From Epithemia pelagica (lineage: Eukaryota > Protista > Bacillariophyta), in NCBI GenBank assembly GCA_946965045.2, contig OX337242.1, positions 1,054,001 through 1,118,000 of the forward strand: a stretch of 64,000 nt of DNA, in the 5' to 3' direction. Positions 1 through 64,000 of the stretch are shown here, piece by piece; position 1 is the first letter of the stretch, and the number at the start of each line of letters is the position of its first letter. Position numbers and translations under genes: made by a program. The notes beneath the pieces are model-generated. The model did not search any database and was not told where the DNA came from. It saw nothing but the letters and a program-made list of their open reading frames with translations.

Positions 1-22
1 TACAGGATCTTTTCGATGCACG

Positions 23-2794
23 ATGTTAACACCGCCAGCAGCAGAAGAAACCAAAACCGAGGATGCTCCTGTGGAGATCTTTCGTAAGGACTATACACCA
101 CTGCCATTCACAGTGTCGACCGTTCGATTGGATTTTGACATTTACGAAGGCCGGACGGTCGTAACTACCGAGATGAAACTTGTCTCGAATCCAAACTTCT
201 CTTCTGAAAGTGGGTCGGGAGAACTTGTATTGGATGGTGATGAAACGTGCGTGACACTCAAGAGTCTCTCCATGGATTCCATGGATGGAGTAGATCTTAA
301 GGAGGGAACGGATTACACCTTGAGTCCAGGCAAGTTGACCCTTCTTGCACCCAAGGACGGCGCATGGATTAAGAGTGTCGTGGAAATTGTCCCAGAAGAG
401 AATACTCAGTTGAGTGGTTTGTATCGTGCATCCACAAGTCCCATGTACTGTACCCAGTGCGAGGCCACGGGCTTTCGACGTATCACCTATTTCCCGGATC
501 GTCCCGATAACATGAGTACCTATGAACGCGTCCAGTTGACAGCGAATGCCGAAAACTTCCCTGTGCTCTTGTCCAATGGCAACCTCGTTGAAAAGGGTGT
601 CTCTCCGGACGACGACAGTCGTCACTATGCTGTGTGGAGTGATCCTTTTCCCAAGCCATCCTACTTGTTTGCCGCTGTTGCTGGTAACTTGAAAAGTATT
701 CAAGATGAGTATGTCACCACTTCAGGAAACAAGGTTCATTTGGAAATTTATTCTGAACCCAATGCCGTCCACAAACTTCAATATGCCATGGATTCATTGA
801 AACGAAGTATGAAATGGGATGAAGACCGATTTGGATTGGAATACGATTTGGGAATCTTTAATATCGTTGCCATATCTGATTTCAACATGGGAGCCATGGA
901 AAACAAGGGTCTGAATGTGTTCAACACTGCCTTCGTGTTGGCAGATCAAAAGACCGCCACTGACGCTGACTTTGAACGTGTGGAAGGAGTGATTGGACAT
1001 GAAGTACGTATTAACATGAAACGTTGGGATTCTTTTCATGGTCACATATTTGAACTTTGCTCATTTGTTTTTCCATAGTACTTCCACAATTGGACAGGAA
1101 ATCGCGTTACTTGCCGAGATTGGTTTCAACTTACATTGAAAGAAGGATTGACAGTTTTCAGAGACCAAGAATTTTCAGCTGATATGAATTCTCGACCAGT
1201 TGTACGCATCCAAAATGTACGTCTGTTGCGTGGACACCAGTTCGCTGAAGATGCAGGTCCAATGTCCCACCCCATTCGTCCGGACTCGTATATTTCGATG
1301 GACAATTTTTACACGTCCACGGTTTACAAAAAAGGTGCCGAAGTCATTCGTATGTATCAGACAATCCTGGGTGTGGAAGGCTTTAACAAGGGCATGAAGC
1401 TTTATTTCCAACGCCATGATGGAACAGGTGTAACATGCGATGATTTCTTGGCCGCCATGGCCGACGCTAACGGCGTCGATTTGTCGCAATTCTCTCTTTG
1501 GTATAACACGGCTGGTACTCCCGCGGTCACGTATTCGTCCGATTACAAGGATGGATCGTTTAAGTTGACTCTCTCGCAGAAGAGCCTCAGCAAATCTCCG
1601 ATGCATATTCCCATTTCCTTTGGTCTTCTTGACAAAGCCACCGGGGAAGAAGTGGTGCCAACTACTGTCTTGGATTTGAAGCAAGCCACTCAAACATTCA
1701 CCTTTGATGGCCTGAAGGGGGATGTTGTCCCCTCGATATTGAGAGAGTTTTCAGCTCCTATCAAATTTGCACCTGAGTCAGGTGATGTAGACGAAGAGTG
1801 GTTGGCGTTTTTGGCCGCCAATGATACGGATGGATTCAACCGATGGGAGTCAGGGCAAAAACTGTACTCTTCGCTTATTTTCCAAACTTTGGAAGGCCGT
1901 GTGTCTGAAAAGACTACGGAATACGTCTATGAGGCCTTTGGTCGAGCCTTGGCGGATAAGGAGACATCCGACTTTTCAATCCAGGCCTACAACATGATAA
2001 TGCCTTCAGAAAGTACTTTGGCGGAAGAAATGGATGTCATTGATCCTGTTGCCCTTCACAAGGCTCGAGGCTCTGTCAGGAACGCATTGGCGCGAAAATT
2101 CTACGAACAATTGTTGGGCCGATACAACGAACTTACTTCTTTCATGGACAAAGATAACGAATTCAAGGTTGATGCCACGGCCATAGGACGTCGTCTTCTG
2201 CGCAACGTCTTGCTTGGTTACTTGTGTTCCGTCACGGATACCCCTGAGAAGCAAGTGACGGCTGCAAACCTGGCCATGGACCATTTCCGCAATGCCAACG
2301 GCATGACGGATAAGATGTCAGCGTTTTCGGTCCTGACCTCGATGGATGGTGAAGGAAGTGGATCGCGTGATGAAGCTATTGAACAATTCTACAAAGACGC
2401 AGATGGAGATGCTCTTGTGCTGAACAAGTGGTTTGCTAGCCAATCGCTTGCTGATTTACCCGGCGTGCTGGATCGAGTGAAGAAGTTGACAGAGCATCCT
2501 GACTTCACTCTGAAAAACCCAAATCGTCTACGATCTTTGGTCGGCGCTTTCACAATGAATTCTGCGGCATTCCATGATGAATCAGGTGCCGGGTACGAGT
2601 TCATTGGAGATATGCTTGTCAAGGTAGATGGCCTCAACCCGCAACTGAGCAGTCGTCTTGCAGGTTGCCTCATCCAATGGCGTCGGTACAATGAAGCACG
2701 AGGAAAGTTGATGAAAGCTCAGCTCGAGAAACTGGCATCATTGAAACTCAGCGACGACCTCTATGAAGTTGTCAACAGGGGCCTCAAAAACTAG
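23..2794 (+). CDS. pepN: M1-family alanyl aminopeptidase N, 2 exons (23-1003, 1079-2794); may extend 5' of the window
   Basis: GAMENKGLN motif. HEXXH is split by a 75-bp intron GTACGT..CATAG (1004-1078), giving HE|YFHNWTGNRVTCRDWFQLTLKEGLTVFRDQEF. C-terminal NPNRLRSL PepN motif. Confidence 0.96.
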
Positions 2795-3268
2795 CTATTA
2801 ACTTTAGAGAAAGTTCTATGGTAGTCTTGATTCAAGCAATTCTATCCAACTTTCATGTGTGCAAAGACAACCACATTCATCATTGAAATTGACCGGCAAT
2901 CTGTTCGAAGTTGTCCGAAAGAACTACGAGCAACAAGTAGGCGCCGTTTGTGAATGATGGCAGACTGAGAACAGAACGTTGCGCCTTGAGATAGAAGTTA
3001 GGCCATAATACATTCTACATCGAGGCGTCCACCGGAACGAGCGATGTTGAGATTTCCCGGTTTCCTCATTGTCTACAGCTTTAGATTGTTACCTTACTCA
3101 TGGGAGAAGGAAAAGCTACTCCTACAGTTGTACTGTATGACTGTAGCTATTTGTTCGACTACCTATACCTATCCCATCAACGCGACCGCGTGGAGAATTG
3201 AACTGGCAGAATATAATGTCGATATAGAACACAACACACAAAAATGAATCTCCGTAGGGCTCTCCAGC

Positions 3269-4200
3269 ATGATTGTTCGTTTTCATTTAGTGCGCCATGG
3301 AGAAGCAGAGGCGAATGCGAAGAACGTGGTGATGGGCCAATCGGAGTCTGTATGTCACGCATGATATTCAGTAGGAAGTGGGAAAGCTGAACTTCAATTT
3401 ATCTCTGACCACACTGTTTTTGCAAACATTTTCGCATTCTGTCATGTCTTGACTGATTGAAGCCCCTCACTCCAACTGGGCGAGAGCAGGCAAAACTCCT
3501 TGGTCGCTCGAATGCCTTACAACACACTGAATTCTGGCGAATCTATTCATCTGATTTATCTCGAGCCAAAGATACGACTGAATTGATTCTCGCTGAGCTT
3601 TCTCGGCAACACGACAGTGTAGACCACTCGTTCAACTATCGATCCCTCATCTTGGAGCCGAGAATTCGGGAAACTGCGAAAGGGGCAAGAGAAGGCATGC
3701 CTCGATCAATGACCTATGACGAGGCCCTCACGGCTCAACGAAAGGTTGATCCAAACAAAATACTCCCTTCTCGTGAAAGTGAAGACCAAGTCTGGGATCG
3801 GTGTTGTTGCTTCTTTCGTGAGGTGTTAGGAGATGCCATCACTCAACACGCTGAAATGAAAAACCATTCCACCGAGGACTGTGGAGCTTCGTCGAGTGAC
3901 GAAATCATCAACGTTTTGGTGGTGTCGCATTCCAATTTCCTTCGAATAGTGCTTCGCAGAATTGTGGGCGAAGACGGATTAAGGGCGCACAAAGATGCCA
4001 ACTTCGAACATGAGACAAACAGGTTCATAATACCAAATGCCTCCTTGACGATTTTGAAAATTGAACTCCCAGCTGATGCTTCACATGTGCCCGTCCCCAT
4101 TGACGATATTTTCTCAGCACGGTTAAAGTCCATGTCTGTAGGCCTACTAACTTCGACGCAGCACTTGGACGCGTACACCACGACGACAAGCGGAGAATGA
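3269..4200 (+). CDS. Histidine phosphatase / phosphoglycerate mutase family protein, 2 exons
   Basis: Exon 1 MIVRFHLVRHGE (RHG motif) is not in the ORF track. Intron GTATGT..AAG at 3350-3462. Exon 2 has PLTPTGREQA, YSSDLSRAKDT, RIRE, VLVVSH and NASLT motifs. Confidence 0.88.
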
Positions 4201-4286
4201 CAACAACGACCTAACCTAAACTGGGGCAGAGTTTCAATTGCGGTGGCAGCAAAGAGACATTGGACGTCTTTTGTTGAATTAGCGCG

Positions 4287-5016
4287 CTATCCTTTTCGGG
4301 AATCAGAAACAATTTTTCGTACTCGATCCAATCCCTCCTGTGCACTTCCGCTGCCCTTCCCATTGGAAGATGTCAGTATCTGACAGTTTTCTGGTCCATA
4401 GGGTGGATCGACCTGGATCTGATTTAACACTATAATTGACTCATCTTTCCAACCAACTTCTCCGCATGCCTTTAATAGGCGGTCAAAAACGTCCTGACCC
4501 TCTGGAGACGCCTTGGTAGCATGAGCAAAAAGTGAGATCAATATTAAAGAACGTTGATCTCCACAAATGTAAGCAGTCCGCTTTCCTTTTGTGACTTACT
4601 TTTTCGTTAATATTCCGAAAGATTTCTTCTGCTTGCCGAATAGCCCTTCTTTCTCGGTCCTCTAATGTCTTCTTGTGCATCGGAGTAGATGGTAGTACTA
4701 GAGATTCCACATCACTGGGACTCGGATCTCCAATCTTCGTTGATTTCACAATGCAGGTAGTGTTCAAAATCCGTACTTCAGTGACTGATGATGACTGTTC
4801 ATCCGAAAGCGAAGATGAAGGAATTAGCATAATAGTTTGAGTAGCCTCGTCGGTGCAATAAATCGTTCCGGATACTGGTTCTGACGTGTTCGAAAGAACA
4901 AATTCCCATGATGAAAGGACTGGATAGCGTGTATGTACTGGTCCATCATTACGATTCTTTCCTTCTCCTCCAGTCCCAACCTTGCTGTGGGTCTTTCCAT
5001 TGGCTGATTTGCTCAT
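4287..5016 (-). CDS. LSM12: LSM12-like protein (Sm-like fold + anticodon-binding AD domain), 2 exons
   Basis: GTIYCTDEATQTIML Sm-like segment. Intron 4512-4599 (GTAAGT..AAG) joins INEK|ASPEGQDVFDRLLKACGEVGWKDESIIVLNQIQVDPPY, typical of the AD domain. Confidence 0.78.
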
Positions 5017-5317
5017 TGTTGTAAGAAAGAAGTCCGATTTCACGACTCAACGCTTACACGACGCCGAGAAGTGTATCCTGGAATAAAACAGAAATATCAA
5101 TGAAATTGACTGATCAATCCGTAGGTAACAAGGGGTGGTAATGGAACCGTTCGATGCAGAGGGAAGATTGAAACCGCGAAACAAAAGTCTCTCGAGCATT
5201 TGAGCGCAGATCTCGCGAAAACACGGGACAATGCCGAATGCCCAAGTCCAAAAGAGCGTCTGTCAGTAGTCCGTGTGTAGAGCTGGAGTATGAGGCCTTA
5301 TCCTTATCTGGCTATTA

Positions 5318-6778
5318 GGCCGTTCCTTACGGCAAACCAAACCAAACCTGAATCCTCAAATTTCACCGTCTGGACGTCATATATCCGGGTATTTGGGCTT
5401 TTCATGTTTGGTTCAGATTATTTTGAACCAAACCTGAGGCCAATCCTTTAGCTCGCAAAACCAAATCAAAATTTCGTGCACGTCAGCATTTTGCGTCACG
5501 TTGACGTCATATATCCGGTTAAAAGAGCATTTCCGGATTTGTTCCAACCAATCCAGAACTCTGGATTTGTTCGAACAAATCCAGGAAATTCATTAGGGAT
5601 AGTGTTTTACTAATGCTAGTGTATAGGCTGCCTACAGTTTCGAATATGTCAGGCGGGCGTTCGACATGGTGGGCGGGCGTGACACATGATGGACGGGCGT
5701 TCGACTTCAACGGTATCCTTGCGCTTCCTTAGTACCCAAAAGTTTTAGTATTCAATTTTTCTAAGTGAAGGGTGGGGGAGGATGGGGGACAGGATTCGAA
5801 AAGGCGCGGTCTTTTGGATTTGTTTTGCGAATGCGTAAGGACGGCGTTAGGCACAATTTCCAAAACCAAATCCGGCCCGGCCCCGCACGGATTGGTTTTG
5901 TTGAGCTAAAGGATTGGCCTGAATTCAGGTTTGGTTCAGATTGGCGCGTTTACCAAACCTGAAACACACTAGGGATAAAGTTTTCGTTATGCTACTGTAC
6001 GCATTTCCTACAGTTTCGAATTCGACTTGGCATGCGTGCGTTCAAATCCAGCGGTCACACGTCCCCCTATCTCTAATGAAATTAGACGACATGTCCTTTG
6101 TACGATGGAATTCATTTAGGCCGTTCCTTGATATTCTGCAAAAACAAAAATCGACACATGACATCACCTTTTTGTAGACAATTGCGCGACACGCCGTCCT
6201 TTGGCATTTACAAAACCAAAACCTATAACCGCACTTTTTCCCCCAAGGCCCCCAATAGTCCCCATATTCACTTTGATGATTTGAATACTACAATTATCAA
6301 AGTAAGACATTAGGAGGACGTTCCGTCTTCCTCTTCATTGAGGTTAGGGGGACCGTTGGAGTCGAACGCGCGCCGTTCAAATCCTAAACCGTCATTTTTG
6401 TTTCTGTAGGGCCCAATGTACACTAGCAAGAAGAAAGCACTATCCCTAATGTCTGTTCAGCTTTTGCCGGCCTGCAAAAGTTGGACCCAACTTTTGCAGC
6501 CTCAAAAGCTGAAACAGCGTCGAACCCGGATTTGACGCCATATTTCCGGGTTTTTGGTGACGTGTCACCCTCCAACTTTTGTTTTTGCAGAATATCAAGG
6601 AACGGCCTTAGTATTCAATTTAATGAAGTCAAATGGGGGGAAGTTGGGGGATGAGGCGCGGTCTCTGACTTTGGTTTGGTTGAGTGTACACAAGTAAGGA
6701 CGGCAAATCGCGCCTTTTTCCAAACAAATCCTGGAAAGGTCTTCACAGGTTTGGTTTGGTTTGCCGTAAGGAACGGCC
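5318..6778. mobile_element. Non-autonomous PIF/Harbinger (Tourist-like) element, outer
   Basis: Perfect 33-bp TIR GGCCGTTCCTTACGGCAAACCAAACCAAACCTG (5318-5350 / 6746-6778), with TTA on both sides (5315-17, 6779-81). No credible ORF. Confidence 0.9.
6119..6607. mobile_element. Tourist-like MITE nested inside 5318-6778
   Basis: Perfect 31-bp TIR GGCCGTTCCTTGATATTCTGCAAAAACAAAA (6119-6149 / 6577-6607). TTA TSD at 6116-18 and 6608-10. Confidence 0.9.
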
Positions 6779-6966
6779 TTATTGCCAGCTATCGAACTAC
6801 TCCTATGACATGACCATGAAATGCTTTTGATTTCAACGAACTCCACTACTAGCTGTTGGCCAAAAGTAGGAGAATGTCCACTGGATGATACATGGATCTA
6901 CCACAATGAAAGTCTCTGGATAAAGCAACATAAACTGAAAACGCAAGACGTTTAGGAGAGCATAGC

Positions 6967-8184
6967 CTATTTGTCAGAAGTCTTGGTTTCATCTGCATCC
7001 TTGGAGTCCTCTTCGCTGTGACTACGAATCATATCGGTCCATTGCTTGAGGTAGAATAAACTAATGACCCGAAATAGACACATGCCTGCCACCTGGGGCA
7101 CTGCTTCAAAAGAGCTCGTAACTGGGCTGAAACCTGCTGTCAAAGCGGAGAGCATCCATCCATCGAAGCTGAAATAAATAGAGAAACGAGGATTGATCTT
7201 ACAAGCCTCACTGACCATTGTGCGAGCTATATCATGGGGCTTTGCCAGACCTCCTTCTTCACTGATCAACTTTGTTTCCGCCGGCTTGGTCAAATTTTCT
7301 TGCTCAAACCCAGGTGTGTCTGTGTCTGGTGGATAAGCAACGCAAACACTAATGGGGCGACGAACCAATTCCATGTGCAACGCTTCGGCAAATCCCCTCA
7401 ACGCAAATTTTGAAGGACTGTAGGCCGTGTAGCCAAAGGTGCCTACTTGGCCAGCCATGCTGCTCGTAAATTGAATCGTACCTGTCGTCATTTTGGGCAG
7501 AAATGCCTTGACGGTGAAGATTGATCCCAGCTGATTTGTCTGCAAAATGTGCGCAAACTTTTCGGAGGGAATTTTCGAAAAGTATTCAGGGTAAGTTGTG
7601 CCCGCAACGCAGAACAAACAGGTGAAGGTAGAATCTTCTTTGGCCTTGTCATTGCAAAAAATCTTGTCGGCAGCTGCTTTGAGTTCACTCTCCTTGGCAA
7701 CATCAACTGAGTACGCTTCAATGCGACAAGTTCGCTGATCGGATTCTTTCGCCAACAGAAGCGACTTTAGTTGCTTCTTCGCCTTGTTGAGTTTCTCCAA
7801 GTTCCTGGCAATCAATACAACCTCATCAAATCCTTCCTTTACACATTCTTCTGCCACGCAGAGACCAATGCCGCTACTCCCCCCTGTAATAACGGCACGC
7901 TTACGACGAGTTGATGAAGGCGACTTGACATTTTTGGAAACTTGAAGGGGTCTCTTGTAGCAAAGCAGTGACAATCCAGGGATAGAGAGGAGAGCAATGA
8001 CGGGGAGTGCACCAACCAACACAATGGCAGGAGGTATCATCATTATTCCCGCAGCAATAGTAGTGATCATGTTCTTGTGTGGTTCAGATACAAAAAAGCT
8101 TTTTGCCCTGGTATCGCATACAAATTTCTCGATTTGGACGTCCGATTTTCGAACTACTTCGGTGATCAACGGGTCCGTCTCCAT
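6967..8184 (-). CDS. KDSR: 3-ketodihydrosphingosine reductase (SDR family, TSC10/FVT1 type)
   Basis: TGGSSGIG Rossmann motif, SSMAG, YTAYSPSKFALRG (YxxxK), AYPPDTDTPGFEQEN signature, N- and C-terminal hydrophobic segments. First in-frame ATG at 8184. Confidence 0.9.
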   Translation of the reverse strand: METDPLITEVVRKSDVQIEKFVCDTRAKSFFVSEPHKNMITTIAAGIMMIPPAIVLVGALPVIALLSIPGLSLLCYKRPLQVSKNVKSPSSTRRKRAVITGGSSGIGLCVAEECVKEGFDEVVLIARNLEKLNKAKKQLKSLLLAKESDQRTCRIEAYSVDVAKESELKAAADKIFCNDKAKEDSTFTCLFCVAGTTYPEYFSKIPSEKFAHILQTNQLGSIFTVKAFLPKMTTGTIQFTSSMAGQVGTFGYTAYSPSKFALRGFAEALHMELVRRPISVCVAYPPDTDTPGFEQENLTKPAETKLISEEGGLAKPHDIARTMVSEACKINPRFSIYFSFDGWMLSALTAGFSPVTSSFEAVPQVAGMCLFRVISLFYLKQWTDMIRSHSEEDSKDADETKTSDK

Positions 8185-8520
8185 TGTGCGTCGCTCCCGT
8201 CGCGACTCGCGACTGGATCTGGATGGATTTTGGATCCACAACCTGGCGGCTACGACGCACGCCGTACCAACGCCCTGCGAGAATCTCAATACCTACAAAT
8301 AGTAATAAAATCAATACGAATGTCCTGGGACGGATACTTTATTCCCTCCGAACAATTACGAGTACTCTTACTCTCATACTGATACTCCTAAGGCTATTGT
8401 AGATTGTAGGTGCTAGAGCGGTAGAGCAGAGCACTGCTACTAGAGTACACAGTGTACAAAGTACAAACCAGAAGGTATCGAGTCACGAATGGTACCTGGT
8501 CACGCAGCGACATCACAGTA

Positions 8521-9126
8521 AGGGCTGGGTAAGCCGATCCATGTTCGGCTAAGTAGGCTCAGTACATTAATCTACGTAGTACTATTTTCATCAGTGTAAC
8601 AAGTGGGGCGGATGGTCTCAAATTGAAAACTTGCTGCCACGAGAAACAATGCAAATTGGAAGCCATCACTCGACAATGGTGGAAGCCGTCACCCCCATGG
8701 CCATAACTTCCTCAATAATTGAGCCTGCCTGAATCACTTTTACAATAAGAATCTTTACTACTAGAGCAACTTTGCTTTCACTTTGATTCAGGCACCCTTG
8801 AAAAATGAATGAGTTAGGGCGGTCGTTCGATTTCATCACTGCAGAAAAATGAGCGTACCTTTTCAGCCAACTTGGCAAATCTTCTGTAATTTCAGACAAC
8901 AATTTCAAAGGTAAAGGCAAAGGACTTACGGTGGTTGGATGTTTACGCGATGCATGGGTGAATGCATACGGCGTCACCGGATCTCGCCATCATTGTCGAG
9001 CGTTTTTGCATTTTTTTGAAATTCCGACCATTTCCGGCGTGACGTGTACTATCTGATTTTATGTACTCTACGTAGCTTAATGTACTGAGCCTACTTAGCC
9101 GAACATGGATCGGCTTACCCAGCCCT
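8521..9126. mobile_element. MITE with long TIRs and TA duplication
   Basis: 59-bp TIR with 1 mismatch, AGGGCTGGGTAAGCCGATCCATGTTCGGCTAAGTAGGCTCAGTACATTAA.. (8521-8579 / 9068-9126). TA at 8519-20 and 9127-28. Confidence 0.88.
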
Positions 9127-9380
9127 TATATACAATAAGCCTTTGGTCTTGTTGCTGCTGAGAATCTGGCTGCTCGCAATTCGAGCTGCCCTCACATTTC
9201 GAATTGTTTCCTGTTTCGCCACAGTTTGAACTTCGGCAATCCGTCATGTAAACAACAAACGATCTTGAGATGACGACAGATGATCGAAAGATCCGTTAAA
9301 TACGTAGCTTAAATGAAGAGACACGGAACTCAAAACAATCTCGGTCGTCAAAACGACGAAAACGCAAGAAAGCGTTGTCC

Positions 9381-10019
9381 ATGTCGTTGGACGCGCTTCT
9401 CAGCCCGAGAATCAGTCAAGTGAGAGAGACAAAGGTCACCAATGAAATAGAGTCACTCAGATCAAAACCGGAGAAATCTGTTCGTTTTGCGTCAAGCAGG
9501 AAAGTACGATGTTTTGACTGGCCAAGAGATTTGAGTCCGTCGGTGCGGCGTGACCTCTGGTGGTCTCGAGACGAAATGAGAGAAATTCGTCAAGAATGTG
9601 CGCAAGTTTCGCTTTCGTATGAGCCATACTACGAAGAAACTACACACATTTTTCAAGAAACAAATGCTGGGACGAGGTGATTGACATTTGCATGCGAGCT
9701 GGGGTCACATGTACAGAAGCTCGAGGATTGGAAGGAGAAATATCTTTCGTCGTTGGTGAGGAAGCTGTAAGACATCGCCGGGCTGTTCTTACTGCACAGA
9801 AAAAGATCCTACAGAAACGGGTGTGGTCAATTATCATCTTTCGATGACTCCGATTTGGAAAGCATTCGTCGAAAGTCACGAAAATACTCTCTTTCATGTC
9901 GAATGGTCGCTGCCGGCATGGCTCAATTTGACTGGCATGAGGCTCAGAATTGTGCTGCTGTTATGCAAAGATCTTCGAGGAGTAAATTCGACTCCTTACG
10001 GTCATGTTGGACCGTTTAG
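9381..10019 (+). CDS. Diatom-specific hypothetical protein (VRF...W..RGLE..SR family) with two compensating frameshifts in homopolymers
   Basis: KSVRF and DLWWSRDEMREIR in frame 0, EARGLE..RRAVLTAQ in a shifted frame, SRKYSLSCRMVAAGMAQFDWHEA back in frame 0. The shifts map to T5 (9649-53) and A5 (9800-04). Confidence 0.65.
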
Positions 10020-10306
10020 AATACAGAACAAGTGATTAGAGGGAGGGTGAAATTAGATGTTGCACCTAGATGTCATATTTCTAGATAAAACAAATATCAT
10101 TGGCGAGGCATCTTTCCTTGTCCTATCATTGGACTGGCATCGCCTATCTCACCTCCTATATTGATAAAATAGCATGCTGCTCAACAAAGCCAATAGAAGT
10201 GCATTTAAGACATCATCAACGACCAACCGTTCGATCCAAAATGAGAGTGTCTTAAATAAAGACAGGGTCAAAAGTGAACCAAGCTAGAATGGAAGGAAAA
10301 AACGAC

Positions 10307-11956
10307 TCAAAATTCTTCTCGTAGAATGCGCTTTCCTTTGACATATGACTTGTTTTTGTTCCTTGTACGAAATGCTCCGCTTTTCCGTGCTTTACGCTTT
10401 TGCTCTTCAATTTGTTTACGAACGCGGTTTCTGGCCTCCATTTCTATCCGCTCTCTGTCCAGGGTCGGGACAACTGAATCTGCGTCGAGGGCAAATCGGG
10501 AAGTCAAAGATTCATTGTCATCTTTGTCGACATTCTCCCCATCAAATTGAACCGGACAATTGATTTCAAGGTCTTCACCAGTCTCCGCTGCTGCCCTTAT
10601 TCTTTCCATATTTTCTGCCTTGGTTGCATCCGTGACATCTCTTCGTTCCTCGTCACTTTCTGTTTCCTCGTTGTCATCTTCACTGTCGCTTCCATTCTCT
10701 TCCTCCTCAACTGGCGAGTTGACCACGGCATCGTCAGCAACGGCACCACTGTCAAAGTAGTACAGTTCCAGACCTGCGCGTAGTTTGTCATTGAAACCGC
10801 TTGCACGTAGTTCCTCATCGAGGCGATCTTGAGATATATTTGATGAGACATCACAGTCAGAATTTTTCATGACATCATTCCAGGAATAGCCTGTGTTTGC
10901 CTCTTCTGGTATTGTACAGAGTAGCTTTAGCTCAAAGAAACGACTCAAGCATGCCATATCGCGTTCGTAAAGTTCTTGAGCGTTGGGGTGCTTTGTCGAG
11001 ATCATTTGCGGGAAATCAATCAACGTAACGACAGGTTTGGGTTGTCCATTCTCAAGAAAATGGACAGGTTCGGGCAGGGCCTCTTGAATTCGATCACCCT
11101 CTTCTAATGACTGTTCCCATGCTGGTTTGGACAAAGCACCCATTGACTTTTCCCCAGCAACCGATTGACCGGAATGTCGAACATATGGATCATCTCCAGC
11201 AGTGGCAAGAGACTGTATACCTGATAAGTCAACCATAAGATTAAACTCGTTCAAATCGCAATGAACAAGACCATGGCCGGCCAATCGAGCGGCGAGACCA
11301 ACTGCCTGTTCATAAATATCCTTGGCCTGTTCCACGGATAGTTGCTTGGGATAGATCTGATACAGAGGGAGACCACGAACTAAGCCCATAGCGACAATAT
11401 GTCTGTTGTGAGCGATGGGGGTGGGAGTTGGATACTTGACATCGAACAAGGCCTTCATAAATGCATATTCTTTTAGGGCGGAAAGGCGGCTGAGAAACAG
11501 CCACGAATGTGCTTGCTGTGCTGCTTTTCCGAAATAGTCGCGTTTTTTCTTCACGTTTCGAAATGATGTTCGACCAAGACGATGGAATTTTAGAACAATT
11601 TGCTCCCCAGAAGGCTTCACTGCAAGATAAATGTCGGACTCTTTCCCAGTCCCAATCTTCTGTCCGATTGCTGCGACAAAGCCCCTCGACTTGAGATTGT
11701 GAAGCGCGAGGATATCGTAGCCCGCATTCGTTAATCGGTATCCATCGAATCCATGCTTCTTGGTTTCATGACTTAGTAATTTGTCCCTGAGCAAACTTGA
11801 AATTATCTTGTGAGCCCCTCCATGTCGTAGGTTGGCATTTGCCGAAATTAACTTGATGGGAACAAGATTGTGGTCCCTCATGCCCTTTTCGACAGCTTCC
11901 ATTATCCGGAAGTCTTGCGTATTCATCGTTCGCATTACTGTAGGGTCAAGCTTCAT
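10307..11956 (-). CDS. RIO2: Serine/threonine kinase RIO2 (40S maturation)
   Basis: N-terminal winged helix (DGYRLTNAGYDILAL), IGTGKESDIY, KFHRLGRTSFR, VHCDLNEFN, IDFPQMISTKHPNA, acidic tail. Confidence 0.96.
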   Translation of the reverse strand: MKLDPTVMRTMNTQDFRIMEAVEKGMRDHNLVPIKLISANANLRHGGAHKIISSLLRDKLLSHETKKHGFDGYRLTNAGYDILALHNLKSRGFVAAIGQKIGTGKESDIYLAVKPSGEQIVLKFHRLGRTSFRNVKKKRDYFGKAAQQAHSWLFLSRLSALKEYAFMKALFDVKYPTPTPIAHNRHIVAMGLVRGLPLYQIYPKQLSVEQAKDIYEQAVGLAARLAGHGLVHCDLNEFNLMVDLSGIQSLATAGDDPYVRHSGQSVAGEKSMGALSKPAWEQSLEEGDRIQEALPEPVHFLENGQPKPVVTLIDFPQMISTKHPNAQELYERDMACLSRFFELKLLCTIPEEANTGYSWNDVMKNSDCDVSSNISQDRLDEELRASGFNDKLRAGLELYYFDSGAVADDAVVNSPVEEEENGSDSEDDNEETESDEERRDVTDATKAENMERIRAAAETGEDLEINCPVQFDGENVDKDDNESLTSRFALDADSVVPTLDRERIEMEARNRVRKQIEEQKRKARKSGAFRTRNKNKSYVKGKRILREEF

Positions 11957-12154
11957 GGTAGGCGCTTAGTCTCACTTCAAAGCTGCCGCACTTCTACTTC
12001 ATTATTTCGTCGTCGATTTGTGTATCATCTTGCGACCACGGTTCCCGCGATCGTTTCTCGAGTATGGGTCTGCCGGGTGGTTGGTGGTTGGTGGTTGTCG
12101 TTCTGTTCGCGGTGTCTGTCGGTCGCACGTCGCACACCATCAACGACGGGACTA

Positions 12155-12709
12155 CAAGCTGGTTCACGTTGCGAAGTGCATGAGTTTTTCAGAGCGGGAA
12201 ATTGTATACTACACTTTATCCAACAGTACCCCAGCGTTTCGAACCAGTTACTTTTTCATGCTCCTCACATTTTGTCGCGCACATATCGTAAAATGCAAAA
12301 TGCAATAACGACAAGTGACCGCTTCATGCGACAATGGCCATTCACCAGCCGAGATGCGAAGCACCACCCAACCTAATCGATAGGATAGATATAAAAGTAG
12401 TAGGAAATCATAGGGGTGTCGCGCATCTCGACCTGTAGTTCAGTCTCCACTTGGAGTGAACGTATTTCCACTGCTGAGCATCGTGGAAAAAACAAATTAA
12501 ACCTACTTCGTCTATTAGTTGCAGCAGTTCTTGTGCTTGCGGCCATGAATGGCATCGTATTTGCCCAAACATCGGGACGTCCCATTGTCATTGTCACTGT
12601 CATGGGTGCTGCGCTGCGGAAAATCACTATAGAATTTTATGTACGATTTTTTTCCAGTACAGTTTTCTACACTAATATACTCATGCACTGCGCAACGTGA
12701 ACCAGCTTG
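12155..12709. mobile_element. MITE with CAAGCTGG termini and TA TSD
   Basis: 31-bp TIR with 1 mismatch, CAAGCTGGTTCACGTTGCG(A/C)AGTGCATGAGT. TA at 12153-54 and 12710-11. Confidence 0.85.
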
Positions 12710-13567
12710 TACCACATGGGAGGTGCAGTCGCGTATGGACTTTCTCTAAATTCCCAGAAAGTTAACCCCTCCAAATAAATAATTCAGAAAGCATACTCAG
12801 AGATGCAGAAATCCATCCAGATGACGACAACGCGCAACCGATGGTCATTAAAACTCAGCGAAAAGTTCCAATGATGAGAGACGACTTCCACTCATTTCAT
12901 TTGACTTTGACCACGCAATCCATCCCAGAGACGCTCGATCGTATAAATCCATGAATGGGACACGGGACACTTCTTTGAATTTCTGTGATGTGGATCATAA
13001 TGATAAGAGATAATTGCCCCGTCATGTCGACATGATTACGAGTACGTATCCCTGTCGCATGTTGAGTTTGGGGTTTGGATCGCTTTCGTGGTCAAGATGG
13101 TGATGGACATGGTTGCATTCCTAAGGCGAGAGAGATCGGAGATGAGTAGGTTCTTGCATCATAATCTCCTTTTCTCCTTCTCAAAACAATACAACAGAGA
13201 CAAACACGTTCCTTCGGCATACGACTCCAAGCAACGCTTTCCTCTCAGTTCAGTTTGACGCAGTCTCTGAACACTCTCAGGCACCTAAACCAAAGACCCA
13301 GTCGGTCCGAATACTTGCAAGATTTTGCCACATATTGAAATTGCCTTAAAAGCTGGTTCCGTCTCGGACGAGAGGCTGCCAAGAGATCGGCCAATAACCT
13401 GTCGAGTCTGAACGAGAAGTCTGGCTAGTAGTCATAACACAACCTATCCTAGTTAATCATTGCCTTGAAGCAGATAGTGTTGACAGTCCATAGCTAAAAC
13501 CCGAATTTCGACAATGGCTAATTTCACTAGTATCTGTTACGACTATGGACTATGGATCTGTGGACGA

Positions 13568-14641
13568 CTAGGATGGATCTGTGTAGTCAACGGAGAAGAG
13601 TTTCTCTCCATTGTTGATGGCAAGTTGCGAGACGATGAGGATGACACGGAAAGCACGGCCATGGGACGCAATGTCATGCCGCCACGTTTGACGCAGACAA
13701 CCCCAGTCCTTGAACCGCTTGTTGATGGTTTCTTGTCGGCTTCGGACTCGTTGTTGCATTTTTAGATTGTCTGCTGGATTGCTGAATCCAGCTGGGCACT
13801 TGACAAACTCAGGATGTTCGCCACGGTAGCCATCATCAGCCTCGACCCTCTCATTGGGGTCGAGGTGTGACAGAAGACAGTCACGGAAAATTGTGATGTC
13901 GTTGTGGCTGCCAGCAACGTAGGGCCCATTCAACCACACGACATCCCCTGTCAAAATACACAGCCCAATTTCATATCTGAGGGCACTTTTCTTGAATTTG
14001 TGGCTGTAGAACTTGCGTCCGTTCTCAGCCACCCGAAAGTCTGTCCCATCAACACTAATGAGGCAGTCATTCCCTTTGTCTAGCTTATAGCGGTTTTCCC
14101 ACACTATCTGTAAAGCATTCTTGGAATGTTAGATAATGAAACAAAAACAAACAAAAACGACTGTAGGGAGACTTACCACTTGACTTTCAAGGCGGACAAT
14201 GGCATCAATGAAGAGCCATGTCCATTTCGAGAACGTGTTCCTGTTGACACCACCAGCCAGAGTGCACAATACTCGTTCCTTTGCATACACCCGAAGGAAC
14301 ATGAGTGTCCAAAGAAGATGGGACATTGTTCCTGACACAGGCACCGAGTCGGACTCCACAAGAGCGCACCACAAATTCAAGCAAACAAGAATGCCACACC
14401 CAAAATACTGCCGAAACATCCGCTCCTCACTTTGGACGGTCCCCTTTTTACGGTGGAACAAAAGGGAATCGTTGCTCCAGATCAACCGGGCATAGTACAA
14501 AAAGTCTTCAGGGTTTGGGGCAGACCAGCGTTGCCGCTTGTTCCCCTCGGCATTCGACGGAGCCATGATGGACAGTTTTTGTGAGAAATCTTGAGGACGA
14601 GACACGACTTTTAGGTAGAAATCGTACCTTTCACGATTCAC
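13568..14641 (-). CDS. Harbinger-type DDE transposase (DDE_Tnp_4-like), 2 exons
   Basis: Intron 14108-14176 (GTAAGT..CAG) joins ESQV|IVWENR. Motifs CLISVDGTDF, YSHKF, HNDITIF, ADDGY, RSRQETINKRFKDWGCL. Confidence 0.9.
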
Positions 14642-14940
14642 GCAAGCATCGATTTCTCCTTTCTACTTCTACTAGGGACTACAACTGTGGATTAGGGACC
14701 GTTCCCCACCGAAAAATTTGAACGGATCCATGTTGATTTCGTTGATAGTGTTACATAGGCAGATGACTATTCATTCGTGACCAATATAACACCACTCTCT
14801 AGACCTGTCATATTGACTTAGCACGTACATGTCCATTACAGATTAGACAAACAACCGATTAAGCGTAAGAAAGCGGGCCGGTCAGTTGGATGGCACGTGT
14901 CAATAATTAATTTTGGTCCTGATGTCAGAAATCTGGTCCC

Positions 14941-15145
14941 GATCTCGGAATTCGGGTCGATCTCGGAATTCGGGCCAGATCTCGGAATTCGGGTCGATCT
15001 CGGAATTCGGGCCAGATCTCGGAATTCGGGTTTTTACTCTGAAATAAAGTATACTTTGGTCGGAATTCGGGTCGATCTCGGAATTCGGGCCAGATCTCAG
15101 AATTCGGGTCGATCTCGGAATTCGGGCCAGATCTCGGAATTTGGG
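14941..15145. repeat. Tandem array of alternating 18/19-bp units GATCTCGGAATTCGGG(TC/CCA), ~10 copies, with one 30-bp interruption
   Basis: Read directly. It lies between the divergent starts of the two Harbinger genes. Confidence 0.95.
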
Positions 15146-15340
15146 CTTTCCGTTGAACGGACCAATTATGTTTTTTCAGTTACCGCGCCTGCTTGCAATG
15201 CCGTGTGACTGCGAGAGGGAAAGTCAACTCGTTTCTGATTGCAAGCATGCCAGTCACACAAACACAACGGAGTGCTCAGAAGAAGAACTTCACGTCGTTG
15301 TCTCGCAATCTCTTGCCATCATAAATTTTGTCTCAATGAA

Positions 15341-16574
15341 ATGAAAGTGGTGCTACCGACCGACAGAGTACCTGCTTGGAGTAAGAAAGACGACGCCAAG
15401 CTCGCTGAACTCTTTCGCAAGGGTCCAAGCCACGGTGGAATTTCAAGCAACGACACGTCCGTTAACACTGCGAAGAAAGTCCTTCTCACTCACTTTCCCG
15501 AGCGCTGCAAGCCCGACGTCCACAAGGCATACAAGAATTTTGGCCCTCTCTTTCGCGAAAAAGCCAGAGCCTGGAATATTAACCAGACTTTGACAGGGGC
15601 ACGGAAAGCCCGAGCTGGTAAACGACGTAAGTGCAAGTGTCCATTGTTGAAAGTTGCTTCATGATTCTAACTACTTTCTTTCTTTTGTTATAGAATCAGC
15701 TGTTGCTGCTGAAGAGCAAAATCGCCTAGAGGTTAACAACCTTGTCGAGGACGAAGCCGAGGAAGTTGAAGACGGAGACTACAGTGGGGCTGAGGAGGAG
15801 GAGGACATCTCCATTGATCTTGAAGAGGCGTCAGTTGAATCTGGTGCAGCAGAAGAAGAGGTAGAAGACAACAACAGCGAAATCAACAGCTTCAGCATGG
15901 AGGAGGCGGTTCAAGCGTTCAAAAAGATGGGCCTCACCCCGGCCAAGACACCTAAGAAGGGTGGTGGTGGTGCTGCTTTCAAGGAACTGGTAGTAGCGGC
16001 TTCATATCCCTACTGTGCATCTAAGTTTGAGAGTTCTAATACTCTGTTCTGTTCTGTGGATATGTGTGTCCCAGGAGGGTCCACGAAGACCTACACTCCG
16101 GGGCTGGTGGATGATGGCATGGCAGTCCAGGTCGATTCTGTTGTGCCAAGCTATTTCTTCCAGAAAGGTCGACTGTTGGCGGTGCATCCTGATCTTGGGC
16201 AAGAGGACCATAGGGTCACAGAGTTCAAGCAACTCTGTGACCGGGCCAAACAGGAACATGCAACGTATGAGGGTGGCAAACCAAAGTTTGTAGCGAAGCA
16301 GAAAATCAAGTTACCTTTCAAGTGTGTGAAGGAAGATATGCAATACAAACTACAAGCCTTCACTTCGAAGGACAAAGACTTCACCAAGGAGCACAGGGGT
16401 GCTGCCAAGATGTTTGTTTTCTCGATACTCCTCAAGGCCGCCAAGCAACCGGAACGAAAGCGTGCAAACCAAGGCACTGCACGGACCATCGCCCCTTACA
16501 ATGATTCTGATGACTCCGATGTCCAAGATGTGGATGAGGATGAGATGAGTCATGATGGTGACTACCAGAACTGA
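15341..16574 (+). CDS. Harbinger accessory protein (putative Myb/SANT-like N-terminus, acidic linker, unknown C-terminal domain), 2 exons
   Basis: ATG at 15341 (MKVVLPTDRVPAWSKKDDAKLAELF). Intron 15627-15693 (GTAAGT..CTAAC..TAG) keeps frame with ORF 15654-16574. Lies inside the TIRs. Confidence 0.7.
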
Positions 16575-16754
16575 ATTTTGACCTACGAGAATGTCGCCTC
16601 CCCTAAATCTTGGTGGAATGATGTTTGGACTAACGACCTAGCCTTTTGGGACATTGACGAGACCTAGTACGAGAAAGGCTAGCTTACGTAGATAATCGAT
16701 TAGTAGTGCAATCCGAGACGGAACAAGCTTTTAAGGCAATTTCATTGACACAAG

Positions 16755-17381
16755 ATGATGCTTGCATCGAGAATGACATGCAAAGGAATGGCTGTTGGTG
16801 CCAAAAGAAGTCTTCAGAATCATGGTTTGCGATCGATAACCATTGGCACTGATATGTTGTCTTCGGTTATTTCACTTCAATCAGCTCGTCCATGGTACAT
16901 GTCAGATGATAAATCCAACGCTGCAGTGGACAATTCTGTAACTCTGAAGGATCTCTTCGCCGGCAAGCGGGTGGTTTTATTTGGTGTTCCTGCACCGTTT
17001 ACTGGCACATGTACATGGGAGCATTATCCTGGTTACAAGAAGTTGGCAGATGAATTTGCCGATGCTGGAGTAGATGAAATCATTTGTTACTCTGTGTCAG
17101 ATCCCTACGCACATCATGGATGGAGCAAATCGCTGGAGAATGATGACACGAAAATTCGTTTCCTGGCCGACCCCGACGCCACATTTGCCAAAGCCTACGG
17201 CGTGGACACTGACTATAGTGCCGTCAGTCTTGGAGTACGAAGCATTCGCTTTTCCATGGTGCTGGATGATGGTAAAGTCCAAACATTCCGTGAAGTATCA
17301 AATGCCAAAGAAGACGCTGCTCAAGTCATGGAAGATGTCAAAGAAATGAACGAGAATGGCCATGAAGCTTTCAGAGCATAG
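16755..17381 (+). CDS. Type II (Prx5-like) peroxiredoxin, probable organelle-targeting N-terminus
   Basis: VVLFGVPAPFTGTCTWEHYPG (peroxidatic Cys), SVSDPYAHHGW, LADPDATF, LGVRSIRF. Confidence 0.92.
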   Translation: MMLASRMTCKGMAVGAKRSLQNHGLRSITIGTDMLSSVISLQSARPWYMSDDKSNAAVDNSVTLKDLFAGKRVVLFGVPAPFTGTCTWEHYPGYKKLADEFADAGVDEIICYSVSDPYAHHGWSKSLENDDTKIRFLADPDATFAKAYGVDTDYSAVSLGVRSIRFSMVLDDGKVQTFREVSNAKEDAAQVMEDVKEMNENGHEAFRA

Positions 17382-17452
17382 ATCATCAATAGTTGATGAC
17401 AATCCTTGAAACACGAGAACAAATAGTAGAGATTCGATAGCAATTAGTACAA

Positions 17453-18220
17453 CTAGTTATCTTCAGTGTACTGCGCGGATTTAGAGCCAAGCTGTGCAGC
17501 AGCCAATCCACCCAAAGAAACAGAGAATCCGAGAAGCACCAGCAGCATTGTCGTAAAGTTTGGCTCGATGGTGCCAACAATGAATGAATCAATGTTTTCT
17601 GGGAGAGGATCACCAGAGGTTTTACTCCATGCTTCCAACGTGATTCCAAGACCAGACAAAATAAACAACGAGCCCGTGATGACAATTCCGGCTTGAAGAA
17701 TTTTGTAGACTGCCTGAATTACGGGGCCAGGTATCATGGCAAAGAGGTCTATGTCTTCACCTGCATCAACTTTCGCCTTAAGCTCGGCTGATCTTTTTCG
17801 CTGAGCCTCCAATTGTTCCAGTTGCTTGGCGTTAAGCTGTTCTTCTTCTAAAGTCTTCATGCCATATTTTTCTCGCAACAATTTTTTGGCTCGATCCTCT
17901 GATGATAATTCGCCTGGTCTAGGTAAGTCAGTCGAACCACCTTCGACTGACTGCAAGAAAGGAGATGCCACAGATGCCTCCTCACTGTTCGTTTGCTGTT
18001 TCTCACCGGGATTCCGATCATCCTGTTTCGGTGATGGAGATGGTTTCTCTATGTTTTTTGCAAAGCCTCTCCCTGCACCGCCTTCCTTTTTCTCAAAGGC
18101 AATGGTGAGCCTACGTCCGCTCAAACTTGTCGGAAGAATATAGGATTCTGTCCATGAGAGCGAAGAAAAAGTCGCCCCCAAGAACAAACATATTATTGTG
18201 ATCTTACTTGCCATCCTCAC
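17453..18220 (-). CDS. Hypothetical membrane protein, signal peptide + 2 C-terminal TM segments (possibly plastid)
   Basis: 255-aa ORF with a hydrophobic N-terminus, a GRGF motif and two hydrophobic helices. Confidence 0.7.
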   Translation of the reverse strand: MRMASKITIICLFLGATFSSLSWTESYILPTSLSGRRLTIAFEKKEGGAGRGFAKNIEKPSPSPKQDDRNPGEKQQTNSEEASVASPFLQSVEGGSTDLPRPGELSSEDRAKKLLREKYGMKTLEEEQLNAKQLEQLEAQRKRSAELKAKVDAGEDIDLFAMIPGPVIQAVYKILQAGIVITGSLFILSGLGITLEAWSKTSGDPLPENIDSFIVGTIEPNFTTMLLVLLGFSVSLGGLAAAQLGSKSAQYTEDN

Positions 18221-18627
18221 TCCTCAGGTCGATCCAACGATGCCACATTGAACACAAAAATTACACTCGTAGCTCATGATTCATGATGGGGAGAGGAAGA
18301 AGCATATGAACGAAACCCGGATATAGGCCATGCGAGGGTGACATCTGACATCACACACAAGATTCAGAATGATTAGTAGCTACCTCTCTAGGTAGTCCTA
18401 CTTGTAGGAATAGCTAGGAGTACTTACTCCTCTGTTGAAATTGTGGCCTATATTTGGCAATGAACGACAAATGTGTCTGAGCTACCACGGCTATGTGGCC
18501 GAATTCGGTGAGAGCTGTGTACGACTCCCACCTGTAAACCAAGGTAGCTTTATCGATAATGAACGTATAATCTTTCTGATAGCGAACTTTTAGCAGTTTA
18601 TCAGACCCATTCGTTCCGATTTTTCGT

Positions 18628-20247
18628 GTGAACTACATCACCATGGTACTAACTGCAGCCCAAACGACGTCTTTCTTTCAAGATGCCGATCAAATGGGCA
18701 TTCCCCAGCCGACGGTAGCTCAACTTCAAGTTGAAGGAATCGCGACGATTCCTGACCTAGCTGACTTTGACAAGGAGACTCTTCAACAGGTTGCTGACAA
18801 CCTACGGAAACCAGGTGGACGAGTTCAAGATCCCAACCCTGGGGCAGCTGTTGGTGCAACAATTCCGACACCGCCGTTCGTATTTGGAGCCAAGTCACAA
18901 CATCGTCTAACTGTGGCGTGTGACCTAGTGCGGTACTATAACACCGTTGGTCGTGACCTAACCCAACCTAATATGAGATGGAATCATGTGATGAAGAACT
19001 TTGAAGTTCAATGGAAGGCGTTGAAGGCTCGAAAGGACTCAGACGACCCAGATGTCCCGAAGATCAGCAAGGCACTACCAATTATCAAATGGACCGAAGC
19101 GTTCCAAGATTACCTCCACAGGATCATTGGTGTCAGGACTATCCCATTGGCATATGTGATTCGGCAAGAAGTCGATGTGCCGGTTGTTCCTCCTCCACAA
19201 GCCACTAATAAGCCGCATTCTACAGAATACGGATCGATTGAAGTGGAATTGGTAGCCCGTGCATCACACGATCACGAGTTATACAGAGAAGACAATGGAT
19301 CAGTATACTACCACCTGGAGGAAGCAACTAGAGGGACGACGTATGCAGCATCTATTAAACCTTATCAACGTAATAAAGATGGAAGAGGCGCATGGTTGGC
19401 CCTTACCAGCCAATATGCGGGTCAAGATAAGTGGGAGGCCGAGATCAAGCGTCAGGATGATCTGCTCCACACACGTGTCTGGAAAGGCCAAAACAGTTTC
19501 CCACTGGAAGGGTTTATTGCACAACATAGAAACGCATATGTTTCCATGCAACAATGTGCAGAACATGTTGCTTACCAGTTACCCAATGAACACACGCGTG
19601 TCGGGTACTTGCTTGATGGAATCCAATGTGCCGATGCAGGACTCCAAGCCGCCATGGCCAGTGTTCGGACTGACACCGACCCTGATGGCATGCGCAACAG
19701 GTTTGAAAAGGCTGCTGCCCACTTACTGCCGTATGACCCTGTTGCAAAGAAACGGGCAGCTGCAACAAACAACAAGCGCAACGCTGCGCAAATCTCATCC
19801 ATTGAAGTCGATGACACTCCTGGGATGGCTGAGGCGAGTTCAACTACCGTGGCCAAGAAACAAAGCATTGGCAAAACTGGTGTCCACCTTCGGTATCACA
19901 CTCCCAGTGAGTATGACAAGCTAACCGATGAGCAGAAAGATGAATTGCGTGAATGGCGTAAGGCCAATCCTTCGAAGAAGAAGAACAATCCGAATGACAA
20001 GAAAGGAGGGCACTCCAAGTCTGTCAAACGACAATTGGCCTCGGTTGTAGCAAAAGAACTCAAGAAGTTTGCCAAGAATGAAACCGAGGAAGAAAAAGAA
20101 ACGGTTGATCTCCAAGCGCAGATTGCTAGTATGGTTCAAAATGCTGTCAAGGAACAGCTGGCCTTGCCTCCGGTACCACCCGCCGCTGCCCCCAAGAAAC
20201 CATCCACCCTCCAGTCCATCCTCAAGCAGGCGAAATTCTCGTCCTGA
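18628..20247 (+). CDS. Copia 1 Gag
   Basis: 539-codon ORF (GTG start in track) with IPLAYVIR and DGRGAWLAL motifs. Homologous to 57067-58599. Ends in TGA, in frame with pol. Confidence 0.88.
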   Translation: MNYITMVLTAAQTTSFFQDADQMGIPQPTVAQLQVEGIATIPDLADFDKETLQQVADNLRKPGGRVQDPNPGAAVGATIPTPPFVFGAKSQHRLTVACDLVRYYNTVGRDLTQPNMRWNHVMKNFEVQWKALKARKDSDDPDVPKISKALPIIKWTEAFQDYLHRIIGVRTIPLAYVIRQEVDVPVVPPPQATNKPHSTEYGSIEVELVARASHDHELYREDNGSVYYHLEEATRGTTYAASIKPYQRNKDGRGAWLALTSQYAGQDKWEAEIKRQDDLLHTRVWKGQNSFPLEGFIAQHRNAYVSMQQCAEHVAYQLPNEHTRVGYLLDGIQCADAGLQAAMASVRTDTDPDGMRNRFEKAAAHLLPYDPVAKKRAAATNNKRNAAQISSIEVDDTPGMAEASSTTVAKKQSIGKTGVHLRYHTPSEYDKLTDEQKDELREWRKANPSKKKNNPNDKKGGHSKSVKRQLASVVAKELKKFAKNETEEEKETVDLQAQIASMVQNAVKEQLALPPVPPAAAPKKPSTLQSILKQAKFSS

Positions 20248-20259
20248 AGGCGTCCGGCC

Positions 20260-23200
20260 ATGTCCTCATCCTTGAGAGGAGGGATATTGCAGCCGGACAA
20301 CAACAAGCCATGGGACCCAGGAGAAGAACATGAGTGCTGCCAGCAATGTCAAAAGTCCGTTGTTCCGAATCGATGTTTTGCGGTTGTTGCCGCTGCATCA
20401 TTGGACAATGATGAGGAAATGCAGGACATGGATGGAGAGCACCGGACGGAATTGGACAGTCATGCCAATATGCCCGTCGTCGGACGACACAGCTATATCA
20501 TCAACAAGTCGGGCAAGAAGGTCGACGTCAGCCCTTTCACACCCCAATATAAGTCGATGCAGGCAGAATTGGTGGATGCCATCGTCCGATATGACTGCCC
20601 ATACGCAGGCAAGCCGTATCTCCTCGTCATTCAGAATGCTCTCTGGGTTGAAGCAATGGAGAATAATCTGGTGCCGCCGTTCATCCTGAGAGAGAGTGGA
20701 ATAAAAGTCAATGAACGAGCGAAAATCCACACTGATGACCCAACGGTGGATGACCATGCCATCACCTTCCCGGCCACAGGCTTCCGCATCCCCTTGAGCC
20801 TTTGGGGGGTCTTCTCTTACTTCCCATCAGTGAGACCAACGGAGGACGACCTGGTTGCTGGGCATGACGTATACGTTTTGACACCAAGTCGGTGGAACCC
20901 ACACTCAGATGCCTATGAGGCAAATGAGGCCAGTATGTTGGACTGGGAAGGTAACATCAAGGAGAGAAAGGACCAGCTGCGGATTGTGGTCGATGACATC
21001 CCGGATCCAGAGAATGGAGAAGATTATCGCGTGTCATCAGCGGAGGCCCATGTAATTGACCGGACATGTGCAGCATGTCATCATTGGCAAAATTACATGG
21101 CCGAAAACAGGAAGTCGTCATCAATTGAGGCGCATGATGAGGTTGGACGTCACCTTTCGTCCGTATCATCGGTGTTGGTTGAGTCAATGATGGCCTTGCA
21201 ACTGGAAGACAGAATGGTACAAGGAAAGGAATTCGTATCCATCGGTGCTACTGTCGCAACCGAGGAAGATGAGGAAAATGATGACGGCAGTTCGGTGGAA
21301 GACGAGGAGCACGGCGATGCGATGGACCTTGATCTGGATGCCTTGGACGATGTCGATCTTGATGACTTCTTTGTGTCAAGTGTAAATGCCGGTAAGCCAA
21401 ATGGAATTGGAGCCGAGCATCTTGCCAAGGTATGGCGAATAAGCCACGACGATGCCAAAAGGACTCTGGCTGTAACATCTCAGCGCAGCAAAAGACCAGA
21501 AGATCCGACCTTGTCACAGAATTATGGAACCAACGACCGGATGCTCCGGTATCGACGGATTGAAGAATATTTTTACATGGACACCTTCTTTGCGACGAAG
21601 AAAGGAGGAAAGTCGTCTCGTGGTAACACATGCTGCCAACTGTTTGTCACTGACAAAGGCTTTATGCATGTGGTACCAATGAAGAGAAAGTCCGAAGTTT
21701 TGATGGCTGTGAAAATCTTTGCCAAAGAAATTGGTGCACCTGATGCACTGGTTTGTGATATGTCCAAGGAACAGACGAGTTCGGACATGAAGATATTCCT
21801 CAACGAGATTGGGACGACCCTACGTGCGTTAGAAGAAGGTACACCCTGGGCCAACAAAGCTGAGTTGTACATCAAACTCATGAAGGAAGCGGTTCGCAAG
21901 GATATGCGCGAAGCGAACTCCCCACTTCCGTTTTGGGACTATTGCCTTGAGCGGCGAGTTCGAATCTATAACCTGACGGCTCGAGATTATATCACCGTCC
22001 GCGGAACGAACCCATATACTGCAACGCTGGGAATTGAGGGCGATATTTCCAGTCTTGGCCAGTACAAGTGGTATGAATGGTGCTACTTTCGAGAGCACAC
22101 AGCCAAGTTTCCCCACAACCAAGAGGTTCTAGGTCGTATCCTTGGCCCAGCTAAAGGTGAAGGGAACGAGATGGCACAATGGGTCCTAAAAGCCAATGGA
22201 AATGTGGTACCACGACGGTCCACCCGACCACTACAGGAATCCGAAATCCACAGTGCCAGTGAGCAATCAAAGCGTTCGGCCTTCGACGCATTGATTGAGA
22301 GGAGGCATGGCACCTCCATACAACCACCACCACCTATCTCCAACGACGACGAAAAATTTTATGATCCGTATGAGGACGACGAACAACCCCAATATACGAA
22401 ACCGGACATAGAAGACACGGTCGACAACGTTGGGAGACTTCTGAATCAATGCCCGGCCTATGACAGGATGATCAATGCCGAAGTGCAAATGCAAATTGGC
22501 GATGAGATGAGTAAGGGGGTAGTCAAGAGAAGAGCCCTGGGGGCTGATGGGAAAACGTCTGGGAAGTACCATGACGATCCATACAGCAATTCAATCCTCT
22601 ACGAAGTCGAATTCACGGACGGCCAAGTCAAGGAATATGCTGCAAACATCATAGCGGAGAGCATGTTGGCCGAGGTGGACACGGACGGCAACCATCTACG
22701 ACTGATGGAAGGGATAGTGGAATGGAAGAAAGATGAATCCCTGGCCGTACCCAAACGCGACAAATATGTCTATGACAGGCATGGTAGACGAAGGGCAAGG
22801 AAGACGACGCGTGGATGGTGGCTGCTTGTCAAGTGGAAGGACGGATCAGAATCTTGGCAACGATTGGCGGACATGAAAGAGTCGTACCCGATTGAAACAG
22901 CTGAATTTGCTGTTGCACGAGGCTTGGACGATGAACCTGCTTTCCAATGGTGGGCCAAGTCGACGTTGAGGCGGAGGGACGCCATCATATCGGCGCTGAA
23001 AACGCGTGCACGACAAATAAAGCACAAGTATGGTATAGAGATACCTACAAGTGTGGAGCACGCAAAGGAATTGGACAAGAAAAACGGAAATGATTATTGG
23101 ATGAAGGCCTTAGCGAAGGAGATGTTCAACGTTGGAGTAGCCTTTGAAATCCTAGCAGAAGGGGAAAAGGCGCCCTATGGTTGGCATCTGGTTACTGGAC

Positions 23201-24762
23201 ATCTAGTGTGGGACGTCAAAATGGACTTCACCAGGAAGGCCAGGTGGGTTCTTGACGGCCATAAAACACCGGATCCAGAGGGATCGACGTTCGCCGGTGT
23301 GGTGTCCAGGGAGAGTGTGCGTATCGCTTTCACGTACGCTGCCCTGAATGGACTCGATGTCTTTGCCGCCGACATTCGGAACGCCTACCTTCAGGCACCG
23401 TCGTCGAGAAAGGACTACATCATATGGTGTGGTCCTGAGTTTGGCATTGAAAATGTGGGAAAGATTGCACTCGTGCATCGTGCTCTTTATGGAGGAAAGA
23501 CGGCCGGAAAAGACTTCCGAAATCACCTCCGATCTTGCATGAGCCATCTCGGCTTTAAGTCTTGCCCGGCAGATCCTGATGTGTGGATGCGACCCGCTGA
23601 GAAGTCAGATGGGACGACCTACTACGAGTATGTATTGCTCTATGTAGATGATGCCCTGGCAATTGGAGAAAACGCCGAGAAAATTCTACGAGAGGAGATC
23701 GGTCGATACTTTGAGCTTAAGGAGGAGTCAGTGGGCCCTCCCAGCTTATACCTTGGTGGAAGAGTCCGCAAGGTCGTACTCGAGAATGGAGCAGAAGCGT
23801 GGGCCTTCAGTTCCTCACAGTATGTCCAGGCCGCTGTGAAGAATGTCGAGGACTACTTGGCAAAGGATGAGAACAAGAGATGGTCCCTGCCAAGTAAAGC
23901 TGATACGCCAATGAAGTCAAACTATCGGGCTGAGTTGGATGTCTCGGCTGAACTTTCACCAGGAGACGCATCCTATTACCAGTCCCTGATTGGAGTATTA
24001 CGGTGGATTGTCGAATTGGGCAGAGTGGACATCTGCCTTGAGGTGTCCATACTGTCGTCCCACCTTGCCCTACCGAGGGAAGGGCATATGCAACAAGTCC
24101 TGCAGGTCTTCTCATACCTCAGGAAATACCACAACGCAGAACTTGTCTATGACCCAAGTGATCCCGTCATCAACGTGGCGGATTTTGAGAGGAGAGATTG
24201 GACTGCCTCTGAGTTTGGTCATATCGACGGAAAGGAAGAACTTCCACCCAATATGCCGGAGCCTCGTGGAATGGGCTTCACAATTCGGGCAAAGGTCGAC
24301 GCAGACCATGCCTCAGATACCGTATCACGACGATCACGAACAGGGTTTCTCGTGTATCTAAATTCCGCCCTCACATATTGGTGGAGTAAGAAGCAAACAT
24401 CGATCGAGTCATCATCTTTCGGATCAGAATTCATAGCTATGAAGCAATGCTGTGAGTATCTACGGGGGTTACGGTACAAGCTAAGAATGATGGGCATCCC
24501 GTGCGATGGCCCAAGTCTCATCTACGGGGACAATCAATCAGTGTTGGCGAACACAACAATACCGGACTCGGCTCTCAAGAAGAAGAGTCAGTCCATCGCA
24601 TACCACTTTGTACGAGAAGGTGTGGTAAGGGACGAATGGAGAACAACCTACATCAACACCCATGCAAACGAAGCAGACCTATTGACGAAAGTTCTGCCTA
24701 ATGGGGAGAAGAGACGAGGTTTCGTTCGAAATTTGCTCCATCACATCTTCGGTACAGAGTGA
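20260..24762 (+). CDS. Copia 1 Pol (protease, integrase, chromo-like domain, RT, RNase H)
   Basis: ELDSHAN protease. YMDTFF / CDMSKE / AELYI integrase DDE. KARWVLDGH, ADIRNAYLQ and LYVDD RT motifs. VDADHA, SSFGSEF, GDNQSV and NEADLLTK RNase H motifs. Confidence 0.96.
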   Translation: MSSSLRGGILQPDNNKPWDPGEEHECCQQCQKSVVPNRCFAVVAAASLDNDEEMQDMDGEHRTELDSHANMPVVGRHSYIINKSGKKVDVSPFTPQYKSMQAELVDAIVRYDCPYAGKPYLLVIQNALWVEAMENNLVPPFILRESGIKVNERAKIHTDDPTVDDHAITFPATGFRIPLSLWGVFSYFPSVRPTEDDLVAGHDVYVLTPSRWNPHSDAYEANEASMLDWEGNIKERKDQLRIVVDDIPDPENGEDYRVSSAEAHVIDRTCAACHHWQNYMAENRKSSSIEAHDEVGRHLSSVSSVLVESMMALQLEDRMVQGKEFVSIGATVATEEDEENDDGSSVEDEEHGDAMDLDLDALDDVDLDDFFVSSVNAGKPNGIGAEHLAKVWRISHDDAKRTLAVTSQRSKRPEDPTLSQNYGTNDRMLRYRRIEEYFYMDTFFATKKGGKSSRGNTCCQLFVTDKGFMHVVPMKRKSEVLMAVKIFAKEIGAPDALVCDMSKEQTSSDMKIFLNEIGTTLRALEEGTPWANKAELYIKLMKEAVRKDMREANSPLPFWDYCLERRVRIYNLTARDYITVRGTNPYTATLGIEGDISSLGQYKWYEWCYFREHTAKFPHNQEVLGRILGPAKGEGNEMAQWVLKANGNVVPRRSTRPLQESEIHSASEQSKRSAFDALIERRHGTSIQPPPPISNDDEKFYDPYEDDEQPQYTKPDIEDTVDNVGRLLNQCPAYDRMINAEVQMQIGDEMSKGVVKRRALGADGKTSGKYHDDPYSNSILYEVEFTDGQVKEYAANIIAESMLAEVDTDGNHLRLMEGIVEWKKDESLAVPKRDKYVYDRHGRRRARKTTRGWWLLVKWKDGSESWQRLADMKESYPIETAEFAVARGLDDEPAFQWWAKSTLRRRDAIISALKTRARQIKHKYGIEIPTSVEHAKELDKKNGNDYWMKALAKEMFNVGVAFEILAEGEKAPYGWHLVTGHLVWDVKMDFTRKARWVLDGHKTPDPEGSTFAGVVSRESVRIAFTYAALNGLDVFAADIRNAYLQAPSSRKDYIIWCGPEFGIENVGKIALVHRALYGGKTAGKDFRNHLRSCMSHLGFKSCPADPDVWMRPAEKSDGTTYYEYVLLYVDDALAIGENAEKILREEIGRYFELKEESVGPPSLYLGGRVRKVVLENGAEAWAFSSSQYVQAAVKNVEDYLAKDENKRWSLPSKADTPMKSNYRAELDVSAELSPGDASYYQSLIGVLRWIVELGRVDICLEVSILSSHLALPREGHMQQVLQVFSYLRKYHNAELVYDPSDPVINVADFERRDWTASEFGHIDGKEELPPNMPEPRGMGFTIRAKVDADHASDTVSRRSRTGFLVYLNSALTYWWSKKQTSIESSSFGSEFIAMKQCCEYLRGLRYKLRMMGIPCDGPSLIYGDNQSVLANTTIPDSALKKKSQSIAYHFVREGVVRDEWRTTYINTHANEADLLTKVLPNGEKRRGFVRNLLHHIFGTE

Positions 24763-25365
24763 GTGTTAAGTGGAGTACACAGGAGTGGAACCACTTGGGT
24801 GAATGGAGGTGGATGTAGCATGACGTGAACCACCTAGGACGAACGACAAGCCACAAGAGTTGCAAACCAACATTGCAATGGTGCAAGGTTGATTTGAGAG
24901 GAGTGTTGAAATTGTGGCCTATATTTGGCAATGAACGACAAATGTGTCTGAGCTACCACGGCTATGTGGCCGAATTCGGTGAGAGCTGTGTACGACTCCC
25001 ACCTGTAAACCAAGGTAGCTTTATCGATAATGAACGTATAATCTTTCTGATAGCGAACTTTTAGCACCTCTCTACGAGTGTACCGTATTGTCTGTACTGA
25101 TGTGGAGTGACGTGGCCGATGCTGGACAGACTTCGGCGACTGACATTCGAGGTGCGACTGCACCGCCTCGTCGCGAGGCGAGCATCCGATTTTGATCCCT
25201 CGGACTCTACGATTCGAATGACCGAATGCAAAGGTGCCGATGTTTTGAGAAGAGCTCACTCTTCTGGATTCCAGCATTCTTGCAGGCCTAAAGACGAGTT
25301 CAAGACGATCGCAACGATCTTAGCTAGTTTACTTTGCTTTCAGCCTCTACCTTTGCCTTTTCATC

Positions 25366-28180
25366 ATGACCTTTAAGGATTCTGTTCCTTTCTTCGACAA
25401 GGAGTCGCCGACGATCCCCCTTTCGTCTGCCGCCTCTGGAGGTTCGCCGCCCGTCGTTTCTCAGCCCGATGATTCGCAGGACCAGAAACCCTCCGCCTTT
25501 GCCTCAAAGTCTGATGGTGGATTGTTTGAGGATGTGGATTACAGTGCCCTCTCGGACTCTGAACCCCAGGAGATTCTCGTTGCCGCTTCCCAAGCCAAGA
25601 AGAAGAAGATCGACCAGATCAAGTCCAAGATCTCCGTCTCTGACGATACGCCTCCTCCGCCTCCTCCTTCCCCCACGGGTGGTACAGCCAAATCGAATGA
25701 TGACGTTCTCTCTTCTCTTGTTGGCGGTGGAGGAGACAAGAGTCCTTCGACAGCTACCGCTTCGAATCGCTCCTCTCCTTCTTCCATTCTGTCCAAGTCC
25801 GATATTAAAGTCGCTCGTCGTTTCAAACTTTACTTCGCTGACGACTTCCATCTGATTTCGGCCAAGACTCTCCCCAAGGCATTAGACAATGTTGCAACGA
25901 TTGCCCCGGTTGATTGGTGTGATTCCTTTGTGACTCCTTTTCACATCTCTCTTGCTCGCGACCTTTCCCTTTGGACACAGCTCCAAGCAAGTTTCATCCG
26001 CCTATCGACTCCTGAAGAACTTCATGTTTGGATCTCTGCTAAGATCAAGACCAATTCGTTGGCCTTTCTTGGATCCTCTCGTTCCGGCCGTCCCATGATT
26101 TTCCATAATCTTTGTTGTCCAGTGGATTGTGGTACTTTGGTGAACCCGTCGATCGAATTCTTCGCTCTTGATCGTCCCTCCTTTGATGCGCCTCCCATCC
26201 AGATTGACGTCGACGATATCTCATCTCTCCTCCAAGAAGAGACCCTGAAGCACGTCCCATCCTTCTCGGCGATCCTCGAAGAATGTGTTGGAAAACTTGA
26301 CTTGCCTCCAGGCAAAGATTCGACCCCATGCTTCTTTTTCGATGGGAGTCAGTTCAAGAAGATGAACCCAGTTCCCTCCTCTGAAGCCAAAGAATCAGAC
26401 CGATTCACTTACTCCAACCTTTGTCTCATTCCTCCTGCCTTTGCCGGAATGATGATCAAGTACATGAATCCAGCCCGAGTTGACTCTTCCTTTTCGTTTG
26501 AAGACATCGCTGCCAACTTGTATGAGTTGACCCTCAAGCACTGGTGGTCCCACTCGCCCGATATGCCGCTGGAGACGAAACTCAAAGGCATGCAGATTGA
26601 TTTTCCTTTTCTCTCTGCACTTGAACACATGTTTCGCTTTCTTTGGGTCATGACCACTCGCTCTCAAGTTGAACTCCCTCGCGTCGTCATTCCCAACATC
26701 CCAAAGGACACCGATTCTGCATTCATGACATTGTTGGATCATCGCCACCGAGTCTTTCCCGAACTTCTTTCGTCCCCCGACTCGTCACCCAATCCAAGCG
26801 AAACTACAACCACCCCTCCTCAAGAAACTTCTCCGCCCCAGGTTGATTGTTCCTTTCCATCTTCAAACGACCCACCTCGTCCCACCAATGGTGTTCGTAT
26901 GATTGACGATGAAGGCATCGAGCATTTTGTTTCCCCAGAGATGTTTCTAATTTCGAAATGCCTCCGTGAAGTTGGTTCCCAGAAGAAGATTTCGAACGAA
27001 GACGACATTACTTCACCCGAATCAAAAAGTATGTTCCGAGATATGCCACAGATAGCCCAAAAACAACTTCGCCTGGGAGTTATTGACAGATCTTTCACCT
27101 CTCTTCCCACCGATCTCCCAGATGTTGTGAAGAAAGTTTGGAAATCGAAAAACTCGGCAACCTTTTTCAAGTCTTTTGTCGCAGAAGTTTTCGACCCCAT
27201 GGACAACGTGTGCACGATTCTTCTCGGCCAATGCACGGTGATCCAACGCCTTGGTTTGCGCTGGCGATCTGAAGCCTCTCCCGGAGGCTTCAGCCCTTTC
27301 TCTTTTGATCCGCACGCGATTCCAGGGATTGACTCTTCACACACGTTAGACAAGAATATACGACAACAAATTCACGACGCCTCTCTCTGTCATCTCAACG
27401 AGATGAAACAGAGTAAAGATATGCAACAACTCTATTCGGACCACAACCTGTTCTTTCCACGTACCGAAGACGAGTTTGAGAAACAATTGCGTTCGTATTG
27501 GGCCTGCGCCAAAGGCCTTTGCGGTCCCACCTCCATGATCTGCAATCAAATCCTCAAGTTTTTGAACTTTTTCCATGGCAATCGTACGAAAATCATGGCC
27601 AAAATGTTGAGTTCCGCCAACGAATTCCTTTACGGTCAGATGCTTTTCGGTCTCGACGAAGCCATACAAGAATTTGTTGGATCTTTGAGCGAGTTCAGCC
27701 TCTTCTCTCTCTGACGTTGCCTTCGATGAATTAGAACAACGTGTCAATTGGCTGATCTTCAATGTCAAGTTGGGTGCTCCCTTAGGCGGCTTACCTGCGG
27801 CCTTACAAGCAAAATTTTATGCCCAACAACAAAAACAAGGCAATAAGAAACGATCTTCCAACCCTGATGACCCAAGCAGTTCCAACAAGAAGCAAAATCA
27901 GGAATCCTCACTCCCCAAGAGTGCTGCGACTTTCGCTTCCCCCTCCAATTGGCGCTTACCCAAGAACAAGTCCTATCCGAAGATCTTCCCTCCTCATATC
28001 TTGGAGAACATGCCATCAATCGAGAAAGACGGCAAGACTGTTCCTTTTTGCAACATTCTCTTCTCAAAAGGATTTTGCAAGAAGGGTACAAAATGCAGCT
28101 TTTGTCACGACGATCCAGCGAAACACAACAAGAAGACCGAGATGGACAACTTCTATCGCACAGCGTACGAGAGTTCTTGA
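25366..28180 (+). CDS. Ngaro-like ORF1 (Gag-like) with C-terminal CCCH zinc finger; one frameshift at the (CT)n tract ~27700-27712
   Basis: ORF 25366-27714 overlaps a second frame that is open from 27689 to 28180. The latter contains C-x8-C-x5-C-x3-H (CNILFSKGFCKKGTKCSFCH). Confidence 0.75.
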
Positions 28181-31100
28181 CGCCATGAAGGGTTGATTGT
28201 CACTTCCTCCATATCTCCCCTTCCTGGACCACCGAACGTCGACAGTCAACCCGTTGACTTCTCCCATCGTCTCCCCATAGTTCACTCATCCGCTCCGATA
28301 ATAGTTCCATCGTTTCTTCCACCTCTCGCTTCCCCGTCATCCCATGACATCCCATCCATTCCCTCAACAGCAAATCCCTTCCTTCCCCATCAACCATCTC
28401 AAAACCACACACGGCATCCAGATGCTTGTGCTGCTGCAATCCATAGACAAATTCTCCCCAAGACAAATCTTTTGACGACGACTCCACATGTGCGTTTTCC
28501 AACGGACTGTGGATCTCTCAACAAGATTCGACTTTTTGATGCAAGTCAGCCGGCTTCGCTTTCTCCAGTTATCCCCAAGACTTTATCCCCTTCCGATTCG
28601 CTCTCGTTGATCCCAGCCCCTTCGGATTCGGCTCTCCGCCCTTCAAGTTTCCTTACCCTTGACACGACCCCCAAGACCACCGACCATTTTCCCCCAAATC
28701 TATCCTCACAAATCCAGAATTCTCTTCCAGGAAGCGAATCTGCGATTGAAGGATCTGACTTCTCGGGACGCCCTCTCCACCGGAATGTGAAACGACTACA
28801 AGATGCTCGAAACGCGGATGTTCAACTATTAGGTGAGTTTAGACTATTGCCCCGTCCTTTCCCCAAGTATGATGATCCCAAGCCCTACCTCCCGAACGAT
28901 GTACCCAAGATCTTCCCGAACCGACTCTTCCCTCCGGCACTCCGTCAAGAAAGCCATCCCCTATCGTTGGATGTCATCATTGCCATCTCCCAGACTGAGC
29001 AAGATACACCACACGATTCCCCGTTTCGCCACGACATTCATCCAGATGAAGTCGCTGTCGCTAACGCTGAATTCAACTCACGGTTGATTGATGAATATGA
29101 TATGGACATGCAGCGTCTCCTTGACGCCTATCCATACTCGGTCATCTCCCCAGGATCCGAATTCCGGCCAGCCGGAGTCTTGGAGCCCTTACTGGCAGGC
29201 CATCCCTATTGGCCTCGCCTCAAGTCCATTATCTCTCACGGCGTCTCCTACCCCCTCACAGCTGTGGAAGATGAGACCGCACGGCGAGCTGAGAACGACG
29301 CAATCCTGGAGTATGGAAACCATGCCTCAGGAAAGAAGAATCCTGAGGCACTGACCAAAGTCTTGCTTAAGGATGCCTCTCGTGGTTACTCCCTCCCAAT
29401 CACATTTAGCTGTGCAAAATCGATTAAACATAGTCGTATCAGCCCGATGGGAGTGGCTCACCAGTTGGGAATCGACGCTCACGGCGACCTGATTCCCAAA
29501 GACCGCTTGACCCATGACCAATCCTTCTCTCTCGGTTTCTGTCCCTCCACAAACGACCTCATCGATCAGGAACAGCTAATTGACCTCGTGATGGGCCATT
29601 GCATTGACCGCATCATTCATCAAATTGTTGTATTACGCTGGCACCACCCCACCGAGAAGATTTTGTTGAGTAAATTCGATTGGGCATCGGCCTATCGTCG
29701 CATCCATGGCGACGGCGAAGTGGCCGCCAGGAATATCACCATCGACCCGTCAAACTTGTTTGCCCATCTGAACCTTCGACTGACTTTCGGAGCCTCCGCC
29801 AACCCCGCCGAGTTTTCCGTCGTTTCCGAAATCGGGACAGATCTTTGCAATGATCTTGCCGATCTCCAAGAATGGACGCCTGATTGTTGTGTCTCCCCAC
29901 TTCAGTCAGACATTGGCCCGCCCCAATTCCTATCCGAAGACATTCCCATTGCACAAGCACAAGAACTAGCCGTCATGGTTCCTCCTCGTCCCCACGGATT
30001 TCATGACTGTTATTTAGATGACATGATCCAATTGTTCCTGGCCACTGAAGAGAACATTCATCGCTGCCCATGCATCGTTCCGTTGATTGTCCATCTTATG
30101 ACTCGACCTCTCGCCGACGACGAACCCATCACCCGCAAAGCAATGCTGGAAGACGACAAACTGAAGGCAGAGGGCGCCCCAGTCGAAGAACAACGTGTTC
30201 TCGGCTGGACCATTGACACCAGACGACTCCTTCTTCGCCTCCCGTATGAGAAGAAGGTCGGCTGGACCAAACAAGTCCAAGAATTGTTGGATAAACGAAA
30301 AACAACTTTCGCCCATCTTCGAAGCCTCAATGGAAAATTGTTACATGCAATCAAGGGCATCCCCCTTGCCTCCCACTGGCTCGGTCGCCTCCGCGAATAC
30401 CAGACCTTCATCGAACGGACATATCGACAGAAACAGGCAGCCAAAACAGCCGATCAACAACAACAAGATTCCGACAATCCCAAACGATCGAACCGTGACA
30501 CGTCGCCACCGTTTTACCGGTACAACGTCCCCGAATCGTTGATTGCTGATTTGAAAATGTGGAGAACACTTCTCTCACATTCACACGAAGGAATCTCGCT
30601 GAACCGTCTCGTGTGTCGAGTCCCCACCCACCTCTATCACGCCGACTCCTGTCCAGAGGGAATGGGTGGATATTCGGTATCCACTGGCCGAGCCTGGCGG
30701 ATGCAGATCCACCAGTCTGCCATCGACACTCTCCGCACACACTCGATCGACGAAGAAAAACGATCGAATAACCTTCTTGAGTATATTGCGATTGTGGTCT
30801 CCATCTGGGTGGATTGCTACTTTCATGACATCCCTGAAGATGCAGCCGTTCTCGCCTTATCCGACAACTCTTCAGCCGTGGGATGGCTCCACAAGACATC
30901 GTTTGGAACCGACAAGCCACTCCACATCCAAGTGTCAGCACAACTGACCCACTTGGTCATGCTCCACAAGTTTGCTCTCCAGGCGGAACACATACCAGGG
31001 AAAAGGAACGAGGTGTCAGACATCTTATCTCGAGCTTGGGAAAAATCTGACAGAGAACTCACCTTTTTCATTCACGAAAATTATGCTTCACAGATTCCTC

Positions 31101-31561
31101 AGAATTTTCGCATCAAACAACTCCCGAGCGAAATCTTATGTTGGATTTGCTCCATCGTGCCTCCGTTTCCCGGATCTTCTTCGGCAAAACCGAAGGATCC
31201 CACCAAAAGCGCGACCGAACTTGGGACCGATGGCTTACGCACTTGCGGGGTATTGGATTCAGTCACGACCCCTTCCTCGAATCCCTCCACGCCGCCAACC
31301 ACAGAGCCAGTGTCGCATGCTCCTTCCTCCAACGCCTCCGGGAAGCCGAGTTCACACGCAACCGCGACAGCTCGAACCCTCTTCGAGCGAGCACTCTCCA
31401 ACAAGCCATTGGAGACTTGGCATCGAGCTTCCGGCATCACGACCGGCCGAGCCCTTGCCACAGTCAAGACGGCAGTCACCTCCACCCCATCGTCGCCTCC
31501 CTCAAGCGCGCGTGGGAGAATCTTGACCCCCCGGAAAAGAGAGAGAAGGCCATCACAATAA
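28181..31561 (+). CDS. Ngaro-like ORF2: reverse transcriptase + RNase H
   Basis: SKFDWASAYRRI, LTFGASANPAEF, CYLDD (~30011), VLGWTIDT. RNase H motifs ADSCPEGMGG, NLLEY, SDNSSAVGW, HIPGKRNEVSDILSR. In frame with the ORF1 3' part across a TGA. Confidence 0.92.
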   Translation, partial: RHEGLIVTSSISPLPGPPNVDSQPVDFSHRLPIVHSSAPIIVPSFLPPLASPSSHDIPSIPSTANPFLPHQPSQNHTRHPDACAAAIHRQILPKTNLLTTTPHVRFPTDCGSLNKIRLFDASQPASLSPVIPKTLSPSDSLSLIPAPSDSALRPSSFLTLDTTPKTTDHFPPNLSSQIQNSLPGSESAIEGSDFSGRPLHRNVKRLQDARNADVQLLGEFRLLPRPFPKYDDPKPYLPNDVPKIFPNRLFPPALRQESHPLSLDVIIAISQTEQDTPHDSPFRHDIHPDEVAVANAEFNSRLIDEYDMDMQRLLDAYPYSVISPGSEFRPAGVLEPLLAGHPYWPRLKSIISHGVSYPLTAVEDETARRAENDAILEYGNHASGKKNPEALTKVLLKDASRGYSLPITFSCAKSIKHSRISPMGVAHQLGIDAHGDLIPKDRLTHDQSFSLGFCPSTNDLIDQEQLIDLVMGHCIDRIIHQIVVLRWHHPTEKILLSKFDWASAYRRIHGDGEVAARNITIDPSNLFAHLNLRLTFGASANPAEFSVVSEIGTDLCNDLADLQEWTPDCCVSPLQSDIGPPQFLSEDIPIAQAQELAVMVPPRPHGFHDCYLDDMIQLFLATEENIHRCPCIVPLIVHLMTRPLADDEPITRKAMLEDDKLKAEGAPVEEQRVLGWTIDTRRLLLRLPYEKKVGWTKQVQELLDKRKTTFAHLRSLNGKLLHAIKGIPLASHWLGRLREYQTFIERTYRQKQAAKTADQQQQDSDNPKRSNRDTSPPFYRYNVPESLIADLKMWRTLLSHSHEGISLNRLVCRVPTHLYHADSCPEGMGGYSVSTGRAWRMQIHQSAIDTLRTHSIDEEKRSNNLLEYIAIVVSIWVDCYFHDIPEDAAVLALSDNSSAVGWLHKTSFGTDKPLHIQVSAQLTHLVMLHKFALQAEHIPGKRNEVSDILSRAWEKSDRELTFFIHENYASQIPQNFRIKQLPSEILCWICSIVPPFPGSSSAKPKDPTKSATELGTDGLRTCGVLDSVTTPSSNPSTPPTTEPVSHAPSSNASGKPSSHATATARTLFERALSNKPLETWHRASGITTGRALATVKTAVTSTPSSPPSSARGRILTPRKRERRPSQ

Positions 31562-32496
31562 AACATTTGCGATTCATGTGGGTCCGTTGTTGTGTCCGTA
31601 AAACAAAAGGCCATCCAACCAAGTTCATCTTCGAATTCACCACCTTCGACGCATACATTGTTGATTTGGCCGGCTGCGCATTCTTCTTTGCCATGCGCAG
31701 CTGCGAATACTTGACCGTTCCATCAAGAGGCAAAACAAAACTCCTCACAATCGGCAACATTGTCTTCACCACCAAAGACAAACATGTCACCATCCGAGCC
31801 GACCACCCAAGATTCAACGAACTGGCTGCTTACGTCTCCGTCACTTTTATCGATCAGAAAAACAACAAGAAAGCCGAAACACGCACACAGAGCAGAACCA
31901 GCGACCCCGTCTTCGATCCTGTTCTCATGTGGGGACGTGTGATTCGGCGCATTCTGCACTTTCGCCCCAATGCCCCACCAGACACGCCGGTGAATTGTTG
32001 GTTCGATCCAACCAAACCATCAAAACCACCACGATTCATTCGACAAGAAGACTTGCGCAATTTACTTCGCGAAACCTGCGCTCTCGGTGGAGGCTACACA
32101 AAATTCGGCTACCACCCAATGGACATTGGGACTCATTCAATCAGATCCGGCGCGGCCATGTCTCTCTTTCTCGCTGATTGTTCCGTCGCCAAGATTATGA
32201 TCTTGGGACGATGGAGCTCCTCAGCGTTCATGCGATACATCCGTCCACAAGTTCTTGAATGGACGTCTGGAATGGCTCAGCTGATGCTGACCACCCAAGA
32301 CTTTCGCCACCTCGACAGTTCCACCGTCGCCTCCCGCACCGAATCCCTGGAACGACTTCGCAATCGATTAGACAACCTCATCGATCCCGCCTTCCAGACA
32401 AATACCGAAACGGCGATGGAATCGCCGGAAGAAAACCTTTTCAATGGCCCAGGACCCCTCATTCACTTCCCCAACACACTCCACCTCGACTTGTAA
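31138..32496 (+). CDS. Ngaro-like ORF3: tyrosine recombinase (overlaps the ORF2 3' end)
   Basis: FFFAMRSCEY (R), DQKN (K), THSIRSGAA (HxxR), LGRWSSSAFMRYIR (W, Y). Confidence 0.94.
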   Translation: MLDLLHRASVSRIFFGKTEGSHQKRDRTWDRWLTHLRGIGFSHDPFLESLHAANHRASVACSFLQRLREAEFTRNRDSSNPLRASTLQQAIGDLASSFRHHDRPSPCHSQDGSHLHPIVASLKRAWENLDPPEKREKAITIKHLRFMWVRCCVRKTKGHPTKFIFEFTTFDAYIVDLAGCAFFFAMRSCEYLTVPSRGKTKLLTIGNIVFTTKDKHVTIRADHPRFNELAAYVSVTFIDQKNNKKAETRTQSRTSDPVFDPVLMWGRVIRRILHFRPNAPPDTPVNCWFDPTKPSKPPRFIRQEDLRNLLRETCALGGGYTKFGYHPMDIGTHSIRSGAAMSLFLADCSVAKIMILGRWSSSAFMRYIRPQVLEWTSGMAQLMLTTQDFRHLDSSTVASRTESLERLRNRLDNLIDPAFQTNTETAMESPEENLFNGPGPLIHFPNTLHLDL

Positions 32497-33706
32497 GATC
32501 CGACATGGACCATCGTTGGATTGCTACTTCGGGACGGATGGTGTGGAGCCTTTCGGTTTCTGAGGCCTTCGGCAAAAAGATCTGTTTGATTGTAGGATTC
32601 GGAATTTGTGAACTCCTCAACGGACATGATTCTTGTGACCGACGTGCGATCTCTTGGACAGGCGCGAAGCGACACGTGCTTCAGGATGTGTTCGTAGTTT
32701 CTTCTTCGTTGTCTGTACTGATGTGGAGTGACGTGGCCGATGCTGGACAGACTTCGGCGACTGACATTCGAGGTGCGACTGCACCGCCTCGTCGCGAGGC
32801 GAGCATCCGATTTTGATCCCTCGGACTCTACGATTCGAATGACCGAATGCAAAGGTGCCGATGTTTTGAGAAGAGCTCACTCTTCTGGATTCCAGCATTC
32901 TTGCAGGCCTAAAGACGAGTTCAAGACGATCGCAACGATCTTAGCTAGTTTAAAAATTCCCCTAACCCGCCCTGGAGCCTTTCGGTTTCTGAGGCCTTCG
33001 GTAAAAAGATCTGTTTGATTGTAGGATTCGGAATTTGTGAACTCCTCAACGGACATGATTCTTGTGACCGACGTGCGATCTCTTGGACAGGCGCGAAGCG
33101 ACACGTGCTTCAGGATGTGTTCGTAGTTTCTTCTTCGCGGAGTAAGGATACGAGTACTCGTAGAGCCTCGCACTTAGTTCTCCCCTACCAACATCACAGA
33201 CAGATGCTTTTGTCCCTGTACGAGTGCCTGTAGTTATGCCTACTCGTACAGTACAAGCCCTTCGTTCCGATTCGGATCTCCGATCCCGAATCCCGAACGT
33301 CTACAACTCGGGAGTGCACGAGAACAACATGAGAACTGGTGTGTTGCGAGTTGGGATTTTGTAAAGTCGAACAGAACGAGCAAGAAAAGCGACGAACGCA
33401 CTGTTCCCGCTGACTGTCACATTGCGGGAATGAGAGAGTCGAAGTATCTTGAGCCGGAACCATATCGTTTTTGACGAGGACTGATGGGGCCATGATTGTC
33501 TGAAACAAAAAGAATAGATGTCCGTTACTCTACTCCTACCTACAATGTGGCGCAATCATCATTTTTTTTGTTACACTAGCGTTCTTTTCTAGGGCTTTAA
33601 ATTTACAGTTCTATCAAACATACATTGACTGATGTGTTCCAACATGAGACTCTTGTTTCTTTTCCACATCTGGAACTGGAAGCCCCCTCCTGTAGTAGAG
33701 GAACAT

Positions 33707-34516
33707 TTATTTCAGCGACCGCGCAACAGCATAGTCACCATTGCCAAGAATACGAGCCATGAGCCGTGCCGAACGGGAAAATGACCTGGATGTCGAGTAT
33801 ATTATGGATTCAACATCTTGTTCACCTCGATACATGGATTGTGTTTCCAACACACCATGAATGGCCGCTTTTCGTTTGGCAGTCAAATTATTTGAAACCG
33901 CGATTTCCAGTCCACGCACCGCAGTATTCGCGATCCGACTGCAGTGTGTAACGTCCTGGTTAGTTGCCTTTTCACAAACATTCAAGACTTCTTCCAATTC
34001 TTTGCTGTATCTCGATGCGGCAGCCACTGAAGCAAGCTTTCTCGAATATTTGCGAAAATATCTATAATCTTCTTGATTGTACCAGATCATTTCGTGCTCT
34101 TCCGGCGATATAGGCTCGGGGCTCGAAGAGTACCGTACAACCATCCGAGGTCGGAACGAAAGGTGGTCTGTTTCCATCGCAAATCGGACTCTCCGAAGTC
34201 TCTGTGGCTCTTGCTGTAGAGGAGGGAAGCTACCGAGACTAGAAAAAGAAGCATCACTGGAACTCTCCGCTGCGGTGGATTCGTTGTCAGATGCTTCTTC
34301 TTCGTATAAATGTTTGTACGTTTTCCTGTTCAACGCGAAACTGTCCTTTGGGATACCATCACTGTCGTCATCAGAGCATGATGGAACAAAGTCGCTTTTT
34401 TGGCGGTGGAATTGCATCAACTCTGTCTGCATCTCATTGTTTTTGTCGACCAGTTCGTGTAATGAGGCCATCAGGGGGTCCATTGTAAGCGGTTCATCCA
34501 CTGTTACTCGCGCCAT
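33707..34516 (-). CDS. Diatom-specific hypothetical protein (RVRF...WY...RGLE family)
   Basis: RRVRF, MIWYNQEDY, VRGLE, HGVLETQ and SRSARLMARILGNGD motifs shared with 9381-10019 and 62808-63716. Confidence 0.75.
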   Translation of the reverse strand: MARVTVDEPLTMDPLMASLHELVDKNNEMQTELMQFHRQKSDFVPSCSDDDSDGIPKDSFALNRKTYKHLYEEEASDNESTAAESSSDASFSSLGSFPPLQQEPQRLRRVRFAMETDHLSFRPRMVVRYSSSPEPISPEEHEMIWYNQEDYRYFRKYSRKLASVAAASRYSKELEEVLNVCEKATNQDVTHCSRIANTAVRGLEIAVSNNLTAKRKAAIHGVLETQSMYRGEQDVESIIYSTSRSFSRSARLMARILGNGDYAVARSLK

Positions 34517-35802
34517 TATTGGATTATTGGACTAATAATAAACTTAGCAAACGATTGGAGTGGATTGGAATGCTCACGAAAACAATGAGCCTCTGGATAT
34601 TGTATCTCCTCCTTTTGGGCAGTTTCTAAGACCCACCTGGATTTGTGGATGCACGAATCGTCGGAGCAAGACTTGTCGTGAATTTGATCAACGCAAAAAG
34701 TGGTCGATACCCGCCTCCACGATAGAACAAGATCCCATTCAAGACAGTTAGAGTAATTGCCCTTGTTGGTCAGCATTCCCGATACCACGATGGAAATAGG
34801 GGCTATTTAAAATTTTGTATATGAATCCGTTATCGGTTCGCTCAATGAATATCGCTACCAAAAACCAACTTTGATATTTTCCTTAGGGCCTTCAACTTAC
34901 TTTTAACCCCAGGATTGAGCCCAATCGCGACACTTATTGAAAGGGTAGTTCTTAGTCGTTAGCGAAAAGAAAAAAGAAAGAAAACATCATAATACAAGTA
35001 CGAGTATTTAGAAGCGATAGCACCTATACTACAGTATACGAGTTGTACAATACCCTGGAAGAAAGTTACCAGTACGAATTACTTTTATTTGATGGAAGTG
35101 TTAGGGCTATTGTAATATTTAATTGAATGAAGACTTAAGACTTGAGCTCTCCTCCAGTCTCCAGTTACCCAATACTCGTACTCGGACCCGATGCTGGTAC
35201 CAATACCCAACTATGAGTAACTCGTACTCGTACTGCTAGAGAGTGCCAGACTATACTCGTAAAAATGTCAATTTTATGTCTTCCCAAGACCAAGCGTACC
35301 TAGGTACCTCCGGCATGGCTTTTGATTGCGACGCCTATGAACAAAAAATGGAGCTGCAACATCGGAAGAGGGTCTAGTTGCTCTGTTGATACTATAGCCT
35401 TCATTCACGACGGATTCTCACAAACGATACGAGGCAGCAAAGTACCAAAGAGCCATGCGCTTCCTATTGCTATTGCCTGTGACTCTTGAGATCCGAGACG
35501 TGCACCATGCTTTCCATCTCAATGAAACATGGTTAAAGAACTGAAGATACGCCCTATGTCGCGATAACCGCGTCCTTCCTCGTGATGTTTACCAAAATGC
35601 AGAGGCGCATATCATGACTAACAGGATCCAGAACCACATCACGGAGCGGAGAGTGAATAAATCTAGCAACGAATGACTTTGCAAAGCATTGGATAATGTG
35701 AATGTGGCCCCCTCATCATAAGATGTCCAGAATCATGAGGCAGTAATGAAGAACAGAACAGCCTTTCCCTCTGAGGTGAACGTTTAAAGTTCGATAGTTC
35801 CT

Positions 35803-36214
35803 CTATACCATTACAGCTCTCCAGAGCGCGCGACCTATCCATTCCGTCGCACAGCCAAAAACTAACAGATATGCAAAGGTAATGGCATGCCAGCCACAAA
35901 ATGCGACAAACCAGAGGGGCCATGCTCGGTCCACATCTGCATCAATTATCGTACCTTTGATCACCGTTCCTCTGGGAAGGGACGGTGTGTTGTTGTCCAC
36001 AAGTGGACCTAGACGAAACACCTTCAGGGCAGCAGGAGCTTCACGAAAAAGCGTGAGAAAGGCCAACATAGAGGATAGAGGAAGTGTCGGCGCGGCTGTG
36101 GGACAAAAGATGCGTTCTCGGATCAGTGTAACCGCTAGTACAATGTGAGGAGCCACAATGGTGGCAGCGCACCCCCACAACGCCTTAGAAGATCCCAGCA
36201 CTTTGGGAACAATA
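35803..36214 (-). pseudogene. menA: 3' part of the MenA-like prenyltransferase gene, separated by the 36215-42331 transposon
   Basis: PKVLG..APHIVLA..WPLWFVAFCGWH C-terminal UbiA/MenA-like segment. It rejoins the 5' part in frame when the element and one TA are removed. Confidence 0.75.
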
Positions 36215-36725
36215 CCAGCTAACGGTGTAAACGGTCGTAGCCGGCCTTGCCGAGACACGCCTTCATTTACTATGACACAAATAGTGAGAAGCCCTTTTGT
36301 TAAATGAAAAACTACCAACAGCCAAAATTTTGGAGATTTAGGGTAGCCCCTAGCTTGGACCCGTTTCAACGGATCTATTGGACCCCTGAGAGCGAGACCA
36401 ACGGTCGGAAATGATCCAATGGTCATCCAAGCAACATTCCCCGCCGTTGGTCTCGCTCTCAGACATCCAATAGGTTCCCAAATTTGGCTCCTAAAAGAAC
36501 AGCCCCTTTTTTCGTCGGATGGTACCCACCAAAAAATGAGCGGCCTATGGAACTTCAGCCGACGCACCAACACTAGCATTAATACCAGTACAGTAAATCT
36601 ATGTTAATCGCACATTAGTCTCATCCAATTTTCCAAAAACCAACCATCTCGTCCAACTGCGTTTGACTTGATTTCGATACCATTATAAGGATTACATCCC
36701 TATCCCCGAGAGACAACAACCAACG

Positions 36726-39700
36726 ATGTCTGCATGCTCTTCTCACCAAGCAAACGAAACAGGAACCATGGATCCCTGCGCCTGTTGCCCCCTAAGCAAC
36801 GACCTATTTCTACCCTCATCATTGCGAGAGAATTGCAGCACCTCTGCCAACAAAGAAAATACTGGTGATCCAATCAGTTCCACCTCAACGAAAGTCACAA
36901 AGAACAAGAAGAAACCAGCTAAAACTCCCTTACAACCACAACGTCGTTCGCGGAGACAGCCCTCTCGTGGCTCGAGAAAGAGAGGAGGCGGTCCTCCACC
37001 TCCTGCCTCTGCGGCATCTCCAAACAAACGAACAAGAAGCCAACGCCAAGAAGATAATGCACCCGTTGAAGACACTGTTTTCGAGCTCCGCCGCATCCAC
37101 AAGATCATCGAAGACTTCAAGAATGAAGACTGGGTCCCCTGCTCTGTTTTCGGATCTAACCGTTTGAAAGAATGGGAGGATGAAGATTTTTTCTTCTGTG
37201 GTCAATGTGACAACGCTGACTGGGATGAAAAGTCTGGCGAAAAGCTCAAGGTAAATCGGAAGAGGAAAAAGGGTCCCTACACATGTATTGCCAAGCACCG
37301 TAATTTAGTTAAACCAACGGCCCGTAGATATCCTGATGGTCCACCCCCAAGAATCAACAAGAAGAAACGACGACAAGATCGTCGGCAGAGGCGAAATGAC
37401 CCCCAGCCCATACCTACAAGTCGATTTCAACCTCCTGTTATGGGACCTAGTGCTACTCTCTCCGACATTGAAGAAGAGGATGATGAAGATGACGTTGAAA
37501 ACAACCGTACAATCTCGTCTGTAGAGCAAACAGAACCTCAACCATTGGTCGATGATGGAACAGGCCCACCTGTACAAGAAGAAGCTTCTACTCCCATAGA
37601 AAGTCAAGGAAATCAGTTAAATGATTCGGAATCAAGCGAGTCTGAAGCACCTGTTGAACAAGACAATACTGTTACGATGGCCGTTGATTCTTCTGTAGAT
37701 ATGCCAGTGCCCATACAACCATTGAACCCGTCAATCAACCTTTCTGAGTTATCACTACAAGAAGAAGTGAGACTGTTGAAAGAACGTCTTAGAAAATCGG
37801 AAGAACAAGTAGAGACTCAAACAAAGAAGCTTCGCAACGAATCAGACAAGCTGCGAGACGCTAAGAAGAAGATAGAAGAGCTCGAACGAAATTGTGCCAC
37901 ATGCAAAAGTCGTCGCCTACCCACCTGTGTCACATCGAATGACCAGGCAGACACACTCGTACAACATATCAGGAGTGTCATTGAAGATGCAACCAAGAAC
38001 ATCCGGAGTAGTAATAGTCGTGCTTTGAAGTATTTCTACGGCCAAGTCGCAGAGTTGTGTCTCGACGAGAGCGTCCACGAAGGGCAACTCAAGCAATGTT
38101 CTTACTCAGTCTTTCGAGACTATGTAAGGCAGAATATCTATACCCCCCACCGTGTACTGAAACAAATGGATCTTCGGGGGGGTATACTGAACTACGAAGG
38201 CATCGAACTACTGCGTTCCGTAGAGACAGATGGTGTTCCTAGAGAGAAGACGCTCCTACCTAGTTCTGGTTGTATGAAAGCCTACGCTGCTTTGGTAGAG
38301 AGCTTTGGACGCAACATCTGTCCCTTCATCATGAAGACAAGCTCGAAAAATGGCTCCGAAGGTTTTGCTTTTCGTGCAGCCGATGTACTCCTTTGTCTTC
38401 TGAAGGCTGGTCATCTTCTAAACTCCGAGGCCGTGGTGAGGTCGATACGAATCGCTGCCAGTCTTGATGGCGCACAATTTACTAAGAATTTGTCACACAC
38501 CTTGGTTGGTATCAAATTCAACGATCCATCCAACCCATATGCGCAGTCACAACAATCAGTCTTTCCCGTTGGATGTGTGGCAATGCCAGAAACGACTGAG
38601 AACGTGGTTGGAGTTTTTGCAAGAACCTTGGAAGAAATCAAGGAAGCCGTTGGAGTTGTATCCAAGGCACATAAGATCAAGAAACCCACACTCTGCTTCA
38701 ATTGCGATATGAAATGTGATTGGGAACTCAGTGGACGAGGGGGTGCCGCCAAGCAGCATACTTATCCCTGTTCTAAATGCGCCATTCACAGTGGACAGCT
38801 GTGTCAACCATCGGGGATAAAACCAGACAAGTGCAAAACCTGTACTCAATTGGATCATCATCATGACCCATCTTGGATTTGCCGCCATGTAAAGATGCTC
38901 ACTGAGGAGCATACTGCAACCTTGAAGAAAGAGGTCGACGACTTCCGTAATGGTCCCCTGCCTCTAATCGCTAAAGACCTTGCTTTGCTTGAGGAGCATA
39001 GCGAACTGTCGATGCAAGATGATCCCAATATTGTTGCAACGGAGATGCAAGCCAACGATATCCTTTCGATCCAATTTGACTTGAACCGGGCGACACAGGA
39101 GCAGAGGCAAGAGTATTCTCGACTGGTCACGTCAGATTTGAGGTTGCGTCGACTCCAAATGACAGGATCGTTGGAGGAACGACAGGAGCGTTTAAAGAAT
39201 CAGAGAGTCAAGGAATGGTCCTACAAAAGAGCATTGGAATGTCTGGACAATGCCAAGGCCTCCCAGAAGCGTATTGCCATCGTGCTTATGATGGACGCCA
39301 TTCCATGCTTGCTCCATCTCGAGAATCGAATGGGGATCAAGTTTCTGACCATGGTGCTAAAGACGGGGATGAACAACGCGATAAATCCAAAGGACGGCGT
39401 TGAATTGGAGTGGATGCCTCCTACAACAACAACAAAGGAAGACCGATGTGCTGCATTCGTCAGCAAGGTCAATGACATTATGAATTCAACAATTCTGGGA
39501 TCAGAGGACCAACCAACCCAATGGACAGTGCCATACGACACCAAAACTTGCAAGATTGGAGACATTACAATGGATAACGTGAGGATTCGAAAGCTCCTCA
39601 TCAAATTCGAGTTGTTGATTGATTGTTGCTTTGTGGATAACGAGAAGGCCGCCCTCTTTAAGTCTGCAATCTACTATTTCAGGGAGGGTCTGAAGAAAGT

Positions 39701-40410
39701 GAACGTGCGACATGAAATGTCGGACAGTGAGATCTTTGCTTTTCAGAAAGATATCGACTACTTCTACAGAGATTGGTGCTCATTGTATGGAGTCGAGGGG
39801 ATAACAAACTACGCCCATATGCTGGGTAGTGGCCATTGCATGGAATATCTATTGCATTGGCGTAACTTATGGTTGCATAGTCAACAAGGCTGGGAAGGTA
39901 AGTTCAATCCACAACGGTGTATTTGACTGAGGGCTCCATCAACTGACGGCTGACCACCAATGTGTTATAGCCTTTAACAGTTTGTTTAAAAGGTTCTACT
40001 TCTCTCGGACACAGAGAGGAGGCGCGGGGAATCGGGGAACGGCGGAGAAGAGTAGGTTGCGGTCAATGGCCCGATGGTTGCAGCGCCGAATGGTGTTCCT
40101 CATTGGAACCACTGAGGAAGAGATAAAACAACAACTGGATCGGTCGCAAGAAGAGATAGAAAACTTCGATGAATGGATTCGTGAGAATGGGGGGACACTG
40201 GAGTATGGCTTGTCAAACAAGGACGGACCAATTCGACTGGAGGATTTGGAGGGGGCAGTGGTCGATGACTGGGAAGTTGGTCTCCCTCCGAAACAGAAAT
40301 CGCCGCAACAATCTTCCGGACAAGTTCCGGAAGAAGCAAATCTCAGAACTGTGGACCTGTTGCGTATATTGGATCAGAATGATGATCTGGAGAATCTAAA
40401 TAATGAGTAA
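36726..40410 (+). CDS. RAG1/Transib-like DDE transposase, 2 exons (36726-39897, 39971-40410), ~1203 aa
   Basis: SLDG (D at 38466), CDMK (D at 38706), YPCSKC, IPCLLH, TNYAHMLGSGH. After the intron (GTAAGT..TAG) the sequence reads SQQGWEAFNSLFKRF (E at 39894). Motif order and spacing match the RAG1 core. Confidence 0.8.
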
Positions 40411-40461
40411 TGAGAAGCACTTTATGGAACGACACTAGATTCTTATATATCTTATTGCAAA

Positions 40462-42003
40462 CTAGTTGAACTGACGAATTAGGAGAAGGACCTCGTCAGC
40501 ATCTTCCCATTTATGAATCTCTTGTTGATCCATGGGGAGGTCGTGGTCGTAGAACACTCCGCCGATAATACGAGACACAACAAACGGGCCATTCTCGTTA
40601 CGGTTGACTGCTATGACCTCATACACGTTTTGCTCGTCCCAGTCAGTGAACTGGTGGCCGATCTTGATACGGCTACTGGGGGAGTCTTGGGCAGTCGACT
40701 TGGCAATTTTGTTAGGTGAAGCAGGGCTTGGTGCTTTAGAGGGCTCGGAATCACTCTCGGTGGTGTCGGAAGGTTCATGTTGGTAGACATCGGTCGTGTC
40801 AGTCTTATCGTCAGATGATGTTGGTGTTCCTTGGAGAATGTTCTTGAGGTCCTCAGTGGGAGGGTCATTCTTGAGCTTTCCCTTGTGGTCAAGGGAGTAC
40901 TGATACTGCTCGTATCCCACTACAACGCGACAATGAAAGTCGGACCAACAAAGGTCAACTCGCTGGTCGCGAGATCTGACTTTGAAATTTTCTTTTTCCT
41001 CGGATGTAGATCCCTTCACAAGTGTCACACGGTGCTCGGGCTTGAGGGAAGTTCCATTGGGACCGTCGGCAAGAGTGGGTTTGCGATCGGTACACCCATA
41101 AGTACTGCCGAATCCAAGCAAGCCTCGTAAGAACTGGAGGTCGTCAGAACTCCGAAACCGAATAATGGTGGTGGGGTAGCTCATCTTTACTTTCTTCCTG
41201 GTGAACTTGGGGTCGATATCGAGATAGGACGCAGAACCCTTGGTTGTATGGATGTCTATGCCTTGGATTCGACAAAGCTGGACAATATAGGTCCAGGTTT
41301 CTGTAGGTACAAGGCCAATGGTATCGCCAGTCACTTCGTGTTCCTCGGCCTGGCCAGAAGATTTGTTCAACAATTTCACGAGAGCCTTGCGAAGAAGGAA
41401 TAGGCCAACAAAAGATGACTGGTGAAAGCATCTTGGGGGACGAACTGCCTTATCCACAATGAAACGACAAGCGTGCTCGTTCGGAAAGCAAAGCTTTGTC
41501 TTCTCCTCTAATGGATGTAGACAACCAACCGGAGGATCACTGTCAATGATGGGCATCCGGAAACGAACAAAGAAGAAATTGTTAAGGCCTTCAGTCCAAC
41601 TGTTCTTGGGAGACTTGAATTCATGTAGGGAAAATACAAAAGCCGGGTGGGAAATAACGGAGGAGGCATCTTCTACGACGTCAAATGTAGTGGACGATTC
41701 GTACAGTTCCGTGTTTCGTGAACCAAGGCCCAGCATCACCCTGGTGTAATTGTGCTTGGGCAGTTTGGGGTGAGACTGGTCATTTAGATTGTAGCGGGGA
41801 AACAAAGGAGGGAACAACACAAACCTGAGGCCGGTGGCATTGATTCGAGAGTGGATGCGTGCGATCGTCGTATCGTCTTTCTGTCCGGGAAGATGGATGT
41901 GGACAAACGACCCGATGCGGAGGTGATCGTCGAGTCTCTTTACGTAGAAAGGCGGCTTGTTGATGTCCGGTACACTCCGAAACATGGTGGATTTAGGATA
42001 CAA
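40462..42003 (-). CDS. Transposon accessory protein of unknown function (possible BAH-like beta domain)
   Basis: Uninterrupted 513-codon ORF inside the TIRs, tail-to-tail with the transposase (51 bp between stops). The BAH resemblance is only a pattern impression. Confidence 0.7.
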   Translation of the reverse strand: MYPKSTMFRSVPDINKPPFYVKRLDDHLRIGSFVHIHLPGQKDDTTIARIHSRINATGLRFVLFPPLFPRYNLNDQSHPKLPKHNYTRVMLGLGSRNTELYESSTTFDVVEDASSVISHPAFVFSLHEFKSPKNSWTEGLNNFFFVRFRMPIIDSDPPVGCLHPLEEKTKLCFPNEHACRFIVDKAVRPPRCFHQSSFVGLFLLRKALVKLLNKSSGQAEEHEVTGDTIGLVPTETWTYIVQLCRIQGIDIHTTKGSASYLDIDPKFTRKKVKMSYPTTIIRFRSSDDLQFLRGLLGFGSTYGCTDRKPTLADGPNGTSLKPEHRVTLVKGSTSEEKENFKVRSRDQRVDLCWSDFHCRVVVGYEQYQYSLDHKGKLKNDPPTEDLKNILQGTPTSSDDKTDTTDVYQHEPSDTTESDSEPSKAPSPASPNKIAKSTAQDSPSSRIKIGHQFTDWDEQNVYEVIAVNRNENGPFVVSRIIGGVFYDHDLPMDQQEIHKWEDADEVLLLIRQFN

Positions 42004-42331
42004 AGAACGTCTTTTGTAGTTGACAATCTGAACCTAAGGAGTTGTGCTTGATTGTTGTGTCAAACAACCATCTTGATCGTCTGCATTTGGGTCGTTTGTC
42101 ATTAGTTCTCCATTGGATGTTGGCTTCCGAGTGAGCTTTTGGCAAGAATTGATGAGGTGAATGTGGATGGTGTTGCGACAGAAAAGACATTTATTTCTTA
42201 ACAAAATGAAAGTCGGATTCGGATCCTATATTTTATGTTTAAGGTCGCCAGTCGGCATTTTGGTGAGGGCAGGCGCGTAACTTGGCCCTGGAGGCACGTG
42301 TACACGGGAAACCGTTAACACCGTTAGCTGG

Positions 42332-43471
42332 TATTGAGCGTTCGTTTTCTAGATCGAGTGATCTTGTCCGCTGGAAAGAGATGAAGTAGTTTCGTGTAAG
42401 AAAAGATATCCAGCTCAAAGGAACATTGACAAAAGCATCTCAACGAACATACTGTGTTTGCCCATGATCAAACTGAACCCCGCAAGTCCAAAGATGATAA
42501 CGGCGGGGTCATAAAACAAGGTTGCCGGCCCAGCCCATAGTGCTCCAGCGGCAAGTCGCCTTTTTCAATGATAAAAGAGACAGAACAAGGTTTGGAAAAC
42601 GAAAATGAGTCCTCGGAACATTGTAGAAAAAGTATCCTAATAGACACTGCACGTACCCGAATCCAGCCATGAGTGGACCCCACACAAAGTAGATAAGAAT
42701 TTCGCCCAAAGATAGTGGCTTGAACACAATGGTATAAAAGAACAGGGCAATGATACCATAAACAGCGGCTGGGGCCAACACCGTTTTGCGAAATACATAT
42801 GTCAACAATGCACCAGGCAGACCGACAAGAGCCATTATTCCAAGAAAGCTCGACTTTTTCAGAAAGCCTTGTTTGAGAGCGTGACATCCATAGGCTAAGC
42901 GAAAACTGTCTTCCACACTATCATCGTCGTCCAAATCTTGCCAATCGTTGAGCAAGTTGTGGGTGGCATGCCAAGAAAGACCATCAATTGTAAAAAGAGC
43001 AGCCACGAATGGTGTCAATGGCATGGTAGACCAAGCCGAAGCGGGCAAGGCTGACCGTAGAGCGCCTCGAACAATCAAGGGGCCGAAGCAGGATAAGAGT
43101 GTGAGATGAAGCACAGAAACTCGTGACACAATGGCCAGTCGTTTCGCCAATGGAATGGAATCAAATTGTTCTTGCGTTTCGACAGCAATAGGGACTTCAC
43201 ATATCTCACGCCAGGGAGGATTCAGTGTGGGGGAGGGATTGTTGTTGCTCCTCATTTCACCTTCCTCGTCCTCTGCCGATGATGCTGACCGCAATGGATG
43301 GAAGGATCGGCCATAATTCTCCACATGGCAATGGCGTCGGCGTGTCAGAGTCAAATCAATGTGGAAAGGCGCGAACGCACAAGATCCAGTAGCGCCAAAC
43401 CACGCGTAAGAAAGCGAAATCCAGAACCAGTGCGATATCATGACCACCCGGTTCCGCCTGGCAACAACCAT
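42332..43471 (-). pseudogene. menA: 5' part of the plastid-targeted MenA-like (UbiA family) prenyltransferase, interrupted allele
   Basis: Signal peptide + CAFAP motif, HATHNLLNDWQD, LSLGEILIYFVWGPL. Introns ~42560-42656 and ~42371-42452 give GKHTDKI..RTL. Confidence 0.78.
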
Positions 43472-44635
43472 GGTGATTTTGATGGAGGATATGATTGCGA
43501 TTTGTGATGCGTCGTATTGGATCGCGCATAAATTACCAATTTTAAACTTTAAAATAAAGTTTCCTTGGAAAGAGTTTGGTAAGGTTAGGTAGGCAGTTTA
43601 TGCTATCTTTTGTATGAGTAGGAGCGTCGTTAGATTGTGCAGATGTTGCGCATCTATTGCTTCTTGATAAAGCATAGTTGGCCAGAACCCTTTCAAGAAT
43701 AGGATGGTAACATGTTGTCAGCCCGTGATGGCGGGTCACTAGATCGCGCGCCTTCTGTTGCAACTGGAGAAGAACAATAGGGAGATTGAGCTGAGAAGAA
43801 CGCCTTCAATCGAGCATATTGCTTCCATCGGAGGACAACCAATAATCCGTTTGTGACCTCTCTAGTAGATCCCAGTGCAAGACGGTCTCGATAAGACTAC
43901 CCATCATCAGTTTACCCAGGTTACGAAAAACAAAACAGACTACCTAACAAGGAGTAGATTCTGTACAACTCTATCTATGAAAATATCTCGTACGAGCCTT
44001 GCGCTTTCCATGTATACGTGAACATATTAACGCATCGGAACAACATCGATTCACTCATGTGGTAGCAAAGCTCGATTAACCCTGGTTTTGTATACCATTG
44101 ATGAGACCTCCGAGATTTTTTTGCAAAGCGTCCCCGTCATCGCAATTTTGGTAAGTCCCGTCAGACGACAATTTTATGACCATCTCTTTCCCTCTAACGT
44201 GTCCCAAGTCCCAAGTCCCAAGAGCCGTCACAAGAATCCCTAGGGTCTTTTTAGAAATCATGGAGCCTCCTCAATTCCCAATAGCCGAATGTTTTTTACG
44301 TGTAGAATGATCATTATGACTTCAGAAATGATATTATCTGTGTTTTGTCGAAAAATGAAGCCTTATCGTATTTTTAATCATAAATAGTGGATTTTCGATC
44401 TTCAGAAGTGGAAAAAGTTTTACATCCTTCGAAAAATACAAGCTTTTTGGGCCTTCTGTTTTCGCAGTGATAACAGCGAGCGTCGCGAGAGCGAGAGGTG
44501 AATCCGTCAGACTCACTAGGCAGACCGACAACAACATTCACAGTATTTGACGAACTTTTCCGAAGATTGCAATTTCCCATCCGTTATCGGTGCAATCGGA
44601 AGGCTTCTATTGATAGAGTATAGTTATCATCAACC

Positions 44636-45352
44636 ATGGCGCCGACTGAATTGAGCCGAGCCATCACGGATGAACAGTGGCCACGTGCGGTCGAAATTGC
44701 CCGAAGGTTCCCGAAACAAGCTCAGCAATGGTCGAAGCGACAGGGATTTTTTGAAGGAAGAACTGTGGCAAATGTTCTACCTTTACACGAGGCTGTTGTC
44801 GGAAATGCCCCTTACGAATGTGTTGTGGCTCTTGTGCAAGCTTACACCGACGCACTGACACAAGTGGAATCATCCTACCAACGGTTGCCTGTCCACTGTG
44901 CCTGTCGAAAGAATGCAGATCCACGCGTTGTTGCGTACCTTGTTCAAGCGAACAAAGATTCTTGCTTGGCTCCAGACTCATTGGGACGTCTTGCGATCCA
45001 TTACGCCCTGTCCAATGGTGCCGACCCGGCAGTCATCAACGTTCTAATGCAGGCCAATCCACGGGCAGCTCGTGGATTAGACCTTCGCGGCTGGACGCCA
45101 CTGCACGTAGCATGCAGTATGGGTGCATCTCAAGGTGTAGTCAAAGTCCTGTTGGATGCCTACCCAGAGGCTGTTCTTATTAAGACGAAGAAGGGATCCA
45201 GTATTACGCGTTGTATCCCCAAACAGTGCCCACACCGACAAGATCTCAAGGCAATGGTTACCGAAGCCAGGGAGAAGGTCGACTCAAATATTTCCTTGCC
45301 AACATTACAAAAGAAATCACTCGAGTTTGACGATGACATGGTTTACGTGTAA
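44636..45352 (+). CDS. Ankyrin-repeat protein (diatom-expanded type)
   Basis: LPLHEAV, RLPVHCAC, RLAIHYAL and WTPLHVAC repeats. Confidence 0.88.
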   Translation: MAPTELSRAITDEQWPRAVEIARRFPKQAQQWSKRQGFFEGRTVANVLPLHEAVVGNAPYECVVALVQAYTDALTQVESSYQRLPVHCACRKNADPRVVAYLVQANKDSCLAPDSLGRLAIHYALSNGADPAVINVLMQANPRAARGLDLRGWTPLHVACSMGASQGVVKVLLDAYPEAVLIKTKKGSSITRCIPKQCPHRQDLKAMVTEAREKVDSNISLPTLQKKSLEFDDDMVYV

Positions 45353-45628
45353 AGAACAAATTAAGAGAAACGACCTGTGGAACCCTCATTCCAAGTAAAT
45401 TCCACCGGTACATTTGATCTCAAACTGCAACGGTGGCGGCGGCAAACAGAAGCTTTTGGTGGAGTTTCGTTGCAATACATGCCGGTGCGTCGTGAATTGT
45501 GTAGGCATATTAGAAATTATATTGGGCTTTTCAGGGACTTTTGACCCATGCATCCCATTGCGAGTAGTAGGAGTAGGAGGCCTAAGTTGGGTAGAGGACC
45601 TACCCAGAGGTAGGTCTAAGATGATTGG

Positions 45629-46351
45629 GTAGTCTGGTCCGCGACCCGCGACATCGACAGGACGATCTTGCATGGACACCTGCCGATATCGTCCTCCAAT
45701 ACGACCTCAGCCTCGATCACCTCCGCAACAATGCAATTCCCCACCAAACTACCCACTCCTTCGTCGCCAGGCATCTCGAGCAGCGAGGGTTGCAGCGATA
45801 TCAGCAGTCGTGTTGGCGTGCAGACGGCCATCCTGGAGGAGCCGCATTCCACCTCTCGATCCTCGTCTTTGCCGCCACAGTCGAAGCGAGGTTTGGAGTC
45901 GGAATATTTCGCCGCCTCGACTATGAACAACGATTCAACTTTGTCAACATCAGATAAAGAGGATAGCATAGTTGCCTCACCTGATTTTGTGATGACTGAT
46001 ATCCGCAAGAGGATCAGCTGTGCTGTTCGGAAGGGCGTCGAATGGGAGCAAGATTGGTGTCATCTTCATGGATTAACGGAGGCTGAATCATGCGAATGCT
46101 TTAGCCGTGCGGCGTTTTACTTGGGTAACGATACGTTTCCGGACGACGCTACAAATGAAAAACTCTTTCACCATGCGAAGCAAGGTTGGTTTCTTCTCAA
46201 AGAGGTAGACCGACTTACCAAGACACACATGAAAGAAGCAATGGATTTGGACAAGTGGGCGGCTAAGCAAAACAAACCACCCGGGGTGTGCTACTGAAAA
46301 GAATTAAGTGTCTGGAGTCCGTAGTCTGGTCCGCGACCCGCGACATCGACA
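45629..46351. repeat. Perfect 31-bp direct repeats GTAGTCTGGTCCGCGACCCGCGACATCGACA flanking a 661-bp segment
   Basis: Copies at 45629-45659 and 46321-46351, read directly. Confidence 0.95.
45731..46297 (+). CDS. Hypothetical Ser-rich protein between the 31-bp repeats
   Basis: ORF open from 45668 (TTG), first ATG at 45731. No recognised domain. Confidence 0.45.
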   Translation: MQFPTKLPTPSSPGISSSEGCSDISSRVGVQTAILEEPHSTSRSSSLPPQSKRGLESEYFAASTMNNDSTLSTSDKEDSIVASPDFVMTDIRKRISCAVRKGVEWEQDWCHLHGLTEAESCECFSRAAFYLGNDTFPDDATNEKLFHHAKQGWFLLKEVDRLTKTHMKEAMDLDKWAAKQNKPPGVCY

Positions 46352-48034
46352 TGCACGAAGGTCCACTTCGTGACTCGTGATTCTAGTTCGTGTCGAAAGT
46401 GTTTGGATTCGACGGGACAAGAATGTGACGAAGGTGGGTATAATCCTTGTGATTCCTCATCGGGCAACTTCCATGCACAAACAAGCCATGTTTCATTTCA
46501 GTTAAGCCCGACCTCTAGCCACATCTTCACAGCTTTTGTCGTATTTCAAAAGGGACTACAACGGAATGTTATGGGAGCATGAGACTACTTCCGAAACTGT
46601 TTGGATGAGCACACACAGAGTCGATCAAGAGGAATGAGTCCAGATAGCATGATACATACTTTGGCTTTTCATTTCTTTTGTTCCAATCTTTCTCTTGTTC
46701 ATGCTTTTTGGCAGCAGGTTCAGCCATTGAGCGAGATGAATAGTCTTTCCCTATATCATTGCCAAAAGCAGGTGATCAACCAACGTATATAACGGAACAT
46801 CCAAGAGAGCTGCAGTCGTAATGTTTGTTCGAGAAGGATGATTAAACAACCGAAAGTTTCAGCAACATGACAAGACGTACCGATGGAGTAACTCGAACAA
46901 GCTCCTACCCAAAATGAAACCCTATGTTCTGTGGCTTGAATAATCTCGCGCTCATATTTTCCGATATTCCCTGGTCCAGAGAGCAATCTCTTTCTCGGTT
47001 CCCTGATCCAAAGAAAAAACCTGCAAGTTCCTCGCGATTACGAGACAAAATATGTTTCAGTAATACGCTCACTCACAAGGACGAAAGCAAAATGATGAAC
47101 TGCGAGAAAATGAGACATGATGAACTTCATTTGAAGAAGTCTTTCGATCTCGCTGGCATTCTGTCTTCGCACCAGTCGAACCATTACGGAAAACATCGAC
47201 AATCGCATGAAACAGCTGCGACTAAGAACAATCAATATCACGCAGTCATGTTCGGTCTGGATACACCAAAGCGCTTAATGCCAATGATATGATCTCAAGT
47301 TCTGTGAAATGTTTGCGGCTCCTTTAGCCCTATGTGAAAAGATAGAAGGATCCTTGTTTCATCGGGCTAACTTTGAAACGAGCAGTTTAGCCATTGAGAA
47401 TGTGCCAAGCAAAGGATTGCACTACGGATACGATGTTGCTCCCAGGGGCACCGTTCACTCCAACACGACCGCATCACAACAAACTCAAGACTGTGACTAA
47501 CATAGCTCACTCAGTTTGGATCGAGGCATTGGTTTCTATGTCTCGAGACGACAGGCACTTTGCAACACATCGACTTCCATCATTATACTGGTTAGGCGAA
47601 ACAAGCAAACACTTTTGCTCATGGACCGATGACCCATGAGGACATCGATCGACAAGTTCAGTAATACTAATTATGTCTGGTTGATGTAATACTCTGGTCA
47701 TCTCGGTTCGGTTGAGTGCCTCCGTGACCTTTGTGCTGTCACGAAGCTTCCAATGAAGCTCATGTCAGTGGCACACACCGTTGTTTGTCTGCGTCATCGG
47801 TAGTCCTCCTCAGACTATAAAATGGATACCAACCGTCCTTCTTTCGTTGACATAGACAAGGGTGATGCTTTCCCTTGCTTGTGGAAACTGATATCGCGAA
47901 ATCCTGAACACATCCATCGACATAATGTTGTCCTTACAAGTTATGGTTTCAATGGGGGCTTTTTAGTTTCTATATTCAATCACAGCAACATAACTCCCTT
48001 TAACCAGGAGTGACGAGTCTACCCCATCAAGCAC

Positions 48035-49389
<1,355 letters not shown>

Positions 49390-50197
49390 AGCTCAACCTT
49401 TCCTCTTTCCACAGGCCAAACGAGAAAATGAGATTTCTTCTTCTTCTTTCCTTCGTTGTCGGATGTGTTCCGGATGCCACAGGGCCGGTGTCGCGTTTAA
49501 GCAAAGATTCTGCTGGTTCCCAATCTGGCTTTGTTGTTGGAAAAAGCGGGCAAGACTACCAGAAGAGAAAGCTTATTGCAAAGGCGTTTGATGAAACCGA
49601 ATCTCGTCTACCAGTTCTAGGGAGTCTTCAACTGTTTCCTTACCGTAACCAGACTCTGTCCTTTCCGATCATTGCGAGAGAAGAGAGAATACTTTCAGTG
49701 CAACACGCAAAGGAGCGTAGTCACGTTCGTGACTGGCTACAGCTACCCATACGAAATCCTCTCTAGAGACCTAGAGAGCTTAGAGTAGCCACGGCTACCT
49801 AGAGGTGGGAGTTGCGTTTTACCATGAGAGATGAGAGGTGCCATCGCAGATTCTCTTCATTTCTCTTATTGTCTCTTCGCCATCTTGGATCCCCTTATCC
49901 TCGAGAAAGCTAGAGCCAGGCTTTAACCTGAGAAGATACTTTGTAATCCGACCCGATGGTCCATTCGACGGGGGCTTTGCTCATTCCATCTAGGTACCAT
50001 AGAAAGGTCTCAATACAATGAGCAAATAAAGACAGAAGCAGAGCAGAAATCAAGTCACATTTCAGCAGAACTCATCATCGTAACGAGAATGACACACTTA
50101 GAAATTGTCCTTGAAACACATTTGCTCGACGAGGACGCCTTGTCCCCGATGAGTATCGCTTCCAATAGAGTGTTCCCGTTTACAGTGTTGATATTTT

Positions 50198-51235
50198 TCA
50201 ACCAGATACAGCATTTTGTGCGTTCGGAGAAGGATGCCGGACTGCCACCGACACAGGGCTGTTAATCTTGGAATCGCTCGGGAAACTACAAGCTGTGACA
50301 TGATAATCAGTTGTTGCCGTGGGCGTTTCTGCGGCCATGCGTTTGACAACGGTGATCTTTTTCGTCCTTTCTTTTTCCTCTCTTAACCGAGGGTCGATCT
50401 CATTTATTTCGGAATGTAGCAACAACGAAAGCACCAAGCTAAGCTTGCACTGAATTCTTTCAACTCTGCGTGCGACTATACCCGGAAAGCGATCAACAAC
50501 TCGAGCAAACGTGAGGCGGTCGTTGGTCGAGAACAACCCTGTGTTCATTCCATCTATTGCATTCAACAGAGCCGCCATGGCAACTTCAGAAGATTTAAAA
50601 AATGCAAAAGACTGTTCGGCCACCGCTAGCTCAACCTGAAACCTCGCATAATCCATCACAGAATCTACAACATCTGGGTGAACATCAGGAGGAAGTAGGG
50701 TCATGAGATGGGAAAGAATCGAAAGACATGTGGGTCCGTTCACTCTCCATTCGATTGCTTGGAGCAGTTTTCGTTCGAACTTTACGAACTGTATCTTGGA
50801 GAAACAACCATGGCTGAGATCGGCAAGCAGAGAAACTTCAACTTGCAACTGTTCGTTGATTTTAATAGCAAGGTACAGAGCAGTCATGGCTGCGAGTTGG
50901 TACTCTTTTCGATTGCAAAGCGCGGATCTACCCAAGCGACTAGCCAAGTATCGATCAAGAAAGTTCATTCCAATTGCGACTGTCTCCCTTCTGAACTTGC
51001 AAAAATCAACGACTTGATAGCACCATTCTGTCATGCGAATACGGCACTCACTGTCGACTGGTTTTGTCCCATGCTTCCTATGCTGAGCGCTTTGGGTAAT
51101 GTAGTCTTTTACTTTGAAGGTGGTACTCTCTTGAAGCATCATCGCTGTGATACGATCGACAACTTCGGATTTAGCCAGCTTTGGATGCTGTCGTTGAAAT
51201 ACATCGATTCGCGCTGGCGACAATGAAAGCGGCAT
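50198..51235 (-). CDS. Cyclin (diatom-specific cyclin type)
   Basis: MLQES..KDY, CRIRMTEWCYQVVDFCKFRRETVAIGMNFLDRYL cyclin box, YQLAAMTALYLAIK, C-terminal SPVSV. Confidence 0.92.
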   Translation of the reverse strand: MPLSLSPARIDVFQRQHPKLAKSEVVDRITAMMLQESTTFKVKDYITQSAQHRKHGTKPVDSECRIRMTEWCYQVVDFCKFRRETVAIGMNFLDRYLASRLGRSALCNRKEYQLAAMTALYLAIKINEQLQVEVSLLADLSHGCFSKIQFVKFERKLLQAIEWRVNGPTCLSILSHLMTLLPPDVHPDVVDSVMDYARFQVELAVAEQSFAFFKSSEVAMAALLNAIDGMNTGLFSTNDRLTFARVVDRFPGIVARRVERIQCKLSLVLSLLLHSEINEIDPRLREEKERTKKITVVKRMAAETPTATTDYHVTACSFPSDSKINSPVSVAVRHPSPNAQNAVSG

Positions 51236-51684
51236 CTTATAAATGAGCACTTTCTCATTGAGCAGATATTTCGTTAGAGGATAGAACACAAACCGAGTCC
51301 GTTGTCCTTCCCACCGCAAGTATTACAGATGGCATCGAGTTGATGTCAATTAACTGGAACTATCAACGGCAATCCTTCCACCTTCCGTATTCGGATCTCC
51401 AAACTCCAAACCCGTTACCGCCAACGACAAAAAATGAACATGACGGATGAAGGCCCAGCAAAATATCGTCCAAAACACACACAGCGCACGTACACAATAC
51501 GAGTACTCCAACAAAGAACGAGCAACTGACTTTTTTTCGCAGAGGTGTTCGTGTCCCAACAAAACTGAGAAATTCCCTGGGAGGTTTGTGTCACTCGCGG
51601 GTCACCCAGTCACGACCGGTCGTACAATCACTATGCACCTTGGAGTACCGGGTACCGACATCGACATACGACAAACGACAACGA

Positions 51685-54600
51685 CAAAATATGGCTATGA
51701 TAGTGGCCGGAATTTGTGCGATCTAGCTAGCAATCGGCGAGCCCTAGCCCCTCGCCAGTCGCTCGTATCGTTGGTAGATAAAGTAGCCACTTCTTTGTTT
51801 TGGACGATTTTCGAGCCAATACCATGCTCGTATTTTGGTTTATCAGACCCAAGACTCTGGGCTGAGATGAAGATGATGATGAGCTATGATTGCACAATGG
51901 CCTGGGAAGGTAGTGGAAATATCTGGATCGGACTAAGTATGTCCTTATGATCCGCCCACATGGTCAACTATGAAGTTGTTCCACTAGTCTCGTTGAATAT
52001 CTGACTTGCAACGGAGCCAGACCGGACTAGTGAAGGGGTATGGTCAGCGATGCGCATACCCCTGGGCAATGACGGACGCGTCAATCCTTGCCGTTGAAAG
52101 GAGAAGCCTGCCATGCAGCCCAGCGATAATAAAATATCACTTATGTGACGTGGGACGATAATGCAGCTGTGCATGCTCAATCGCTGAATGAATGGAACAC
52201 CGGAAAGTCACGATGAATGAGATGATGGATTGGTTCCGTAAGCGAGAAAAAGTCACAAAGGAAGTTTGGTGCTGACAAAGGAAGACGCACCCATATGAAA
52301 GAAAGCTTGGTGCTGACAAAGGAAGTCGCACGCTATGAAAGCGCGGTGAAGCGCAATAGAGGCACCAATGAGGAGGTGCAAATTCGGACAGTAAGAATAT
52401 GGCTGTCGACGACAGGGGACTCTTTGTCTCCTTTCACAAGTGTGGCCCTTTTGTGGGTTGAGTATGGAAGATTAATGCCATGAATGGCTGTGTGCTTTGT
52501 TCTGCCGCAAGCAGAAAGTGTATTGTTCTTGAAGTGAGGTATCAAAAGACTGCGATTGATTGTCGAATCATGAGATCCTGGAATGAGATCCTGGGTACTG
52601 GTGCCATGGATGGCAATTCCCTGTGAGATTTGGTTGCTCTGTGTTTGGATTGGTGATATGTATTATACACCGCCAAAGAGATGGACAGGCAACGAGTATT
52701 GAAGCCAAGCCTCTGCTGTTCGTCTGGCAGTTGACATGAGCATGAGATCACGTTGATCTGTTGTTTACGTGGTGTCGATCCCACCGTTGTTGTGTGTCCG
52801 TTGCTGAGGACAACTACCATCAATATGATGGTAGTGTGGCTGTCATAATTTCTGGCAGTCGTTTGGACGACCTTTCGTCGTCAATTGAGGATAAGGGTGA
52901 ACCAAGAGTGTGACCCTTCCTTCGACTCTATTTAGTCGTGGTTGAGAATGAGTTGGTGACTTGCACTGTGTATGGTCTTCCTCTTTTCTGTGTGAGGTTG
53001 TGATAAAGCCAGTGAGGGAGGTATCAGTATCGTTGGGATCGCTTGTTGGTTGAGTCCATATGCTTTGAGCTGCCTCTCAAGAATCCTCTGCATGGGACAA
53101 CCAGAAGTTGGATGTGTTGTTTGCCCTAGAGCATACGGTGCTGTCATGCTGTCAAGTTTTAACCACTTAAGATGATGGTTCCTCATCATTGTCGAAGAGG
53201 ACTGAGTTTGTTTGGTCGCTGATATGAAAGAAGTGACCCATACCAGAACGGTGGGTGTTGCAACGAAAATGATGCTTGTTGTGCTTCTGAGATCAAGTAG
53301 TCCAGATTGTTGGAGTCGACCTTTGCCAACCAAGTTGTTGGTTGCTGCTCATATGGTAATTGCTTTGTTGCATGTTATATGGAAATTGAATCAAGAGGAC
53401 GATGCTCGATCAAGAATTTTGTTGTCGGGTCTGTCTCAGCTGAAATGCTACAGAACGTCCATCGGAGACAGGGGACTTGTCGTATGTCCCCTGAACAATA
53501 ACTCCATGGCATGGATTACAAGGTTGATTGTTGAGGTTCCCCAGTATGGTGGGCATTCAGTTCTTGTTGCATGAAGAACTGTGTCTTGTTGGTCGAGATT
53601 TCGTGGATGACCCACATTTGAATGGGGACTGATGTGCTTTATGCATTCGCTGTCTCGTGGTGTGTGGTTGTTGGCATGTCTGTCATGCTATGCTTTGCGT
53701 GCCGACATTGCTTCTCTCGAGTTTGCCTTGTGGAACTCTGTCTGTGGTTGACAGATGGGTTGTGATTGAGACTTGTTTGCACGAACACTGATTTCGTGTT
53801 CCAATTGGGGAGCATCATGTTTGTTTTGCTTGAGCCCGCGTTTTGAAGTGCTGGCCGTTGTCATGAATGCTCGACAGATAGTGGTGCCATGGAATTTTTG
53901 TTATGGCCAAGGGGACTATGTTCCTTGCCATCGTTGCTAAGGTCTATGGTCGTTGCTTGCATGTATGTCTCGCCCGATTCATGGGACGACTAGAATGGTA
54001 TGACTTTACGAGGCTTCTATTTGAAAAGCCAATTCGATGGGCTTCGGATAGGCAAGAATCGAATGGAATAAGATGGAAGCTTGAAGACCTGACACATGGT
54101 ATGCTCCGATGAGTGCTCCGGAGATTGTGCACAAGAAGATTGTCCTTCATAAGGTGGCTTAGCATCCTCGTCTATGATGGGGACAAGAATGAGTGTGGAC
54201 CTATGGAATTTGGTTCAGCTTACTGCTGTGGCGTTGGTCGAGAATATTTGAATTGGTGGCCTAGCCCATGGTCTTTGGTGTCGACCATTGTTGGCCGAGG
54301 CAACATGTGGAGAAGAAATTCATGGGACTTGGTTGTTTTTCTTGATCTCGAGCAAGTTCGGCAATGGTGGAAATTCATTCACCGTTTGTGTGCCGTCATG
54401 TCACATGCGCGTGTTTTGATGTTGTCGAAGTTTAGATTTTGCTGAAACCACCATTTCGGAATATGCAGTTCCAAGTCTTGCTTTTCCGTCACATAACGAA
54501 TGACATGTTGATGGAGTCAGAAGGTTGTTGTGACCCCGTAAGCAAATTTGTTGGGAAAAGTGTTCGGTATTTCTCCAGCCGGTCGCAATTGGGCATTTCC

Positions 54601-55966
54601 TCGGGTTGAGTAGGGCCGATGCTGCGAAGGACGATGACAGCTCAAAGTCTCCTGCCGTGAGGACACAGTCATTGTTGATGCTCTGTTGGCATTGGTGGCT
54701 TCACAATATTCTGTTTTCATCATCTAAGGTGGTCTTGTTGACAATACATGTACTTCAGTCTTTGGTACAAGCTGATGCAGAAAAGGAATCCTCTGACTAA
54801 CTGTGTTGAGGACTCGTGTCCTGCCATGTTGGATTCCTTCCCTTTGTTCCTCAAGGTTTGCATATTGTTTTTGACCCGATGGTCATGAAAATCCCTTGAT
54901 TTTGGCTTTTGTTGAGATTTTGTCAAGGGCTTAGAATTTTCTGATCACACGATTTCAAGCAACGACTTCTGGCGACGCTACTTTCCGTCAGGATATGGCC
55001 TTCATTCATGGGAATTGTTGCCATTATGGCAAAGATGAAGACTGTCTCTGCTTTCAAATGCTCGTATTTCAGCATGAGGATGATTGAAGTGCACGAAAAT
55101 TGCAATGGTCATGTGAAAAGGAAGGAGAAATTGCTCCGAAAATGGATCCATGTCGTTGAATGGAGGTACAATGACCTTGATTTTTGCAGTGGTTGATTTT
55201 GTGAATCAAAGGGCACAAATGGTCCTTTTTGCCCCTATTTATTATGATTTGCGTGCATTCGGCTCCAAAATGGAGTCGATTGGTGTATGGAACTGTGGAG
55301 TAAGCAGCAAAATGGTCTTGCCGAACCACAGAGAGATTGAGATTGTTTTTCTTTGTTGTTTTCCATCAGGAGAGATGCATATTGTGGATTAGACCGTTGG
55401 ATGGGTTGAACCACAATGTCGGATATGAAGTTTGGATGGTGGATGTACGTGTGATACGGAACCACCAAGAGAATGAAGCTTGATTGGTGGATTTACGCAT
55501 GGAACGGAACCACCAGGAATATGAAATTGGACTAAGTAGAATTACCAGGAGTATGAAACTCGTCATGGGACATGGGAGAACACGAGGGTCAGAGTCATGG
55601 TTTGGTTATTCTCATGCAATTGCCCGAACAAGATCCATTTGGACTCGACCCGTGTATTTGATTGTTTGCTATGGCTATGCATTGCATACTTCCCCATGTA
55701 CTTTGTGAGTTGTTTGATCACGATGCGATGACAAAGATGGTTTATCTGGTGCATGAGAAGGAGAACTAGAGGCACGATCACCTCGTCAGTGAACGCTGGA
55801 ATCGTGAGGGGACCAAAATATGGCTATGATAGTGGCCGGAATTTGTGCGATCTAGCTAGCAATCGGCGAGCCCTAGCCCCTCGCCAGTCGCACATATCGT
55901 TGGTAGATAAAGTAGCCACTTCTTTGTTTTGGACGATTTTCGAGCCAATACCATGCTCGTATTTTG
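51685..55966 (+). mobile_element. Non-autonomous LTR element (LARD-like) related to Copia 3
   Basis: 153-bp LTRs CAAAATA..TATTTTG (51685-51837, 55814-55966; 2 substitutions). PBS GTTTATCAGACCCA at 51838. PPT GAGGGGA. Flanked by ACGA. No gag/pol ORF. Confidence 0.9.
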
Positions 55967-55976
55967 ACGACACATA

Positions 55977-56479
55977 CAAGCTGGTTTCACGAGGGACCTG
56001 CCTAGTGTATTACAGTACAAATACTGTATTGACAATTTTGTACATAAACCATCATAGTAATCATTTATGCCCCTTTGCTTCTCGACCGCCGGGGAGACAA
56101 ACGAGGGAGCGGCCGAGGCGAAAGTTTCTCGTGTTGTTGTTGTTGTTGTTGCGTGAAGTACTGCTATATCTCGAGCTACAGGCACCGCGTACTTGAAGTT
56201 TTTTGATTATCTGTTGATGTTATACCTATGCTATCGATCTGGTGCATTACTTCAGGTACCAGCGGCCTCAGACGGCGATGGTGACCTGAAGCGGTGGCAG
56301 TTGTTTTCGTTCTCGAATACCATCACGAAATTATGTGAGGAACCGGAAAACTGCAACTCGTCCGCACCGCTAGATTACTATGAGATAATTAGTACTCCAA
56401 AAAAAGGGAGTATTTGCTAGATTTGTACACAATTTTTGTACTTTAATAGACGAGGTATATGGCGCGCGAAACCAGCTTG
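55977..56479. mobile_element. MITE with CAAGCTGG termini and TA TSD
   Basis: 15-bp TIR CAAGCTGGTTTC(A/G)CG. TA at 55975-76 and 56480-81. Same first 10 bp as the 12155 MITE. Confidence 0.75.
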
Positions 56480-57066
56480 TAGGTAGATGCATCTCTGTGT
56501 GGTCCCTCCGAGAAATGGTCGCGGTTATGGGCGAGAATTTAGCGAAGGATAGGCCCTCTAGGATAGAGGAATGTAATAGTCACTCTTTTAAAATATGACC
56601 CAACATCATGACCGAATTTTGGTTTATCAGACCCAAGACTCTGATTCTAATGGAGAAGCTATGGCACAATGGGCCTGAGAAGGTCGAGAAATATCTAGAT
56701 CGGACGACAAGGTCCATTACGATCTGCCCATGGAAGATATAAGAAAATCTTCTACTAGTCTTAGAATATGTTCAACCTGCAACGGGGAGTGAACAAGACT
56801 AGTTCAGAAGTGTGGTCTGCATATGCGCACACTTCGGGCAATGGCGGACGCGCCAGTCTTTGCCGTTGAAAAGACAAGCCTGCCATGCGACCATGCGTTT
56901 TCACCTATGTGACGCTGGCCGATAAAGAATGCAGCTGTGCACGCTTTCTACCTTTAGGATCGCCAGTCGATGAATCACTGGACAGTCGGAAGAAATGAAG
57001 TAAAACACACTTCCGAATACGTAAAAGTCTGTAAGAGTCCAACGAGGATACTAACAAGAAGAAACC

Positions 57067-58599
57067 ATGGCTGAACCTGCTCCTCCTGGCCCTCCTGTCG
57101 CTGACCCCGACGCTCCTCCGGCGCCTCCTACAGCTGCGCAACTACTTACGCAGTTAAACACCTACTTCGAGAATGTGTTGTTGATTTCCGACCAAGGAGT
57201 CCGCGACACTTTGAATGGACAAGGATTAGTGTCTATCAGCGATTTTGAAGGTCTCACGGAAGAAGACATCGCTGAAATCTGTAACAACGCTCGGAAGCCA
57301 GGGGGAACGATACCTAACCCTGCTTATGATGCCGCTGCACCTGTCGCTGGCGTACCCCAAACAATCACAAATCCAGGTGTCCTCGTCGGCCATGTCATTG
57401 AGAAGCGTTTGAAGATGGTTCGCTACTATGTTCACCACCTCAAGAAAATCTCTAGGGATTTTGATCCAGGAGCAAATCACGCGAACTTACAAGGCTTACA
57501 AGACTTGTATCGCTTCAAGACCAGTGAAGAGGAATATGACAACGACATCGAACTCCCCGAACGTCTTACTGCGGTGGAGAATATTCGAGTCGTCCTTGAA
57601 GACTTAGATGATTATCTCGAGCGCAAACGTGGTTGTACCGGAATCCCTTTAGCCGCGTACACCCGTACGATGCAAACGATTCCCCCAACGAATATGGACG
57701 CTGGCTATGGACGCCCAAGCATTTCGGCAGAATTGATACGTCGTGCTCCCCACAGCGGACGCACTGCCCTCACTGACAATGAGGCAGTTTGGGATGCAAT
57801 CCGTCACGTAACCCATGATGGACCAGGCTGGGGATGGGTACAGGCCTTCAGTCGTACAAGGAATGGTAGGCAAGCATACTTGGCCCTAAAGACTCACTAT
57901 TTCGGGGATGCCTACCAAACAAGACTCCGTGCAAAAGCTGATCAGGCGTTGGAAACCAACTACTACGACGGAACAAAACGTCATTATACTTATGAGAAGT
58001 ATATTGAGTCCTTACAAAGGGCTTTTACCGATCTCGAAAGTACAGGAGAATTTGTCAGTAACGAGCGGAAAGTTCGAGTCCTCATGACTGGAATTCACGA
58101 TCCTAGATTGGAGAGCGCTAAGAATACTATCTTGGCCACTCCGGAACTAAGAGTCTCTTTCGAGACTGCCTCGAATTATATGGCTGAGGTCCTTGATAAC
58201 AAGGTTTCTTATAGCGCAACGACAAGAAAGGCAAGAATCTCCGCTGTGCAAACGAACAATAAGAAGAACAACGGGGGGACGCCAAATAACAAGAACAAGA
58301 AAAAGACCATCCAAGACAATGAGGCGTTCAATCCCAACCGGTATTTCCCGTTCAGACAATGGATAAAGCTCTCTAAAGAGCAACAAGAAATGGTACGAAG
58401 CGTCAGAGACGCGCAGAATAGTAGCACCAAGAAGAGAACTGCATCTGCTATCCGTTCTGGAAGAAAGAAACAGAAGACAGAAAATGGTTCGACCACAACG
58501 ACAGAAGACTCTCTCAGTAGCGATGGGGAGAATGAAGAAAAGGAAGCAGGTATTGGAGCAATCATGAGTCAGAGGAAGAAGGGCAAGAACAAGGTCTGA
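57067..58599 (+). CDS. Copia 3 Gag
   Basis: 510-aa ORF with GIPLAAYTR and RNGRQAYLALKTHYFG. Homologous to Copia 1 Gag. Confidence 0.88.
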   Translation: MAEPAPPGPPVADPDAPPAPPTAAQLLTQLNTYFENVLLISDQGVRDTLNGQGLVSISDFEGLTEEDIAEICNNARKPGGTIPNPAYDAAAPVAGVPQTITNPGVLVGHVIEKRLKMVRYYVHHLKKISRDFDPGANHANLQGLQDLYRFKTSEEEYDNDIELPERLTAVENIRVVLEDLDDYLERKRGCTGIPLAAYTRTMQTIPPTNMDAGYGRPSISAELIRRAPHSGRTALTDNEAVWDAIRHVTHDGPGWGWVQAFSRTRNGRQAYLALKTHYFGDAYQTRLRAKADQALETNYYDGTKRHYTYEKYIESLQRAFTDLESTGEFVSNERKVRVLMTGIHDPRLESAKNTILATPELRVSFETASNYMAEVLDNKVSYSATTRKARISAVQTNNKKNNGGTPNNKNKKKTIQDNEAFNPNRYFPFRQWIKLSKEQQEMVRSVRDAQNSSTKKRTASAIRSGRKKQKTENGSTTTTEDSLSSDGENEEKEAGIGAIMSQRKKGKNKV

Positions 58600-61500
58600 C
58601 GATCGGTCAGTACATTAGCCAGTGACGTTACGGCCAAAGTCGCCACATGCGAATTGGACAGTCATGCCGACACATGCTGTTTAGGAAATGTTTGCCTTGT
58701 TCTTTACGAGACAGACAAGGCAGAGGTCAGTGGCTTCACAAACACTCTCGGTAGCATCAAAGAAACACCGATTGTAACAGGTGTTGTCGCATACAACGAT
58801 CAAGCAACTGGTGAAACGTACCTCTTATACTTCCACCAATCTTTGCATCTCCCGATGATGGACAAGTGCTTGTTAAATCCCAACCAAATGAGGGAAGCAG
58901 GACTTACAGTCAATGACGTGCCGTTAAAATACTTGCTGGCAGATGAAAGAAAAGCAACTTCCCATTCGATCGTCGCCCCATTGAGTGATAGTAATGAGAA
59001 ACTTGTCATCCCTTTTGATTTGATCGGAGTGATGAGTAGCTTGACCGTAAGGAAACCAACATGGGACGAAATACGCGACATCGATCCAATGAACAGAATC
59101 CAAATGACGAACCAATCCCCAGAATGGAGTCCGAATGACTCAACTGAAGACGTTGATGAAAGTAAACTCCGAGTTGATTTGGGTAATGATTTGATCAGGG
59201 AAAAGGAACCAAGAACTTTACACCAAAGAATGGCCCGAATGGTGCGTGTAAATACAAGAGCGATAGCCGATATACGGCATCGAAGAAAGGGGACAATTGA
59301 TCCCATAACGCTGTCATCAAGATGGGGGATAGGGATCCCGACAGCCGAGAAGACATGTGCTGCGACAACACAGCTGGGAGTGAGAGATTTCTCTGACTCA
59401 GTTGGCAGCAAAAGGTTGAAGCATACCGCTTACCAACTCAAGCACCGAAGGTTAAGAGCAGATGTGTATACAGACACTCTGTTTTCTGACACCAAGTCTT
59501 TGGCCCAAAACACTTGTGGGCAGATATTCGCGACAGACTTTGGCTGGGTTCAATTCTACCCAATGATAAGGAAGAAGGATACACACGCCACGTTGGAAAG
59601 GGCGTTCAATGATTTTGGCATCTTCAATAGCGTAATTCCGGATAATGCACCGGAACAAACCAGTGGGCAATTCAGGAAAACTGCCCATAAGTTCGGTTGC
59701 CGAATTCGGCCCATAGAGGCTTGGACGCCGAACCAAAACTTGGCAGAAGCGAACATTCGAGAATTAAAACGAATGTACCGCCGAGAGATGAAGAGAACTA
59801 ACTGCCCCGCGGTCCTTTGGGACCATTGTTTGGAACTGATGGCTAAGAGACGGTCCCATACCGTTCTGACATCAAGTCCTCTAATGGAAGGCCCTCCTAT
59901 GAAGATCCTAACTGGGGATACACCGGATATTTTGCACTTAGTCGAGCACCGTTGGTACGATCCGGTTTGGTATTCTAACCCAGGATTTGAAGGAAGAAAA
60001 TTGGGGCGGTGGCTAGGACCGAGTGACAGTGTTGGCCAAGCCATGAGCAGTAAGATACTCACGGCCAAAAGAAAGATCGTTCACAGAACCTCTGTTTGGC
60101 CACTGTCAGTGGAGAAATCTCACGATGAGACTTTCACCGCACAGAAGGAGCAGTTCAACGACTCGCTCAGAGAAGCATTAGGAAACAGAGCAGATGGATT
60201 ACCTCCAGGGGACGAAGACGAGCCGGACGAATACAATACGGCGACTCCCCATTATGAGGCCTATGAAGACGACGAACAAGGAGACGTGCGTAAACCCGAC
60301 ATGGATGAGCACAAGGTTGACTCGTATGATAAGCTTATCTCTGCAAAGGTAATGCTTCCTCTGGGAGATTCTTTAAGATCAGGCCAAGTCAAGCGACGCA
60401 AAAGAGATTCCGAAGGTAACTTGGTTGGGCGTGCATCCTCTAATCCGTTCCTCGACACCTCGATGTATGAGGTAGAGTTTCAAGACGGACATGTGGAATC
60501 TTATGCAGCCAACTTGATAGCGAAAAATATCTACGAGCAATTAGACGATGAAGGAAACAAATATCGTCTCATCGATCAAATCATAGATCACAAGAAAGAT
60601 GCATTGGCGATTCCCTTATCCAATGGCACTATAATGCTAAATGGAAGGGAACACAAGAAACGTACGACGAGAGGATGGTCAATCTGTGTGCAGTGGCGTG
60701 ACGGTACAACCAGCTGGGAGTACCTAAAGGATTTGAAAGAATCAAACCCTCTGGAAGTAGCAGAATACGCAGTGGCAAACTTGCTCGATAAAGAGCCAGC
60801 TTTCGCATGGTGGGTCAATTTTGCTCTAAAGCGACGGGATCGATTGATTAAGGCAGCCAAGACAACGCGATATATGCGAAAATGGCAGAAGTATGGGATC
60901 GAAATCCCTAAGACAGTCGAACGGGCGTTGGAAATTGATAAGGAGACAGGGACTGATTTCTGGGCTAAAGCCCTCCGTCTGGAAATGTCGAAAATTTTCC
61001 CGGCCGTCAAGATATTAAATGAAGGTGCTCAACACCCAGTTGGGCATCAGATGATTCCATGCCACATCGTTTTCGATGTGAAAATGGATTTCATAAGGAA
61101 AGCACGTTTCGTGGCAGGCGGCCATAAGACTCAAGAACCAGAGACCCCAACGTACGCTAGCGTGGTATCAAGGGAAAGCATCAGAATTGGGTTTCTCTTA
61201 GCTCCTTTGAATGATATCGAAGTAATTGCCGCCGATATTGCTGGTGCTTACCTTAATGCGCCGTGCCATGAGAAGATCTGTTTCAAGTGCGGATTGGAAT
61301 TTGGAAAGGAATATGAAGGACGGTTCGCAATAATCACCAAAGCCCTTTATGGCCTCAAGACTAGTGCCTTTGCTTGGCGAGAGCACCTATCAACTACCTT
61401 ACAAGAGTCCCTTGGGTTTAGCCCTTGCCGGGCTGACCCAGATGTTTATCTTAGGGCAGCGACGAAACTGGATGGCACAAGGTACTACGAGATGGTCTTC

Positions 61501-62583
61501 ATTTATATAGACGATGTGCTCGTACTATCAAACCAAGGGAAAGAGATTCTTAACGTGCTTGACCAGCATTATCTGCTAAAGCCGGATTCCATTGGACCAC
61601 CGAAATTGTATCTTGGAAACCAAGTCGAGACCTTCGACATTGAAGGGGATACTTCAAAGCGGTGCTGGGCTTTAAGCTCAAGACGGTATGCCAAGGAAGC
61701 CATCAGAAATGTCCAAAATTGGATGGAGTCAAGAAGAATGCAATTCAAAACGAGAACAGCAGGTGTTCTTCCAGCAAACTATCGTCCAGAGCTTGACACG
61801 AGTGCTTATTGTGATCATGATTGGATGAATTTCTTTCAGCAACAAATGGGAGTGTTGAGATGGTAAGTCGAGTTGGACCGTATTGACATTACGGCTGAAG
61901 TATCGATGTTAGCGGCATTTTTGGCTGGACCAAGGGAAGGACACGTACATGCGATGCTACATATTTTCGCGTATATTAATACGCATGATCGTTCAAGGTT
62001 GGTCCTTGACCCCAGTTACATTACACATGGGGAAGAACCAAACGTAGACTGGAATTCTTTTTACCCCGATGCAAATGAGGAGATTCCACCAGACTGCCCA
62101 GAACCACTGGGTAAATCTGTGCAAATGACAGCATTTGTCGATTCTGACCATGCTGGTGATTTAGTGACGAGGAGATCAAGAACAGGTATATTGATCTTCT
62201 TAAACAGGGCGCCTGTAAATTGGTACAGTAAGAAGCAGACCAGTGTGGAGACATCCACTTTTGGGTCTGAGTTCATGGCCCTTAAAGTCGGCATTGAGAT
62301 GATCAAAGGTTTAAGGTACAAGTTGAGGATGATGGGTGTTCCCCTAGAAGGGCATACACATGTCCGAGTGGACAACATGTCTGTGGTGCAGAATAGTTCG
62401 AAACCATCTTCTACACTGCGAAAGAAATCGAATGCAATTGCGTATCATTTTGTCCGTGAGAACGTTGCTAACGGAACATGTCGCATTGCTTACGAACCAT
62501 CACGTACTAACCTTGCCGACCTTTTGACAAAGATCCAATCAGGAAGTGAGAGGACAAGGTTGGCCTCTTTGATCCTATATTAG
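58600..62583 (+). pseudogene. Copia 3 Pol with one internal nonsense codon (TAA 61864-66)
   Basis: ELDSHAD protease, integrase DDE (YTDTLF, PDNAPE, AEANIRE), RT (ADIAGAY, IYIDD), RNase H (VDSDHAG). LRW*VEL corresponds to LRWIVEL in Copia 1. Confidence 0.88.
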
Positions 62584-62807
62584 TGCGTTTCCCACTGTAT
62601 TGATAGCAGGGTCGGGTACGTCCTGTACTTGTTATGGAGCAAGCTTTAAACAGGTTGAGGAGGAATGAGATATACTTGGACACGATTACCCTATCAAATG
62701 GCCAGTGAATCGCGAGGGGACCGAGAAATGGTCGCGGTTATGGGCGAGAATTTAGCGAAGGATAGGCCCTCTAGGATAGAGGAATGTAATAGTCACTCTT
62801 TTAAAAT

Positions 62808-63716
62808 ATGACCCAACATCATGACCGAATTTTGCCTCCGCTGCAATCTCTGTTGCCACCAGCACATGTTTGTTCGGTCCGCAGGTCACCTTCGGTCCTC
62901 ATGTCAGCAACAGCAGCTTCGGTATCGGTGGTCTACCTGGAGGAAAATACGAAACAGGTTTCTTGTCGGCTTGATGTGGCCGCAACCATGACAGCCTCTC
63001 ATAGCAGCGACTCGGCGGAAAGGAAAGTCAGATTTACTGACGAACACCAAACAATATTAATTGAACAAATCGAGGAGCTCGATGTTGAATCGATATGGTT
63101 TACGCCGGAGGACTACTTTGAGATCAAAGCGCAGACGAGACTTGAATCGAAGGACTGGCGGAGGAAAGGCTACGGTGTTCTGTTAAAGGAAACTTTTGAG
63201 AATCCAATGGACGAAGCGCAGGACTATTTAAATGCGTTTTGTCAACTTGAAGATGCGCTCTCACGAAGAGGTCTAGAGAGACACTTGTCACGGCGCCACG
63301 GGGAAGAAAGATCAGACTTGAAGGACAGAGCACGGTATTGTGTTTTATCGCACCAACGGAGACTCAAGCGAGATGGTATGAAAATTCATGAAATGGAGGA
63401 TCAATTGGCGAAAATATACGAAGACATCAGTCGATGTGCCAAGGTTTTTGCACGGAGAATAGCCAAGGCAGATGAATTGGTTGTCGTGGAGGGATCGACA
63501 AATGAGCCAGCAAATTCAATCGTAGACGAAAATGAGGTGACCGAGGGTGGACGCAAAATGGAACGGCGTATGTCCAACTTTTCGGTTAAATCAGGAAATT
63601 CCCTGGACTCCTTTCGAATGCCACCGTCTGGAAGTGCGACACCAAGATCGCAGAAAGGAAACTGTCCTTCAAGCCCGGCATCTCCAACTGAAGAATACTA
63701 TGCAGCGATCGCATGA
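62808..63716 (+). CDS. Diatom-specific hypothetical protein (KVRF..WF..RGLE family); current start codon lies in the 3' LTR
   Basis: KVRF, SIWFTPEDY, RRGLE, CVLSHQ, SRCAKVFARRIAKAD. The native 5' codons (MHLCVVP, ATG 56487) are stranded left of Copia 3. Confidence 0.8.
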   Translation: MTQHHDRILPPLQSLLPPAHVCSVRRSPSVLMSATAASVSVVYLEENTKQVSCRLDVAATMTASHSSDSAERKVRFTDEHQTILIEQIEELDVESIWFTPEDYFEIKAQTRLESKDWRRKGYGVLLKETFENPMDEAQDYLNAFCQLEDALSRRGLERHLSRRHGEERSDLKDRARYCVLSHQRRLKRDGMKIHEMEDQLAKIYEDISRCAKVFARRIAKADELVVVEGSTNEPANSIVDENEVTEGGRKMERRMSNFSVKSGNSLDSFRMPPSGSATPRSQKGNCPSSPASPTEEYYAAIA

Positions 63717-64000
63717 TGTGCGAGACAGGAAACGAGTCACTTATGAGGTCTTATTGCGCATCCTACGGGCTCGTCTGGCTTTACCAAACCCTACGAACGT
63801 GGGGTTCTGTTCGAATGGGATTGTAAATTCCACATGGCTGATGGTTGGAAAATGCATTACGGACCATAACGATGATTACTGTGGACATGTTCATTAGCAG
63901 CATTTCTCGCGTTTTGTGTCAAGCAACGAAGGTTCGAGCAGACGATATGCACAGTATCATTTCGCGGCGGCTTGCGGAATTGCGGGCAAGTACGTTTTAT

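Follow-up and report, generated by a model that had tools for sequence, protein, structure and literature searches.

That RAG1, the enzyme by which antibody genes are assembled, arose by domestication of Transib-type transposases is textbook knowledge, and the locus described here raises the question whether a relative of that enzyme is at work in a diatom transposon. An open reading frame of 1066 amino acids (positions 36726-39926, + strand, from a program-made list) lies in the window, the 64,000-nt stretch of DNA that was analysed as a whole. It had been read as a RAG1/Transib-like transposase in an intact, recently mobile two-gene transposon, and as a deep-branching relative of RAG1. Our results show that positions 36210-42336 are an intact two-gene transposon which has recently moved. 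We are fairly confident that it is an autonomous cut-and-paste DNA transposon, recently active in a diatom-like genome, and that it represents an undescribed lineage of the CMCT group (CACTA-Mirage-Chapaev-Transib) that leans towards Transib and RAG1. The premise that Transib-like transposases have been found chiefly in animals no longer holds: reports of Transib now include bacteria, fungi and plants, and a RAG1L-RAG2L transposon (AanRAGL) has been described in the stramenopile Aureococcus (PMC9435367).

The transposase gene and its conserved residues

The transposase is encoded on the + strand in two exons. Exon 1 (36726-39897) holds residues 1-1057 and the first base of codon 1058, and exon 2 (39971-40410) holds a conserved C-terminal block, FxRTxxGG...ARWLQRR, and the stop. 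Between them lies a GT-AG intron of 73 nt (39898-39970), with GTAAGT at its start and TTATAG at its end. Once it is removed, the frame is 3,612 nt long and has one stop, at its very end; it encodes 1,203 amino acids, reads ...SQQGWEAFNSLFKRF and joins ...SQQGWE to AFNSLFKRF. The run QQGWEAFNS... is uninterrupted in paralogs from the same genome that do not have the intron (P0007, P0008, P0013, P0019-P0023) and also in metagenomic relatives (P0026-P0040). At the level of sequence comparison, the intronless paralogs confirm the junction, and with it the expectation that the glutamate motif appears only after splicing. All paralogs that keep the intron run on into G[KE] after QQGWE, which shows that they share its position.

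All six motifs of the original prediction lie where it had placed them, in the 1066-residue frame or in the spliced one. Besides the glutamate motif these are, on the + strand, SLDGAQ (residues 579-584, 38460-38477), CDMKCDWELSG (residues 660-670, 38703-38735), YPCSKC (residues 680-685, 38763-38780), IPCLLH (residues 859-864, 39300-39317) and ITNYAHMLGSGH (residues 1026-1037, 39801-39836). Across 34 relatives, with identity down to 21%, the residues D581, C682, C685, H864, H1031, H1037 and E1057 are invariant, which as an alignment result puts the conservation of the singled-out residues far beyond chance. The invariant cysteines form a C(2)C motif (C682-x2-C685, 38769-38780, +), and the invariant histidines are spaced as H1031-x5-H1037 (39816-39836, +). 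Both pairs lie where an RNase H-like DDE enzyme of the CMCT group would have them, and the two cysteines and two histidines may together coordinate one zinc ion, as in the RAG1 ZnC2/ZnH2 site. The proposed catalytic residues are D581 (38466-38468, +), which the model puts on the first strand of a beta1-beta2-beta3-helix-beta4 unit, D661 (38706-38708, +), which 90% or more of the sequences share and which would directly follow strand 4, and E1057 (39894-39896, +), the last full codon of exon 1, at a predicted helix start. In the numbering of the model, which was made for paralog P0007, these are D117 in strand 111-120, D198 after strand 192-197 and E590 in helix 587-603. The predicted structure has the layout of a DDE RNase H-like enzyme, in which strand 1 carries the first acidic residue, the second comes after strand 4 and the third sits on the helix that follows.

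A long N-terminus with a Cys/His cluster and a coiled coil had also been described, and both were found. The conserved cluster C140, C158, C161, C187 and H191 (37137-37298, +), in which C158, C161 and C187 are nearly invariant among the transposase relatives, may form a zinc finger. The coiled-coil stretch covers about residues 340-392 (37743-37901, +), and the sole Pfam and PDB sequence matches of the transposase fall on it, all to coiled-coil proteins. Further downstream, an extra cluster of C703, C706, C719 and H721 (38832-38888, +) is invariant in 33-34 sequences.

Predicted fold of the transposase core

The structural comparison is based on an AF2 model (pLDDT 87.8, pTM 0.79) of the core of the intronless paralog P0007, which is 48% identical to the window core, and not on the window's own spliced protein. 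When the model was searched against the PDB with Foldseek, all 49 of the 49 best matches were RAG1, BbRAGL or HzTransib (best E 4.9e-10), and the next match was Hermes at an E of 0.049. The VIA Z scores were 21.5 for HzTransib (6pqx), 21.3 for RAG1 and 19.9 for BbRAGL, the amphioxus RAGL, against 11.6 for the P element and 7 for Hermes. When 48,161 chains were searched independently of Foldseek, the structures ranked in the same order. In the RAG1 superposition, residues 4-641 of the model fall on RAG1 461-1005, and the 413-463 residues aligned (HzTransib/RAG1) span the whole core. The model therefore bears out the RAG1/Transib fold that had been proposed; a best match to some other DDE superfamily, which would have spoken against the proposal, did not appear. 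It places a whole RAG1/Transib core in the C-terminal ~600 residues, with the dimerisation/DNA-binding domain at its beginning and the C-terminal domain at its end. The likely homology to known transposases rests on this predicted structure together with the short motifs and the language model.

Element boundaries, ends and target duplication

The whole element measures 6,127 bp (36210-42336, + strand), as delimited by a second copy over the same span and by the joint of an empty site. It is bounded by terminal inverted repeats of 26 nt. The left one (36210-36235, +) starts with CAATACCAGC and contains the hexamer AACGGT twice; it pairs with the right one (42311-42336, -) at 96% complementarity. 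The terminal-repeat sequence matches the window twice, where 0.00 matches would be expected. The second copy (L001:6433-12575) is 98.3% identical across exactly 36210-42336 and has unrelated flanks, and because so similar a copy sits elsewhere, the element must have moved recently. The empty-site joint (36208>42337) is present in contigs of three public runs (X1-X3) from the same organism, and loose element ends in the public-run data adjoin further flanks. The claim of an intact and recently mobile two-gene element was thus upheld. One genome contains more than 20 paralogous elements that have diverged.

At the empty site the sequence is GGGAA-GCGTT, and at the filled one GGGAA-element-AGCGTT, which gives a target duplication of 1 bp, an A at 36209 on the left and at 42337 on the right. 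In the long-read assembly an identical base flanks both ends in ten of ten elements, again a 1-bp duplication. The short-read metagenome contigs have an identical flanking base in only two of seven cases, and we consider the flanks of such repeat contigs to be unreliable, although the disagreement is a caveat to the 1-bp duplication. We also considered whether CAAT..ATTG could be a duplicated CAATTG target; this was rejected for the window copy because its empty site is without those letters.

The window element starts with CAATAC, and a CA at the 5' end and a TG at the 3' end are found in all elements compared, namely the window element, nine paralogous elements and seven metagenome elements. 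The paralogous elements start with CAATAG or CAATAC and one of them with CACAACG, while some metagenomic relatives start with CACTAC, as the ends of En/Spm do. The element ends are symmetric, a 12/23-like asymmetry was not seen, and those of the window element contain neither a heptamer nor a nonamer. Upstream of the transposase start lies a sub-terminal palindrome with 39-nt arms and a 21-nt loop (36375-36473). A palindrome of different sequence stands equally far from the left end in seven of nine other elements examined, and one is also present in L002.

Comparison of the two copies shows 33 synonymous against 15 non-synonymous changes in the transposase, where all indels preserve the frame, and the differences per site amount to 1.1-1.5% in coding against 3.0% in non-coding sequence. 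Both genes of the element are under purifying selection.

The partner gene

The second gene lies on the - strand (40462-42003), convergent with the transposase and with 51 bp between the two stops. It is a 513-residue open reading frame from a TTG, in which the first ATG is residue 7 (41985), where the homologs start. Residues 15-166 (41506-41961, -) are predicted to form a BAH domain. In Foldseek the 27 best matches of the partner model were BAH domains or BAH-containing proteins (best E 1.9e-5, probability 1.00). All 50 matches listed by VIA were likewise of this kind, with a Z of 12.6 and an rmsd of 2.6 over 120 residues, and the alignment covered the whole domain of SHL/EBS. The model has a mediocre pLDDT of 67, and two thirds of the protein have no assigned fold. 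For residues 195-513 there was no fold match, and the language-model neighbours, at less than 0.9, are leads only. A Pfam search with the partner returned no family at E values up to 1, and the BAH HMM was not matched. A RAG2-like partner was rejected: given the BAH fold, and given that no Kelch propeller was found among the fold matches, the partner is not a homolog of RAG2. BAH folds elsewhere read histone marks or nucleosomes.

We found 15 partner homologs, most of them on contigs that match in length those with transposase homologs. Of 80 metagenome loci, 39 have a partner homolog downstream and on the opposite strand, as does L002, and the convergent arrangement is shared by L001-L009, L090-L092 and the 39 metagenome loci. 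Wherever the partner is found it is downstream and convergent, and its divergence parallels that of the transposase. As far as sequence comparison can tell, the family keeps its partner gene.

Family extent and placement among known transposases

The search found 40 transposase homologs, and the family comprises 4,345 clusters at E<=1e-3 and 432 metagenome loci. This transposon family is widespread in aquatic eukaryote metagenomes. Motif-guided scans of viral contigs and of bacterial and archaeal genomes found no relatives. Sequence profiles do not connect the family to described transposases. Pfam models of the RAG1 family were not matched by the protein, and not even at an E of 10 by 34 full-length members or by 33 cores. 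Searches of PDB sequences with phmmer, family profiles and two motif-rich sub-profiles did not match RAG1 or HzTransib at an E of 10, and none of the Transposase_21 (PF02992), Plavaka and DUF1258 HMMs matches family members. In this respect the family is like ESTA, which is tied to RAG1 by HHpred only. In the papers searched, we found nothing that ties Transib or RAG1 to diatoms, and no description of a 1-bp duplication or of a BAH gene aboard a DNA transposon. Neither the ends nor the 1-bp scar nor the chromatin-reader partner corresponds to what is seen in the RAG, Transib or CACTA elements described so far.

The broader CMCT group offers the best frame for the element. Members of this group have 5'-CA..TG-3' termini and share C(2)C and H..H motifs throughout (PMC12730594), and the diatom element has the same termini, the invariant C682-x2-C685, a His pair and a fold shared with predicted CACTA structures. 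It differs in the His spacing, which is 5 (H1031-x5-H1037) against 3-4 in the group, and in the duplication, which is 1 bp against 2-5 bp in described CMCT lineages (PMC12730594). None of the Pfam models of the group matches the diatom family, and a BAH partner is not described for CMCT lineages in the papers searched. The description as a deep-branching RAG1 relative is only one placement among several, because the motifs are CMCT-wide and the shape match to CACTA predictions is similar. Among the placements it is favoured only by the language-model features, and it is through these features that the family comes closest to the Transib/RAG1 side within CMCT.

One alternative is that the element belongs to the CACTA/EnSpm-Mirage-Chapaev side, and that it resembles RAG1 only because CACTA-type structures are unsolved. 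Among the ESM Atlas clusters, those with PF02992 Transposase_21 indeed match the model with a TM of 0.56-0.60 over up to 499 residues, against 0.53 over 422 residues for a Transib cluster, and the CA..TG ends, the CACTAC starts of some metagenomic relatives and the group-wide C(2)C and H..H motifs (PMC12730594) would all fit. We nevertheless think this rather unlikely. The Transposase_21, Plavaka and DUF1258 HMMs find no match, the duplication falls below the 2-5 bp of described CMCT lineages (PMC12730594), and the similarity of language-model features is clearly lower for CACTA Transposase_21 (0.88, 128 features shared) than for the vertebrate RAG1 clusters (0.96, 187 of 256 shared).

It is quite improbable that the element truly belongs, as a divergent member, to the Transib superfamily or to the RAG-like (RAG1L/RAG2L) transposons, and this part of the original prediction was not sustained. 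Strong matches among solved structures are limited to RAG1, BbRAGL and HzTransib, the RAG1 clusters are nearest by language-model features, and there are motif-by-motif parallels. With Transib, as known from HzTransib (Kapitonov and Jurka 2005, PMC1131882), the element shares the fold of the whole core (Z 21.5 to 6pqx), CA..TG termini and, we infer, cut-and-paste movement. However, the Transib duplication is 5 bp and not 1 bp, its ends are of the CACWRTG type, RSS heptamer-like and with a conserved distal element, whereas the CAATAC ends of the diatom element have neither of these, nor a nonamer, and its His pair is H(4)H and not H(5)H. Similarity at the level of sequence profiles is absent, also for family profiles at an E of 10 against the PDB sequences of RAG1 and Transib. 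To the Transib plan the diatom element adds the CCCH cluster, the long N-terminal extension with its Cys cluster and coiled coil, and an obligatory second gene. With RAG1/RAG2 and the RAG-like transposons it shares the RAG1 core fold (Z 20-21), and its two convergent genes between inverted ends recall ProtoRAG. But the second gene of RAG-like elements encodes a Kelch propeller with or without a PHD finger, where the diatom partner has a BAH domain; the PHD finger of RAG2 and the BAH domain are both of chromatin-reader type, which is an analogy only. The symmetric ends, the 1-bp duplication and the unmatched Pfam RAG1 models further separate the diatom element from the RAG-like transposons.

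A last reading takes the pair to be host genes that have been domesticated and not a mobile element. It would account for the purifying selection on both and for their conserved pairing, but is hardly credible, as it is already contradicted by the perfect boundaries with inverted ends, the second copy with other flanks, the empty allele that the same organism carries and the diverged paralogous elements, of which one genome holds >20.

Proposed mechanism and significance

Under our preferred reading of an autonomous CMCT-type transposon, the transposase would bind the element ends, where its N-terminal Cys cluster may contact the repeated AACGGT hexamers. Excision via hairpins on the flanking DNA is known from RAG, Transib and hAT enzymes, and by analogy the diatom enzyme would nick and excise the element, probably in the same way. 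It would then join the 3' ends to target strands that are offset by a single base. The most likely task of the BAH partner is to direct or to license transposition on chromatin, a role that would be analogous to that of the RAG2 PHD finger and of separate origin.

A bolder proposal, to which we give somewhat less than an even chance, is that the family is a superfamily-level lineage with the RAG1 fold, sister to Transib/RAG and not nested within a named lineage, which inserts almost without overhang, at a stagger of 1 bp, has recruited its BAH partner independently and is still active in a probably culturable diatom. If this were true, the recruitment of the BAH protein would be a second invention of the partnership between a RAG1-type cutter and a histone reader, to be compared with RAG1-RAG2. 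The tree of RAG1 enzymes has so far been known only from lineages within reach of sequence searches. Here we have a large family, invisible to HMMs, with what is predicted to be the full RAG1 core architecture, a partner with a chromatin-reader fold and a 1-bp scar, which seems to be currently active in a diatom. Should the family stand near Transib/RAG, it would provide an outgroup for deciding which features of RAG1 are ancestral and a natural experiment on how such enzymes come to depend on a chromatin-reading partner. It would also test how active-site spacing sets the target stagger. The elements may serve as a genetic tool in diatoms; in diatom genomes and metagenomes they are unannotated, and their products are listed only as 'hypothetical protein'.

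Mobility and ends of the element

The element is a real, intact and recently mobile two-gene transposon with an enzyme of RAG1/Transib fold. The description that suits it best is a new lineage within the CACTA-Mirage-Chapaev-Transib (CMCT) group rather than membership of Transib or RAG. Its ends are 26-nt inverted repeats at 36210-36235 and 42311-42336, the left 96% complementary to the right, and this repeat is found twice in the window where 0.00 occurrences are expected. Another copy, L001, comes from a public assembly of the organism; its identity is 98.3% across precisely 36210-42336, and its flanks are unrelated. The contigs of all three public sequencing runs share one joint that skips the element, from 36208 to 42337, and loose contig ends of the same runs recover the L001 flanks and at least one further right flank. 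In run X2 the depths of filled and empty site sum to approximately the flank depth, as expected of a heterozygous insertion. With a second copy, an empty site and both genes found, the intact, recently mobile two-gene transposon of the original prediction is borne out.

Comparison of the empty site (GGGAA-GCGTT) with the filled site (GGGAA-element-AGCGTT) gives a one-base duplication at the window copy; for this copy it contradicts a duplicated AT in a CAATTG target. In the same long-read assembly we compared the flanking bases of 11 further paralogous loci; two were left out, one truncated at the edge of its contig and one without clear ends. CA..TG inverted ends are recognisable in the other nine, all with an identical base on both sides, so that the 1-bp duplication is seen in 10 of 10 elements when the window copy is included (chance about 1e-6). 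Among short-read metagenome contigs the flank base matches in only 2 of 7, which we ascribe to chimeric flanks of repeat contigs and which stays a caveat.

At 36313-36317 the contigs of the three runs diverge from the window sequence into two alternative sequences. They may belong to related elements or to deletion derivatives with only the first ~105 bp of the left end in common, or may reflect how the nearby palindrome was assembled. One paralogous element (L092:5423-11825) is enclosed by a second, perfect 31-nt inverted repeat (L092:5026-5056 and 12124-12154) and may be nested in another element.

Transposase gene and family

The transposase ORF runs from 36726 to 39926 on the forward strand (1066 aa). 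The predicted motifs are all present in it where they had been placed: SLDGAQ (579-584), CDMKCDWELSG (660-670), YPCSKC (680-685), IPCLLH (859-864) and ITNYAHMLGSGH (1026-1037). A 73-nt intron is predicted at 39898-39970, with GTAAGT at its start and TTATAG at its end. Excising it yields a 3,612-nt frame of 1,203 aa whose sole stop is terminal and which reads ...SQQGWEAFNSLFKRF across the junction. QQGWEAFNS is uninterrupted in 8 paralogs and 15 metagenomic relatives, and in the remaining paralogs G[KE] comes directly after QQGWE. Because G[KE] continues exactly past QQGWE, these paralogs share the intron position. Homologs without the intron read across in one piece and, at the level of sequence, confirm the predicted junction. 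Immediately after the C(2)C pair lies an invariant C-x2-C-x12-C-x-H cluster (38832-38888), which may be a second zinc site; we know of no RAG1 counterpart.

A homolog search listed more than 20 ENA-sourced relatives at 39-99% identity. Searched against 1.84 billion proteins, the core profile matched 4,345 representative clusters at E<=1e-3 and 707 at E<=1e-30, and it found 432 loci in metagenome contigs; motif-guided scans of viral contigs and of bacterial and archaeal genomes found no family member. All 11 fetched paralogous loci come from one assembly, ERZ21939226, so many diverged lineages of the element coexist in that genome. Many family-bearing contigs among the fetched metagenome loci have lengths of 4.9-5.8 kb, which corresponds to roughly a single element. 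Some of these relatives start with CACTAC, the terminal motif of En/Spm elements.

Transposase fold and classification

Pfam gave no transposase family for the transposase protein, 34 members or 33 cores, and PDB sequences gave no RAG1/Transib match even at E 10 with a whole-family profile and two motif-rich sub-profiles. We describe the fold from an AlphaFold2 model (pLDDT 87.8, pTM 0.79) of the core of an intronless paralog, P0007, built with a 33-sequence alignment; this core is 48% identical to that of the window, with all motif residues conserved. The model's VIA Z scores are 21.5 for HzTransib, 21.3 for RAG1 (model 4-641 on RAG1 461-1005), 19.9 for BbRAGL, 11.6 for the P element, 9.2 for ISCth4 and 7.6 for Hermes. 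In Foldseek against the PDB, RAG1, amphioxus RAGL and HzTransib make up the best 49 matches (best E 4.9e-10), the 50th being Hermes at E 0.049, and a Foldseek-independent search of 48,161 chains left the order unchanged. The alignment to RAG1 spans the dimerisation/DNA-binding domain through the C-terminal domain. The invariant acidic residues of the model show the canonical DDE arrangement: the first Asp is part of strand 1 in a beta1-beta2-beta3-helix-beta4 unit, the second Asp stands immediately past strand 4, and the Glu is at a helix start. The modelled structure thus clearly points to a RAG1/Transib fold, and at this level the proposed likeness holds.

The question is whether the family belongs on the CACTA side of the group or on that of Transib/RAG1. 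To our knowledge no CACTA-type transposase structure has been solved. Among ESM Atlas predicted structures, PF02992 (CACTA) clusters match the P0007 model at TM 0.56-0.60 and a Transib cluster at 0.53. By language-model features, vertebrate RAG1 clusters come nearest (0.96, 187 of 256 features), followed by cnidarian and DUF1280 clusters (0.94-0.95), with CACTA only at 0.88 (128 features) and Plavaka at 0.85. These features are one independent line separating the two sides. Since they rank RAG1 above CACTA, we assign the family to the CMCT group, with a slight lean to the Transib/RAG1 side.

The motif parallels themselves had been read as marks of RAG1/Transib. EnSpm/CACTA, Mirage, Chapaev, Transib, Plavaka, ESTA, Lanisha and RAG1 share the C(2)C and H(3-4)H motifs, usually have CA..TG ends, and make 2-5 bp duplications (Kojima, PMC12730594); the parallels are therefore not specific to RAG1/Transib and define the wider CMCT group. 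We do not file the family as Transib or RAG-like because the defining features tested fail: there is no sequence-profile match, heptamer-like ends are lacking, the duplication is 1 bp and not 5 bp, and the partner gene is not RAG2. Of the relationship first proposed, the fold stands and the membership does not. Published work already reports RAG-like transposons in the stramenopile Aureococcus and Transib in bacteria, fungi and plants (PMC9435367; accepted in PMC10629977). Finding a RAG1 relative in a stramenopile is thus not new as such. Among the papers searched, none treats this transposon family, none describes a 1-bp duplication and none reports a DNA transposon that carries a BAH gene.

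Partner gene

The partner ORF (40462-42003) lies downstream on the opposite strand, 51 bp from the transposase stop. Between the window copy and L001 the transposase has 33 synonymous and 15 non-synonymous changes with two in-frame 3-nt indels, and the partner 9 and 8; non-coding differences are twice the coding ones (3.0% versus 1.1-1.5%). Judged by these substitutions, both genes are under purifying selection. The 15 partner homologs lie mostly on contigs matching in length those with transposase homologs. Their identity is ~55% where that of the transposase is 54-62%, and ~35-40% where it is 44-47%, so partner divergence follows transposase divergence. On a 5.7-kb metagenome contig with a transposase 36% identical, the convergent partner is retained (30% identity, E 3e-30). 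Across 80 metagenome loci a partner homolog is found in 39, in every case downstream and convergent with the transposase; many of the remaining loci do not extend far enough to show one.

Although the quality of the partner model is moderate (pLDDT 67.3), its residues 15-166 consistently match BAH domains (Foldseek best E 1.9e-5, probability 1.00; VIA Z 12.6, rmsd 2.6 over 120 residues of SHL/EBS). All best 50 VIA matches are BAH domains or BAH-containing proteins, AlphaFold DB concurs, and the Kelch propeller is absent from the fold matches. Elsewhere, BAH domains read H3K27me3, H3K9me3, H4K20me2 or the nucleosome surface. The partner would in this way tie transposition to a chromatin state, and the parallel with the PHD finger of RAG2 is one of analogy, not homology. 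The remaining two thirds, the conserved middle and C-terminal parts (residues 195-513, window 40465-41419), have no fold match; their language-model neighbours are CACTA, RAG1 and Plavaka transposase fragments at 0.85-0.89, below the reliable range.

Sub-terminal motifs and surroundings

A palindrome with arms of 16-43 nt and a loop of 21-47 nt is located between the left end and the transposase start, 150-200 bp in from that end (window 36375-36473; L001:6610-6704; L003:5648-5724; L007:5630-5724; L008:5562-5670; also L014:401-473, L015:226-306, L021:264-344 and L002:113-221). Its place is conserved between elements and its sequence is not, and it may be a promoter, another regulatory element or a protein-binding site. 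Away from the element, the GC skew at 26000-32000 is strongly negative (-0.19 to -0.25). The hexamer AACGGT occurs twice per inverted end, spaced 9 nt, and once within the palindrome (36221, 36230, 36400, 42311 and 42320), against a window background of 0.5 per kb, and may be the motif that the transposase binds.
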